Shown piece by piece: positions 1-64,000 of a stretch of 64,000 nt of DNA. The translations under genes were made by a program, and so were the position numbers. Every line of letters starts with the position of its first letter. Position 1 is the first letter of the stretch. The notes under the pieces were generated by a model. The model was not told where the DNA came from, did not search any database, and saw nothing but the letters and a program-made list of their open reading frames with translations. This DNA comes from Tubulanus polymorphus (Eukaryota; Animalia; Nemertea), in assembly GCF_964204645.1 (NCBI RefSeq), contig NC_134033.1, positions 578,131 through 642,130 of the forward strand, written 5' to 3'.

Positions 1-1485
1 CTGCCAAAAAAGTCTTTGTTTCATAATATATATACTTCGCACAGTCGTGCAAACTTTTCGAAATTGCTACGATTTATGTTTTTCGCGAATTTATAGAAAT
101 TCGATTCGAAAATCATAAACGTCTTTAAGTTTGAGTATTTTCAATTATTTTGATGTTTATATTAGTTCTTTCATCGTACAGTGAAATTTAAGACGTCCGT
201 TGGTTCATAAAGGTACCTATATTGATATTCATCAGTGGTGGCTGCCTTGTGGCTATATTTGTTGCATTTTATTCAAGGTTCATTTAAATATTTATAAAGA
301 TTTTTTTGTCTGGAATCAATTTTTTGGGGGATATTTCGCTAAATATTTTTGATACATATATTCATAAGACCTTAATCTTTTGAACACATATCTTAATCTG
401 GTCTTAATACGACCAGTAAAACTGGTGCATTCTCGATCTAAACCTTATATCCATTTTACACTTTATCAAAGGATTGCTTAAAAGTCTTCTTTAATTCGAA
501 TCAGAGAAAAGAGACTCCATTTTATGAACTAAATCAATTTTTTAACAATATGTGTCTACGTGCATTCCTACCATTTAAAAATCATCTTAAATCATGGCCC
601 GTGTGCATGGAAACACGGGATACATATTGTTAGAATTTAGAAAATGGCTGATCTTTTCTCTTTCGAAGGCTTATTGGCAATGTTTCAATAAAATGAAAAA
701 TGGATATAAAATCGATGGTTTATTGAGACTGCAAAGTTCCACTGGTCGTATTGGGACTAGATAGAGACATGTGTTGAAAAAATGAAGTGAAGTATCACAA
801 ACAAAAATAAATGGACTTTACTATTGAAAATAAGATTTTTAAAGCTGCCTTGCGGCTATATTTATTTGAATACTATCGAGGTACGTTTATCCTTGAAATA
901 AAGTTAAAAAAGTCTCACAGCTTTCATAGATAGATATTCATTTCTCGTAAACCGTTCATACAATATTGTATTTCATTTTGTCAAGGAACATATACATATA
1001 TAGATATCTTACTAGTCATAATACAAACAGACGTAGCTGCCTCGCGGTTATTTTTATTTCATTCTTATCGAGGGTCGTGTCTTAACGTATTTTGAATAGT
1101 AGTCGAAGTAAAAAAGGGGAATTCGAATTTTTTTTGTCGCCAAATAAACTACGCATTAAGAATATAAGCGGCGTATATCGCGTGAACATAACGAACTGAC
1201 AAGAACCATTTACACCTTGATCTATCTATTTTACAACAGATGATAGACGCAGCTTGCGCGTCACGTGATCTGCGTCGTCATTCGTCGCAGGCTGCGCCAC
1301 GTGTTGGTTATAATAAGCCTTGTTCGACTGGCGACGATGCGACTGAGCGGTTCCTGGATCCAGTTACACAGTTCTGGGCCCAGATTTAAAAAAAAAGGAT
1401 TAAGGCCTAAATCGATTTAAGATAAATTGAACTAACGAAGGAATTAAATCGATTTAAGAGTTAAACTTTTTTGTGAAACTGGGCC

Positions 1486-1795
1486 CTGAGTTAAGATTTG
1501 ACTTTAAGCTCTATAAAACTCTAACTCACAACTGTGGAACTGGGTCCTGGGTTAAGATTTGACTTTAAACTCTATAAAACTCTAACTCACAACTGTGGAA
1601 CTGGGTCCTGGGTTAAGATTTGACTTTAAACTCTATAAAACTCTAACTCACAACTGTGGAACTGGGTCCTGGGTTAAGATTTGACTTTAAACTCTATAAA
1701 ACTCTAACTCACAACTGTGGAACTGGGTCCTGGGTTAAGATTTGACTTTAAGCTCTATAAAACTCTAGCTCACAACTGTGGAACTGGGTCCTGGG
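1486..1795. repeat. 61-bp tandem repeat x5, derived from the right end of the family-B MITE
   Basis: The unit ctgggttaagatttgactttaaactctataaaactctaactcacaactgtggaactgggtc recurs with a 61-bp period (gttaag at 1490, 1551, 1612, 1673, 1734). Its end matches the TIR of the element at 2761-2870. Confidence 0.9.
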
Positions 1796-2760
1796 TCACT
1801 CCTCTAGTTATACATGTAGAGACGAGTTATCAGGTTTACACAGATCGTTCATCCAAACGTTAAGTCTGGCTTCGATTAAGTACGCTTATTGTTCTCGTCG
1901 CGGGGTACATTATAGCCTGTTCCACAGTTATATACGAGTCAAAGTTTACTGTCATTTCTCAAATATATAGATTGAAAAATTTATCTTGGAATAATTACTT
2001 TATTCAGTCTCACTACAAAGACTTCTCCTAATTTTGTAAATGCCAACCTGCACACTCCCCTTGCCCCCTTTTTTGGTATAATATTGTAACTTTATAGGTT
2101 ATGTCCGTCATGTGCATTTTGTTATTTTTTGTAAATTTACCCTAAAATGTGCATGCGTGCGCGGTGGAAAATCATTTTGTTACGTATATAATTTCATAAC
2201 GGTAATAAACTTATACTTAAAAAAATATAATAACCGAAAGATCGTCGAACTATATCCAGCGGACCCATCACACTCATTACTTTGGTTAATTAGTCGCAGT
2301 TATGTGTGCGGTAGTTTGTTACGCGTACTATCAACGTTTATATTGGACTGGTTGCCTGTTCCATTCTAATTGAAGATAGAGAGCGGTAACCAGTCTACGT
2401 TTAGTTGAACTAGTCGTATCCTGTCTCACACACGTCGTGCCTTATAGAATAGTTTTTAGCGTTATACTGAATTTTTAATAAATCTCAATTTGTCAGTAAT
2501 TCCAAACCGTTCGTTCTTTTTATGATTGTAAAGGTTCGAGACTCTTCTCATTCCTTAAGCCTAACAGTAGCTTTACGTTATTCTTGCGATGTGAGATCGA
2601 CAGAATCAAGATGGATTTACACTCGGTCCAAGCTGGAAAACTGTGCATTTAAGCCCAGGGATTTTGTGTTGGAGATATATTTGCATTGGGAATGTTGTTC
2701 ATTTATGTAGGTTTCCCTGTGAGATTCAAAGAGTAAACAATTAACGATGTCAAAAAACCA

Positions 2761-2870
2761 GGACCCAGTTCCACAGTTGTGAGTTAGAGTTAACTCTGAG
2801 TTAAAGTTAGTTCATTTTCAATGAGTAAACCCAGAGCCAAATCTCAACTCACAACTGTGGAACTGGACCC
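2761..2870. mobile_element. MITE family B (~110 bp, PIF/Harbinger-like TIRs)
   Basis: TIRs ggacccagttccacagttgtgagtt / aactcacaactgtggaactggaccc. Related copies lie at ~12442-12543, ~22496-22581, ~28512-28607 and 29052-29293. Confidence 0.75.
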
Positions 2871-3662
2871 TGTCCAACAGTTCTGGACCTGGTTCCACAT
2901 TTCTCGATTACAAAATCTGACAACATTGGAAATGAGCTAGTGTCAATACTAGTATAGGAGATGATGCTGGCAAAGAGTCACACTTGATGGACAGCTGTGG
3001 AGCTGGGTTTAATGGCAGGAACTAATTATAAGTGCAAATCCAACGCTTAACTGTGGGACTTGGATGTGGAGCTGGGTCTTTGATGAATACATCTTAATGT
3101 GCCTCGAACAATTCAAGTCAAAACGTTTTTGTAGTCACAAAGTGGATGAACTTATTCGTGTCTGAAATCTCAAATCTATAAGAATCTACTCCTCGGAAGC
3201 CTTGTAAGCAATGAAGACATTTCTTCCCTTAAATGCGACGGAATTTGAAAACCTCTGGATGTGATCACCTTTAGACTTCATGATGGTAAGAACTACTACG
3301 CCATACGTAATGTTAAAAATGATTTTTATTTGGGGGAAAATAAAACTACAAATACAAAAATGTTCGTTTTGTTAAGTAAGGTATTAACCCCATAAATATG
3401 CTCGTCATGGCACACAGCTGAAAGTATACAAAAAGAGATACGACTGCGTTAGATATCTACAAATTCATACGTTCTAATGAGTTTGAGTTTGAGTGACTCT
3501 CTACGACCAGGCCAAGTCTCCTATAAACCTGACTGGCCGTATACTGTCACCGAGAAGGACACAATCCCAATGGAAGTATTCTAGTTGACGTCGTTGATGG
3601 AAGATTATTAAATTACTGTTGTATTGAATGAAGTGATTTATAAAGTACCTGTAAGGGGTGAT

Positions 3663-4684
3663 CTAACGACCGTATGCTCCGTGGTTGGTACCACCGTACG
3701 ATCCACCTCCACTGCCTTGTCCACCACCTGCAGAGCTTTGACCTCCGGTATAACCTCCTTGTTTTTGAGTTTGCGAGGTTCCTCCCATGGCGTAGTTGTT
3801 TTGACTTCCGCCTCCGACTGAGTGACCGTGAGATCCGTGAGATTGACCACCGCCTCCGGCACCGTAAGCTTTATTGCCGGCATAAGCGTTTTGGTCGACG
3901 TATCCTCCTTTGGTGGCGATGGATCCTTGGCTTCCCCAACCGGTATCAGAAGTCTTGTGGTATCCTCCGCTTGATCCCTGACCGTTCATAGCGCCGTAAC
4001 CTTGACGGTTTTTGTTGCCAGCCATAGCACCGTGCGATTGAACTCCTCCGTAGTTACTCTGAGCACCAGTGGCACCGCCTTGATTGTAGGTATTTTGGGC
4101 TTTGTTTCCTACGCCGCCATATTGGCTTTGGGCGGCAGCGCCGTTATAAGCTCCACCTCCACTGTTCTGGTAGCCGCCGTGTCCGCCTTGGCCTCCGTAG
4201 GTACCTCCATGAGCACCACCTCCTACACCACCGCCAGGAGCGTAAGAATAGGTACCTGGGTAACCAGCATTACCAGCATAGCCACCTCCGTAGCCGGCAC
4301 CTCCATAGCCTCCTCCTCCATAACCTCCCATTCCGTAACCTCCTTGTCCGTAGCCAGCACCTCCGTAACCGGCACCTCCATAGCCTCCACCTCCATAGCC
4401 TCCTCCTCCATAACCGGCACCTCCGTAGCCGCCACCTCCATAACGACCTCCGTAGCCACCCATTCCGTAGCCTCCTTGGCCGTAACCTCCCATGCCGTAA
4501 CCTGTTCGTCCATAGCAAAAAAAAAACATCAACATTAATACGATGGATTCAATTCGTCGATCAGAGATATGAAAGGCGTGGCCTAAAATAACGGTTATCG
4601 GTTTGAACACTTACCGCCGCCGCCGCCGTAGTATCCGGCAGAGACTGAGGCCACAACTCCTAGCAGTATAAGAGCAAGTTTCAT
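3663..4684 (-). CDS. Secreted glycine/tyrosine-rich low-complexity structural protein (~302 aa)
   Basis: Coding exons are 4684-4615 (MKLALILLGVVASVSAGYYGGGG, signal peptide; donor GTAAGT, phase 1) and 4501-3663 (acceptor after a T-tract, in phase; GGY/GGGGY repeats; ends ...NHGAYGR*). A non-coding exon 1 ends at 5151 (donor GTAAGT) and splices to the acceptor at 4693. Confidence 0.88.
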
Positions 4685-4777
4685 GTCGAATATCTGAAAT
4701 ATACAAATAAGGGCAATGTATTCAGTAAGACTTTGTTCCTTAAACTCGGGACTGGTCCAAACAACATCCCGAAACAA

Positions 4778-4953
4778 TTACTAAGTATTTGACACCAACT
4801 CGGTGTAGAATTTTACCGGTCTCAACTTAACCGCAGTAAGAGACAGAGTCTACTGTATTTCACTAACTCTTACTCAGTATTTGACACCAACTCGGGGTAG
4901 AATTTTACCAGTCTCAAATTTACCACGGTAAGAGACAGAATCTACTGTATTTC
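4778..4953. repeat. 92-bp minisatellite, ~2 copies, in intron 1 of the Gly-rich gene
   Basis: Same unit as the array at 5866-6332. Confidence 0.85.
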
Positions 4954-5211
4954 TCAAACCCGATCCTTCAGTTCTTCAGAATTATTTTCAACTCAGAATT
5001 AGAACAAGTTGATCTCCAATGTCCAAGAACTGCGCGACCGGTTCCGATATTTGACCAGTCTTTACCCCTGTGAGCTTATGCCGTATACCAAGTAATAGTT
5101 AAAAATGTTTAAGTGCGTTTAAAACTCTGCAAACACCGCCAGTTACTTACCTTGAGCTTTGCTATATCTCTCAAGACCCACAAACTATAGAATTGAGATA
5201 CTACCAGGAGT

Positions 5212-5219
5212 ATTTATAG
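5212..5219 (-). promoter_or_regulatory. TATA box of the Gly/Tyr-rich gene
   Basis: CTATAAATA on the minus strand, ~60 nt upstream of the exon-1 donor at 5150. Confidence 0.6.
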
Positions 5220-5865
5220 GCCAGCATATCAACAGGATTAATTACACTTGCCTACGCTTGGGAGCAGATAACTGTCACCGGCTATTGTAAACATGTCCCA
5301 AACGTCATTTATTTACGCCCTATAACGTGACTAAAGTCACAAGCTGGCGTCCAATGTCACACCTGATGGTCCGCGTGTTACCTGCCTGCCTCCTTGTTCG
5401 AGGGAAAAATTAATCATAAAAATTATAGGCTTTGTATAAACGTGACCTTCTTATCGCTTTTGAAAAATCGGGGGGAAAAGGGGTCACTGTATAAAAACCA
5501 ATTAGTGGACGAAATTCAATTTAGAATTAAACCCCCTGCAAATGTGACAATGAATTTTTAGTTCAGTTTAACTAGAATTCTACTCCGATTCCTAACGTCA
5601 GCGTGTGTGTGATTCTTGGCCAGTTTAGAAATGGCAGCTTTTATTCTTCAATGCTGCACAATCATGCATCTGCATATCTTCCAATCCAATTCATGAATTA
5701 TCATTAGATATTTGTGGCAAATCTAACTCCCAACAACCAAAGTTACTGAAACACAACACAACACAACACGACACAACAGCGAACCGACCCTATGAAATAA
5801 TGACGGGATATTACGCAAGGTGGCGCTTGTATGTTAAATTTTCCAGTCTCCCACTTTCAAGGCAG

Positions 5866-6332
5866 AGTCTACCGTACTATTTGACACCAACTCTGGTAGG
5901 AATTTTACCGGTCTCAACTTTACCGCAGTAAGAGACAGAGTCTACTGTATTTCACTAACTCTTACTCAGTATTTGACACCAACTCTGGTAGGAATTTTAC
6001 CGGTCTCAACTTAACCGCAGTAAGAGACAGAGTCTACTGTATTTCACTAACTCTTACTCAGTATTTGACACCAACTCGGGGTAGAATTTTACCGGTCTCA
6101 ACTTTACCGCAGTAAGAGACAGAGTCTACTGTATTTCACAAACTCTTACTCAGTGTTTGACACCAACTCGGGGTAGAATTTTACCGGTCTCAACTTTACC
6201 GCAGTAAGAGACAGAGTCTACTGTATTTCAGTAACTCTTACTCAGTATTTGACACCAACTCGGGGTAGAATTTTACCGGTCTCAACTTAACCGCAGTAAG
6301 AGACAGAGTCTACTGTATTTCACCAAACTCTT
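5866..6332. repeat. 92-bp tandem repeat x5 with internal hairpin
   Basis: cttactcagtatttgacaccaactcggggtagaattttaccggtctcaactttaccgcagtaagagacagagtctactgtatttcactaact recurs at 5961, 6053, 6145 and 6237. Confidence 0.92.
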
Positions 6333-7618
6333 ATCAACGTATAAACTTCGTCGTTATCGAAATTCGTCTTCAAATCTCGTACTGGAATCAAACAAAGTCT
6401 GTACCAACAAAGAACATTTAGGTCTCATTAAGCAAGAATTGTACGAACTAATTTTACGGGACGCGTTATTTTTATTGTTCACTAATTGTAAACGCTTATT
6501 CTCAGAGCTACAATTTGAATGGCGTTTCCGGATGAACGTAATGGCCTGTTGGACGCGGTGATGTCTACTGATTGCGCTCGGGTTCGAATCCCGCCGGGAA
6601 CCGATTTTATCGAAGCGTCCATTTCTCGTCGACCAATTAGTAAAATGTGATCTTAACGAGAAAGGGACCGCGTGAAGAAAAATCGGACTGTTTGTTATCC
6701 AGATTCGAATGGTCGGATTCTTTGTCCAGATTTTAAACGTTTTTTACGGTCATTATTTCACACAGTCGAAGAATATGTTCGTCTGTTTTTGCTTCCTTGA
6801 TCCAGAGTCAACATTGAAACCTACACATCTGAATGTTGATGACTCACATGAACACGTACGGGCCGACTAATCGTTAAAATACTCTCGTCTGGCCTGTATT
6901 TAACTATAGTCCGCCGCTGCCTCTCTCTCTCTCACTCTCTCTCTCACTCTCAATGCTGGTTCGGTTTATCAGTTTTAAGTGTTAGACATGTCAGCGATTA
7001 TTAATGACATTCAATTTACTGATCATGTTTCTATATGCGCGCAGACTATGGTGCGGGTGCAAGAGAAGGAACCGAGCCCCTCGCATTCTATACACCTTAT
7101 ACATATACATCATTATACCTTCAATCTCGACGGGGGCTAACTCCATTCAACAAGAGAGACATATATAATCGATATACAATAATTTCAACTGTTTTCTGGA
7201 TATTTTGATTAATTTGGGTGAGTTTTGTAGAGTTCCGGACCCAGTTCTGCAGTTTTATCGGTTCGATCCTTCATATTCAATATATTTTCAACTGATTAGT
7301 AAATTCTTTCAACAGAGAATTGTCGAACTGCAGTAAACTGTCGAACTGCAGGTCCTCCTGTGAGTTACTTGTTTACGTTTCAACGAATTCAATTGATTTA
7401 AAGCGTAATTGGTTTTGATTTTAATAAAAGATCTTATAAGCTATTGAAAATGAAATTATATCCAATTCAACCTGATAAGAAACTGTTTAGGATCAGAGAA
7501 TGATAGCGGGTGTTGTTAGTGAATAGAGTCACCACACCTGACTGGTCACCAGTCACCACACCTGATTGGTCACTGGTCACCAGTCACCACACTGACCAGA
7601 CAAACTTCCAAACTCACT

Positions 7619-7780
7619 ACTGGTCTATGGTCTAGTGGTTAGCATGCTCGACTGGCATGCTGGAGGTCTGAGGGTCGAGTCCCAGCTAGGGTTAGGGTTA
7701 GCGACGAGCTAGGGCTAGGGTTAGCGACGAGCTAGGGTTAGGGTTATGGAGGCCGAGGGTCGAATCCTGTTAGGGTTATG
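7619..7780 (+). mobile_element. tRNA-derived SINE-like head followed by TTAGGG-like repeats
   Basis: A-box-like tggtctagtggttagc and B-box-like gggtcgagtccc at tRNA spacing, but the acceptor stem is poor. It is followed by (ct/tt)agggttagggtta repeats and a second B-box (gggtcgaatcc). Confidence 0.5.
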
Positions 7781-9566
7781 TGACCTGATGTCTGAGTTGG
7801 GGCTATTTTAAGGGCCTGGACAGCTACGGGTAGGGGCTATCTTTATCTTCTATTTATCCATTTTTGTTCGAGAATTTCCCCTATGAAATAAGAAACCTTT
7901 CAAGTTTCAAGTTTCGGTAAACGGGTCTGTGTATTTTTTCACTTTGCGATAGAACTCTTATTGGTGGAACTATGTGCAAGGAACTGGCTCCAATTTTACA
8001 ACTACAAAAATGTCACCGAAATTGGCCCAGACTGAAATCAGCTCGCAATTCATACAGAGTTCCCTTTCGATATTAATCTCAACCTATTGTAGGCGATATA
8101 CGGATCAGTAAAACTGTATACATTGATGTAGTAGTCGTTAGCAGTTGGTTTGGTTTTTTTTAAAATTCGGTAGACCACAAAAAATTTCTAATACGCTTAA
8201 TATTGACAAGTAGAAAGTTTCAAGCCGTTCCGCGAGTATGTTTTTGGTCAATGCGATCTCCGCGGCGCGTCGATAGTCGAAAAATATCAAAGAACGAAAT
8301 AACGGTTAAATAGCGGAAATAAAAAGCGAAATACATCGAAATAAAAACTTCCAAAGAATAACTGAAAAACCGATTCTTTTTGATGCGAAGTTCCATAACA
8401 CGGTTTCGACCACTTCTCAAAGAGTTCGGAACAAACTGTTAACAGATTCGCCCTGAAATTTTACGCATATATCTCCCTTTTGTAAAGAGAGTCTAACGAC
8501 CGGCGAAGAGAGAACGCGCCGAAATCAAAAATCGCGATCGGGCAACAACGCTTTAGAAATAAATGTCGGTTCTTTGTAGAGAGACAAGCCGCCCTATACA
8601 TTACATATCCATACATACTCACACACACCGAGAACAACACGCGTCATCGGTTAGAGAAATTCCTTATAAATTTTATTCGGCGCTTGTTGTTTTTTCTTTT
8701 TGCCAAGACATGTCGGGAGTTTTTAGCGAATCTTTTGATGCGGCATCGGTTAGACAATAGTTTGACCGATGTTAATCGGTGTCGAATGGCTCCTCGATCG
8801 ATCTCACCGCGCGCGCGAGGGTTTCTCAACCCGTAAACACGCATCTGTGATATATGGATTAACTTTTATTACCCCGCTATTACAAACGAGCTTCCGCGAG
8901 ATGCCGGTAAAGAAATAACATCAAAGCGGGCATTTCAGGAAAAAAGCGGCACTTTCTCTCTCTTCGTTCGAGCAAAGATTACCGGAGCAAAAAGATATCT
9001 CAATTTATTCTGTTTTCTCAATGATTTATAGTAAGGATTTAGTCGGGATGTTTTTGTACTTGTAGGAACGCGTGGACGGTTCAGTCTTCAGTCGGTTGGT
9101 GATCGCTTCAAGTCGCAGTCTCTCTGCTCTGCGTCTGCTCTGTTTCTTTCCTCATGTCGTTGGTCTAGTCTCGATTCGAGTATCGGAAACTCAGGAAATC
9201 GCGCTCAAACATCCGGTGAAATCTACTCGACAATTTGCTGCTGTAGTCGTACTGGTAAAAACAGGTAAAACTCGCGGTGAAATTTGATCGAAAACTAGTC
9301 GAAAACGATTTAGAAAATAACCTATAATCATCAGGAGATTTTCTTACGAACTCTCCATAAATTCGTTACTCGCGGAAACTCGCGAACGAGAAGGATATAA
9401 ATGATGCTCGCATGACGATATTCTACCGAACTCACAACTCAGACTACAGCGTTAAAATCCGAACCACCCGCGACCGACCCCGCGCCGGTCAAAATAATCA
9501 TAAAACTTGGATTAACTACACGAAAACGATCGGCACATTACAACCCGATTTTAATGGCTGGACGTA

Positions 9567-9625
9567 GCCAATTAGGTCCTGACTGCGAGGGTTATAAATC
9601 GAGCGCGTTGTAAGAGTCTCAGTTT
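9567..9625 (+). promoter_or_regulatory. Putative Wnt11 core promoter (CCAAT, TATA, Inr)
   Basis: gccaat at ~9567, TATAAA at 9594-9599 and Inr-like tcagtt at ~9620, within a CpG-rich region upstream of the Wnt11 ATG (10058). Confidence 0.5.
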
Positions 9626-10057
9626 TTATAGCTCTTCTCTCGGTCGGTTGTGTTTGGAGATTCCCGTGCGTTGGATTCACATCGTTTTACGGAAGTTTTG
9701 TCGCGGATAGAAGTTCCGCGCAGACGCCAGCTCGCTCCTTCACTCTCACTCACAACGCGTTTCCTACCTCGCCTAATTTCGCTTTAACTGTATCTGTTTC
9801 ACCGGTCGGTCGAAAAAGTGACATCGTTCGGATTATTATCAGAGAATATTTGCGTCGGTTGTTTTTTGTTAACGAATTCGATTTATTTCCGGATATTGTT
9901 GTTTTCTAAGCGACAATGAAAGAGGAGTTGAATCTATGGATGTTTCTAACAACTCGGAACTGATATAAACTAATAAAACAACTCGCGCGAAACTGAACGG
10001 ATTTTAACACGAGATCAAACCCGGAATTTTTAACTGGACCAATTTATAGGATAGAAA

Positions 10058-13000
10058 ATGGTTTACTGTAGAATTATAGCAGCGACTTTAGTCTTATTCA
10101 ATTTATTCTGTCAAGAAGTCGACAGTATAAAATGGCTGTAAGTATCAGAATATAGAAAATCTAGTCATCTGACCCGGTTCTACTGTAGAATTGGGTTTAA
10201 TTTGAACCAAAGCTAATTCCTTACGTACTTTTGGGTGATTTTTCTTTTGCCCTAAAGCCAGTTCCACATGTGTGTGGGTTTGGTATAACTTCGAGCCCAG
10301 AACCGCAGTTAGTCGTGTGGGTTTAATTCGACTCTGAACCTAGTTCCACAGTTGGGTGGGTCTAATTTGACTTTGGACTCAGTTCCACAGTTGTGGGGGT
10401 TTTATTTGCCTACCAGCCCAATTCCACAGTTATGTAGGTTTAATTTGACTCTGGGCCCAGTTCTACAGTTGTAGGGGTTTAAATTTTGACTGTGGACCCA
10501 GTTCCACGGTTATACGAAGGTTCAATTTGACTCTGGTTCAACAGTTACAAAGAGAAATGACAGACTACTGAATAGTAGCGATCGACTACATATATCTGAT
10601 AGTATTCAGTATCATATTGCTTCAAATCCTGCCTTTAAACAATGTTAATTAATTGTTTATTCGTAACGAGACGACATCAGACAAACAATACATCACAAAT
10701 TAATCCAAAAACTTCAAATCACATTAACTTTTATTGAATCAAACGCCAACATCGAAAATCGAAAAATGTTACTGCAACCAAAGCGAGATTATCTCAGCGT
10801 CTAAATATCTAATTTGACGACTGAAATTAGATATTTTTGCGAGATTAATTTTTCCTGAAGATGAATTATTTCCAATGATTCATGAATTCTATGACGTTCT
10901 GAGTCTCCCTCGCGAAGCCACGTGGTATCGTAGATATTTTAATGGCTCCTGTTTCTGTGAAATGTTTGAATTCCTTGTCACTTACGTAAAGCATTTTACA
11001 CGTGGGAAAATTCAGAAATATGATTTTATCAATGCTTATAATTGGCAGGCAAAAATAGAGATGACTTCAGTAATGTGAGGCGTTATAGATTCAAGCGCCG
11101 AAAATTCAAGTTACCCGATGACCAGTTAGTTACCTATCAAATATGTCTAAAATCGGAGACAAACGGTTTCCATAAAGATAACATTTAAACTTTGAAATGA
11201 AGTTTTAACTGATTTTCTCAGATTTTTATTGTTATATTCTGTCTGATATAGGTCTAGTTGTTTCGGGGGATTTAATGATTTCGACAGTTTGAGTGTCGAC
11301 TGACGCCTCGCTGTTGACTTACGTCGACAAGTTGACAAATTATTTATTTAACGTTCATTTGTCAAACTTTGACAGAAGACATTTGTATCGCACATGAAAA
11401 CGTGTTCGCGTCATTTGTCTCCCTTCAATCTATCCATATCTATTAAACGAATTTATCTAAATGAATACAAGTTACAACGATTTGAAACGTAGCATAATTT
11501 ATTCAGGTATTCAAAAGTAATCGAAGTTCAAATTCAGATATTTTCGAATCGAGTCACATTAACCCAACACCAGTTCCGTCTCTGATCCAACCTAAGAATC
11601 CCACAGTAATAACAGAAACAGGCGAAAAGTTCCGCTTGTAGCCATTGTCACTAGGTTTCGATCATGAGATTAAGAATATATCTTATTTCTTGGTTTTCAT
11701 GGACGAGTGACTCAAGTCCAGTTCAGTTGACGAATAAAACCCGCGACCAAAGAAAGACTGTGCAAGAAATTCGATTTATCGAGTAAAATGCTAACAGAGC
11801 CATTTTCAACAGCTTTTTTTCACAATTAGAAATGGCTCATAGCATTTCAGTTGAAACTTCAGTTAAAAAATCTTCATACACTTTTTCCATGTTCGTTGGT
11901 TTTATTGTTGGGCCAGTGATACATTAAGCCAATACTTTATTGCACTTGAAATAAAATGCACGGACGTGTTTACAAATGAATGCAATTCCTTAATTCTTGA
12001 AAACTAGTAAACAAATAGTGGAAACGACACTGCCCTGGACGGTGAGCCAGGCACTGGCTCGAATTTCAAATCATAATTTTCTCGCTTAAGTTTATTAAGT
12101 TCCTCTTGGGTTTTCTCGTATAAAGAATCTACACGTCTCCCGGCGACGACGTGAACGAGGGCAATAAAGCAATAAAACGTAGTAACGTGTCTGCTGCTAG
12201 TGCACTGGCGGGAACTGGTCAGTTTGTCTGGCCGTAAAGTAATAAAACTCGTGAACCGAACACAGAGAGGGCTGGGCAGTGAAAACCATTATATCTCAAT
12301 CAGCCGCTAACTACAACTTAAACAGAAATAAACGAAAGTTTTATTAGCGATCTTTCAATTAGCATCGATTCGATAGTTTTTGTAAAATCTAATCTGATCT
12401 TGTACGTATGTGACGTCATAGTCAGTTTTGCTAACCGGTGCTGGACCCAGTTCCACAAAAAAAATTTGACTCAATTTGAGAGATGAACTACATTTTACTA
12501 CGACTTAAATCTTAACACACGACAACAGTGGAACTAGATCCAGGGGCTTACAATTCTTTTTTTTTTGGGGGGGGGGGGGGGGGTCTGTCGTGTACGTGTG
12601 GTCACGTGGAAAAAAGAACATCGCTAGGGAAACGCTAATAAAATATTCGAATCAATCTACCAATCACAGCGACGACCGTTGCGTCACATTTACATATATT
12701 CAAATTTTATTGATTTTGCATAACACTGTATCCGCCCGTATATAGACCGAATTTCGTTTTTGAATATTTTCAGCGCTCTCGCTAAAAGCCGGCAGCGACA
12801 CTGGAACCAAACGGTGCACTGTATCCGGTCACGTGCCGATGGACTGGTCGCCGGTCAGGTGAGGATTTGTAAGAAGAATCTGGATATAATGCACGCGGTT
12901 CACGAGGCTTCGGCTCAAACTCATATTCAGTGCATGCGGTTATTCGCTGATCGCAGATGGAATTGTTCGTCGATTCAACAAGCGCCTAACTACACTCCCG

Positions 13001-16000
13001 ATCTTACAACCGGTGAGTTTTAAATCTGTATTAAATGTATTCTAAAATCCTCAGATCAATTAGCAAGAATTTAAATTTGGAATTTTATTCAGTATTGCTT
13101 CTACAAAATAAATGCATATGTTTGGTCGAGACTTGACTCATGGGCAGATACATTTTAACATTGGCTCCTAAAATGAATGACCTTACACTAGGTCCTTTAC
13201 ATAAATGGTTCTTAGAAGGCACTTAGAAGTCGTTTGGTTGACTATAATAACCAAAATGTGCTTAGACTGACCTTAAGTTGTTAGAATTGGTTTTCAAGAT
13301 GGCCGTAAGACGGGTGTCAAGTTGTCAGATTGGCAACAGAACCAAAATGAACTTCGACCGGTCTTTTGGATTAGATCAGGATGATCTTAAACTGATCTTC
13401 GTTAAAATCTCAACTTCTTGACCCCAAAAACTTTACAATAAGTTTTTTGATTATTTTTCTGATACAGGTACAAGAGAACAAGCGTTCGTGTACGCGTTAT
13501 CATCAGCATCGATCACTCAGTCGATAGCACGTGCGTGCAGTTCCGGTCGTACGAGTCGCTGTAGCTGTGGCCCACTTCCGAGGGAGCCACCGGACGGTGA
13601 CTTCAAATGGGGCGGGTGCGGGGACGATTTACGTTACGGAATTTACCTCAGTCGGACGTTCACTGATGCGCCGTATATCTATAGAAAGAAATCTAAAAAA
13701 GCACCTGCGGCAGGTGTGGACATTGCGACGCAGGCGCCACCTGTGTCGAAAAAATCTAAAATGAAGGCCGTTCGAAAATTCAAACGGTCTACAAAAGCGC
13801 AAGTAAATCGCCATAACAGCGAGGCTGGCAGACAGGTAATTTGAATTTCATCCTATTGAAGTTAGTTCATTTTTCAGATACCAAACCTACAACTGAGGAA
13901 CTCTAGGTCCAGTTTCAGATCAATTATACTCGCCCTATATACGGTGGTAATCAGGAACCAAACCCCGTAATGATAACAATGATTGGTCATCCGAGACCAG
14001 CCCATTTGTTCACCCAGTCCTGGCAGTGTGGTTGTCTCCTCAGAGATCTCCGTTACTCTACGAGTGTAACCAACATCCGACACCAAGGTTCATGGTGAAC
14101 CCATTTGGGTACTGACCCATCCAAGACTAGCCCACCCTAACGTGGAGAGGGACTTGAGTAAATTGTGTGGTTTTGTAAAACATTGAGTAACGTCGGCTCG
14201 AGCCGTGTACTGAGAGAGAGAAGAGAGAGAGAGAGAGAAGAGAGAGTGTGAGGGAGAGAGAGGAGAGAGAAAGGAGAGTGAGGGAGAGAGCTCAGAACTG
14301 CAGACCGACCGATCAGTTCTATTTGAAGCGGTTTGTTTCATCACAGCCGAAAGATCATAAATCAGTAATTATCTAGTTACACATTTATTGAGAGTTTCTG
14401 TTGGAGCTGAGGAAACTGAAGTTTCTCATCTCTCTCTCTCTCTCATTTTGTTGTTGTGTTGTGTTACAGTGTTTACGATGAGGTGTGCGGCTCGGTTCAC
14501 TACCGAGACCCGGTACCCCCAAAACCTGTTACACTAGTCACTCCCCAGGCGTCCAAACAAAATCTATCATCTAACCTTCCGACATCCCCAGTGACAGCGA
14601 CTTTAATCTTACGTTATTTCAAAATTCTTAAGATGTATATTCTAAGATTAACGTCCTATCTACAGTTATAACAATTATAATGATGATGAAAATTCATTTC
14701 CACAATTAATTACAACATGTCATAAAGAGATATTCAAGATTATACAAAATATGAAATATTTTAACATAATGTTGAGCAGATAAGATGAACAATCGCTTGT
14801 AAAAGACTCTAATCCCCTGGAATATAGCTATGAATATAACGTCTAAATCTGATCATTATTCGTACAAAATGTAAGAGGTTTATGTCTAAATTTGAAGTCT
14901 TTTCTGTGGATAAAACTTCTAAATTTGCAGTTTGTGGAAAAGGTTTTTAGATATATTTATCTTGAGCTTCAATACAGCATAAATACTTTTCCCTTGGACA
15001 CAAAACCGGCCCAGTCGTAAAGCTAAATCTTATCATTAATTGTACAAGATTTAAGAGGTTTATCTAGTTTAGAGGTGGATAAAACTTCTAATTTGTCTCA
15101 TAATTTGTGCTAAATGGAATGGGTTTTTAGTTTCAATACAGCAAAAATACTTTGAACTCTTGCACACAAAACCCAGTTGTGAAGTTTTGTCGTAAAGATT
15201 TGACTTTTCTAGAGTCTCGAACAAGCTATAAAGCCTAATAGATCGCATTACGTTACGAGGCTTACAGCTATGTATACAAGTATAGGCGAAACGACGTAGA
15301 ACTTTATGAGAAAAACTTTTAAACGGCAAACAACAGAAAATTAATGATTTCCACGGCGCATCGAACAAAAGCAACCGCGCGAACTGAAAACAAGTTTCAA
15401 AAATAAACACGGCTGTATTTGAACCCCGGAAGAGAATAATAGGTGGCCTTACGATATTAATGTTTTCTGTCCAAAAAACTCCCATAAAACGGTTTCAGTG
15501 ATCGATAGGAAATTCCGAGCTTATTCGAGGCACAAATTATCGCCGTATAATAGAATAGCAAACAATCATTCAGTCAAAGCGATTGTAATTTTTCTTTCGC
15601 CGTTATCGTTCGTTTTATCTGAAACGATATGTGATTTCAGGGTCTATTTTTGCCTTAACTTTATAATGAAAAATGAAAAATATGATCAACACAGCCGCGG
15701 CCCCTATCGCCTTCTTAAACGGCTGTAAACAGCTGATATTATGATATGTAAGGTTTTTAGGAACGTGGTTTTGATAGTCCAGTGGCGGCCTTTAAAGTTT
15801 AAGGTGGCTCAAAGCTTAAAGCTTAGCAGTCTGGGGTGGGTGGGTATCAGTCTAGGGTGGGTGGGTTTGTGGGTATCGGTCTGGGTTGGGTGGGTTTGTC
15901 CAAATCAGTCTGGGGGTGGTTGGGTATCAGTCTAGGGTGGGTGGGTTTGGGGAAGCAGTCTAGGGTGGGTGGGTTTGGGGAAGCAGTCTAGGGTGGGTGG

Positions 16001-19000
16001 GTTTGGGGAAGCAGTCTAGGGTGGGTGGGTATCAGTCCGTTGTCTAGATCGCTCTAATCATTTGTCAAATAGCGATTTTCACCTTTTGTTTGACAGTAAA
16101 TGAATGTTAATGTCGGCTGCGAGAAGATGTTCAACTACTGAACATCATTAATTACTCGTTCCTAAAACACCTGTACACCCGCCATATTGGATTCCCGTAA
16201 AATGCGGAACAGTGCCATTAAACCGACTACTGAGTGATGTCGGATGTGTTCAGAGTCGGGAGAATTTTGACAATTGATCGATTGAAATCTAACATACAAT
16301 GAATTCGCAACATCTCCGGCTCATCGCGTGCGCTGCACTTATTTGTAAAGAAATGTTCGCAATTTCGTTGTTAGTTGGAATTTTTGGTTACTGATGCAAT
16401 AAAAATGTTAAGAGCACGGAGGAAGGGAAAAGGTTTTCACCCTGAGGAACCACGTGCGCGTGGCTTCTAACATTAACTTCGAAATAGCATTCTGTTAAAA
16501 CATTTATAAATGTCGTCTTGGCGAACTGCACGAATTTTTGACGCCGTAAAAAAACCGTTACAATAATGTTTATACGGCGTTGATTCTAAACATGCGTTAT
16601 TTACTGGTGGGTTCTGTGTGAGTCGATGTGTACTACGTCACCAATATAGGCGTTAAAATTGAAATATTGTGAATTTTGGGCGTTTATTTTGTAATTGAAT
16701 GTATTTCATTACTCTTATTCGATAAATCGTTGTGCACCCCGTCATCAATATATCGAGGATGGACTGGTTGCCGTTCAATTCAATTATCGATATATCAAAA
16801 TATTAAAACCCAAATTGATCCTTAATATGATATGATTTATGTTATATTATTGTCGACAATTCTAAGCAACGTGTCATTTCTCAAGGCTTTGATAAACTTT
16901 CAAGCTCAGTTTTTTTGTTCCCATAAGGGGTGAAATAGATATGGAAGAACCGCTTGTATGTCACGTGTATGTCACGTGTATGTCTGGACCATACGATATC
17001 CTAGCACCAATGATATTTCAACTGCTAACTTTCATTTTCTTGTTCAGCTAATATCCACATTTCCCAGTCTATGTAGGAGTTTAATAAATTATCTGATGTA
17101 AACTTGGTTCGTTGCATTTAGAATTTATCACATGTTTTCGTCTATAAATTAGTATTTTAACAGCAATGACTCAAACACCTTGCGCGCTCTGTCTGCTGTT
17201 GTTATAGTCTTTGCCATCGTCGGAATTTCTGCGAATTTTTACGACTTTTGCGCAGCGATAAATAAACTACCGCGCACAATATTCATTACACTTACACATC
17301 CATATATTTCACTCATCATTAGAGTTTTGACAGAAATTCAAAATGGCTGCCACGCAGCTCTGTATAGGTTTTTAGGCGAAGAGCCTGTTATGAAGATAAC
17401 TGTCATAACGCACACGCCCTTTAGGGCCTTGTATTGTGTTTCCTTTTTACAAAAAACCCAAAAATTTATTCGCTTGAATCATTAAAAGTTTTTTGACGGA
17501 TAGGAGAAAATTCAAAATAGCTGCTAAGCAGCGATATAGGTTCTGACCATACTTAGGGCCCTTGGGGCGCATGGAAACTTGATTTTCATGCTACAATTAC
17601 TAATAGTTCTCGGGTTGTAATAATTGTTGAGCAAAAGGTTCACTTTAGGGCGATAACTTTGAAATTTGGACTTTTCATCAAATCAGCCCTAGCAATGACC
17701 TATTCCGTGAAGATCGTTCTAATATCACTTTCCCCCTCTTAAAAAATCACCGCGAATTTAACTGAAATAAAATTTGAATTGTATTTTACAGGCTGTCGAA
17801 CAGAGCATGCGCAAATCGTGTAAATGCCACGGCGTATCCGGTTCCTGTTCGTTGAAGACGTGCTGGAAAGCGTTACCAGATGTCGCTCAGATCGGTCAGA
17901 TTCTCAAAAACAGATATCACGTAAGCATTTCGGAGAATTTCATATATTTCGGTGTTTTTCAAACTCGAATTCTACCGCACAGCTGTGAATTAGAAGCAAT
18001 AGGTTGGCAATGTTCAAATTCTGAATTAATCACCTTGAAAAGTAAAGCATTATTTCAATCTTTAATTGAACACCAACAAAATAGGAATAAAAGTAGAATA
18101 GCCCCTGGCGTGGAGAATGCTAAATGATTTAAATCCACTGTTTAAGACTTAAAAAGATTAGGGCTTGAATATGATGATACCTTGTTCCTCCTAATCGGCC
18201 GGGTCACTTTTATAAACTGCAATATTGTCACAGTTCATTTCTATCGCTGCCGGGTCTAATATGGTTAGCTTGATCACGATTTTTTTTTAAAAAAGTAATG
18301 TACAGGGTAGATAGGCGGCCGCAGGGTCAACCTTTTTAGCCCAGCCGAAATGAGAAACAAGGTATCAATCATTTTCAAGCTAAAAAATATTTATTCAGCA
18401 AGAATTAGAATAGAAAAATTATAATCTATAGACTGTGGTCAGGTGTGAGGGCGAAAGCTGACAAAATACTGCGAAAGTAGCGTACGATACTATAATGTCT
18501 AGAATCAGCGCGGTAACTTTCTGTTTGATGTATAATTTATTGACCAGCTAACAAGTTATCTCTACGCCGAGGATCAAACGCGTTTTTCCCGGTTCAAACG
18601 CCGCGTAAAGTGGTTTTTATAACGGGAACATGAATGAGCATCAGCGAACGAGCGAAAAAAAACCCGACGGTTCGCGAACGAACTCCGGAGGCCGGGCAGA
18701 TTTTCTATTTTATTATATCAACGATTTATTTCATGCCTTTGTAGTAGTAAAGCGCGGCGCGGTCGTATATTTTACTTTACTGAGATTCGAACACATTCTG
18801 AAATAACGTCGGTACTTTTGATTAGAAAGGGAAACTGTTACATCAGAACCGGCGCGGGTTATAACGTGTAGGAACGGGATGTATGTAACTGTTAGCTCGA
18901 GTCTCAAGAGCGAGGAGTCGAGCTGAGCTACGACACGTCACCCAGAGGTGGGCGATACTGATGTAAAATTTAGGACCTATTCGGGTTTGAATGTCGGGTC

Positions 19001-20849
19001 CTACTGAATTGCCAATCCGACTAAAAAGATAATGAAAATATTAATGAATGATTTATTTATTTGTTGGGCTATGGGTCGTTCAGTGGTTCGACCAGCAACC
19101 TCGACCAGCAAGATAAACCCGATTCGAGTTTGATTAGAATTGTGGGATCATTACTGGATCTAAGTGGTCGACTTTCGAAAACATATCGATGTAAAAGACT
19201 AAAAACATATATCATATATTAATAACTTTATTCACTGCGATTGTTTTTAGATTATATATTCAAAAAGTAGCTTATATAATATGTACATTTATATCGTTAC
19301 AAATGTAAGAACAAACCAAACAGATGGCTACAACATAGCTTTCCCCACGGATACCCCTTTGAAATAACCGAATAAGTTTAGTTTTTTACGACACAATTAT
19401 TCACTAACATCAAAAAATCTCGAACGAAGAAAACATGTCCAGCAAAACAAAAAGCAAATCATTTTTACGCGTGTTTTGATTCGAAAGGTTTTTATGGTCC
19501 CCCAATTAGCGCTTGTAAACCGGCGACAATCGGCGGAAACTATCGATAGAACAGAGTATGAATTCACGGTCGGACGCGTTACGAACGTTTCATTCGTATA
19601 TTTAATCAAATCCACTGATTCTAATTGTACGTTCGGTATTTTAATGATATTTTTACAGATCGCAGTCGAGGTCGTAAAGCGAAAAGTGGAAAAACGAAAA
19701 CGTCTTGTACCGATTGACCCCGACAAAATGTTCTTCAGAGTCGACGAGATGATTTACTATTCGAAAAGCCCCGATTATTGCAGCCCGGATAAAAAATTGG
19801 GCTCGGTCGGCACGCGAGGCCGGTACGTATTTTAGTGTGTACTGAGTCCTGGGTTCAGTTACACGGAATAGTTTAAGCTTAAAACGGTTGAGTTTGAATT
19901 ATTGTCCTCATTGACACTGTAAAATATCAAATATGGCAATTCTTGTTAGCAAGGGTTTGGATCTTCAAAACCCTGCGAATCGACCTAATTTTCCGCAGCC
20001 ATTTATCACCTCAACATTGCATCATAGAATATCTCCTTTCGTCCGACCAAATGCTTCAATGTACAGTCAACCCCCCGATATACCGCCCGCCCACATCGCT
20101 GCAGAACGATTTTGACGGTGTAGAGAGTATGGCGGTATATCGGGGGTGTTTTACTATGTATTTGCATAGAGTTGTACATTGAGAAAACCCGGCGGTAAGC
20201 GGGGGTGGCGGTATATAGCAGGGTGATATATCGGGGGTGTTTTATTATGTATTTGTATTGGGTAAAATGGGAGGGTGGTGGTATATAGCAGGGTGATATA
20301 TCGGGGGTGTTTTATTATGTATTTGTATTGGGTAAAATGGGAGGGTGGTGGTATATAGCAGGGTGATATATCGGGGGTGTTTTATTATGTATTTGTATTG
20401 GGTAAAATGGGAGGGTGGCGGTATATAGCAGGGTGATATATCGGGGGTGTTTTATTATGTATTTGTATTGGGTAAAATGGGAGGGTGGTGGTATATGGCA
20501 GGGTGGCATATCGGGGGTGTTTTACTATGTATTTGTACAGAGATGTACTTTGAGACAACCTGGCAGTAGGAGGGGGTGGCGGCTAATGGGAGGGCGGTAT
20601 ATCGGGGGTCGACTGTAGCTTACAGTAGAATATAAAGTGACCAATCATTCTAATATTTCGATGATATTTTGTAGATTTTGCAAGCAGAATTCTCCGGGTT
20701 CAGCGAGTTGTGACTCTATGTGTTGTGGACGGGGATATCTCAGTTATACGGAGGAGGTCAAGGAGCGATGTCACTGTAAATATTACTGGTGCTGTTACGT
20801 CAAGTGCAAAACCTGCGTCAAACAAGTCGAACGTAATATGTGCCGGTAA
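10058..20849 (+). CDS. wnt11: Wnt family ligand, Wnt11 subfamily (~384 aa, 6 exons)
   Basis: Exons 10058-10137, 12774-13012, 13468-13835, 17792-17920, 19659-19822 and 20675-20849. All are GT-AG and phase-consistent (1155 nt). A signal peptide is followed by IKWLAL (typical of Wnt11), [40 protein letters not shown] (lipidated Ser), SPDYC, MCCGRGY and [16 protein letters not shown]. Confidence 0.95.
10170..10545. repeat. Degenerate ~40-bp tandem repeat (MITE-B end derivative)
   Basis: Repeated cccagttccacagttgtgtgggtttaatttgactctg. The same unit is arrayed at 37805-38070. Confidence 0.75.
14211..14290. repeat. (GA)n-rich microsatellite
   Basis: Purine tract gagagagag... in Wnt11 intron 3. Similar tracts occur at ~6921-6950 and ~23084-23121. 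Confidence 0.85.
15827..16036 (+). repeat. 28-bp G-rich minisatellite (G-quadruplex-forming motif)
   Basis: Unit cagtctagggtgggtgggtttggggaag at 15928, 15956, 15984 and 16012, plus degenerate upstream copies. Confidence 0.85.
20064..20615. mobile_element. Tc1/mariner(pogo)-type MITE with internal 70-bp tandem expansion
   Basis: TA|cagtcaacccccgatataccgcc ... ggcggtatatcgggggtcgactg|TA, i.e. TIRs starting CAGT with a TA TSD. The internal unit repeats at 20221, 20291, 20361, 20431 and 20501. Confidence 0.85.
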
Positions 20850-23800
20850 AAGCCGAATACCGTGATGACGTCATAAACGTGAACGCTTACGTCACCGATG
20901 TGCTATCGATGCGCCCGGATGAAACGCCCCTCCCCCGCGAAGCCCGTACGTTCGATCTCACGAATCGGACTTAAAGCGATTGAGTCTTCAGACTCGGACA
21001 TGCAACTCTTTCGATATTCGACAACAGGTTTAAGCGATTTTTTTGTGAAAAGAATTATTCATTTTTCTACTAGCTCTGAAAATGGCGTCGCTTTGAATTG
21101 ACATTGCGATTTGTCTGTTGTCGGAGAAGAAATAATGATTTAAAACCAAATGAACTTGAACCAAATGACTTGAACTGTTCAGAGAGTTTACTGTGAAATC
21201 GACTTTAAAAGTGAAATTTGCTCGATTCTACTGATTAGTTTTATGGCGATTTTTCTTTGAACGGAATAATCTTTTAAAAATGTTTCTGACAATCTGCAGT
21301 AATTTAAAAAAAAAACGTGTAATAAAAGAATATTATGATTATATATCTGTAGCTAGAAATATAACGACTATGCAACAACTATGCAACTGAAAGAGAAACT
21401 GCTGTAGCGAGCAGATCTCGCGCAAATCTCGTAAACTATCGCGAGATTTTACTTTGATTTTGAGGAGAAATTTCTTAGATTTTTCATCCTCTTAAAAATC
21501 GAAATATTTGAATATATGAATATCGATATACACGAGAATAATCTGTAGGCCTCTCCGTTAACCCCTATGATAAATGATGACGTCATAGGGGGATTTCATG
21601 GACGAGGCCATTATTTCTGAGCGGATATTTTGGCGATGCCATATCTCTGAAACTGTTTTCAATCTATACTCAAACTAACAGTGCCTTCAAATGCTTGTCC
21701 CTCCTTAAATGTCCTGATTATTCAGCGGAGAACTAAAAGTATTGCCTGAAGGGGGGAGGGTAAGAGGGGGAGGGGGTCCGGGGTGGGAAGAATTACGATC
21801 TGTATATATTTTGAATAAGTTCCGATAAATGTTACTGAAAAACAAAGATAATTGAGAATCTATCGTAAATCCGATGAAACATTTTATGAAACGATCTTTA
21901 ACCAAAAATGTAAATAAAAGACAATTATTAATTATTATCACGTAATATATTACAAATTTAATTGTAATTAATATCGATATCATCGATTTGCGTCGCTTTT
22001 TGTTTATAATGGACAGTCTTTAATTACAATGAGTAACCTAGGTAACCGCGGGTAAAAATAGGAATTTCAGGAAAAATTGAAAACCCGGAAACGTCACTGA
22101 AATGAAGAATCTTTTATCAGTTCTGTGTTTGGAAAATTGCTTCATTATCGATCTTAGAGAAAAACTATATTAATTTATGATAAATATTATAATTATTATT
22201 CTAATTATTGGTATATATTATTATGAATATTGTATTTTCGTTTTAACAATTTTTTCTTTTATTGCATTTAGTTGAAGATGAGATGATATGAAACATGTAT
22301 AAACATAATCAAAATGAGATCAAAATTATCATCATTAAAAAGAAGTTTTCCTTTTGTAAAATTCGAAGTCTTTTATCGTTCTTTATATCATGTCGTCCAC
22401 ACAGTGTTGAGGTCATTCGATGGTCAGCGATGGTCAGTAGTGGTCAGTTAGTTTACCAACAGATGAGTACCACGTCGACAGTTCTTTTGATCGAGTCCCA
22501 CAGTGAACTCGGAATTAAAATCAGTTGATTTTCGATGTGTTAACTCTGAGTTAAATCTAACTCAGCAACTGTGGAACTGGTCTTTCTAATTCAAAGCGAG
22601 CCGGTGAGCTGGTCAAGCGGTCATTCTGTGGTCAGGTGGATTTTCTGTCTACGAGTTACTTAAATCGCAAAAACAAACCCTGAAGTTGGAACTCAGAGAC
22701 TGCGGATTTACGCGGGGTGCGAACTATGCACGGATTCTTGTGGGCCGTGAATGAATTTGCACTAATTGTGAACCGAGTGTTTAAGAAGTTCGTTTTGCCC
22801 TCTACACCACAAACCGGAAGCAGCGATCATTTTTTTAAGAAAAGATATAAAATCTTAATTATTCTACGAAACGATGATCGCTCGATCGAATCCGCGAATT
22901 GACCCGGTCGCGTGTCGGTTTTTAAAACCGGTAAGTACAGGCGATCCTGAGTGTGGGTATGCACCCGGTGAACCCGCTGGGGATTGCTCGGGTGTGCGTT
23001 CAGTGTGTAGTCACCGGGGGCAATAAAAACATAAAACACGTGGTAATAAATAAATAGCTGTCAATACACGAGAAAGAATGAGAAAAGAGAGACAGAGAGA
23101 GAGAGAGAGAGTGAGAGAGAGATCGGGGGTGAGGCAAAAGTTCAAACTTCTGTGCGAAAACTCTGACGTCTGAAATTCGGAACAGCCATCGAGGAGAAGA
23201 AATCGCAACGACATATCATTGCTCTATATTTCATATTCTAAAAACAAAAAAATTGCTTAAAGACGTTTTAGAAAATATCAAATATATGATTCACGGTTGA
23301 ATCGGTTAAATCAATCGAAAATGAACTAATTGAAGAGAGTCAAGGGACGATTAGCTATTTTTGTGGAATTGCCAATTGGAATTACCAATTTCGAAGAATT
23401 TTTCCTCAGCTTTTTTATCTTGTTGAAAAAAGCGAAAAAATACCATTCTGTGAACAAATTTGCAAAAACAAGTCTCAAAGAATTCATTCAACCTAAAATG
23501 GAAAATATAAGAACCAAGATATTTGAACAAATAATTCATTTTTTTTCATTTATCCATTCATTTTATTTCGTCGCTAAAGTTGAATATTCTTCGTGATAAC
23601 GAAAATGATTTTCCTGATTTTGTGAACTTTTTAATTGATCTATAACGCATTATTTCTTAGATTAACAAAACACTCCGTTTTTAACGTGTAAAATAGATAA
23701 TCGGATAAATGTGGGATTCGAACCTTACGATTAAATTAGGATAGAATGTGGGATTCGAACCCGATGCAACATATGTGGATAATCTATGCGCGTATGCAAA

Positions 23801-23958
23801 TTGTTTGACGTTGATTTTGCATTAAACGCGTAACTTAAAACAGTAAATGGCTTCGCAGTGAATTAATGAGTTGAATGAAATGAAATGAAAGCCGCCAGAT
23901 TTCAGCGCAGAACGACTGTAGGACCGACGTCACGTCTTAAATAGCTTCATTCGACTTT

Positions 23959-24870
23959 TTATCTCTTGCTACACATCTCTATTATGACACTATTATCCTC
24001 TTCGAATGCATTGTATTCGGTCTGGACGAATTCATTTGTACCGTTGCAGACTTTCACCCCATTACAACATTTGACCACCGATGTTGTATCGACGTTGGGT
24101 TTTACCTTCTGGTAACAGCCTTCTCGAATCATATCTGCAATATCGCACACTAACGCATTTGTCGGCGAGCAGCTAAAAAACAAGAACGATGCAAAAAAGC
24201 CCGTGAAAATCCAGTCGAAATTGCGTTCGTTTTAGAAATATGGTTCTCATTCAAATAAAAAGGAATTCATAAGGATTTCTTAAAATAATTGTTGATGTAA
24301 ATTTAACGAATGGTCATCTCGACTCATGGTCCCAAGGTTTCACTAAAAAAAGGTTTAAATCTTGAAACGGCTTAAATCTTTAAATCAACTGAACAGAATT
24401 GAATCCTCCTCGGGCGATCTAACGCATTTTAAAATCTATTTCATTTTTAAAAGTATCTCTAAGAACCTTTACGTGAAACCACAGGCACCAGGGGGCGTAG
24501 ACGTAATTGTAGGATATTTTATAGGCAAATAATGATCAGTCGTTACGTTGTCTTAGTTCCAGTAAGTTTTTTATCCGGGTCTGTTTGATTCGCAGTGCAG
24601 ACATATTCCGCACACTCTTCCCCGACGATGGTGACTTTCACCAGCGGCTCGGCGCTGTTTTTCGGGAAAATCTGCCGACATTTTTCTTCAAAACAGAAAA
24701 AGCGTGATACAGTTGAAAATCGATGACTTATACTTATGTTCTAAAAATCACGTGATAAGGACCTCACCGTTGTTAAGCACAGAGATACCGCTATGGCAAC
24801 TTCTGAACATGCAAATTAAGCTTACGAACAATACTACGACCTTCAAGGCCATCGTCAAAGTTACTGCCAT
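23959..24870 (-). CDS. Small secreted cysteine-rich protein (151 aa), SVWC/single-VWC-like Cys pattern
   Basis: Exons 24870-24768 (MAVTLTMALKVVVLFVSLICMFRSCHS..., signal peptide; donor GTGAG, phase 1), 24685-24547 (phase 1 to 2) and 24172-23959. Total 456 nt in frame. The mature part has 10 Cys: C-x21-C-x4-C-x17-C-x7-C-x9-C-x15-CC-x5-C-x24-C. Confidence 0.8.
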
Positions 24871-25145
24871 TTTGTGCTGTTTGCTAGTTTAACAAATTCA
24901 ACCTCCTGTTTGCTTGTTCAACTTTCCAGTAATTTTTGTTTGCTGTTTTTACTGAATGCGACTGCTAATAATGATTTTCTGTCAAAAAACAAATAGATCA
25001 CGCTTTTAATGATGGCGTTACAAAATACGCATGAAGAATCGATTGAATTTGTAATGCTCGGTTCCGCAGTTGTTTGTGCGAACTTATGTTGGAAATTCCC
25101 AGCAGTAAGCAGTAAGGGAAAACTTGCTATGTTTGGCTCGAAACC

Positions 25146-25640
25146 CCGTCCAGACTGTTAGAGTGGTCTCCTACCCATTAGGAGACACCGTCCAGACTGT
25201 TAGAGTGGTCTCCTACCCATTAGGAGACACCGTCCAGACTGTTAGAGTGGTCTCCTACCCATTAGGAGACACCGTCCAGACTGGGAGAGTGGTCCCCTAC
25301 CCATTAGGAGACACCGTCCAGACTGGGCAAATAGTCTCCTTCCCATTAGGAGACACCGTCCAGACTGGGAGAGTAATCTCCTATCCATTAGGAGACACCG
25401 TCCAGACTGGGAGAGTGGTCCCCTACCCATTAGGAGACACCGTCCAGACTGGGCAAATAGTCTCCTTCCCATTAGGAGACACCGTCCAGACTGGGCAAAT
25501 AGTCTCCTTCCCATTAGGAGACACCGGCCAGACTGGGCAAATAGTCTCCTTCCCATTAGGAGACATCGTCCAGGCTGGGCAAATAGTCTCCTTCCCATTA
25601 GGAGACACCGTCCAGGCTGGGCAAATAGTCTCCTTCCCTA
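25146..25640. repeat. 42-bp minisatellite (~12 copies) with internal hairpin
   Basis: Unit ccgtccagactgggagagtggtctcctacccattaggagaca, containing the gtctcct..aggagac inverted pair. It generates the spurious ORFs at 25124-25690 and nearby. Confidence 0.92.
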
Positions 25641-26658
25641 GGGTTAAATGTTTACCGAGAACTATGAAAGCGGTTGAATTCTGTTATTAAGCATCGATTT
25701 CGGTTTAAACTACTCGAAACGAATTCTACGATAGCAAAATCATTTGTCAATTAAAAACACATGTTCAACGAGTTATTGAAGTCGAACTCGATGTTATAGA
25801 CAATAAATTCAATATATCTCAGTTGGACGTATTTCTAATTAGCAGCGAGCAGCAGCTGACTCTAACTAATCGACATTATTTCGACACATTTCAGAAAATT
25901 ACTCGAAATAAATTAAACAGTTTACCTCGATCATACGTAGCACGCAATACGCGTAAAATAATCTGGATTTATTGGAGATTTGCATTCATAAATGCACCTT
26001 ATTTCTGAGCATACTTTAATAAAACAACTCTGAAAGTCAAATGCTGCTCCCCATCGGGGCCTACGCCACAATCTTCGAGCGCCACCGATACGAGTGGTGG
26101 TCGGTTAAAGAACTATAACCTATTTTTGAGTGGAAATAGTTTAGTTCCTGTGCTGTCAAACTATCCGGATTCTAGAGGAAGGTGACTCATTTGAAACTAT
26201 TATTATATGAGCCATTTCCAAAAGTGTCGACAAGTTTTTGAAAAGGGCTCATAGCATTTTTTAGTTGAAATGTGAAAATCCTCGAAGGGGTTTTCATTGA
26301 TTGCGGGTTTTTATTCCTCAACTGAGTTAGACTTGAATCACTTGTCCGTACAAGAACCAAACAGATACCAGGTTTTATGTAACTGTTCTGCCATAACCGT
26401 TATCACCAGTGATAACGATATTTCGTTAAGGGTCAAAACCGAATAGGATATGGATTTTATCAGGATATTGAAATGATTACAAGTATTCCAAAAATAGCCA
26501 GATGAGGAAAGATTAAAAAGTAGATTTCCATTTTCGTGCAAGACACCAGGGCCCGCTTAGAGATAACAGGTGAATAAGGTGACTAATGGAATTTTAATTG
26601 TCACCAAGCATTTATCTACTGGTTATAGCTCTAATCAACTTTGGAACAAATGACCCCA

Positions 26659-26982
26659 GGGACCGGCTGCACAGTCATGGCTTAGACTTATGACAAATCT
26701 AAGACCAACTTAGTTCTATAGCCAATCTAACAACTAAGACCAGTCTAAGACCAACTTAGTTCTATAGCCAATCTAACAACTAAGACCAGTCTAAGACCAA
26801 CTTAGTTCTATAACCAATCTAACAACTTAAGACCAGTCTAAGTTCATTTGGTTCTATAACCAATCTAACAACTGAAGAACAGTCTAAACTCATTTTAGTT
26901 CTATAGCCAATCTAACAACTTAAGATTGGTCTTTAGATTTAAGACCACTTTTGGATTTAAGTCACGACTGTGCAACTGGCCC
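26659..26982. mobile_element. MITE family A (Harbinger-like) with internal tandem expansion
   Basis: TIRs gg(g/a)ccgg(t/c)tgca.agtcatg / cacgactgtgcaactggccc with CAG flanks. The internal agaccaacttagttctatagccaatctaacaact unit is repeated. Confidence 0.8.
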
Positions 26983-27767
26983 CAGACGCTTTGAATAGTT
27001 CTCGTAGATACTGGAAATTCAAGCACTTTGAAAACATAGCAATGAATATTAAACTTATTATACAAATATATCTCAGAAAATCCGAGACAAGTTCAAACGA
27101 TGATTTGTTTAGAATGAAGGTGTACTTGCCGCTATTAGTGAGACGATCCAGTCCTCTTTCATCCAGTGCGAGTGATACGGTTCTCGCGAATGAATATATG
27201 GGAAACACGTGACAGGAAATCAATAGGAGAATCGATGTCGGAGGGGAGAAACAGTAGTCAGGACAATTGCGACGTTTTTTATAATTTGAAGCAGCATATT
27301 GAACGGTTGAAAATATGGTAATCATCTATAACTGCAATGTATTAAAAAGAGAATGAATTAATGGATAAAATAAAGAGTCTATTTAAATGAAACAAAATTT
27401 TTTGAGTGATTGTGTTACAGGTGAAATCGGCATTTCAGAATTCAAGAATCAATTTAACACAATTCACACGTTTTTTCAGTATTACAACATCAATATCACA
27501 TCTGGATTACAATTTGGCAACATATTTATTTTGTAGATTCGAGTTTTTAATGGAAGCATTTCTGTGGGCGTGAAAACAAACGATGTATGCCAAAACAGGA
27601 ACTTTTTGTGGATCACCTGGTTCATCACTTCCGGGCGTTGAAAAAGAATTTAAAAAAAAAACGAAGCCGGGGTCAGTTGCAAATTGGTTTGTACATGTAG
27701 TTTAACCATCGGGTCGACATTCAAGAATGCAGTTTGGTTTCCAGAAAAGTTACTGTCTTATAGCAAT

Positions 27768-27940
27768 CTAAAAGCGAAAAACCCAATTAGATGGAATAAA
27801 ATCTACGAATGAGTCGGACGTTTAAACTCAAATCGGAGCCATTTTTGTATTATTCAGATTTTGAAAATGGTTCATAGATTTGAATCGAAACGTCAGACTC
27901 TCTGCTAGTTTTTTCATCTCACTGTGGGTTTTTCGCTTTA
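27768..27940 (+). mobile_element. Fold-back element with variant (U3-A8) hammerhead-like core
   Basis: Inverted arms ctaaaagcgaaaaaccca / tgggtttttcgctttag. Core TTGAAAA-t-ggttc..gaatc-GAAA-CG-TC at 27861-27894. Helix I is not evident. Confidence 0.5.
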
Positions 27941-29051
27941 GCAAGAATGGAAATTTTTTAAGTCGAGTTTTAACGACGGAATTTAAATAGTACATCGAAA
28001 GAATGCAAGAATTGTATCCACCGGTTGATTTAACTAGGTTTTCAGCGCACCAGACCCCAGTTGATTTTGATACATATCTAAGATGTTTATTTTTATGTAA
28101 ATTACATAAGTTTTATTCATTTAAACACAGAAAAAAGAAACGACGATTACAAAATTAGAGTCAAACAACAAAACGTAAATATTCCCGGCTCGAATAACGA
28201 ACACAATTTCTTTATCTCTTTAATTTCCCAAAACATGGGGTATAAGAAAATAAGAATTTCGAGGCTTAAAATTCCCAATCCTAAAACAGTTCACCCTCAA
28301 TTTAGAGTTTATAGCTGTAATGATGTATCCCATATAGACATCATAACCTTTCCCAAAAGCTACCGATTACTATCAGCATATTATCAGCACATGTAGCAGA
28401 ATATTCAAGTAATAAGCATTTCAACAGTAGGCTAAAGATAATCGGTGGATGTCACTGTGTCAACTATCCACTGGTTAACTCTGACCAACTTTTGAGCAAC
28501 TAGATCCCCCGGATCCGGTTCCGAATTCCACGGTTGTGTAATCTGAATTAAAATTCGTTCATGAGTTAATTCTTTAGTCAAATCTGAACTCGTGGAACTG
28601 GTTCCTGGTGTATTGTAGAAATACGAATATGCAATATATACTTTGCCTTATTAAAATCGATTATATTGTTTTAAATAACTTCGGAATAAATGAAGCATAG
28701 CACAGCAATACCACTTGTGATAACGTTTATCCCCTCCTTGGGTTAGCTTTAGATATATGTAAATTAAACACAAAACAATAAATGATTATTCAAAAAACCC
28801 AAACAAAAATAAATGTCACAAAATCCCGGCACGAATAGCGCACACGAATCATGTATCTCCTGTCTCAATATTATTCATATTCCCGATATCACCTATACAT
28901 CACATGGAATTAAACGGGTTTTCCCCCACCGAAACATTACGGGTTTTCCCCATTCAAACCTTCCCCCGAGAGCTACATATAATTACCACCTGTTGCACGA
29001 TATGAATGTAGAATATGCGGTAAATAATCCCCGGTGGTAAGTTGCTTAAAA

Positions 29052-29293
29052 GGACCCGGTTCCACAGCTGAGAGTTAGAGTTAACTCCTAGTTAAAGTTA
29101 GTCCATTTTCGATGTTTTAATTCTAGTCAAATTTAACTCAGGGGCCAGTTGCTCAAAAGTTGGTTAAAGATAACCAGTGGATAGATACCATAGTAACTAC
29201 AATGAACTGTTAATTGTCACTATGTCAACTATCCACTGGTTAACTCTAAACGACTTTTGAGCAAACGGCCCCTGAACTGTAGAACTGGGTCCA
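29052..29293. mobile_element. MITE family B interrupted by a nested MITE family C (29142-29271)
   Basis: The B left part ends ...aactCAG. It is followed by gggccagttgctcaaaagt ... acttttgagcaaacggccc (the C TIRs), and CTGaactgtagaactgggtcc resumes B. Confidence 0.8.
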
Positions 29294-30099
29294 GTTGGTT
29301 AAAGATAACCGACGGATAAATACCATAGTAACAATGGAGTTTTAATTTTCACTATGTCATTACTTATCCACTGATTACCTCTCACCAACTTTTCAGCAAA
29401 TGCAGCTCCGTATACGCCATCAGAATATAAACTTAACGCTTTATTGCATTATCTAAATATTGATCTGTCGGCTATAGTTTTATATATCTTTGAATATATG
29501 AGTGTATTCAACTATTCTATACATGTGAACGAACAACGTGATGTTGCGTTCGATAAATAAAAGGCTGTAAGTATAACAACGGTGACCACAGTAGCTTAAT
29601 GCAGTAAACCGCGTAGTCCAGCTCGGACTCGAACTGGGACCCGTCAGTCTCAGTTCAGCGAAAGCGAAATCAATTTCGGACCAGTCAAAGCCTATGTAGG
29701 TACGACGAACCGCCACAAATCAGAAGCAGCCGCAGCAGGTACCATGTTAGTCTAACCGTGGTTGGTGGCTTATTCGTCGTAAGGCTAAGCAGCTCACAGA
29801 GAGGCAGCACGAAAACAATGGTTAGCGTTAACAGCATTTTCCAGCTCCCGTTTAGTACGCTTAAGCACAGTTAACTAGCCATGGTTAGCACTAACAGGGT
29901 TTTCCTGTGTCTGTCCCAGGAGTCAGTCACTAAACATTTGCTTTGACAAATGCTATTGTAACCACGGAAATCCGAAATGTGGATCATTGCTTCGAGTTCT
30001 CTCCATCTTCAGATATTGGAAATTAACGATGTAGTCAGAAAATGAGAAAGTTTTTGTCAAATGTCGAAAATCCGAGTTGGACTGCGAGGTTTACACGGT

Positions 30100-33000
30100 T
30101 CAGTAGGGCCCGAAACCATTAGCCACAGACGGGCGAGTTTTATCGGCAGACGATCTGATATTTGGCGGTACTCGCGGCGGTGCTGCTCGTGATGTAGCCG
30201 CGAAACTAGCGGCCACCGCAGAACGGGAATTATTCGCTGCAGTTCCCGGAGCCGTCCTCCAACTGTTCGGTATCTCCTACAATTATAATTCAAATTCCCT
30301 GTCATACCAATTAAACTGACCACAAATCAAATTCAAGTTCGTTGAAACGAGTAGTTCTATGAAGCAGCCGTTTGAGGCGGTTACGTCACAACTTACCTCG
30401 TAAATTCGTGGTTCTCTCTCGCTCGAGTCGAAAGCTGAATAGAATTGGAGAATCATATTTAGAATTCTCTGAATAATAAAGTTCGATTTCGAATTGACTT
30501 TAAAACAACGAACCGAATGGATTGATAGGTGCGCGCATTGTGATATAGGCGTCTTCAGCACGATCGGTCCAAATATTCTTCTGCAATTAACAAATAAAGA
30601 ATGAATTTAAGTTACGTAGGCTTAGCGTATCTACAGTATTCACAGTGACGCGGGATCCCGGAGGTGACCGACCATATGACGTCATATTTTCATAATAGAG
30701 CGGCCTTTTTTGTCTCAATTTTGTCTCTAATTTTATTTCGATGAAATCACACGTTATTGCCAGTTGCTAAACGAAGCAAGTTGATTGTTTAGGGAAAAAC
30801 AGTCGAAACGTATCATGACATCAATTCACTCAATAATTTCTAGCATTCATTGGTCTTCAATTCGCTTCAAAACTTTTCCTCCAAGACGTGTTGCACCGAT
30901 TCAGCGTCAACCTAGGTCTGAACAGATTACAACATCAAAACTACCACTGACGATAATTTAAACTTACGTAATAATCGCGTTCTCGGATCGCCTCGCTTAT
31001 TCGTATCTGCGTTTGCCTCAATTTCTCATCCAGTTTCATCAACTATTATCAAAAATATCCAAATATAGACCTGGGGCCGGTTGCATAGTCATGGCTTAGA
31101 CTTAAGACCAGTCTAAGACCAACTTGGTTCTATAGCCAATCTAACAACTTAAGACCAGTCTTGAAATTTGAAACCATTTTTGGACTCTGTGCAACTGGCC
31201 CCAGGTTTACTAATTATGCTATTCCGGATTACCGCTGGTGGAGGTGCGGGGCATTTACGAACAAACGGATGGTTTTCGGATGGTGCCCGAAGGTACTTAT
31301 GAACAATTAAATTTGTGATTTATTTTACTGGTGCCGACCTCGGTTGTTTTCTGTCGACATTTCTGTTCGACTCGAGTTTTCTCCGTTTCCAGATTCCTCA
31401 CTCGAATTCGCAGAGTTTTCGCGTCGCCTTCCAATTCGCGGACTTTCCGTCTGAGTTCGCGAATCTCGTCCGTGTCGTGGAGCTGTGAGTGAACAAATCG
31501 ACAGACATCAAAACAGAAAACGTATATACAGCGTGTATTATTCACATCTTACGAATAGAACGATTACCACACTGAAACGTTGTGAACGGATAATAAGATG
31601 AAAACCCACTATCTACAGATTAAAAGAATTTAAAAACAAGAATTTATTCGACCAATCTAAAATATATATAGAATACACGACGTTTCGATCTCACCCTAGA
31701 GATCATCGTCAGGTGTGTTTTTAAATTCTTTTGATCTGTAGATAGTGGGTCTTTATCTTATCTTACGAATGATTTTATATGTTTTGTAACAATTTTCAGA
31801 AAAATAAAGCTTAGTATCTATCTAAAATGTGGGGACAAAGTCCTTTTTTTGCGTACACCAAGGTCCGGAGACCATATATTGGGCTAGGTCAAATGATCCC
31901 TGGGCTGGGTTTCCCTAGATGAGGAAGCAAAATAGTCCCTGGAAACATTATGAAATGTGTGAAGTTATAAGCATGGTCTCTCATCGTTACTATAGTGGTT
32001 GTCACTCAGATTGAGGATTTATTCCTAGGAAGGGGTAAACTTTGATACTCAGTCTAACTGAACTAACAGAAACTGATGTTGATTTGTTTTTGTGTAAGTT
32101 ACCTGTAAAGAACGATCCTCGAATGTAGCCACGAGTTCATTCAAACGTTCCTGAATCTCCTCTTTATCCCGCGCCAGTCTCTCCCGATCGCGACGTTCTT
32201 TATCGAAATCTTCTTTATAGATCGTCACCTAAAACAAAGAATAGTTTTATTCTAAATCTCTAACCATCCCCGACTTCATTTTAAAGACAGTATCGGTACC
32301 TGCATCTTGAGAACTTCGTTTTCATCTTTGATGGACTGTAAATTCTCTGGAAGTTGCACCGGCTGCTCCTGCTGCTCCCGAGGAGGAGCGACGTTCGGCT
32401 GATGGATGGATGCCGGCTGAAACTGAATCTGTCCAAGGAATTCTTCTTGTTCATCCTTAGAAAAAGAAATTAAATTCATTAGTCTTTTCGTTAGGTCGGT
32501 GCAGTGCTCCACCTGTGGTTCTACCAGCTCCGCCATCCTACCCTCTTCCTCGGTGATGTCGACACAGGTCCGATCAATGTCCGACCAAACATGGATCTTT
32601 TGAAAATTCCAAAAATGTATTCATTTTGTAATTAAACACGTGGTTGTTCTGTTTTTTTTAAAAGAAACTCCCATTTGACATAATCAGTTTAATAAGTATA
32701 TAAGAATGGAAGATATGGTCCAGAACTATGATAGGCGATGATTTAGTGACAATCTTGTTAAAATGCATGTGGATGACTCTATAACAAGTTTTAGACCCCG
32801 TTCTGTCCCTCTCCGCGCTCCCTCGTCCCTCTGCGCAGCAACACTCACCCGAATCTGTTGGATTTTACGTTCAAGTTCATTCGCTTGTTCTCTCAAAGCA
32901 ACTTTCTCATTTTCACTCTCCAACTGTCGAGTTTCCAGACTAGCGCATCTCTGCTGTTCAACGTGCAGCTGTTGTAAGGCTTCCTCTTTATCGCGCTACA

Positions 33001-36000
33001 AACATCGAATCGAACAAACAATCAGAAACTATTTCTAACGTAGAAAACAACTTCAATTAAGAGGAGAGAATCCCACAATGATAATAAAAAGTCCGAAAAT
33101 GAAACTTCGAGATAGTAGTTTATTTCAACGTTTCGACTATATCCTAATAGTCATTTTCATTCCTGAAGATGACTATTAGAATATAGTCGAAACGTTGAAT
33201 AAACTACACTAGCTCAAGGAATACAGTATTCCTGAAGATGACTATTAGGATATAGTGGAAACGTTGAATAAACTACACTAGCTCAAGGAATACAGTATTC
33301 CTGAAGATGACTATTAGAATATAGTCGAAACGTTGAATAAACTACACTAGCTCAAGGAATACTGTATTCCTGAAGATGACTATTAGGATATAGTCGAAAC
33401 GTTGAAATAAACTACTATCTCGAAGTTTCATTTTCGGACTTTTTATTATCATTGTGGGATTCTCTCCTCATCGCGTCAACACGGATATAGTGTTCTACCA
33501 ATCGTGAACTTCAATTAAGTTTTCCTAGTCATGAAAACCGAAATACAACTAATAGGTTAACTATTCGTGATTAATACTTCGTTGTGTATTCTACGAATGA
33601 AGCAACGCCTTAATAACTGGCCCCGTTGCTGCTACTATCTCTAAACATTAAGTAAAGCCGGGCGTAGGTCGGCCTTGTGACAGCTTGCGACTCACTGCGA
33701 CCGCCAGCAAAGACCCGCCGACCTACGCTACCTTGCGACGCTGGCGGCGGGTTGCGACTGCCACTGAACGCCAGTCGCAATGAGTCGCACATGTTCTACT
33801 TCCTGCGACGCGACGTGACCGTGACCTCTTGAGACTGGCAGCAACTAGTCTGAAACAGTTGCTGACAATCGCGTCGCAAGGCCGACCTACGCCTGGCTTA
33901 ACAGTGAAAACGACTGGCTACATGACTACCGAGCCCAAAGAAATGTCTTTATAAACTACTTTAAGTTGTAAGGTTGTAACTATAGGCTATACCCGTGCAC
34001 TTAATTACATATTCTCTCTGAAAATGTCATCATAAAGACCTGTTCGGTATCAAGTTTTCGTTTCAGGTTAACCATCCAGCGGTCTATTTCGGCAGTCCTT
34101 GTTTCAGCCTGCTCAGTCAGTTCGATCTCTTTTTCTCGAGCGCCCGCTAGTTCCTCTTTCAGTTTGTAGATATCGCGCTCGTGTTCGCTTTTCATGTCAC
34201 TGCAGTATTTTTCCCATAGACGATTTGCCTTCTTTAACTATAGAATGCAGAGAGAAAGGACGGAGATATTTTAATTTGTTGGTTGAGTCCTGGACTCATA
34301 TTCGCTATTTTCAATGCGTAATGACGTTGTCAAGTTAATTAACGTCGATAATATCAAACTACGTTATTTTTCAACGTGTAAACTTTCATATATAAGTTTT
34401 CTTGTATATTTTGACCGCAGACTCGTCCGAAACGCAGTTGTTTTCACAATCACCAGTGTCTCAATAAAGCGGCCATCTTGGATCACGCGAGATCTCACTG
34501 TGATCTCGCGGGACTTTGAAAACACCAAGATGAAATAGATTGTTCAAATTAATGAATTTTTTGTAGAAAATACATTTAATTTGTAGATAGTGGGTTTTTA
34601 ATTCGTTATCAATTCACCACTTTGAGTGTGGTTATCGTTCTACCAAGATGAAATTGCTCGAATAAGAACTAAACTGACTTCGGCCATATTCCGTTTCATT
34701 TTCTCCTTTTCTTCGTCGAATTTCCTCTTCAGTTCGTCGCCATCGTTTCCTAACAGCGTCGCCTTCATAACGACCGGTTCTGACGGTTGATCACGTGCAC
34801 GTGTCGAAGTCGCTGATTGGCTAGCGGCAGGGGTCGTCTGCTCTTTCTGAACTGGTTTTCTCTCCGTTGACGTTGATTCGGAATTGACGGAATTCTCCGA
34901 CGTCGCCGATGATCGTCTGTTGTTACCTTGCTCGGCGAGTTTGCGTTCGGAGACACCGAGACGAGCTTTCAACACGTCCATGTCATTCCTGCATTTAAAA
35001 ACAGAATTAGTTAGAGACACTAAATCAGCTGAAAACGACCCGGTTACTCAGCCATGGCTAGGATTTAAAAACAGTCTAAGACCATCTGAATTCAGGGCCG
35101 GATCCAGAGGTCAATTATGAATGAACTTGTCACATCCCAAAAGGGCACTTTCATATCCAAAAAGGCAATATCACGCGCACCCCGCACTTAGAGATGAAGC
35201 AATTATCTTTGTTGCCAAGGAGGTGAAAGGACACAAAACACAAAAATTCCATGGACTTAGAGCAAGTCACACACGTCCCCAGGCCCTAGATCCGTCCCTG
35301 AAGTTCTACAGTCAATCAAGACACAACAATTTATCTTGGACTACAGTCAAAACTGCGCAACTGGCCGCAGGTGCCACTTCAGACTCGTGACAGTGCAGTA
35401 GACACAAGTATCCGCAAAATATAGATCTAGTATCCCCCTTCTTTCGTGTAGAATTTCTCAATTTTGCTCATGATCAGAAAAAGAACTTAGAAATAAATGA
35501 TCATAATATTGAACTGACTTCATGGAGTTGACCAGCGCTCTGAGCGACATATTCTCGTCGTGTAGTTTCACATTCTCTTGCTACAAAATACAAGTTTATA
35601 TCAATCAATACACGATGATGTCATAGGGGGATTTATGACGAGCAGACGATCGAATGCGCAAAAAAACCTACAGTGTTTTTGTATGCTCTGGACTCGAGGA
35701 TGAGTACGGCTTTATGAAGGTTGGAAAGGGATGGAGAGAACGGATTCTGAGTCTGACCGAGCGCGTTAGCTAGAGACATCGATAAATCCTGTACCTGCGC
35801 CGAAACGGGCGTCTCGCCTTCCGGAGCTGGAGTCACCGGAGCTGTCGGAGCCACCCGCTGAATGGAGAAAGAAGCGAATTAGACCGTGAATAGATTACAG
35901 TAGAATGTGTTGCCTCGGATCAAACGTTGGACTAGACGCCAGACGACAGTACAGACGCCAGACGACAGTACAGACGCCAGACGACAGTACAGACGATTCG

Positions 36001-37767
36001 TCATCTTCACATGAATTGAAACATTTGAATGGTGTTTAAGCCATACGTGTCACGTGATTAATCTGAAGCGATCGGCGCTCCTATCGATCAGACTCTTGGG
36101 CACGTGATAACCAGAGGCGGTGGTATTTTGGGACATCTAGAGGCTCTGTCGTTATCTAGTGGTAACCGTTGGTACGAACGTAGTTTAGTGTTGTTACTCA
36201 TACTTACCACGAGTGTTGGTGACACGTGACACTGCGGCGGTTGATAGTGAATCGATTCAGCCAATGGAGTGTGAGAAGGATTAGTTTTTGCGTGAACTGT
36301 TGTATCCTCGGGAATTTCCTCCCAATCTTCCCCTTCGGAAAACGCGTGCTTAGCCACGCCGCTGTCCGAAACCGCATTTCCCGCCAAATCGTGTTTCGAA
36401 ATCGGTCTACGGCCGACGCTAGAGGGCGTTTTACCATATACGTTGCCAGGTGGAGCTACTGTCGAATTGGTAGATTTTGTAGGAGAGTTGTCAGTTTTGT
36501 CGGGTTTCTGTAAATGTACATTATAACATCGTGAATCGACTAATTCATTTATTTCAAACAAAGTCGAATTACATATTTGAATATATTATGCTAATAAGAA
36601 TAACCTGTTCAGTGACGTCAGTGGTTTTCGTATTTCCAGGTGATGCAACACTAACAAAATTGTAGATGTCGCTTTTGGAGGGTTCCTAAAATCGATAAAA
36701 GTCGCATTCACATGAGAAATATGGGATCCAAGTCTGTAGTTCATCACGAGTAACGATCGCTCTCATTAGCGGTCTTATGAACTAATTTGCATATTTACCA
36801 GTACGCATGCGTCGATGTCTTCAATCGTGCAAAACATGGCGTCGATCGCTTCCTGTTGTCGCGGCGATAGCAGATCATCGGAATTATTCTACGAAATGTT
36901 GACAATGAACATTCAGTTTACAGATTTATATGTCGCTGCAGGTCAATCTGGTTATATTTCGTAATAATAACGGTTATCGTTATCGAACTTTGAAAATGCG
37001 AACGTTATCGCAAACTTTTAATGTTTACCCTCCAATAATAATAGGCCTACGCGTATAACTAGGTCCAGTGAAATTAAATCGCTCCAATTGCTCTTTCAAG
37101 ATAAGATTTTTTCTTCATAACAATAAGTCAATCTTTCATAACAATTGATAACAGTACAAAAACTTTTCCGTCGAATTCTAATAGAAATCTAGCATGGATT
37201 CAAATACGTCCCAGAAAAGAAAACATATTGTATACGCCCCCTGGCGGTTCTACGTAACAGTACACACTAAATATATCAGAAATTTCGAAGTTATGACCAG
37301 TGGCCTCTGATTACCACGAAGCAGTCGTTGCCGAAATAATAGAGACTGATAATAATTCATTCATAGAACTTTTTTCAAAGGACGCAATTCTTACGGTGAC
37401 ATCTTGGAGCATTCCCTCCAGATCTTGGCCGCTGGAGGATTTGATCGTCTCCAGTTCCCGTTTGGTGGTCGCCAGTTCCGCTTTCGCCGTCAGAAGTATA
37501 TCACCTGTGCACAGTATTTACAGGTCCTCTTTAGGTTTAGGTTTAGACTTAGTTTTAATGAGTTATATGTAAATCAGTTCGGATATTCTACCGCGGTTAG
37601 TTTTATATGAAATGCTACTCACCGAGATTTTCCAAGCCACATATTTTACTTTTCAACGAAATATTCTCGGCTTTCACCCGAGCAACTTCCGATTGCAATT
37701 CCTTCATGCGGAGCTTCATCGAGTCGTCGCTCGGGCAACTGGGAGCCATTGTTTGGCGATGACTCAT
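30100..37767 (-). CDS. TNIP1/ABIN-1-like (optineurin/NEMO family) UBAN-domain coiled-coil ubiquitin-binding adaptor
   Basis: About 17 exons. The first coding exon is 37767-37623 (MSHRQTMAPS...LQSEVARVKAENISLK), followed by long coiled coils. The UBAN signature ENEVLKMQ|VTIYKEDFDKERRDRERL spans the exon ending at 32300 and exon 32228-32103. The 3' exons ~31482-31339, 31042-30968, 30580-30514, 30434-30397 and 30276-30100 join in phase. There is no C-terminal zinc finger. Some internal exon boundaries are approximate. Confidence 0.78.
31073..31201. mobile_element. MITE family A, unit-length copy (~130 bp)
   Basis: ctg|gggccggttgcatagtcatgg ... tgtgcaactggccc|cag. Other copies: 46806-46940 (rev), 54220-54356 (rev), 54766-54938 (rev), 59030-59402 and 59862-60000. 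Confidence 0.85.
31557..31759 (-). mobile_element. Non-coding fold-back insertion carrying a hammerhead ribozyme (Penelope-like/retrozyme-type)
   Basis: An 11-bp direct repeat atcttacgaat at 31546-31556 and 31760-31770 (TSD), and inverted arms 31593-31638 / 31716-31760. Confidence 0.75.
31675..31716 (-). ncRNA. Minimal type I hammerhead ribozyme
   Basis: The minus strand reads ACAC-CUGACGA-U-GAUCUC-uagggu-GAGAUC-GAAA-CG-UC^-GUGU. It has a full catalytic core, 6-bp helix II, 4-bp helix I, GUC site and palindromic ACGU helix III. Confidence 0.8.
33062..33506 (+). mobile_element. Fold-back insertion with a 4-copy tandem hammerhead ribozyme array
   Basis: 13-bp TSD aacttcaattaag (33049-33061 and 33507-33519) and near-perfect ~94-bp inverted arms (33061-33154 / 33376-33469). 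Four hammerhead cores have a 69-nt period. Confidence 0.85.
33158..33408 (+). ncRNA. Four tandem minimal type I hammerhead ribozymes (69-nt period)
   Basis: UAUUC-CUGAAGA-U-GACUAU-uag(a/g)au-AUAGUC-GAAA-CG-UU^-GAAUA, with CTGAAGA at 33163, 33232, 33301 and 33370. Confidence 0.82.
33656..33898. mobile_element. Tourist/Harbinger-like MITE
   Basis: TAA|agccgggcgtaggtcggccttgtgac ... gtcgcaaggccgacctacgcctggct|TAA (long TIRs, TAA TSD). Confidence 0.8.
35935..35996. repeat. 19-bp tandem repeat x3
   Basis: agacgccagacgacagtac repeated. Confidence 0.85.
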
Positions 37768-37804
37768 CGTTTTCACAAATCAATACTGAAATCAATAGAA
37801 TCGA

Positions 37805-38070
37805 TTTCCACACTTTAAGTGTGGGTTTAATTTGACTCATAATCCAGTTCCACAGTTGTGTGGGTTTAATTTGACTCATAATCCAGTTCCACAGTTGTGT
37901 GGGTTTAATTTGACTCTGAACCCAGTTCCACAGTTGTGTTAGTTTTATTTGACTCTCAACCCAGTTCTACAGTTGTGTGGGTTTTATTTGACTCCCAACC
38001 CAGTACCACAGTTGTGTGGGCACAATTTGACTCTGAAGCAAGTTCCACAGTTGTGTGGGTTTAATTTGAT
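37805..38070. repeat. 40-bp tandem repeat (~6-7 copies)
   Basis: Repeated ccagttccacagttgtgtgggtttaatttgactc. Confidence 0.85.
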
Positions 38071-40020
38071 TTTATGAAAATCTAAGCCTTTATTTTTGGT
38101 TCATATAAAACAAAATCGATCATCATTTTATAAAGAGTCCACGAGCTAATTCCGGAAGTGAAACTGTTGAAAACGTGATGAATAGAAGTTCCGGTTCTCG
38201 GAATATTATGGGATTTTACAACCGCACAGAAAAAAAACCCCGGAATTTTAACTGCAATAACTTTCTAAAAACGACAGTTTAATCAGATTCATACCGTATA
38301 GTGACATTATATACACATTCCTAAGCCTCATACATACAGTGTACAGTATGATGACTTGCATGAATTCAAACAAACACGTGTTAGGATTTATTTCTCAATC
38401 CTTCTTCCTGATTGGTCACGTTTAACAATAACTACGAGCTTTTCATTTCAAATTACCGTAACGACATCACCAGCTATCGACAACAAAAGATGAAATACTC
38501 GAAAACTATTAGAATTGAAATTTAGAATTGAAAAGTCACATACAGAATAAAAAATCAGAAGAGACGGATGCGCCGTCGAAATTTTGTTGTTTTAAATTTT
38601 GAATTTTAACTTTTGGTTTAAAAACCCTATAATTTGTATTGATTTTAATTCTGTATTACCTTTTAATAATTCTCCACGTGGCCTTTAAGGGGCATATAGT
38701 AATCATACCAGTCGGAGAGGAGTGAATAAAAGTACTTTTATGACGGATTAATTCATGGTTTTCACGAGACTCTCTCCTGATTGCATATTTACACGTATAC
38801 AACATTTTTAGGCGCATAGTCACATTATTACCACATTAAATCACATGACTAAGTGTAAAAAGCCCCAATGTATTCGACCGGTTTTTATTTGTAGCGATAA
38901 TAGACTTTGAGTTTTAGCTTTTCATCATTCGTTATCCTATCGGGGGGTATTCCAACTATGTATTACTACAATATTACTCATATCGAATGTCATAAGCTAA
39001 TGCAATCTAATCAGATAATAGTCGTCTAAATATAATGAGTCGCTGGTACGATAACCACACTCAAACGTGGTGAACAGATGATCACATCGTGTTCTTATAT
39101 TTTAGATTGTTTCAATTAATAAATTCTCGATTTTAGATTTCTTTCAATTTGATAATAGTGGGTTTTATCGTATCATAATTAGACGCTGCGGTCATGACAA
39201 ACGATGACGTTAGATGGCGCATGTGTGAAGATGTGACTGATCGATTATCACACGTACACGGTGCTGCTGGCCCGACTCCAGTTAGTACACGCAATTTCTA
39301 AGCAGAACAACGACATTGAAATCATTCGAATAAAATCTTACGCATTGATAACCTAAATTTTAGAAAATAATTCAGAATTATATAAGCTCAAGAGTGAGAT
39401 TGAAAAGAAGGCTGGTAGCCGTGACACCCTCCGGACACCGGTCCAGTCCCAGTATAATCGTGACGGACCCCATATCATCCTTACCCTTAAAATAGACATT
39501 TCGGTTTCATCAGAGTCGTATTTTTCGTCCGTAACGCAGAAATTCGTGACGTTCAGTTTATCGCAAGTGGAACAAAATGGTCTCTTTTAGTGCAGCTGTG
39601 TGTTATATTTGAGTCTACGACGTATTTATATAGTGCTGGGAATCCCCGCGTGGAAATCGTCGATATAAGTAGCTCGCTGTGTGTACGCGTACAAGCTGAG
39701 TGTGTAGTGAATCATAGCCATGTTTACCACGTAGCACTAGTGTAGTGTTTATCGTGTATTCGTAGAGAAAATAAAGCGTTGATCACCGTGCCTAGCACCG
39801 CTTGGGGTGGCTGCAATCGCGTCCCTACATTTCCGCTGTGTGGGTTTAATTCGACTCTGAACCCATTTCACTTGTGTGGGTTTGATTTTAATAAGTCGAA
39901 ATTCAAGATAAGTCGTTATTATTATGTCGAATTTCGACATAAGAAGTCGAATTTCGACTAAATAAGTCGAAATTATGAAAAAAATTTTCTCGTATGTCAC
40001 CTAGGGGCTTCCGTATCCCT

Positions 40021-40125
40021 ATGAGTCACAAGTACATGGTAGAACATCTTCACCCGTCAAGGGATTCGAACCCACTACGCTAAAGCTGGTGGAAGCGAGT
40101 TCGGGAGTGATACCTGACCCCTGGC
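40021..40125 (-). mobile_element. tRNA-derived SINE-like fragment
   Basis: Minus-strand B-box gggttcgaatccc in a SINE-like context; no complete cloverleaf. A similar head lies at ~6552-6602 (+). Confidence 0.35.
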
Positions 40126-40989
40126 AAGCGAGGATGATGGTAGAACAGTTCCTGATAATGATGTCACTGTGGGAAAGCCCTTCTAGATGGACTTCCAGGT
40201 GACGCTCTTCTGAAGGGCTTTCCCATCCAGTGGTGTCAGGAAACAAGCATCGATTAGTAGAACATTTTCAAGCGACTTGGAGCTGATGGACGGTACTTGC
40301 CTTATCAATTCCAATACCTATTTCCCTCCTAATGACAAAATATCAGTGGTGTATATCCATTGGTTACAAGTTGTACCAACAATTAGCTAACAGAAAGTTA
40401 GTCTCAGAACCATTCTATTAAGGATCAAAACAGTTGATCCTAAAAATGAAACCAAATCAAAAGATAATATGAATATTTATGATTCAGTATATCATTTATT
40501 GCAGACACTAGAGTTTCTATTTCTATTTCTAATTCAATTTACCAAGTGTAAGTCGACACATGACTGACGTCATCTCTATTTTTGAGACCCAATTTATATT
40601 TCTAATTCAATTTACTAAAATGTAAGTCGTCATCTGGATCAGTCATGAACATCATTTACAAAATTCACCAGTAGTGGGTAGTGGGAATTTAAGTCACAAT
40701 TTCCACAGTTCAGAATAGCCTGATTTTAGACATTCAAAACTCTGATATTCTGGATCCTGTTTCACGCAGTTGTGACTTAAATTTGAATCCGACTTGGAAT
40801 TATTTATTTTGAGATGAATCGGAGTCAAATCTTAACAAACGTCATGGAACTGTGTGTATCTATTGTCCAGGATTGATATATCGACAGTGGAAGAAGGAGT
40901 GTTTGGAGATAGCTACATTTTTTTTATAGATAAAATTCGGAAAATAAACGTTGAATTAAATGTTACTAAAACCGAAACCAGCGATTGAT

Positions 40990-43536
40990 TTATGAAGATG
41001 GCGTAGTTTCTGGTTGGAATACGGCTCGGTCGTTTGTTTTATCACCGTCGCAATCTCCGCAGAGTCCGGCCATTCGTCCGCCGAATTCCTTACGTCCGAC
41101 CGATACCACTATCGAGGCGTGTCCGTAAATTACGTTTATCTTACACGTTGGGTTAGCTACCCGGATGTAGCCGTGTCCGTCTTCGGATGTGTGTTTGAAA
41201 GCGCTGATATCGAGGCTAGCTTTAATCTCAGGGGGCACAACCAGTGACGATTTTCCCTTTATTGAGAAAAATACAGAAAAAGCTGTTTTTATGATGCCAC
41301 TTTTGGGACCAGTAAGAAAAAATCAACAAAATACATAAGAATTTGTTTTTAAAATGCCACTATTGGAAACAATGAGAAAAAAAAATCAACAAAATACAGA
41401 AGGAGTTGTTTTTATAATGCCGCCACTATTGGGACCGATGAAAAATATGAGGAATTTTACAGAGTTATAAAGAATGGTATTTTTCACTTTGTATTTGCAT
41501 CAGATTGAGCTAATTTTTTTTTTCTGAAAAATGTCAGGTGCATTTAATAAACGTATTGCAGCGGCGTTATAACAGACTTTAACAATCGATGAAATTAATT
41601 TGATAAAAATCTCTATCAAAAATACAATAGATACGTGATTACCTGATTATTCTTTATGCTGATTGGCTGTTTGAATTTCTTGAACGTGATAATCGCTTCT
41701 GTTACGTAGGGTATCTTTTTGTCTTTGATCATCCCGGATTTGATAGCGATTCTAAATGCGCATGGGTCAGAGGAACCTTTTCCATTGGTATTTACCAGTA
41801 AATAGTTTCCCGTCTCCGATAGAGTGTAGTATTTCTTGTCGAAGGTGTACAAATGCGGGTCCCCGAAAGCGATACAATTACATTCTGAAAAAAATAGGGC
41901 AATGATTAATTTGGCCTTTAAAAAATAAAAAAATGTTTCGTTTGAGGCCCAGACTTGGACTCAATGTTAGTGTTTTTATAGAGCATATAGGCATATAGAT
42001 TGTGAAATGAAATTTTTAAGTAATTTCAAACCTCTTGAGAAAAATTGAACGAATAGTTTGACGAATAGAATTGATAATCTAAAAATGACGATTAAGCACA
42101 TTGAAAAGATAAATTGATAATTTGAGAATTGCAACTGATAATTTGAGACTTAACATAGAATCCTCGGGAAAGAAAATGAGATATTATCAGAAATTCTAGA
42201 AACAAAAATAAAATGTAATTTTCACCGTATTTGTCGAATTCTTCGCCTCCGAGGAACTTCTTAACGGATGGATATTTCTTCTCCAGTTTACTCACTCGAT
42301 CCGGCCCGAGTTCTTTTTTCACTTTTTCTATCGTTTTCTTTTCCAATTCGACGACCGCTTTACCCGGAAGACCTGTCAATTTCTTGAACATCTCTGAAAA
42401 AATAATACTGATGAAATTTCGAATAGCCGAAACCTGCCCTGGAAATTGGCCACATCCTGGTCGGAGTTCAAATGCGTGCAATAACACAAGATGTCAGCGC
42501 GATACGGTTCAACCAAAATTCACTGATGATACCAGCAACTGTAAAATCATTCTAAATAATCCTAAGCCGCCGCTGTTACAAACAAATTATCGATTAAAAT
42601 CAGTTTTCGTTTCAGAGTCGCGTTAAAACCAACATTTCTAAAGTGCAGTTAAAACGAAAAACTTGTTTTTAATGCAGCGTTGAAAGGAAAAGTGAAACAT
42701 GTTTTTTTTTATTGTGTAGTTTGAATATCATATATATTTTTTTACGTTGCCCGAATTAGCCACCATGAAATAAGTGTTACGTAGTCCGCGTTAAGCTGGA
42801 TGGTGGCTGAGCGGAAGGTGGATATCGGGTTTTTTATTTTTCGGGAGGATTTTCACACAAAACCTCGAAAGGACTGCAGAAAAAAAAATAGAAAATGTGC
42901 GAAAATTGTGACGAGTTTGATTCAAATGGTGGAAGAAATTTTTTTTTTTTAGTTGAAAAGTTGTGATTGAAAAATTAATTTGAAAATCAAGGCTGACAGA
43001 TCCAAAATATTTTGAGAGAGGAGGGCGAGGGAGCCGGTATTTACCGAGAAGGCTGTTAGTCGATTCCCCTGTTGACGAGCCTTTGCCATCGGCAAGATTT
43101 CCGTAATCTTTGATGACGATTTTAGTTTTATCTTCCAAACTTGATTTGACTTCCCTGGAAACAAATTCAAAATGAAGAAACACGAAAAAAAACGTAACGG
43201 TCGTATGGGTCCGGTTTCACAAAAAAGTTTAACAACTAAATTTCTTTTTTTTTCTGTTTAGTTGCTACTAATGTATAACCATGGTTACTTCGTTTCGATT
43301 CTCAATGAGGAAACAGATGAAACTACATTCTATGAAACAGGACGCTGTTTTGAGATGCTGCTGAATCGTTTGGGAATTTTTTTTTTTGGAACATACCTAA
43401 CAAGTTGAAGTTCGGTGTTGTTGAATATGATAGAACCGTTCACTCCTGTTTGCTGTATCGTTTCCACACCTTCTGTCTCAATCACCGCACCGAAAACCAG
43501 CAAAACAGCAAAAACCGCCGACCAAGAATACATCAT
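40990..43536 (-). CDS. Secreted protein with a single von Willebrand factor type D (VWD) domain (~308 aa)
   Basis: Exons 43536-43397 (signal peptide), 43154-43045, 42393-42226, 41884-41643 and 41256-40990 are phase-consistent (927 nt). VWD motifs CIAFGDPHLYTFD and GLCGDCDGDKTND are present. A 5'UTR acceptor lies at ~43557. Confidence 0.82.
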
Positions 43537-45120
43537 TCAATCGCTCTATTCGAGTCCTGTAAATATTTACTACATCATTTCACATTGATAAGCCTAAGAA
43601 ACATGGCACCTTGTTTCTCCACTCTAATGAGCTTAGAAATTGACCCACCATGTCGCCTATCTACCCTGTACATTACTTATTTTTTTTAAAATCGTGATCA
43701 ATTTTACCATAACAGACCCGGCCGCTATAGAAATGAACCGATTACGAATTGTGTCATATTTTACAAAAATGACCCGTCCCTCTGCGGAGAAACAATGTAT
43801 CATTTTTGTTTAGCCTTAGCGTTACTATTTTTCTAAAATTGAAGACCTAAAACAGAAACATCTCAGCGACCGGTTCTATTAAAGACTCGTATTAACCTTC
43901 TAAAACCTGGTTTAACTCAATTCAATTTCAACCGACTTAACCCCCTGATTATAGTAAATACCAGCCTATCACCCTGACTCCCTGAAAAATATGCAAGTGA
44001 CAATTTCATGGGTCATCGAAAATTAGAATATCGACTTAAACTGAAAATCATCGACTCAGAAAATACCTCAGAGTGTGCGGAGTTCAGTTGTTGTTTCTGT
44101 AGAAGTTCACCGATAACTGAACCAAATGTTCTTATAACCGAGAGTATCTCAAATTAATCTAATTGATCGATTCAATGCCAGATGTGAAACCAACTGTGTC
44201 GTCGTCGTCACCCATAACCCCATCATCATCCTTCTATATGTAACAGCCCGGGTTCCCTATTGTTATGTACTTTAGACTTGAATAGAGTTAACGGGTTTGA
44301 TAATTTGAATCTCTGTCGTGTCATGTATCACAGCTGTATTACGTCATAGCAGAGGTAACCCCCCCCCCTCCCGACCGGAGCCGGAGCCGAACCTCTTCTG
44401 TCGACGATTTTTTCATGATTTCGATTTCATCTTATTCGGTGTGGATGTCGGTTCCGATTCGACAGTGATTTGATGCAGGCTTGACGGTGAACCAAGACTG
44501 TTTACCAAGACTAATGCCGTTTAACGGATTGGCCACCGTTGTCCTGCCTCGAAAGTGTGCGGCCGGTGGGCTAGTCGCGCGATCCCGGTCATGGTCACGG
44601 TGGTAGGAGCGCTGGACTGGGAAGCGTTTGGTTGCACTGGTCGAATCCCGAATCTATCGAGGGACATTTTCTTTTCCATTCACCGAGATTCGGAATCCCA
44701 ACAATTTTGGAATATTAATCCCATGGACGACTTTGCTCGGTGCCGACGAAAACCTGTTTTCAACGTCTATTTTAAGTGTATTTCGTAATAATGAAATATC
44801 CCATTTTAAACTTCCTAAATGCCAAAACTTCCTGAATCCCAATAAGCACAATCGTACATATTCGCGATGACCTATTTTCAAAGGACACGTGCGCGCATTA
44901 TCTGAATGTTTGTCTAGATAAAAGACATTTAAAAAACAACTTGAAGCATATTAACAATCGCCTGACACTCTGACATTATCTAGAACTCGAGTTCTATGGA
45001 CATTATAGATATAAATAGATAGCATACACTATACAAGGTTCACGGTTAAGATTTAATGGCCGCGCTAAAAACTTTCCGTTAACACAAGACGACACGCGAC
45101 TTCAGGATCCAGTCTCGAAG

Positions 45121-48100
45121 ATGCGCGGATCTTATTTCAATATCATTTTGATAGTAGGCGCACTATCGTTGACTACGGTTGCTATAGGCGTCGGCATAGG
45201 AACGGCGCTGTTATCGAAACAGACCTCGCTGGAAAAGGCGCGAGAATTACTGAAACAGTTTCCGCTCATCGACGGGTAAGAGAGAAACATCTATTTATTC
45301 TTCTGATATGTGCGTGAAGTCGAGATTTATGTAATTTACAAAATCATTGGCGGTCAAATCGTTGCGAAAGGAACGTGTTAAATCTATTTGTGTTTTATTG
45401 CAGGCATAATGACCTAGCGGACACGTACTATAGATTAGTGAATAATCAAATATACAAACTCGACATCAGCGAACGTCTACCAAACACGAGTTCACAGACT
45501 GATATACCTCGTCTTAGACAGGGCCTATTAGGGGGACAGGTACGTGTGTAGTAGGCCTACCTCACATTAAGCAGGTCCTCAGCCTCACAAGTAGGTACCT
45601 TCTTGGTTTAAAGGCGGTCTATTAGGGGGTTAGGTCGTATCTCGTCTTAAACAGTTTCTCCTAGAATCCCTAGAACTGATCAGTAAATGGAATATCCCTT
45701 TCGGATCTGATTTTAGTTCTGGTCCAGTTATGTCGGTTGTTCCAGTCAAGACAAAGACGCTGTGCGGCGTTTCATCGAGCAGACTGACGTCATCAAAAGA
45801 ATCGTGACGCGATACAATGACGTGTTCTCATTGGTGCGATCTGCAGACGGTAAGGATGATGTAGAAAATAAAATGGCCGCAGTTTCATTCGACGCGTGAC
45901 TTCCCTGTTCGCTTGCCAGCGTCCCACTGCACTCCCTCAGTACACCATGGCGTCCCTCCGTACACCATGGCGTCCCTCCGTACACCATGGCGTCCCTCCG
46001 TACACCATGGCGTCCCTATGCATAACGGTCCCATGTGTCCTTCTGCACTCCACGGTGGTCCGATGCTTGGAAAGATTAGTCATTATGGATATTGATAAAT
46101 CTTATTGATGAAAGACTTGTTATACTCAAATATCTAGATCACCTTTCAGATATAGACCGGGTGTTTAAGACTGGTCGTATAGCTAGTATGATAGGAGTAG
46201 AAGGCGGTCATGCTATAGACAGCAGTCTAGCAGCACTCAGAAACCTCTATGAGACTGGCGTCAGATATATGACCTTGACCCATAACTGTAACACGCCCTG
46301 GTAAGTGAGGTTCCGCTTTCCAAGATCCGCTACCTCCATAAACGCCCAATCCGACATCATCGGATCTGCTAATTTGATTCACATTGCGCCGTAGGTAAGG
46401 TGGTGACGTCATTGGGGGAATTTATGGAGGTTGCCATCATCTATTTCAACGGAAAGATAAAGGATGACGTAAAGATTAGTTCTATTTGATGTAGGAGTGA
46501 AAGTTGTTGTGATAAGAATGGCACGTATCGCCCAACAGGAGGTATAACAGCATTCGGCGAGGTAGGCGTTTTACCAGTTTCTTCTCTTTCTGAGATTTCT
46601 GGATTTGATTCATATTTTTCAAATTTAATACGTCAATATGACCCAGTTCTACAGTTCTGGAGTGGTGGACATATAGGCCTACCATCGAACGATGTAATCC
46701 TTATGTATCATATCTTAATGTCAACCGGAGTTATTTTATTTATTATATTGAAAATCGAACGCCCTCAGAAGCGATTTGTGGACCTTTCGCCTGCCATTAC
46801 CGCTGGGGCTGGTTCCTCAGTTGAGACTTAAGTCCAAAAATGGTCTTAAATTTCAAGACTGGCCTAAAGTTGTTACATTGGTTATAGAACTGAGGTCTTA
46901 AATTGGTCTAAAGTCTAAGCCATGACTATGGAACTGGGCCCAGGAGTTCTAGTCATTGGCACTCTCCGATAAAAAAACATTGTGGATGAGCGGTAAGGCT
47001 ATAGATCCGCCCCTAGCTGGGGTCTTGAATTCTATTTTTTTTTCTGTTGTGTTTTAGATCGTGATAAAAGAGATGAACAGGTTGGGTATGTTCGCCGATT
47101 TAGCGCACGTGTCTGCTGCTACTATGCGTAAAGTTCTACAAGTGTCACGTGCACCTGTCATCTTCAGCCATTCGTCTGCGTACGCACTATGTAATCATCC
47201 GCGCAACGTCCCGGATGATGTCTTGAACAAAATGGTATAACGCAGTCACCGAATGTTGGGAGAAATAGTGCGTGCCCCACTTCATGGAATTTGAACTTTC
47301 TGCTATCTTTCTGCAGGCCAAAAATGGCGGAGTAGTCATGGTGAATTTTCTAAACGGATTCGTCTGTTGTCCGCCATTGTGTAATCAGACTGGTCAAAGA
47401 GCCACCATCCCAATGGTAGCAGGTACGAGATGATGAGTCAGACACCCGGTCGTGCACTGCCTGGCCTGGTATTCCATGTGACAAATATTGACAAATCTTT
47501 TACCGTTTTTCCTTTAAAATTATTTTCTCTAAATCACAGATCACATAGATTATATAGTAAAAGCGACAGGAAGTAACGACCATGTTGGAATCGGTGCCGA
47601 TTATAATGGCGGAGATAAGTAAGTCTGCGAAGCGTCTGGTCCTAGAGATTATAATAATAGTCGAACAACAAGCGATATGTTGGGGTTCGAATCTCGTTTT
47701 AGTAAACAGTCATAATCAGTTGAGATGGTTCGAATCCTGAATATACAATTAGCAATGAAACTATCATTTCTATATATCTATTGCCTGCAGGTTCCCGGAA
47801 GGATTGGAAGATGTATCCGGATACCCGTATCTATTCGCCGAACTGATTGACAGGGGTTGGACAGACGAGAATCTGAAGAAACTAGCCGGTGCAAATCTGA
47901 TAGAAGCTTTCCGTAAAATGGAAAAGGTAAGACGTAGCCTCGGGTCCCCTGGTGGACTGCAGGGGTATCACCTCAAATGGCGTAGTAGGGTATCTCCCTC
48001 AGCCCCCGGCCTCAGCCCCAAAAAGGCATGTAGCAGGGATATCCCCCTTAGCCTATCGCGGCGGCGGATCAAGGATTCCATGAAGGGGGGTGCACAAATG

Positions 48101-48574
48101 CAAGTTGGGGCCGGGGGTCCTCCCCATAACATTTTCTAAGATTAGACGCGTGGAGACGCGTTCTGGGCACGATCAGAGTACGGGATTTAACTCGCAATAT
48201 GAATAGTGATGTTTACAACTTTCATGGACGATATGTAGAAAAGCGCTGGTTAATTGTAAACAACGATATATCAGTTTACGAATTTTCAGGGATTTTTCAC
48301 ATCCTTGTCTCTTCGTTCTCACGAAAAAGTCAGTCCGTAATTAATAAGTGAGGACTTAAGGGGGTGCACCCCTGTGATTCCGCCACTGTATGAAGGGCTG
48401 TTCGGCTGCAGTATTTATCATCCCTGCCTTCATCATTTTCAGGTACGCGATCGTTTGTCAAAGGATGAAGTACCGAACGATGAAGTCATCGACGAGCCCA
48501 TTGTAGCCAGCGACACCTGTCGGACGCATCGAAAAACCAAGGACGACATCGACACCAAACTTTATTTCTATTGA
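45121..48574 (+). CDS. Membrane dipeptidase (renal dipeptidase / peptidase M19 family, DPEP-like), ~423 aa
   Basis: Exons 45121-45275, 45404-45539, 45717-45849, 46150-46300, 46495-46561, 47058-47234, 47317-47422, 47540-47618, 47791-47926 and 48443-48574 (1272 nt). Motifs: [83 protein letters not shown] at ~45010; AATAAA directly after the stop. Confidence 0.93.
45941..46016. repeat. 20-bp tandem repeat x4
   Basis: tacaccatggcgtccctccg repeated in a dipeptidase intron. Confidence 0.9.
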
Positions 48575-49639
48575 ATAAAGTAACAAAATTAATCCCATCA
48601 AAATATTTTACTTCACTTTATTTTTGGATTCGAGGGACATAAACACCACTTCCTGTCTATCACGTAACATTAGAATAGTATTCTGGGAGTGACGTCATCA
48701 AGCACCTGCGCGCTTTCTGCTTGTAGAATGACAGCTGTTGCACGTGACGTCATAGTTGTTTGCCCGTCAGTGCTAGAGACATGTCGTCACGTTATAGATA
48801 ACACCAACAAAAGCTATAATCAGGGAATTTACAAACTTCAACGGTTTGTCATGTGAAATCAATCACTAAACATTGTGTATTTTACTGACTAAAGCGTTAG
48901 TCAGCGTGGAGATTAAAATGGCTGCAAGACCTGCTCAAGTACTACTAAAATTACTCATGATAAAATTGATAAATTCGTGAAAATAGTGGATATTTCCAAT
49001 ATCATCATTACATGATTAAATTACATAGTTCCATTTATCTCCAATAAGGTTCGATCTTCCGATATATTACAGACATTTTCAATATATATATTCTTACATA
49101 TTATACATATATACTACCGATACTCAGTATAGTTTACAAAGGCTTCATAAATATAGATGACATTTTAAAGGCTTGCGGTTTATATAAAGGAATAAAGCCC
49201 TTGTCTTTCCCCGGTGCAAAACAAACATTGACAAATAACAGCTGCATGTCTCGTGCCCCCATAAACCATTATATGACTAGAATTAAACATTTGGAATGTA
49301 ATAAAACATAAATCTACTTAAAATATCAATCAATATTTATAATAATAAAATGTGTAATAATAATAATATGTAGTTACATAAATATAATTTTTTGTCTAAC
49401 ATGTATAAAATGCACCACGTTTTCTCATTCGATGTTGCCAATAAAACGAACTATCCAGGATGCACGCTCACCGCCCTAGCAACTTAAGACTATATAGCAA
49501 CAAGTTTACGATTCATCATTCCCCTAAATAACTAATATTGACTAGCGCATTACTAACTAGTTAATGCTAATGACTATCATGCAAAAAACACAAACAAACC
49601 AACACTTTAAAATTTTGATAAAAGCCATGCAATAATTCT

Positions 49640-49935
49640 ACATGTTTATAGAACTATCGGTTATAACCAAAAGATTTTCTGGTCTCCTGAAGTTCGCTTT
49701 AACAAGGTTCCGCTGTATATACAACTATCATTTATAAAACGAACAGATTTTCAGGACTCCTGGAGTTCGCCGTAACGAGGTTCAGTTGTATATAGAACTG
49801 TCGCTTATAACCAACAGATTTTCCGGCCTCCTGAAGTTCGTTGTAACGAGGTTCTGCTGTATATAGAACTGTCGCTTATAACCAACAGATTTTCGGGACA
49901 ACTAAAGTTCGTTGTAACGAGGTTCCCGCTGTATA
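49640..49935. repeat. ~70-bp tandem repeat x4 in the permease 3' region
   Basis: tatatagaactgtcgcttataaccaacagatttt...gaagttcgttgtaacgaggttc repeated. Confidence 0.75.
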
Positions 49936-49951
49936 TATGTTATAGTTATAT

Positions 49952-52900
49952 CTAGGCGGTGGGAACTGTTGGAGTTGTTAAATTCAACCCAAGTTGAGAC
50001 AGAGTATGATTAACTGTAGACTGGGTCACATTCATCACCGTCGTATGATTCAAATATCCCATCATCGTCGTCGTCGTCGTGGAAACATTACTGGCTGGTG
50101 ACATGGTTGTCATGGTGGTGGCGGTTACATTGTTGTAATCAAGAAGCGTATTAACGGTTGCCCCGGTGAAATCGAGCCACGCCGGTAACACATCGTAACG
50201 GATCAATAAATCAATAATAGTTCGGTAGATATCGTACACAATCGCGAAACAGAAATAAACAGGAAGTGTATACTGTAACCAATAGAAACAGTTCGGCAAT
50301 GGCAGCGGTAACTTTAACTTCCTGTAAGAAAATAAAACATGTATAAATCATTCAGCCATGTTACATGCACATTTATAAATCATTTAACCATATTACATGT
50401 ACATGTCTCATTATTTCAGCCATGTTACATTTACAAATCGTTAAACCATGTCACATGTCTCTCGATCTATCAGCCATGTTACATTTACAAATCGTTAAAC
50501 CATGTCACATGTCTCTCGATCTATCAGCCATGTTACATTTACAAATCGTTAAACCATGTCACATGTCTCTCGATCTATCAGCCATGTTACATTTACAAAT
50601 CGTTAAACAATGTCACATGTCTCTCGATCTATCAGCCATGTTACATTTACAAATCGTTAAACCATGTCACATGTCTATCAATCTGTCAGCCATGTTACAT
50701 GTTTCTCTTACCCTTGTTCGACGATTCTGGAATTGCGAATCATGAAGAACACGAAGAATCCGGCCTCTAAATTCAGAACGGAAGACGCGATCTTTTCTAA
50801 CATCGATTCGAATCCCTTCGCGGAAAATAAACAACAAAATCATCAAATATAGAGGGAGCCACTCGACGTGTGTACGGCATGAATCGAGATATGATACAGA
50901 CCTTCGGGTTGAGCATGGCAACACCGAACACTAAACCAAACCCGAGCAGTGAAAATATACTACGACATAAACTGAAATATAACAAATACATGATACAGAC
51001 ACGGACACTGGCATGTGAGCTGACAGCCGATTTATTCATACGAACCACTGAGTGCTACAGAATCGAGAACAGAGTTTACTGTTCGTATTCATTATAGCTG
51101 ACGTATACGTCGATTCCTTCGTTTTACCCCAAACTGAATCTACGATTCCTTTCACTGAAAATAAACAACAAATACTATCGACTATCATAACATCCTTGAT
51201 AAATCCCCCTATGACATCATTAGACTGTACTGATTTATCTATCTCTTGAGAAGATGGCTACATCCATCCATAGATCCCCCTATGACATCATCAAATCTCT
51301 ACATTGGTATCTAATATCAATATGATTCCTTTCACTGAAAATAAACAACAAATACTATCAACTATCATAGCATCCTTGATAAATCCCCCTATGACATCAT
51401 AAGTCTGCACTGATTCATCTATTTTCTTCGAGAAAAGATGGCTACATCCACCCATAAATCCCCCTATGACATATATCTAATCTCTAAATTGGTATCTAAT
51501 ATCAATTCAGTGTAAATCTGGTAATTAGTGATGTCATAAGGAGAATTCATGGAGGCAGCAATCGTCGTAAATGTCTAGTGTACTTACGCGTATGATGCAT
51601 GGCGCCACCTATCGTCAGGAATGATACAGTGATACTGATTAGAATGAATAACTCGATAAGGAATGCGACCCAGTCGTACCGAGGGTAGAATTTGTGTAGG
51701 ATCTGCAACAACATTTAGAGAGATATTCGGAAATTAGGAACAGCTTCTAGACGGTCGACAAGTTTACAAAGTCAACAACTTCACTAAGTATTTACCTTTA
51801 TCAATGGAATAGTCGAAATTTCTCCTTCTTGATTTGACCTGCAAAAACAAGAACACGACTAGTAGTCATTTATTTCTCTGATGATGAAGCTTCAAAAATG
51901 TCAAAAAATAAATTGTTAAATCATCAACTGCGGGTTTGCTAATGAAAAACAAGAATATTTTGGATTGGAAAAGTTGCATTTGCGGTCATTCATTTATTAC
52001 GCACGCATAAAATTTGAATTTTCCAACCCCCCTCCCCCTCTGTAAGCATTACAGTACGCAATCGCACTGACCCCTCCCCCTCCCCTAATGCGTGCATAAT
52101 AAATGAATGATCCCTTTCTGAAAATGTCTCAATATATGATGTTTTATGCTACTACTAACCTGGCTAGTGATATATTAGCTATACAAACAGGATGAACATC
52201 TGTGGATGTGTTCGCTTGTTGATGAGGGGTAGAACATCCAGACAACTGTGGAACTATATCTAAAACTGCCCAACACCTGCAATCAAAATAACGTACAAAA
52301 TGGCTACCTCTATGTATCACCCTATGACATCATCATTACTATCGGTAATTCATATACAAACAATGACATCATTGCTACTATTTCATATACAAACAAAAAT
52401 AACTTCGACATTTGAGAGATTTCATGTAAGATATGTTATCCTCTACCCCTTCCCTGACACAAGAGATTTGTAGAAATGAAACTGACCAGAGTATGTTCAG
52501 TATCATACACGTTGTTAAACCGGAGAGCACAGCAGTACGAAATCCTCGAACCTGATGCCTCACTGGCGCCACCTTCGCGTATAACATCGGCATTACATTG
52601 ATTATTCCACCTACGATACAGAGATATATAACTTTAGAATGTGGGACTCATCACAGGCCAAGTATTAGAGGAGTTTTACTGACCTAAAGCTACTGTACCC
52701 ATCAGAAATGGAGCCCCAACATATTTCCAGTCATTGCTAATCTCATGGTGAATCTCGGCTCCTACCATAAACGTTACCACAACCTAGAAAATAATCAACA
52801 GTTTCTATATTCCCATATTCAAATCAGCAGTTTCTATACCCATATTCAAATCAACAGTTTCTATATCCCCCATATTCAAATCAGCAGTTTCTATATACTC

Positions 52901-55762
52901 ATATTCAAATCAACAGTTTCTATATACCCATATTCAAATTATCAGTAGTTTCTATATTCCCATTTATTCAAATCAGCAGTTTCTATATCCCCATATTGAA
53001 ATTAGCAGTTTCTATATATCCCCATATTTGAATCAGCAGTTTCTTCTTCTATATCCCATATTCCAATGAACTGTCAATTTTAGTTTCTATATCCCCAGTT
53101 ATACTACGGTACTTACTGTAGCTAAGAGGAGAGAACCTTTAACAAACGTCATCAGTGAAATGAGAGGTTTGATAAATCTGAACCCGAAAACAATCGCGAA
53201 AGTCAAAATCCACACAAACACCGGAATCACGTAGAAATGACTGAAATATAGAGAATCATATAAACTTACAATCAGTAAATAGAGATGAGGGAAAGATGAG
53301 AGAGTGAGAGGAAGTGAGAAGGGAGAGGGTGAAACTTACTCAATTCCAATAAGAACTGCAAATGCTTCACTTCCAGCTAAAGCATAACTGATCAGAATTG
53401 AAATACTAAAAACAATAACACATTTAACAATTCAATTCATTTCAATAGGATTAATGTTTTTATGTAGGGAGCTGACTGCCACTAGAGGACTTTTCAACCC
53501 CCAATCAAGATATGAAACCTGCATGAGACCGAGGCCATCGAAAATTAACTGAACAGTGATTTTTTTCCATAATTTGGAGCATATAGTATCGATCTAATTT
53601 CTGAAGCCTACAACTGCATTATTTCATCCGATTCCTGATAAAATGTAGAATTTTGCTGAACTTACAATTGTATTATGATAACTACAACGAACATCTGTCT
53701 AAGTCCACAACTTAGAAACATAGTTCCCAACATGTGTAGATTCGGTTCCTTTACGCTGTTGTCTTTAGGTATAATAACATGTCCGGCGAGAACCGGCCCT
53801 AAAAAAGAGACAACATTAAAATACTGCCGCCCAACAAAGCATGAGTTGATGCTATATTGAAAATTAAGTCAAACTCTGGCTTAAGTCATTTCAGTTGGGA
53901 ATGTGTCGTTGTGACTTAATCAAAATGATGACTTACACTTAGTAAATTCAATTGGAAATAATAGAATAGAGACGACTTAACGACTTATTGAAATGATGTC
54001 TTAAGCGATTAGTTCGTTCGTATTGTTTTATATTCACCACTGTGTTCACTTTCCTCTTCAGCCTCGCTGAACGAATCATCGTCTAAATCTATATCATTCA
54101 ACGGAATACTTTCAAATTGATCTTCCTACGAACAGAAAAATCGGCCGCATCAAAATAAGAATTCAGTATTATTCATTAATTTATTACAGTGACATGTACA
54201 TCATATTTCTAGTCCCCAGGGGGCTGTTTCCATAGTCGAGACTTAAGACCGAAAGTGGTCTTAACCTTAAGACTTTCTCAAGTTGTTAGATTGGCTATAG
54301 AACTAAAATTGTCTTAGACAGGTCTTAAGTCTAAGCCCTGTCTATGGAACCGGCCCCTGTAGTTTGTTGAAACGAGGTTCCACTGTACAAATAGATATAT
54401 ATATAGTACCCGGCCTGAATTTAGATGTATAAATTACTTCCAAATGATTACTTCACGTTCATGTTTCTACCACAATTGATGGACCACAAAAGATAAGATT
54501 ATCATTTACCCTTTTGACGACAAGTTGAATAGCGTATGATCTCTGTAGTAAATCAGTGAAAAACACGATCAGTATCGCCTGGAATAGAAACAAATTAAAC
54601 TCATATTAGAAATAGAAAGATAACCGGTTATAATCGGAAGAAGTCCCACAATTCAAATTTTATATGATGAAATTTATCATTTTGAAACCACGAAGTTTGA
54701 CTTTAACACAAACAGCCATCATCAGGTGGAATGATGATGATGTTGAATGATCACCATTCCACCAGGGGCCAGTTGCACAGTCATGACTTAAGTTCAAAAG
54801 TGGTCTTAAATCTTAAGTTGTTAGATTGGCTATAGGAGTAAGTTGGTCTTAGATTGGTCTTAAGTTGTTAGATTGGCTATAGAACTAAAATGAGCTTAGA
54901 CTGGTCTTAAGTTTAGGCAATGACTATGCAACCGGCCCCTGGTCCTGATGATAGCTGTTAGTCAACAGCCGAAACGTTGTGTTTCATTTTAATAAATCAT
55001 TTCATATAAAATTCAAATTGTGATTCTTCTTTGATTATCTACAGTATACACGGATTAGAGTGTTTCATTCGACTATTCTATAACCGGTCATCGTAAGTAA
55101 GAGACAAGAGACTTTACAACGAACCTGCATGAAAAATCCGAGCAGAAACGTGACTAGAAATGGATATATTCCGGCGTGAGACAGAGTGACCGGCAGCCCT
55201 GAAATATATATCAATAACAATCATTCAGATCTAGGTGTAAGGTTTGAGAGGTCATCTCTCTGAATGAATACATACCCAATATTCCGGTCCCTAAGATTGT
55301 AGCGATTGTGATGAAATCTATATGAAAACAAAAACAAAAGCATTTCATAATCGTCAAATATTTCTGTTTCCAAATCTGAAAAAATCAGTTAAGAGTTTTA
55401 AATAGTGTCAGCAGAGAGGTTGTTCAATTCAAAATTCTTCTCACTGTAGTTTTGTCATCAATACAACGTTTCAAGTTGATGAACGTCGAGATGAGACTCG
55501 ACCAACAAGCACAAGGCCTAAGCACTGACTGACTGTCTGTCTGTGTGTGTATCATCGACATCGACGAGCCGGATTCTGTGGGCCACAGTTATTTCTACGA
55601 TGAAAATGAACAAATGCACGAAAATGACCCCTCAAATTACTCACAACATTGTAAATAAATCAATTTCACGTTTCCCTGTTTGGCTGATCCAGATGAACGC
55701 GCTGTAGCCGTCAATTTCTCCGCAATTAGACTATCTTTCGAGCCGTTCATGGAGGCTGCCAT
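49952..55762 (-). CDS. Multi-pass amino-acid permease, APC superfamily (Aa_trans / Trp-Tyr permease-like)
   Basis: ATG at 55762 (MAASMNGSKDSLIAEK...). TM1 motif YFITIATILGTGILGLP spans exons 55762-55645, 55317-55276 and 55198-55125. Many short hydrophobic exons follow (e.g. TPFLMGTVAL, NVMPMLY, SVSFITI, FSLLGFGLVFGVAMLNP). The last exon, ~50322-49952, has a Thr-rich tail. Not all internal boundaries were verified. Confidence 0.8.
50405..50700. repeat. 57-bp tandem repeat x5 (intronic)
   Basis: cagccatgttacatttacaaatcgttaaaccatgtcacatgtctctcgatctat-like unit. It explains the ORFs at 50339-50770 and 50365-50745. Confidence 0.9.
51985..52113. mobile_element. Short MITE
   Basis: TIRs ggtcattcatttattacgcacgcat / atgcgtgcataataaatgaatgatc. 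Confidence 0.6.
52790..53100. repeat. ~29-bp degenerate tandem repeat
   Basis: cagtttctatatccccatattcaaatcag repeated about 9 times. Confidence 0.85.
54629..55079 (+). mobile_element. Fold-back hammerhead-bearing insertion with nested MITE A
   Basis: 9-bp TSD ataaccggt (54620-54628 / 55080-55088) and inverted arms. Core CTGATGA-ta-gctgtt-agtc-aacagc-c-GAAA-CG-TT at ~54945-54978. MITE A is inserted at 54766-54938. Confidence 0.65.
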
Positions 55763-56814
55763 GTTGGATTAGGCGGCGCCACCGGCCGGTCTTCTATCTT
55801 CGCTTCTTGCGGGTTCCAATACAGGACAGAATGTCTCTGTCAAACCTTTCTTAAAACAAAAGAAACAATACCATTTTGAAGTGAAAAATAGCCAATTTTT
55901 TAAGCTAAAACAATAGAGGTGCCACTGGATTAGAGTGAAACCTCATATGGGTTCGAACCCAGGACAAAAATGGAATTTATCCTGTCCTGATCAGTCAAGC
56001 ACCTTGTAAGCAGAAACAATTTTTTGTTGAAAATATCCTATTTCCATAAAAAAGAACGAAATCGAGGCAGTTGTGTTTACTTAGAGGTGACCTCAGTGAA
56101 AGCATGCGTTCAACCAAGGACGAATTATTCCAACAACCGCAAAAACCAAACAGTACAACTTAAACTCGTCGAAGAAAAACTTTTTCTCCATTTTTGAAAA
56201 AGCTGATGGTTTTTTTTTTTTAGAAAAAAAGACAATCACAAAACATTCCGATAATTATGAATTTATTTTGCTAAACCTATATACAACGAGTTGTTTAATA
56301 ATTTACACAGAAATCAAACAATAAAACCGTCCCAGAGCTGTCGGTTCGCAGTCACCGCAAGTTACCGCCACTTTCTAATTGATCTTTAGCTTCGTTTATT
56401 TTAGCCGCTAAATAAGGAGATCCTCCTATAAAATATAAATCAATACAAAACTGTTACTTTGTGAACCAATCTGAGGCCGGTTGCTCAAAGAGTTTGTTAG
56501 AGTTAATCAGTGGATAGTTGATACAGTGACAATTAAAAGTTCATTGTTAATTAAAAGTTAGTTAAAGATAACTGGTGAATACCTTAATCAAGATATTCAT
56601 CAACCAGTTATCTTTTTTCTAATTTTAACAACTGCAACTCGTGTTCTCTATAGTAAACATACAAACCTTTATCCGGATGGTTCGCTAACATTATTTTCTT
56701 GTGTGCGTCTTTTAATTTCGATTTATTCACATTTGGGCTGAAAATAATAAATTCAACATTTTCTTTTGTCATATTTATTAAGATTATCCGTTTCTATTGA
56801 TCAAATCACTAGCA

Positions 56815-57140
56815 CACAATTTGATGATGTCATAGGGGGTCTATGGAGGCAACCATCATTCTTAGAGGGTTTAGGGCGATAGGAAGACCCATCTAATTTG
56901 ATGATTTGGAGGTATCATAAATCATTTCTAGAAGGGCTTACAGTTCAAATAGTCTGGTCTATTACTATGATGTCATAGGGGGATTTCTGAAGGCAGACAT
57001 CTTTTCTGGAAGGCTCTATAGATTAAATTTCTCCGGTGGTAGGTTATTTGATGATGTCATTGGGGGATATATGAAGGCAACCAACATTTCTAGAGCGGTC
57101 TAGCGATCAGATGACTTATCTAATTTGATGATGTCATAGG
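56815..57140. repeat. Cluster of the dispersed 'gatgatgtcataggggga' short repeat
   Basis: 4-5 degenerate copies here. The same motif occurs at ~21575, 35615, 46405, 51205-51540, 52320, 60390 and 61300. Confidence 0.65.
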
Positions 57141-58228
57141 GTGACTCGAGCGGGGTATTACCTGACTCCTAGAATGAGTCCTGCCTCGCGCCTCGACATT
57201 TTAGGCTCGAACCCTCCTTTGTAATATTTGCTCGGCTGAAAATAAAAGAAATCAGAAATTCAAAATTTCAGGTGAATACTTCATAGATCACCTCCAGATG
57301 TCAGAAGACTTACAGCTGATAGGACGATCTGTTGTTTGATGACTTCCTGTAGATTTCTGCTGTATCTGAATGCATATCGCCCGGCGAATCCAACAGCAGC
57401 TAAACCTAAACCGGCTAATATCAACCCAGAGGCCTAGAATAATACAACATACAGGTCATTTAGGCAGTCGCTCCAGTCAAACAAACAATTAGGCCTATAT
57501 GCCTATGGCCTCTGCTCTGCCCCCTGGGCTAATAATTCCTCAATTTGAATCAATCATGATACAATATCAATCATCTCATGAAAAAGACAACCGTGATTAA
57601 AACGGGCACAATCTATAAGACAATGTCCTTAATTGAAATTGTTATATAATACAACGATCAAGTGTTAACATGTGTCAATAAAATCTAATTGGATTGCATT
57701 TGATGCCCTCGCCACTCATTTTACCCCCGATTAATGATTGAATTAATGATGAATTCGCGATGTAATGCTTACCATACTCGGGTTTTGAACCCTGGCTTGG
57801 TTTTCTGTAAACGTCTGAGGATCCAGTTTATTCTTAAGTGTAATCTGGACGCAATTTATCGCCGATACCGAAATGGACCTGAACCTCACTCAAAGTCAAA
57901 TACAATCTTTTTATATTGCGTATTCACGCTCCGAGTCTAGATACAAAATGGCGGCTTTTTGAATCGTAGTTACTGTATCTAGAGGGTTGGGGTTAGGTTT
58001 AGAGGGTCTAAAGCATTAGGGTTAGGGTGATGTGGGGGATTTAGGACTAAGATAAGAGTTCTGGCATTATAATAGGTTAGTTCAGGGTGAGGTAGAATAT
58101 AGTAAAACAAATTGGGTGTCTGTCGGCTACGGAATCACCCAATTTCCGTGACAAAGACTCGATGACGATGAGTAAACAATCCCACAATGTGTGTGTGTGA
58201 ACGAATCTTAAAAGTTTATTTTAAAAAA

Positions 58229-58274
58229 TTTAGAAATATTTCGGGTGGTTGCTCCCACCCTTCTTCAGTCTAAA
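58229..58274 (-). ncRNA. Minimal type I hammerhead ribozyme
   Basis: The minus strand reads UUUAGA-CUGAAGA-A-GGGUGG-gagcaa-CCACCC-GAAA-UA-UU^-UCUAAA, with 6-bp helix I, 6-bp helix II and palindromic AAUAUU helix III. A partial inverted arm lies at ~58290-58320. Confidence 0.8.
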
Positions 58275-58437
58275 GTGCATTTTATTCATTTGCAACCACC
58301 CGAATTTTTAAATAAACTTCTGCGGAATGACTCATATGGAATGTTGGGATTCGAACCCGATTGAATTATTTACAAACAGTTCACCAGCTGGTTGTTGCAC
58401 GTGTCACTCCACACTCCGCTGTCAACAACCATTCAAA

Positions 58438-61400
58438 ATGGCGTCGCATGTTCTACTGAAATTTGCGGGCGTTTTACGCCCCGTTTTCTCGAAACTGCGA
58501 CTGAACTGGAGCGCAGTCGGATTGCGAGATGTATGGATCGGGAAGAACAGGCAATACTGCACGATACGGAACAAGCGTAAAGTCGATCTGTGGGAAGAGT
58601 ATCATAAAACCAGGGCCAGTTTACAGGGTAAGAGCTTCACTGATCATTCATAGTCTGTGTGACGTATGTTCAGTAGATATATGGTTAAACGTTAGGTTTT
58701 AGCGATTCAGAATCCGACTGTGAACTGAAGATTTTATTTTGTATCATCATTATCTTTGATCTTTAACAAAAGTAGCCTAGAGCCTTTAAAAATGCAATTC
58801 CTCGTTCCTGACCTGGAGGAGGAGACGAGAGGCAGGCAGGTCGCATCAGGGTTATAATTCAATTACACTGAATTGAAGGATTGCCAAAATTCTTGATTGA
58901 ATGTATTAAAAATCGATGTTGGTGTTCAGCTGCCCCCATCTCTGCTGGATGGCACTGCCAAAAAACTGACTGAGCTAGGCCACCTGACGCCCTCTCTGCA
59001 AGCAAAATTGAAATAGACATTATAATTCTGGGGTCGGTTGCATAGTCATGGCTTAGAAGACTGGTCTAAGACCAACTTAGTTCTATAACCAATCTAACAA
59101 CTTAAGACTAGTCTAAACTCATTTTGGTCTATATCCAATCTAACAACTTAAGACCAGTCTCTAAGTTCATTTTAGTTCTATAACCAATCTAACAACTTAA
59201 GACTAGTCTAAACTCATTTTGGTCTATATCCAATCTAACAACTTAAGACCAGTCTCTAAGTTCATTTTAGTTCTATAACCAATCTAACAACTTAAGACCA
59301 GTCTAAACTCATTTTAGTTCTATAGCCAATCTAACAATTTAAGTTCAGTCTTAAGATTTAAGACCGCTTTTGGACTTAAGTCACGACTGTGCAGCTGGCC
59401 CCCCCCGGGATAGAGGATCCTGATAAGCCCTGGCCTGGTGGTGGTCAGCAATTGTAGTAACTGTAGTAACTATCTATTATTTATAGGTGTTGAATTGCCC
59501 GCTGATGTTGACGCGACAGCTATATTCGCTAACAATGAAACGTCTCTATCGGAAGTGGAAGTTTACGGGTTCGATTACGACTATACGTTAGCCAGTTATA
59601 AACCATCGCTGCATAATTTAATCTATAACCTCGGACGCTACGAGCTTGTAACTAATCATAAAGTAAGATCTCTTTCAAACAAGAAAACCAACAATAAAAC
59701 AGTGAAGAAAAACTAAGAGATTGATATTAGATGTTTGGACTCAGTTAGAATATGTTTAGTTTTGTCAAAACTTGAAATAATCTCTTAGTATTTCTAGTGT
59801 TTCTTCATTGTTGTGAGTGTTACTTCAATTGAATCTACACAAACAGCAGGGTTGGATCCAGGGGCCGGTTGCATAGTCATGGCCTAAACTTAAGACCAGT
59901 AAAAAGACCAACTTAGTTCTATAGCCAATCTAACAACTTAAGACTAGTCTTAAGATTTTAAACCACTTTTGGACCTAAGTCACGACCGCGCAACTGGCCC
60001 CAGGGGACTGGCAAGATTTGTACAAGTCCATCAGATCTCTTTTGAGTGCCCATTTTCATTTTCAACTCAGATAGTTGCTGCATTTCAGTTTGGGAAGTGT
60101 GCTAAATATTGGACGTCGAAGTCCAATGGAATTCTTCAAGATTAGCTCCTGGATTCGCCCGGCCTGGGCAGTCACTTGTGTCAATAGAAATCTCTCCTCA
60201 ACCCTCATAGTTTCTTGGATGTGTTTCGTTCTAAAGATTTCGATTGTTTTTTTTTTCAGTACCCAAAAGATATTTTGAATATAAATTATAATCCTGAATT
60301 CGCTGTTAGGGGTTTACACTACGATGTACAAAAGGTAAGTAGCGTTTCAATGAAACCCTACAAAAAGATGGCTACTGCCATAAGACCCACTATGACATCA
60401 TCGATATTTCCTAATTTTCAGGGTCTTCTTTTAAAAATCGATGCATTTCATAATATTCAACTAGGAACCGTTTACAGGTTGGTATTAATTCCCGCTACTC
60501 AAATCCTCGAACTGTAGCTCGTCGAATAGAGAAATATATTGAATATTGTCTTGTAGAGGATTGGAACCAGTGCCGGCCGATGAGGTGATTAAACTATACG
60601 ACGGAACTCACGTCCCGGTAGAAAATATGAATTCATTTCACGGCACGGTAAGAATTTATTTATTTTATTTATCTACTCTTTCTCTTACTTAAATAAATTC
60701 TTATAAATTCTAGATGTTTTTAAATACGAGTTGAATATAATTATTTTTGTTATACTGTATTGTTTTTCTTTGTATAACAGGTAGGAAAAAAGGTAAGATA
60801 TATCAATAATATTTACGACGCGTTGTTCTGTTGTTCCTGACGCTTGGATTTGATTTTATGAATTTATTATCTTAGCAACTATTTCAATCAAATATGATTA
60901 TTATATTTTTGTTCATATTATTTAGAGTAACATTTTTGCGATTTCGCAGTTTGCGTAACTTGAAAGTTTTTTTTTACATTTTTGTACAAAATTCTTCATG
61001 AGATTTTACTTAACGTTTGGAAACATATTCAGCTGCTTTTAAAGTATGCTCATATTCTAGTTTTTGAAGTGCTTGTTTTCGACTGTTGTTTGTAGACACG
61101 CTTGAAACAATGCAGTTCCTCAGTTGTGTAGGTTTAATTTTACTCGATGAGATTATCCACAGGTATTCTAAACCGCGCCCAACTGTCGAACTGCGTAAAA
61201 TGGTTCCGCTTTTTGCTTCATCTCTGAAAACTTTGCTAAAAGCAACTGTTCACCGTACTGTAAACCATTCAGAAAGTAATACCCCTACCTTTCATAAATC
61301 CCCCTATGACATCATACTGCGGTCCAACTGACTCAAAATGCTTATCGGATCAAATACTGTCTGATTCACATTAGTCGGTATCGAATTTGATGATGTGATT

Positions 61401-64000
61401 GGTGGATTTTTAGGAAGTGTATATTAGGCTAAACAAAAATGATACCTTGTTTCTCCGCAGCGGCCGGGTCATTTTTGTACAATATGATAGAATTTATAAA
61501 CAGTTCATTTCTATAGCGGCTGGGTCTGTTATGGTAAAATTGATCACGATTTTAAAAAAAGTAATGTATAGGGTAGATAGGCGGCCGGCCGGGTCAACAT
61601 TTAAGCTCAGCAGAGCGGAGAAACAAGGTATCAATTTTTTTTTAGCCTTATACGTTTATCCTGGAACGGTATATTTTAGCACTGAGTTGAGTTGTGTATA
61701 TTTTTGTATAGGTCCCTCCACTGTTAGAAGTAACTCCTGGTCAGTTAAATACACCTGCTCAGCTGGTTAGTAAAAACACAAAACAAAAAATCAAATTTCC
61801 CTCCCGAATCTTCAAGGAAATTACTAATAATTCTCTTCCAGTAGTCCCCTATGATTTCATAATTGTCTTTGATTTCAAAACTCTTAATTTGGTATAAAAA
61901 TGGCTGTTTCTTCGATCAATATCCATCATGACCCTTTGACCTTGATGTTGATTTCCTTGAAGTAGCACTATCTCAAGCACTTTGGTAACAATATCAAAAT
62001 CTTATTCTCTTTCTCTATTTCAAAAAAAATTCTATTGCTGTGATATATCTGATGAATATCCTAGCTGGAGATATTGAATCAGTGATAATAAACACTAGTG
62101 CTTGATAATGTACTAAATGCCTGACCTACTGTTTGTGTTCATTTCAAGTTTCTCAATGTTTAGAATTTTGACTAAAGAAAACTCTAAATTTGATGTTTAC
62201 AAATCACCGAGACTCACCACAGAAATTACTAAACAATTGAATAATCTCACGTTAGTAATTAGGATAATTACTGAGTAATTTTATATTTTTAATTACAGTA
62301 ATTACCAAAACATCCAGTGATAGAATTTTCTATGTTTTATTTGATTGTTAATTATTTCCCTGATAAAGAAAGGAATTCAATGATTTGAATTTCTGTTTCA
62401 GTTGAATTGAACCTCTCTACTCTGGTACCCGGCTCAACCCAGTTGTGTTAACTTATCGCATTTATTTTCTATCAAAATTAGAATCTTTCAGATGTTTCTA
62501 TCTTAAGTAGTTTCTTAGATAAGATGACTCAATTTCAGCCGGGTTCACTCGGGTTCAGTTTTAGGCTCAAAACACTTTGACATTCATGAATTAAACATAC
62601 AAAATTTTACTCTCTTCTATAACCTTTGCCTCTGGGTGCATTAGGCTAAACAAAAATGATACCTTGTTTCTCCGCAGCGGCCGGGTCATTTTTGTAAAAT
62701 ATGATAAAATTAATGTATAGGGTAGATAGGCGGCCGGCCGGGTCAACATTTAAGCTCAGCAGAGCGGAGAAACAAGGTATCAATTTTTTTTAGCCTTATG
62801 TCAGCTCATATATATAGTGGTAAACAGGACTAATGAGCTAATTAAGGGGGTGTAGCCCTCGACTATGGGGGTTTCTATGTATAAAAAGTCTGGAGAGTTT
62901 TCTTACAATTTCAGGGTAAACACATGTATCAATTGATGGATTTATTCGCATTGCCCGAGATGACTTTACTTTCAAACGTAATCAATGTAAGTTTGAAAAT
63001 ACAACGAATAAGATTCGTTTTGATTTGGAAATCGGGCTCGACTTCTTTCTGAGTTGAAATTACTTGACTTTTGATAAGTCAATGCTGCGTAGATATCCAT
63101 TTTAAACTCATTACACATATATTTGTTTTTCAGTATTTCCATCTGAACAATATTCCTTACGATCCCGAATACGTTTTCTATGATGTAAAAGTAAGTGAAT
63201 CGCAACTTTCTAAATTTCGAATCGAATGATTACATTATTTCCTAATTGATGGTTATGTTATTTCAGAGCGCTGTACAGGGATTACACTCCACCGGTGCCC
63301 TGCATTCATGTGTCGTAAAAGATCTCGGTAAATTATAGTTTCTGAAGTAGTTTAAAGGAATCTTTAGAAAGATTTGATAAAATGATCAATTTTGTTGAAT
63401 GATTCTGGGAAAAATCTTGATCTTACAGACTAAGGGTGTCTAAGTTGGTTGTACACAGACTCTCTTAACCTTAAAGTTGATTGCCTTGGATTCTGGCGTA
63501 CCTAACAATACAATACAAATTATTTACCCTAATTCATCGTAACAATCACCCATCCTTGCCATAGCTACCCCAGAATTCTCGCGTACTTCAGAGTTCACTG
63601 GTTGTGCGAGATCAGAGGCAAACATCGAGTCAACTGGAGCAGCAAAAACCCATTTAAAAAAGAACAATATGAAATACTTTAACACTTTCTCTGCTCTGTT
63701 TGATGTGAGATTGTTTCCTCTATTGATAGATGAATACATGACAGACGGACGCGGTATACAATCAATGCTTAATCGTTTAAAAGACAACAATAAAAAACTG
63801 TTTCTCATCACGAACAGTCCGTTTTCATTCGTGTAAGTAGAATTAAACTCACTGGGCGCCTAGGAATAAAGTGCTTAAGTCAATTTTGTTCATCTGGGAT
63901 CGCTTTTTGGGGAATAATGCACAATTAATCGTGATGTAATTGCAGTGATCGAGGAATGCATCATATCGTCGGCCCTGATTGGACGGATTTGTTCGATGTA
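58438..64000 (+). CDS. 5'-nucleotidase domain-containing protein (NT5DC2/NT5DC3-like HAD hydrolase), 3' truncated by the window
   Basis: Exons 58438-58627, 59487-59662, 60260-60334, 60422-60477, 60557-60647, 62915-62986, 63134-63190, 63267-63327, 63730-63832 and 63946->64000, all in phase. HAD motif [30 protein letters not shown] and motif [13 protein letters not shown] are present. The Arg-rich N-terminus resembles a mitochondrial transit peptide. Confidence 0.93.
59030..59402. mobile_element. MITE family A with internal tandem expansion
   Basis: TIRs as at 31073-31201, with the internal aatctaacaacttaagac unit amplified about 6 times. Confidence 0.8.
61427..61647. mobile_element. Tourist/Harbinger-like MITE (family E)
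   Basis: TTA|ggctaaacaaaaatgataccttgtttctccgc ... gcggagaaacaaggtatcaattttttttagcc|TTA. Related copies lie at ~18160-18385 and ~43591-43814 (rev). Confidence 0.85.
62644..62795. mobile_element. Family E MITE, internally deleted copy
   Basis: Same TIRs and TTA TSD as 61427-61647, but lacks ~70 bp of the interior. Confidence 0.85.

Follow-up and report, generated by a model that had tools for sequence, protein, structure and literature searches.

The window analysed here, a 64,000-nucleotide stretch of Tubulanus polymorphus DNA, contains an insertion that is very probably a recent copy of the 3'-terminal module from a Penelope-like element (PLE) of the canonical, endonuclease-bearing type, with its hammerhead segment reiterated as 69-nt units. 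The end of the element, consisting of the hammerhead, an arm and an optional 37-nt tail, is exactly that of the family-1 autonomous PLE. The fold-back layout is the published signature of PLE insertion, in which a partner that is inverted and 5'-truncated is combined with a one-sided tail and a target-site duplication (TSD) of ~13 bp. Tandem hammerhead repeats of PLE origin have already been described as a kind of element, and the insertion reported here is real and recent.

Organization of the insertion

At 33159–33415, Tandem Repeats Finder detected 3.7 copies with a 69-nt period and 96% matches, and four CUGAAGA cores start at 33163, 33232, 33301 and 33370, in full agreement with the initial annotation, which had proposed a tandem array of four hammerheads. 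Inverted arms occupy 33061–33159 and 33371–33469, with 211 nt between them. They had been described as near-perfect and ~94 bp long; they are indeed 99% complementary, but their length is 99 nt. The hammerhead core within the inverted partner is degenerate, reading AUGAAAA instead of CUGAAGA. On the right side, the TSD copy does not adjoin the arm and is separated from it by the tail (Table 1). The element measures 445 bp, lies within an intron and contains no ORF, and thus no capacity to encode a reverse transcriptase–endonuclease.

The 13-bp flanking repeat had been interpreted as a TSD, and this reading is supported both by its exactness and by repeats of 10–16 bp that flank each of nine independent fold-back copies but no incomplete copy. 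The inverted arms themselves had been regarded as a packaging device for the array. This view was abandoned, as the architecture is that of a standard PLE insertion, in which an inverted 5'-truncated copy (PMC8557442) is accompanied by a one-sided tail of 30–40 bp lying between two reverse transcriptase (RT) start sites (PMC11167929; PMC8557442).

The insertion is situated in the intron upstream of a host exon, 54–66 nt from the 3' splice site. The exon has an open frame of 49 codons, and RNA contigs from two runs cover this exon stretch alone before running on into other exons. The exon is spliced in RNA assemblies and, with its AG acceptor and GTGAGT donor, lies on the minus strand; the array is therefore antisense to the host pre-mRNA, as originally suggested. 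No bridging contig representing an empty site for this locus was found among the Logan contigs. A joint between 33089 and 33477 contains 14 foreign letters and stems from another copy rather than an empty allele.

Table 1 Features of the insertion and the neighbouring host exon (window positions)
Feature	Position	Strand	Remarks
Host exon	32849..32995	-	AG acceptor and GTGAGT donor; splicing in RNA assemblies
Left TSD copy, 13 bp	33049..33061	.	Exact direct repeat of 33507-33519
Inverted 5'-truncated partner copy (arm and degenerate hammerhead, tail absent)	33061..33159	-	99% complementary to 33371-33469
Hammerhead 1, helix I 5' strand to helix I 3' strand	33158..33201	+	Predicted cleavage 33196/33197
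Hammerhead 2	33227..33270	+	Predicted cleavage 33265/33266; G at 33257
Hammerhead 3	33296..33339	+	Predicted cleavage 33334/33335; every model pair intact
Hammerhead 4	33365..33408	+	Predicted cleavage 33403/33404; identical to the hammerhead of the autonomous PLE pseudo-LTR
Spacer palindrome, 17 nt	33217..33233, again 33286..33302 and 33355..33371	+	Inverted-repeat search
Arm: PLE segment from the hammerhead cleavage site to the first of two alternative 3' termini	33404..33469	+	
Tail, 37 nt, right end only	33470..33506	+	Fits the published one-sided tail of 30-40 bp
Right TSD copy, 13 bp	33507..33519	.	Exact repeat of the left copy

Hammerhead motifs and their variants

In each unit, the CUGAAGA core is followed by one unpaired U, a helix II of 6 bp and then GAAA; helix III (ACGU) is palindromic and has no loop, and helix I (UAUUC/GAAUA) spans 5 bp. 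The cleavage-site nucleotide, N17, is U rather than G, and both CUGAAGA and GAAA are found in all four window units. The published minimal hammerhead of PLEs has a helix II of 6–8 bp preceded on its 5' side by an unpaired nucleotide, a helix I of 4–5 bp and a helix III without a loop (PMC4209133). Core, helices I–III and bulge all match this description, supporting the earlier assignment of the motifs to the minimal type I hammerheads known from PLEs.

The four units differ in detail. In hammerhead 1, the first pair of helix I is C-A, owing to the joint with the inverted partner, and in hammerhead 4, an extra A past the cleavage site cuts helix I to 3 bp. In hammerhead 2, G replaces C at 33257 and breaks the basal pair of helix II, a change already recognized in the initial annotation; the same substitution occurs in unit 2 of two other arrays (L003 and L010), amounting to three independent insertions, and most RNA contigs carry C at this position. 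The helix II loops of units 1–4 read uagaau, uaggau, uagaau and uaggau. This A/G alternation, initially taken for a 138-nt higher-order dimer, holds for the window copy but is absent from long arrays elsewhere. A 138-nt higher-order repeat was consequently rejected as a family feature, as the long arrays carry G throughout and identity at lag 1 equals that at lag 2.

A scan of 32000–34600 against Rfam, the check first proposed for the hammerheads, matched no hammerhead family at E up to 10; the sole matches, to miRNAs and sRNAs on the palindromes, were due to chance. G+C at these chance matches is ~0.31–0.34. The curated models probably describe something other than a loop-less helix III, for which a missing match is to be expected; an independent model-based hammerhead call is therefore not available.

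An autonomous PLE in the same genome

The proposed search for an autonomous Penelope partner with RT and GIY-YIG domains was successful, and the partner shares both the hammerhead and the 3' end with the window element. A GIY-YIG search of the genome returned at least 150 matches, with open frames of 817–841 aa containing RVT_1 together with a GIY-YIG domain at the C terminus. The autonomous PLE has an ORF of 800 aa, counted from the ATG (the open frames span 828–841 aa), encoding a reverse transcriptase followed by the C-terminal GIY-YIG; in the ORF of locus L046, both the RVT_1 and GIY-YIG domains were demonstrated. An identical hammerhead is present at both pseudo-LTRs of L046, L044 and L050, beside open frames of 833–841 aa, and the full-length PLE in L046 is flanked by its own 14-bp TSD.

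All 142 nt of window positions 33365–33506 are 98–99% identical to the family-1 loci L044 and L051, and identity to a second site in L051 is 100% over 107 nt. The order of elements in L046 is hammerhead (2688–2721), arm and tail (2722–2824) and an in-frame ATG at 2828. The window arm corresponds to the portion at 2722–2824 that precedes the ORF start, and the tail of the autonomous PLE ends 3 nt upstream of the ORF ATG. Among 30 array loci and 7 full-length family-1 loci, a small sample, no array was linked to a full-length PLE. Likewise, none of the 30 sampled array-bearing loci was linked to an ORF, and PLE homology upstream extended over at most 280 nt. Judged by its sequence, the window element is a non-autonomous or extremely truncated PLE copy; the arrays may stem either from a dedicated non-autonomous master or from an autonomous variant truncated at its 5' end.

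Copies, arrays and genomic distribution

In all nine fold-back copies, the tail is confined to one end and an inverted partner is present; across copies, some 3' ends are tailed and others untailed. The inverted-partner layout is seen in L002, L005, L006, L007, L016, L020 and L026, of which L002, on another contig, is 97% identical to the window copy over its full length. Arrays of 2–12 units reside inside TSD-flanked insertions at many unlinked sites, and long arrays comprise 25 or more units without visible ends. Genome-wide, at least 1367 inter-unit junctions cluster near contig ends, and 377 single pseudo-LTR junctions are dispersed. The 5' ends of arrays lie at a fixed point 4–8 nt 5' of the core rather than at the cleavage site, and the spacer palindrome resembles the head-to-head junctions of inverted copies.

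Covariation and conservation

Covariation in helices I and II among genomic copies had been named as a point on which the hammerhead interpretation could fail. Across eight hammerhead variants from this genome, covariation is strong in all three helices. Overall, 96% of cells are paired, compared with 62% in shuffled and 29–42% in slid alignments, a paired fraction inflated by the descriptor used to select the variants, which demanded a paired helix II and, in some cases, a paired helix I as well. Changes on both sides affect 11 of the 13 modelled pairs. Helix II is paired in 100% of cells, with changes on both sides in five of its six pairs; helix I is paired in 90%, with such changes in all five; and helix III is ACGU or AUAU, palindromic in every variant. 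Core columns are invariant except for N7 and the published U3-A8 variant. PLE coding sequence is present at the source loci of three of the eight variants (L042, L043 and L046). A further search for Y-R pairs at 10.2/11.2, aimed at other hammerhead types, gave 17 matches against 3 in the control, mostly degenerate, with L055 alone clean enough for use.

Within the 69-nt family itself, 139 ungapped units are 87–100% uniform per column, too uniform to reveal selection or covariation. The core is conserved no better than the spacer, and A6 is U in 11 of the 139 units; selection on single units is therefore not visible.

Proposed mechanism and alternative explanations

According to the model that we favour, an array-bearing transcript would be copied in trans by the RT–GIY-YIG protein of the PLE via target-primed reverse transcription. 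The endonuclease would make staggered cuts ~13 bp apart, internal initiation of reverse transcription at either of two sites 37 nt apart would generate tailed or untailed copies, and priming on both DNA strands would produce the inverted partner. The multi-unit array would have pre-existed in the template, because independent insertions have diagnostic variants in common. The hammerheads would act in pairs only, with a 4-bp helix III shared between neighbouring units, and their cleavage would not set the ends of inserted copies. By analogy with other PLE hammerheads that have been published, they are probably weak or protein-assisted.

A different role for the ribozyme was envisaged initially, in which the array transcript processes itself into 69-nt monomers or circles. 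Formulated as a minimal retrozyme, the + strand RNA would cleave itself after GUU, and rolling-circle reverse transcription of the resulting 69-nt circles would make the arrays. We regard this as improbable, despite the exact 69-nt period, the intact cores of most units, the arrays of 25 or more units and the circles produced by canonical animal retrozymes (PMC7229834). The repeat family is transcribed and abundant in spliced RNA assemblies, another point in favour, and these are contig-level data (Logan contigs), in which RNA ends, strand and circles do not show. Against self-processing, the predicted energy of the double-hammerhead fold is -8.4 to -8.8 kcal/mol, compared with -20.7 to -22.7 kcal/mol for the minimum free energy (MFE) structures, placing the active fold ~12–14 kcal/mol above the latter. 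The predicted MFE structures contain the spacer hairpin, which sequesters the helix I 5' strand of the next hammerhead; a function of this hairpin as a built-in switch, also suggested earlier, would be compatible with the modelled folding. The fixed 5' ends of the arrays, off the cleavage site, do not fit self-processing either, and cleavage would remove the arm and tail needed for priming, both of which are located 3' of the final cleavage site. Minimal PLE hammerheads moreover cleave poorly in vitro (PMC4209133), and in the one PLE tested, cleavage was protein-dependent and dispensable for insertion, with no read ends at the site (PMC11167929). A more elaborate version, to which we likewise assign little credence, would have adjacent 69-nt units cleave each other, perhaps aided by the PLE protein, and the products circularize; the PLE RT, primed on arm-bearing RNA, would then switch onto the circles and roll, yielding arrays of any length. 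If true, few known replicating units bounded by ribozymes would be as small, and PLE pseudo-LTRs, retrozymes and subtelomeric satellites would be linked mechanistically.

The arrays might also be a plain satellite, arising where a PLE end landed and its 69-nt unit was then amplified locally through slippage or unequal crossing-over, with the hammerhead as a functionless passenger. This is the more serious competitor, still unlikely. It would account for the clustering of inter-unit junctions near contig ends against the dispersal of single pseudo-LTR junctions, for the long arrays without visible ends and for a core no better kept than the spacer, and local amplification of PLE ends has been proposed (10.64898/2026.07.22.740005). 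It is at odds with the 2–12-unit arrays that sit within TSD-flanked insertions at many unlinked sites and with the near-identity of the window copy to L002 on another contig. Furthermore, the unit-2 C>G change is common to three independent insertions, which implies copying of the arrays as arrays. That the resemblance to a hammerhead is fortuitous, an AT-rich repeat happening to hold CUGANGA and GAAA without any ribozyme, is extremely unlikely. The shortness of the core motifs and the missing Rfam match would permit it; yet all 13 modelled pairs, the bulge, the core and the self-complementarity of helix III persist across eight divergent variants, three of them at loci with PLE coding sequence, and in every feature the architecture is that of the minimal hammerhead published for PLEs. 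The inter-unit junction pattern has 1367 matches in the genome, compared with none for the same pattern reversed as a control.

Significance and comparison with known systems

The present genome provides a clean case from an invertebrate, in which a tandem ribozyme repeat is nearly identical to its own autonomous PLE. The arrays bear the fingerprints of PLE integration, namely the one-sided tail, the two alternative 3' termini, the ~13 bp TSD and the inverted partner, in support of ribozyme arrays being mobilized through target-primed reverse transcription by PLEs. With its short units and numerous young copies, the system is tractable for studying any role of cleavage. For genome annotation, a fold-back repeat that is dispersed and a satellite at chromosome ends are both explained by a single element family.

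The motif agrees closely with the PLE hammerheads of Cervera and De la Pena 2014 (PMC4209133), which are type I, with a CUGANGA and GAAA core, a 6-bp helix II after one unpaired nucleotide and a short helix I. In both, helix III is a 4-nt palindrome, requiring two copies to pair, and the motif lies in the pseudo-LTR just before the ORF, with opposite-strand copies a few hundred bp apart being common. Those motifs are mostly single and dispersed, whereas here they also occur head-to-tail with a 69-nt period, at no fewer than 1367 junctions. Similarly, the window copy shares with canonical endonuclease-bearing PLEs (Craig et al. 2021, PMC8557442; Frangieh et al. 2024, PMC11167929) the inverted 5'-truncated partner, the tail of 30–40 bp confined to one end, a pair of alternative 3' termini, extensive 5' truncation, target duplication and a 3' end reaching beyond the hammerhead to the ORF start. 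Unlike these elements, it lacks coding sequence, its body is a multiplied ribozyme module, and the 5' ends of the arrays coincide at a fixed position, in contrast to scattered truncation points.

Animal non-LTR retrozymes (Cervera and De la Pena 2020, PMC7229834; 10.64898/2026.07.22.740005) resemble the arrays in being transcribed, low-GC tandem repeats with a type I hammerhead in each unit; their multimers are enriched toward chromosome ends, and TSDs, when present, exceed 4 bp. Classical retrozymes, by contrast, have loop–loop contacts, efficient cleavage and circle-forming units of ~170–400 nt, whereas the ribozyme here is, as predicted from its sequence, of the minimal PLE type. Tandem hammerhead repeats with units of 51–972 bp, derived from PLE pseudo-LTRs, were described in a preprint by Li, Clavereau and Pollet 2026 (10.64898/2026.07.22.740005), and the 69-nt unit, at first considered unusually short, falls inside this range. 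In that study, the link between retrozymes and PLEs was drawn from co-occurrence and sequence trees in vertebrates, the authors placing invertebrates and the life cycle outside its scope (10.64898/2026.07.22.740005). In the present genome, the PLE link is direct, given by near-identity to a co-resident autonomous element together with the tail, the TSD and the inverted partner.

Structure of the insertion

The ~445-bp feature is a genuine and young insertion derived from a Penelope-like element (PLE), carrying a multiplied ribozyme module. Repeat-finding programs recovered the components originally described, namely four 69-nt hammerhead units between inverted arms and a 13-bp repeat. The layout differs in that a tail intervenes between the right arm and the second duplication copy (see table). 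Each unit also contains a 17-nt spacer palindrome; the one at 33217-33233 resembles the palindromic 5'-end meeting point of inverted and direct copies at three related loci (L007, L016 and L026). The helix II loops of the four units alternate between A and G, which the initial annotation had read as a higher-order 138-nt dimer. The pattern does not hold for the family: other long arrays carry G throughout, and identity is equal at lag 1 and lag 2. The proposed Rfam check was negative, no hammerhead model matching in the region of the array at E-values up to 10.

Features of the insertion, its surroundings and an autonomous relative (window positions, except in rows marked L046)
Feature	Position	Strand	Description
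Direct repeat	33049-33061, 33507-33519		13 bp, exact (repeat finder)
Inverted arms	33061-33159, 33371-33469		99 nt, 99% complementary (repeat finder)
Tandem array	33159-33415		69-nt period, 3.7 copies, 96% identity (Tandem Repeats Finder)
CUGAAGA core starts	33163, 33232, 33301, 33370		
Unit 2 substitution	33257		G, breaking the basal helix II pair
Tail	33470-33506		37 nt, between right arm and right repeat copy
Unit, element 1 (RNA order)			UAUUC, helix I 5' strand
Unit, element 2			CUGAAGA, core
Unit, element 3			single U, unpaired
Unit, element 4			helix II, 6 bp, loop 6 nt
Unit, element 5			GAAA, then CG-U
Unit, element 6			U, predicted cleavage position
Unit, element 7			GAAUA, helix I 3' strand
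Further PLE-type minimal hammerhead, other sequence family	31683-31712	-	fourth type in the eight-variant alignment
Further PLE-type minimal hammerhead, other sequence family	58239-58268	-	
Further PLE-type minimal hammerhead, other sequence family	27861-27890	+	U3-A8 core, UUGAAAA; in the eight-variant alignment
Candidate hammerhead, weaker	26238-26270		
Host exon	32849-32995	-	AG acceptor, GTGAGT donor
L046 hammerhead	2688-2721		
L046 arm and tail	up to 2824		
L046 in-frame ATG	2828		800 aa
L046 next hammerhead			2858 bp downstream
L046 whole copy			own 14-bp duplication

Distribution across the genome

The 268-Mb assembly, in which the window lies at G000:C9:578131-642130, was searched for relatives of the element, and at least 395 matches were obtained. 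The adjacent-unit junction occurs 1367 times, versus 0 for the reversed control; among the places listed, two-unit junctions on contigs C1-C3 lie mostly inside the final 1-2 Mb of the contig, while the pseudo-LTR-specific junction (377 occurrences) is scattered along contigs. Mapping of the unit, the arm (33404-33469) and the tail onto 30 loci yielded a common layout in which between 2 and at least 25 units are followed by the arm and an optional tail; many copies also have an inverted partner on their 5' side. In all nine independent fold-back copies (a direct copy plus an inverted partner), the tail is restricted to one end, and direct repeats of 10-16 bp, mostly 13, lie exactly at the outer boundaries; the boundaries of incomplete copies carry no such 10-16 bp repeat. 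These boundary repeats identify the 13-mer of the window as a true target-site duplication.

One array of the 69-nt type (G000:C3:26096618-26097787) has a spacing of 67 nt instead of 69. L002 (G000:C8:1351935-1355356), the copy most similar to that in the window, is inserted within the hammerhead of another family, the 13-bp duplication at its right flank overlapping a CUGACGA core, and this may reflect a PLE-into-PLE target preference. Contigs from runs X8 and X10, labelled as two other organisms, are 99% identical to 33296-33394 (unit junction) and 33365-33466 (hammerhead plus arm), which could indicate close relatives, contamination or horizontal transfer.

Autonomous PLE partner

The search suggested for a Penelope partner with reverse transcriptase and GIY-YIG domains proved productive in the same genome. 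A GIY-YIG scan gave at least 150 matches, many of which lie in open frames of 817-841 aa, with inverted pairs being frequent; three frames contain RVT_1 and, at the C-terminal end, a GIY-YIG domain, as do canonical endonuclease-bearing PLEs. One family (L044, L046, L047, L050, L051 and L054; open frames of 757-841 aa) carries a pseudo-LTR hammerhead identical, letter for letter, to that of the window, and the segment 33365-33506, from the last hammerhead through arm and tail, is 98-100% identical to L044 and L051. At several array loci, true PLE sequence from the pseudo-LTR and 3' region precedes the first unit over as much as 280 nt, and no ORF linked to an array was found among the sampled array-bearing loci. 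A second abundant family (L043, L048 and L049; 817 aa) has a hammerhead of its own; in a third RT-GIY-YIG family (L045, 820 aa), the descriptor search found none.

Covariation of the hammerhead

Within the 69-nt family, the core is no better kept than the spacer, and these sequences are too uniform to be informative on whether the hammerhead is real. Eight variants were aligned without gaps: the array unit, those of PLE families 1 (the autonomous PLE sharing the 3' end of the window element) and 2, three of a third type, and a fourth type and a U3-A8 core variant from the window, the latter core being described for PLE hammerheads (PMC4209133). Paired cells amounted to 96%, versus 62% when shuffled and 29-42% with the partner slid, part of the 96% arising by construction because the candidate descriptor demanded helix II pairing and, for some variants, helix I pairing too (helix II alone for three window variants). 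Changes occur on both sides in 11 of the 13 pairs, and helix III is palindromic throughout (ACGU or AUAU). In this alignment, the covariation signal for the hammerhead across PLE families is strong.

Host gene and expression

The array had been placed antisense to the host pre-mRNA, and the minus-strand exon with its splice signals agrees. The insertion lies 54-66 nt upstream of the exon acceptor; the intact window hammerheads are antisense to the pre-mRNA, and in the sole copy on the sense strand the core is degenerate. For the same organism, two runs consist of spliced RNA assemblies, whose contigs give neither strand nor ends. One contig per run covers 32848-32997 only and then continues into other exons, and the 69-nt repeat family is strongly represented among the contigs of both.

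Cleavage and array copying

Self-processing into 69-nt circles, as originally proposed, may occur but is not the favoured reading. The predicted double-hammerhead structure, evaluated for three pairs of adjacent units, has -8.4 to -8.8 kcal/mol versus -20.7 to -22.7 for the minimum free energy fold, in which the spacer hairpin is predicted to occupy the helix I strand. The 5' ends of arrays, and likewise of both halves of head-to-head copies, share a constant position, 4-8 nt 5' of the core, and do not fall at the predicted cleavage site. At L008, L018, L027 and L029, and at junctions in L005, L006 and L026, array 5' ends occur at ATTC or CATTATTC, directly preceding CUGA, and coincide in independent insertions, a pattern that points to a template with a set 5' end or to a template-switch point and not to random truncation. 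In the only PLE studied biochemically, cleavage is protein-dependent and dispensable for insertion, with no RNA-seq read ends at the site (PMC11167929).

Two other insertions carry the C>G change of 33257, likewise in unit 2, and this shared substitution indicates that multi-unit arrays are copied as arrays. The 69-nt unit itself may descend from a head-to-head junction.

Comparison with known PLE insertions

PLE insertions are heavily 5'-truncated; frequently the 5' end bears an inverted copy, itself 5'-truncated, and a tail of 30-40 bp is confined to one end (Craig et al., PMC8557442). In work with one purified PLE protein, both DNA strands were cut and extended and reverse transcription began at two internal sites, the intervening sequence constituting the tail (Frangieh et al., PMC11167929). 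In the PLE minimal hammerhead, helix II is long, helix I has 4-5 bp, a nucleotide 5' of stem II is unpaired and helix III lacks a loop; activity is weak and requires a dimer, and opposite-strand copies lie 100-700 bp apart (Cervera and De la Pena, PMC4209133). All of these features are present here, activity being a prediction. Since every published feature is present, the "fold-back", which the initial annotation took for a packaging element, is the ordinary footprint of PLE integration. Tandem-hammerhead PLE derivatives are a kind already known, because a 2026 preprint (10.64898/2026.07.22.740005) proposes hammerhead repeats of 51-972 bp as non-autonomous derivatives of PLE pseudo-LTRs, with multimers concentrated at chromosome ends; to these, the window case adds an invertebrate genome in which the mechanistic fingerprints are direct.
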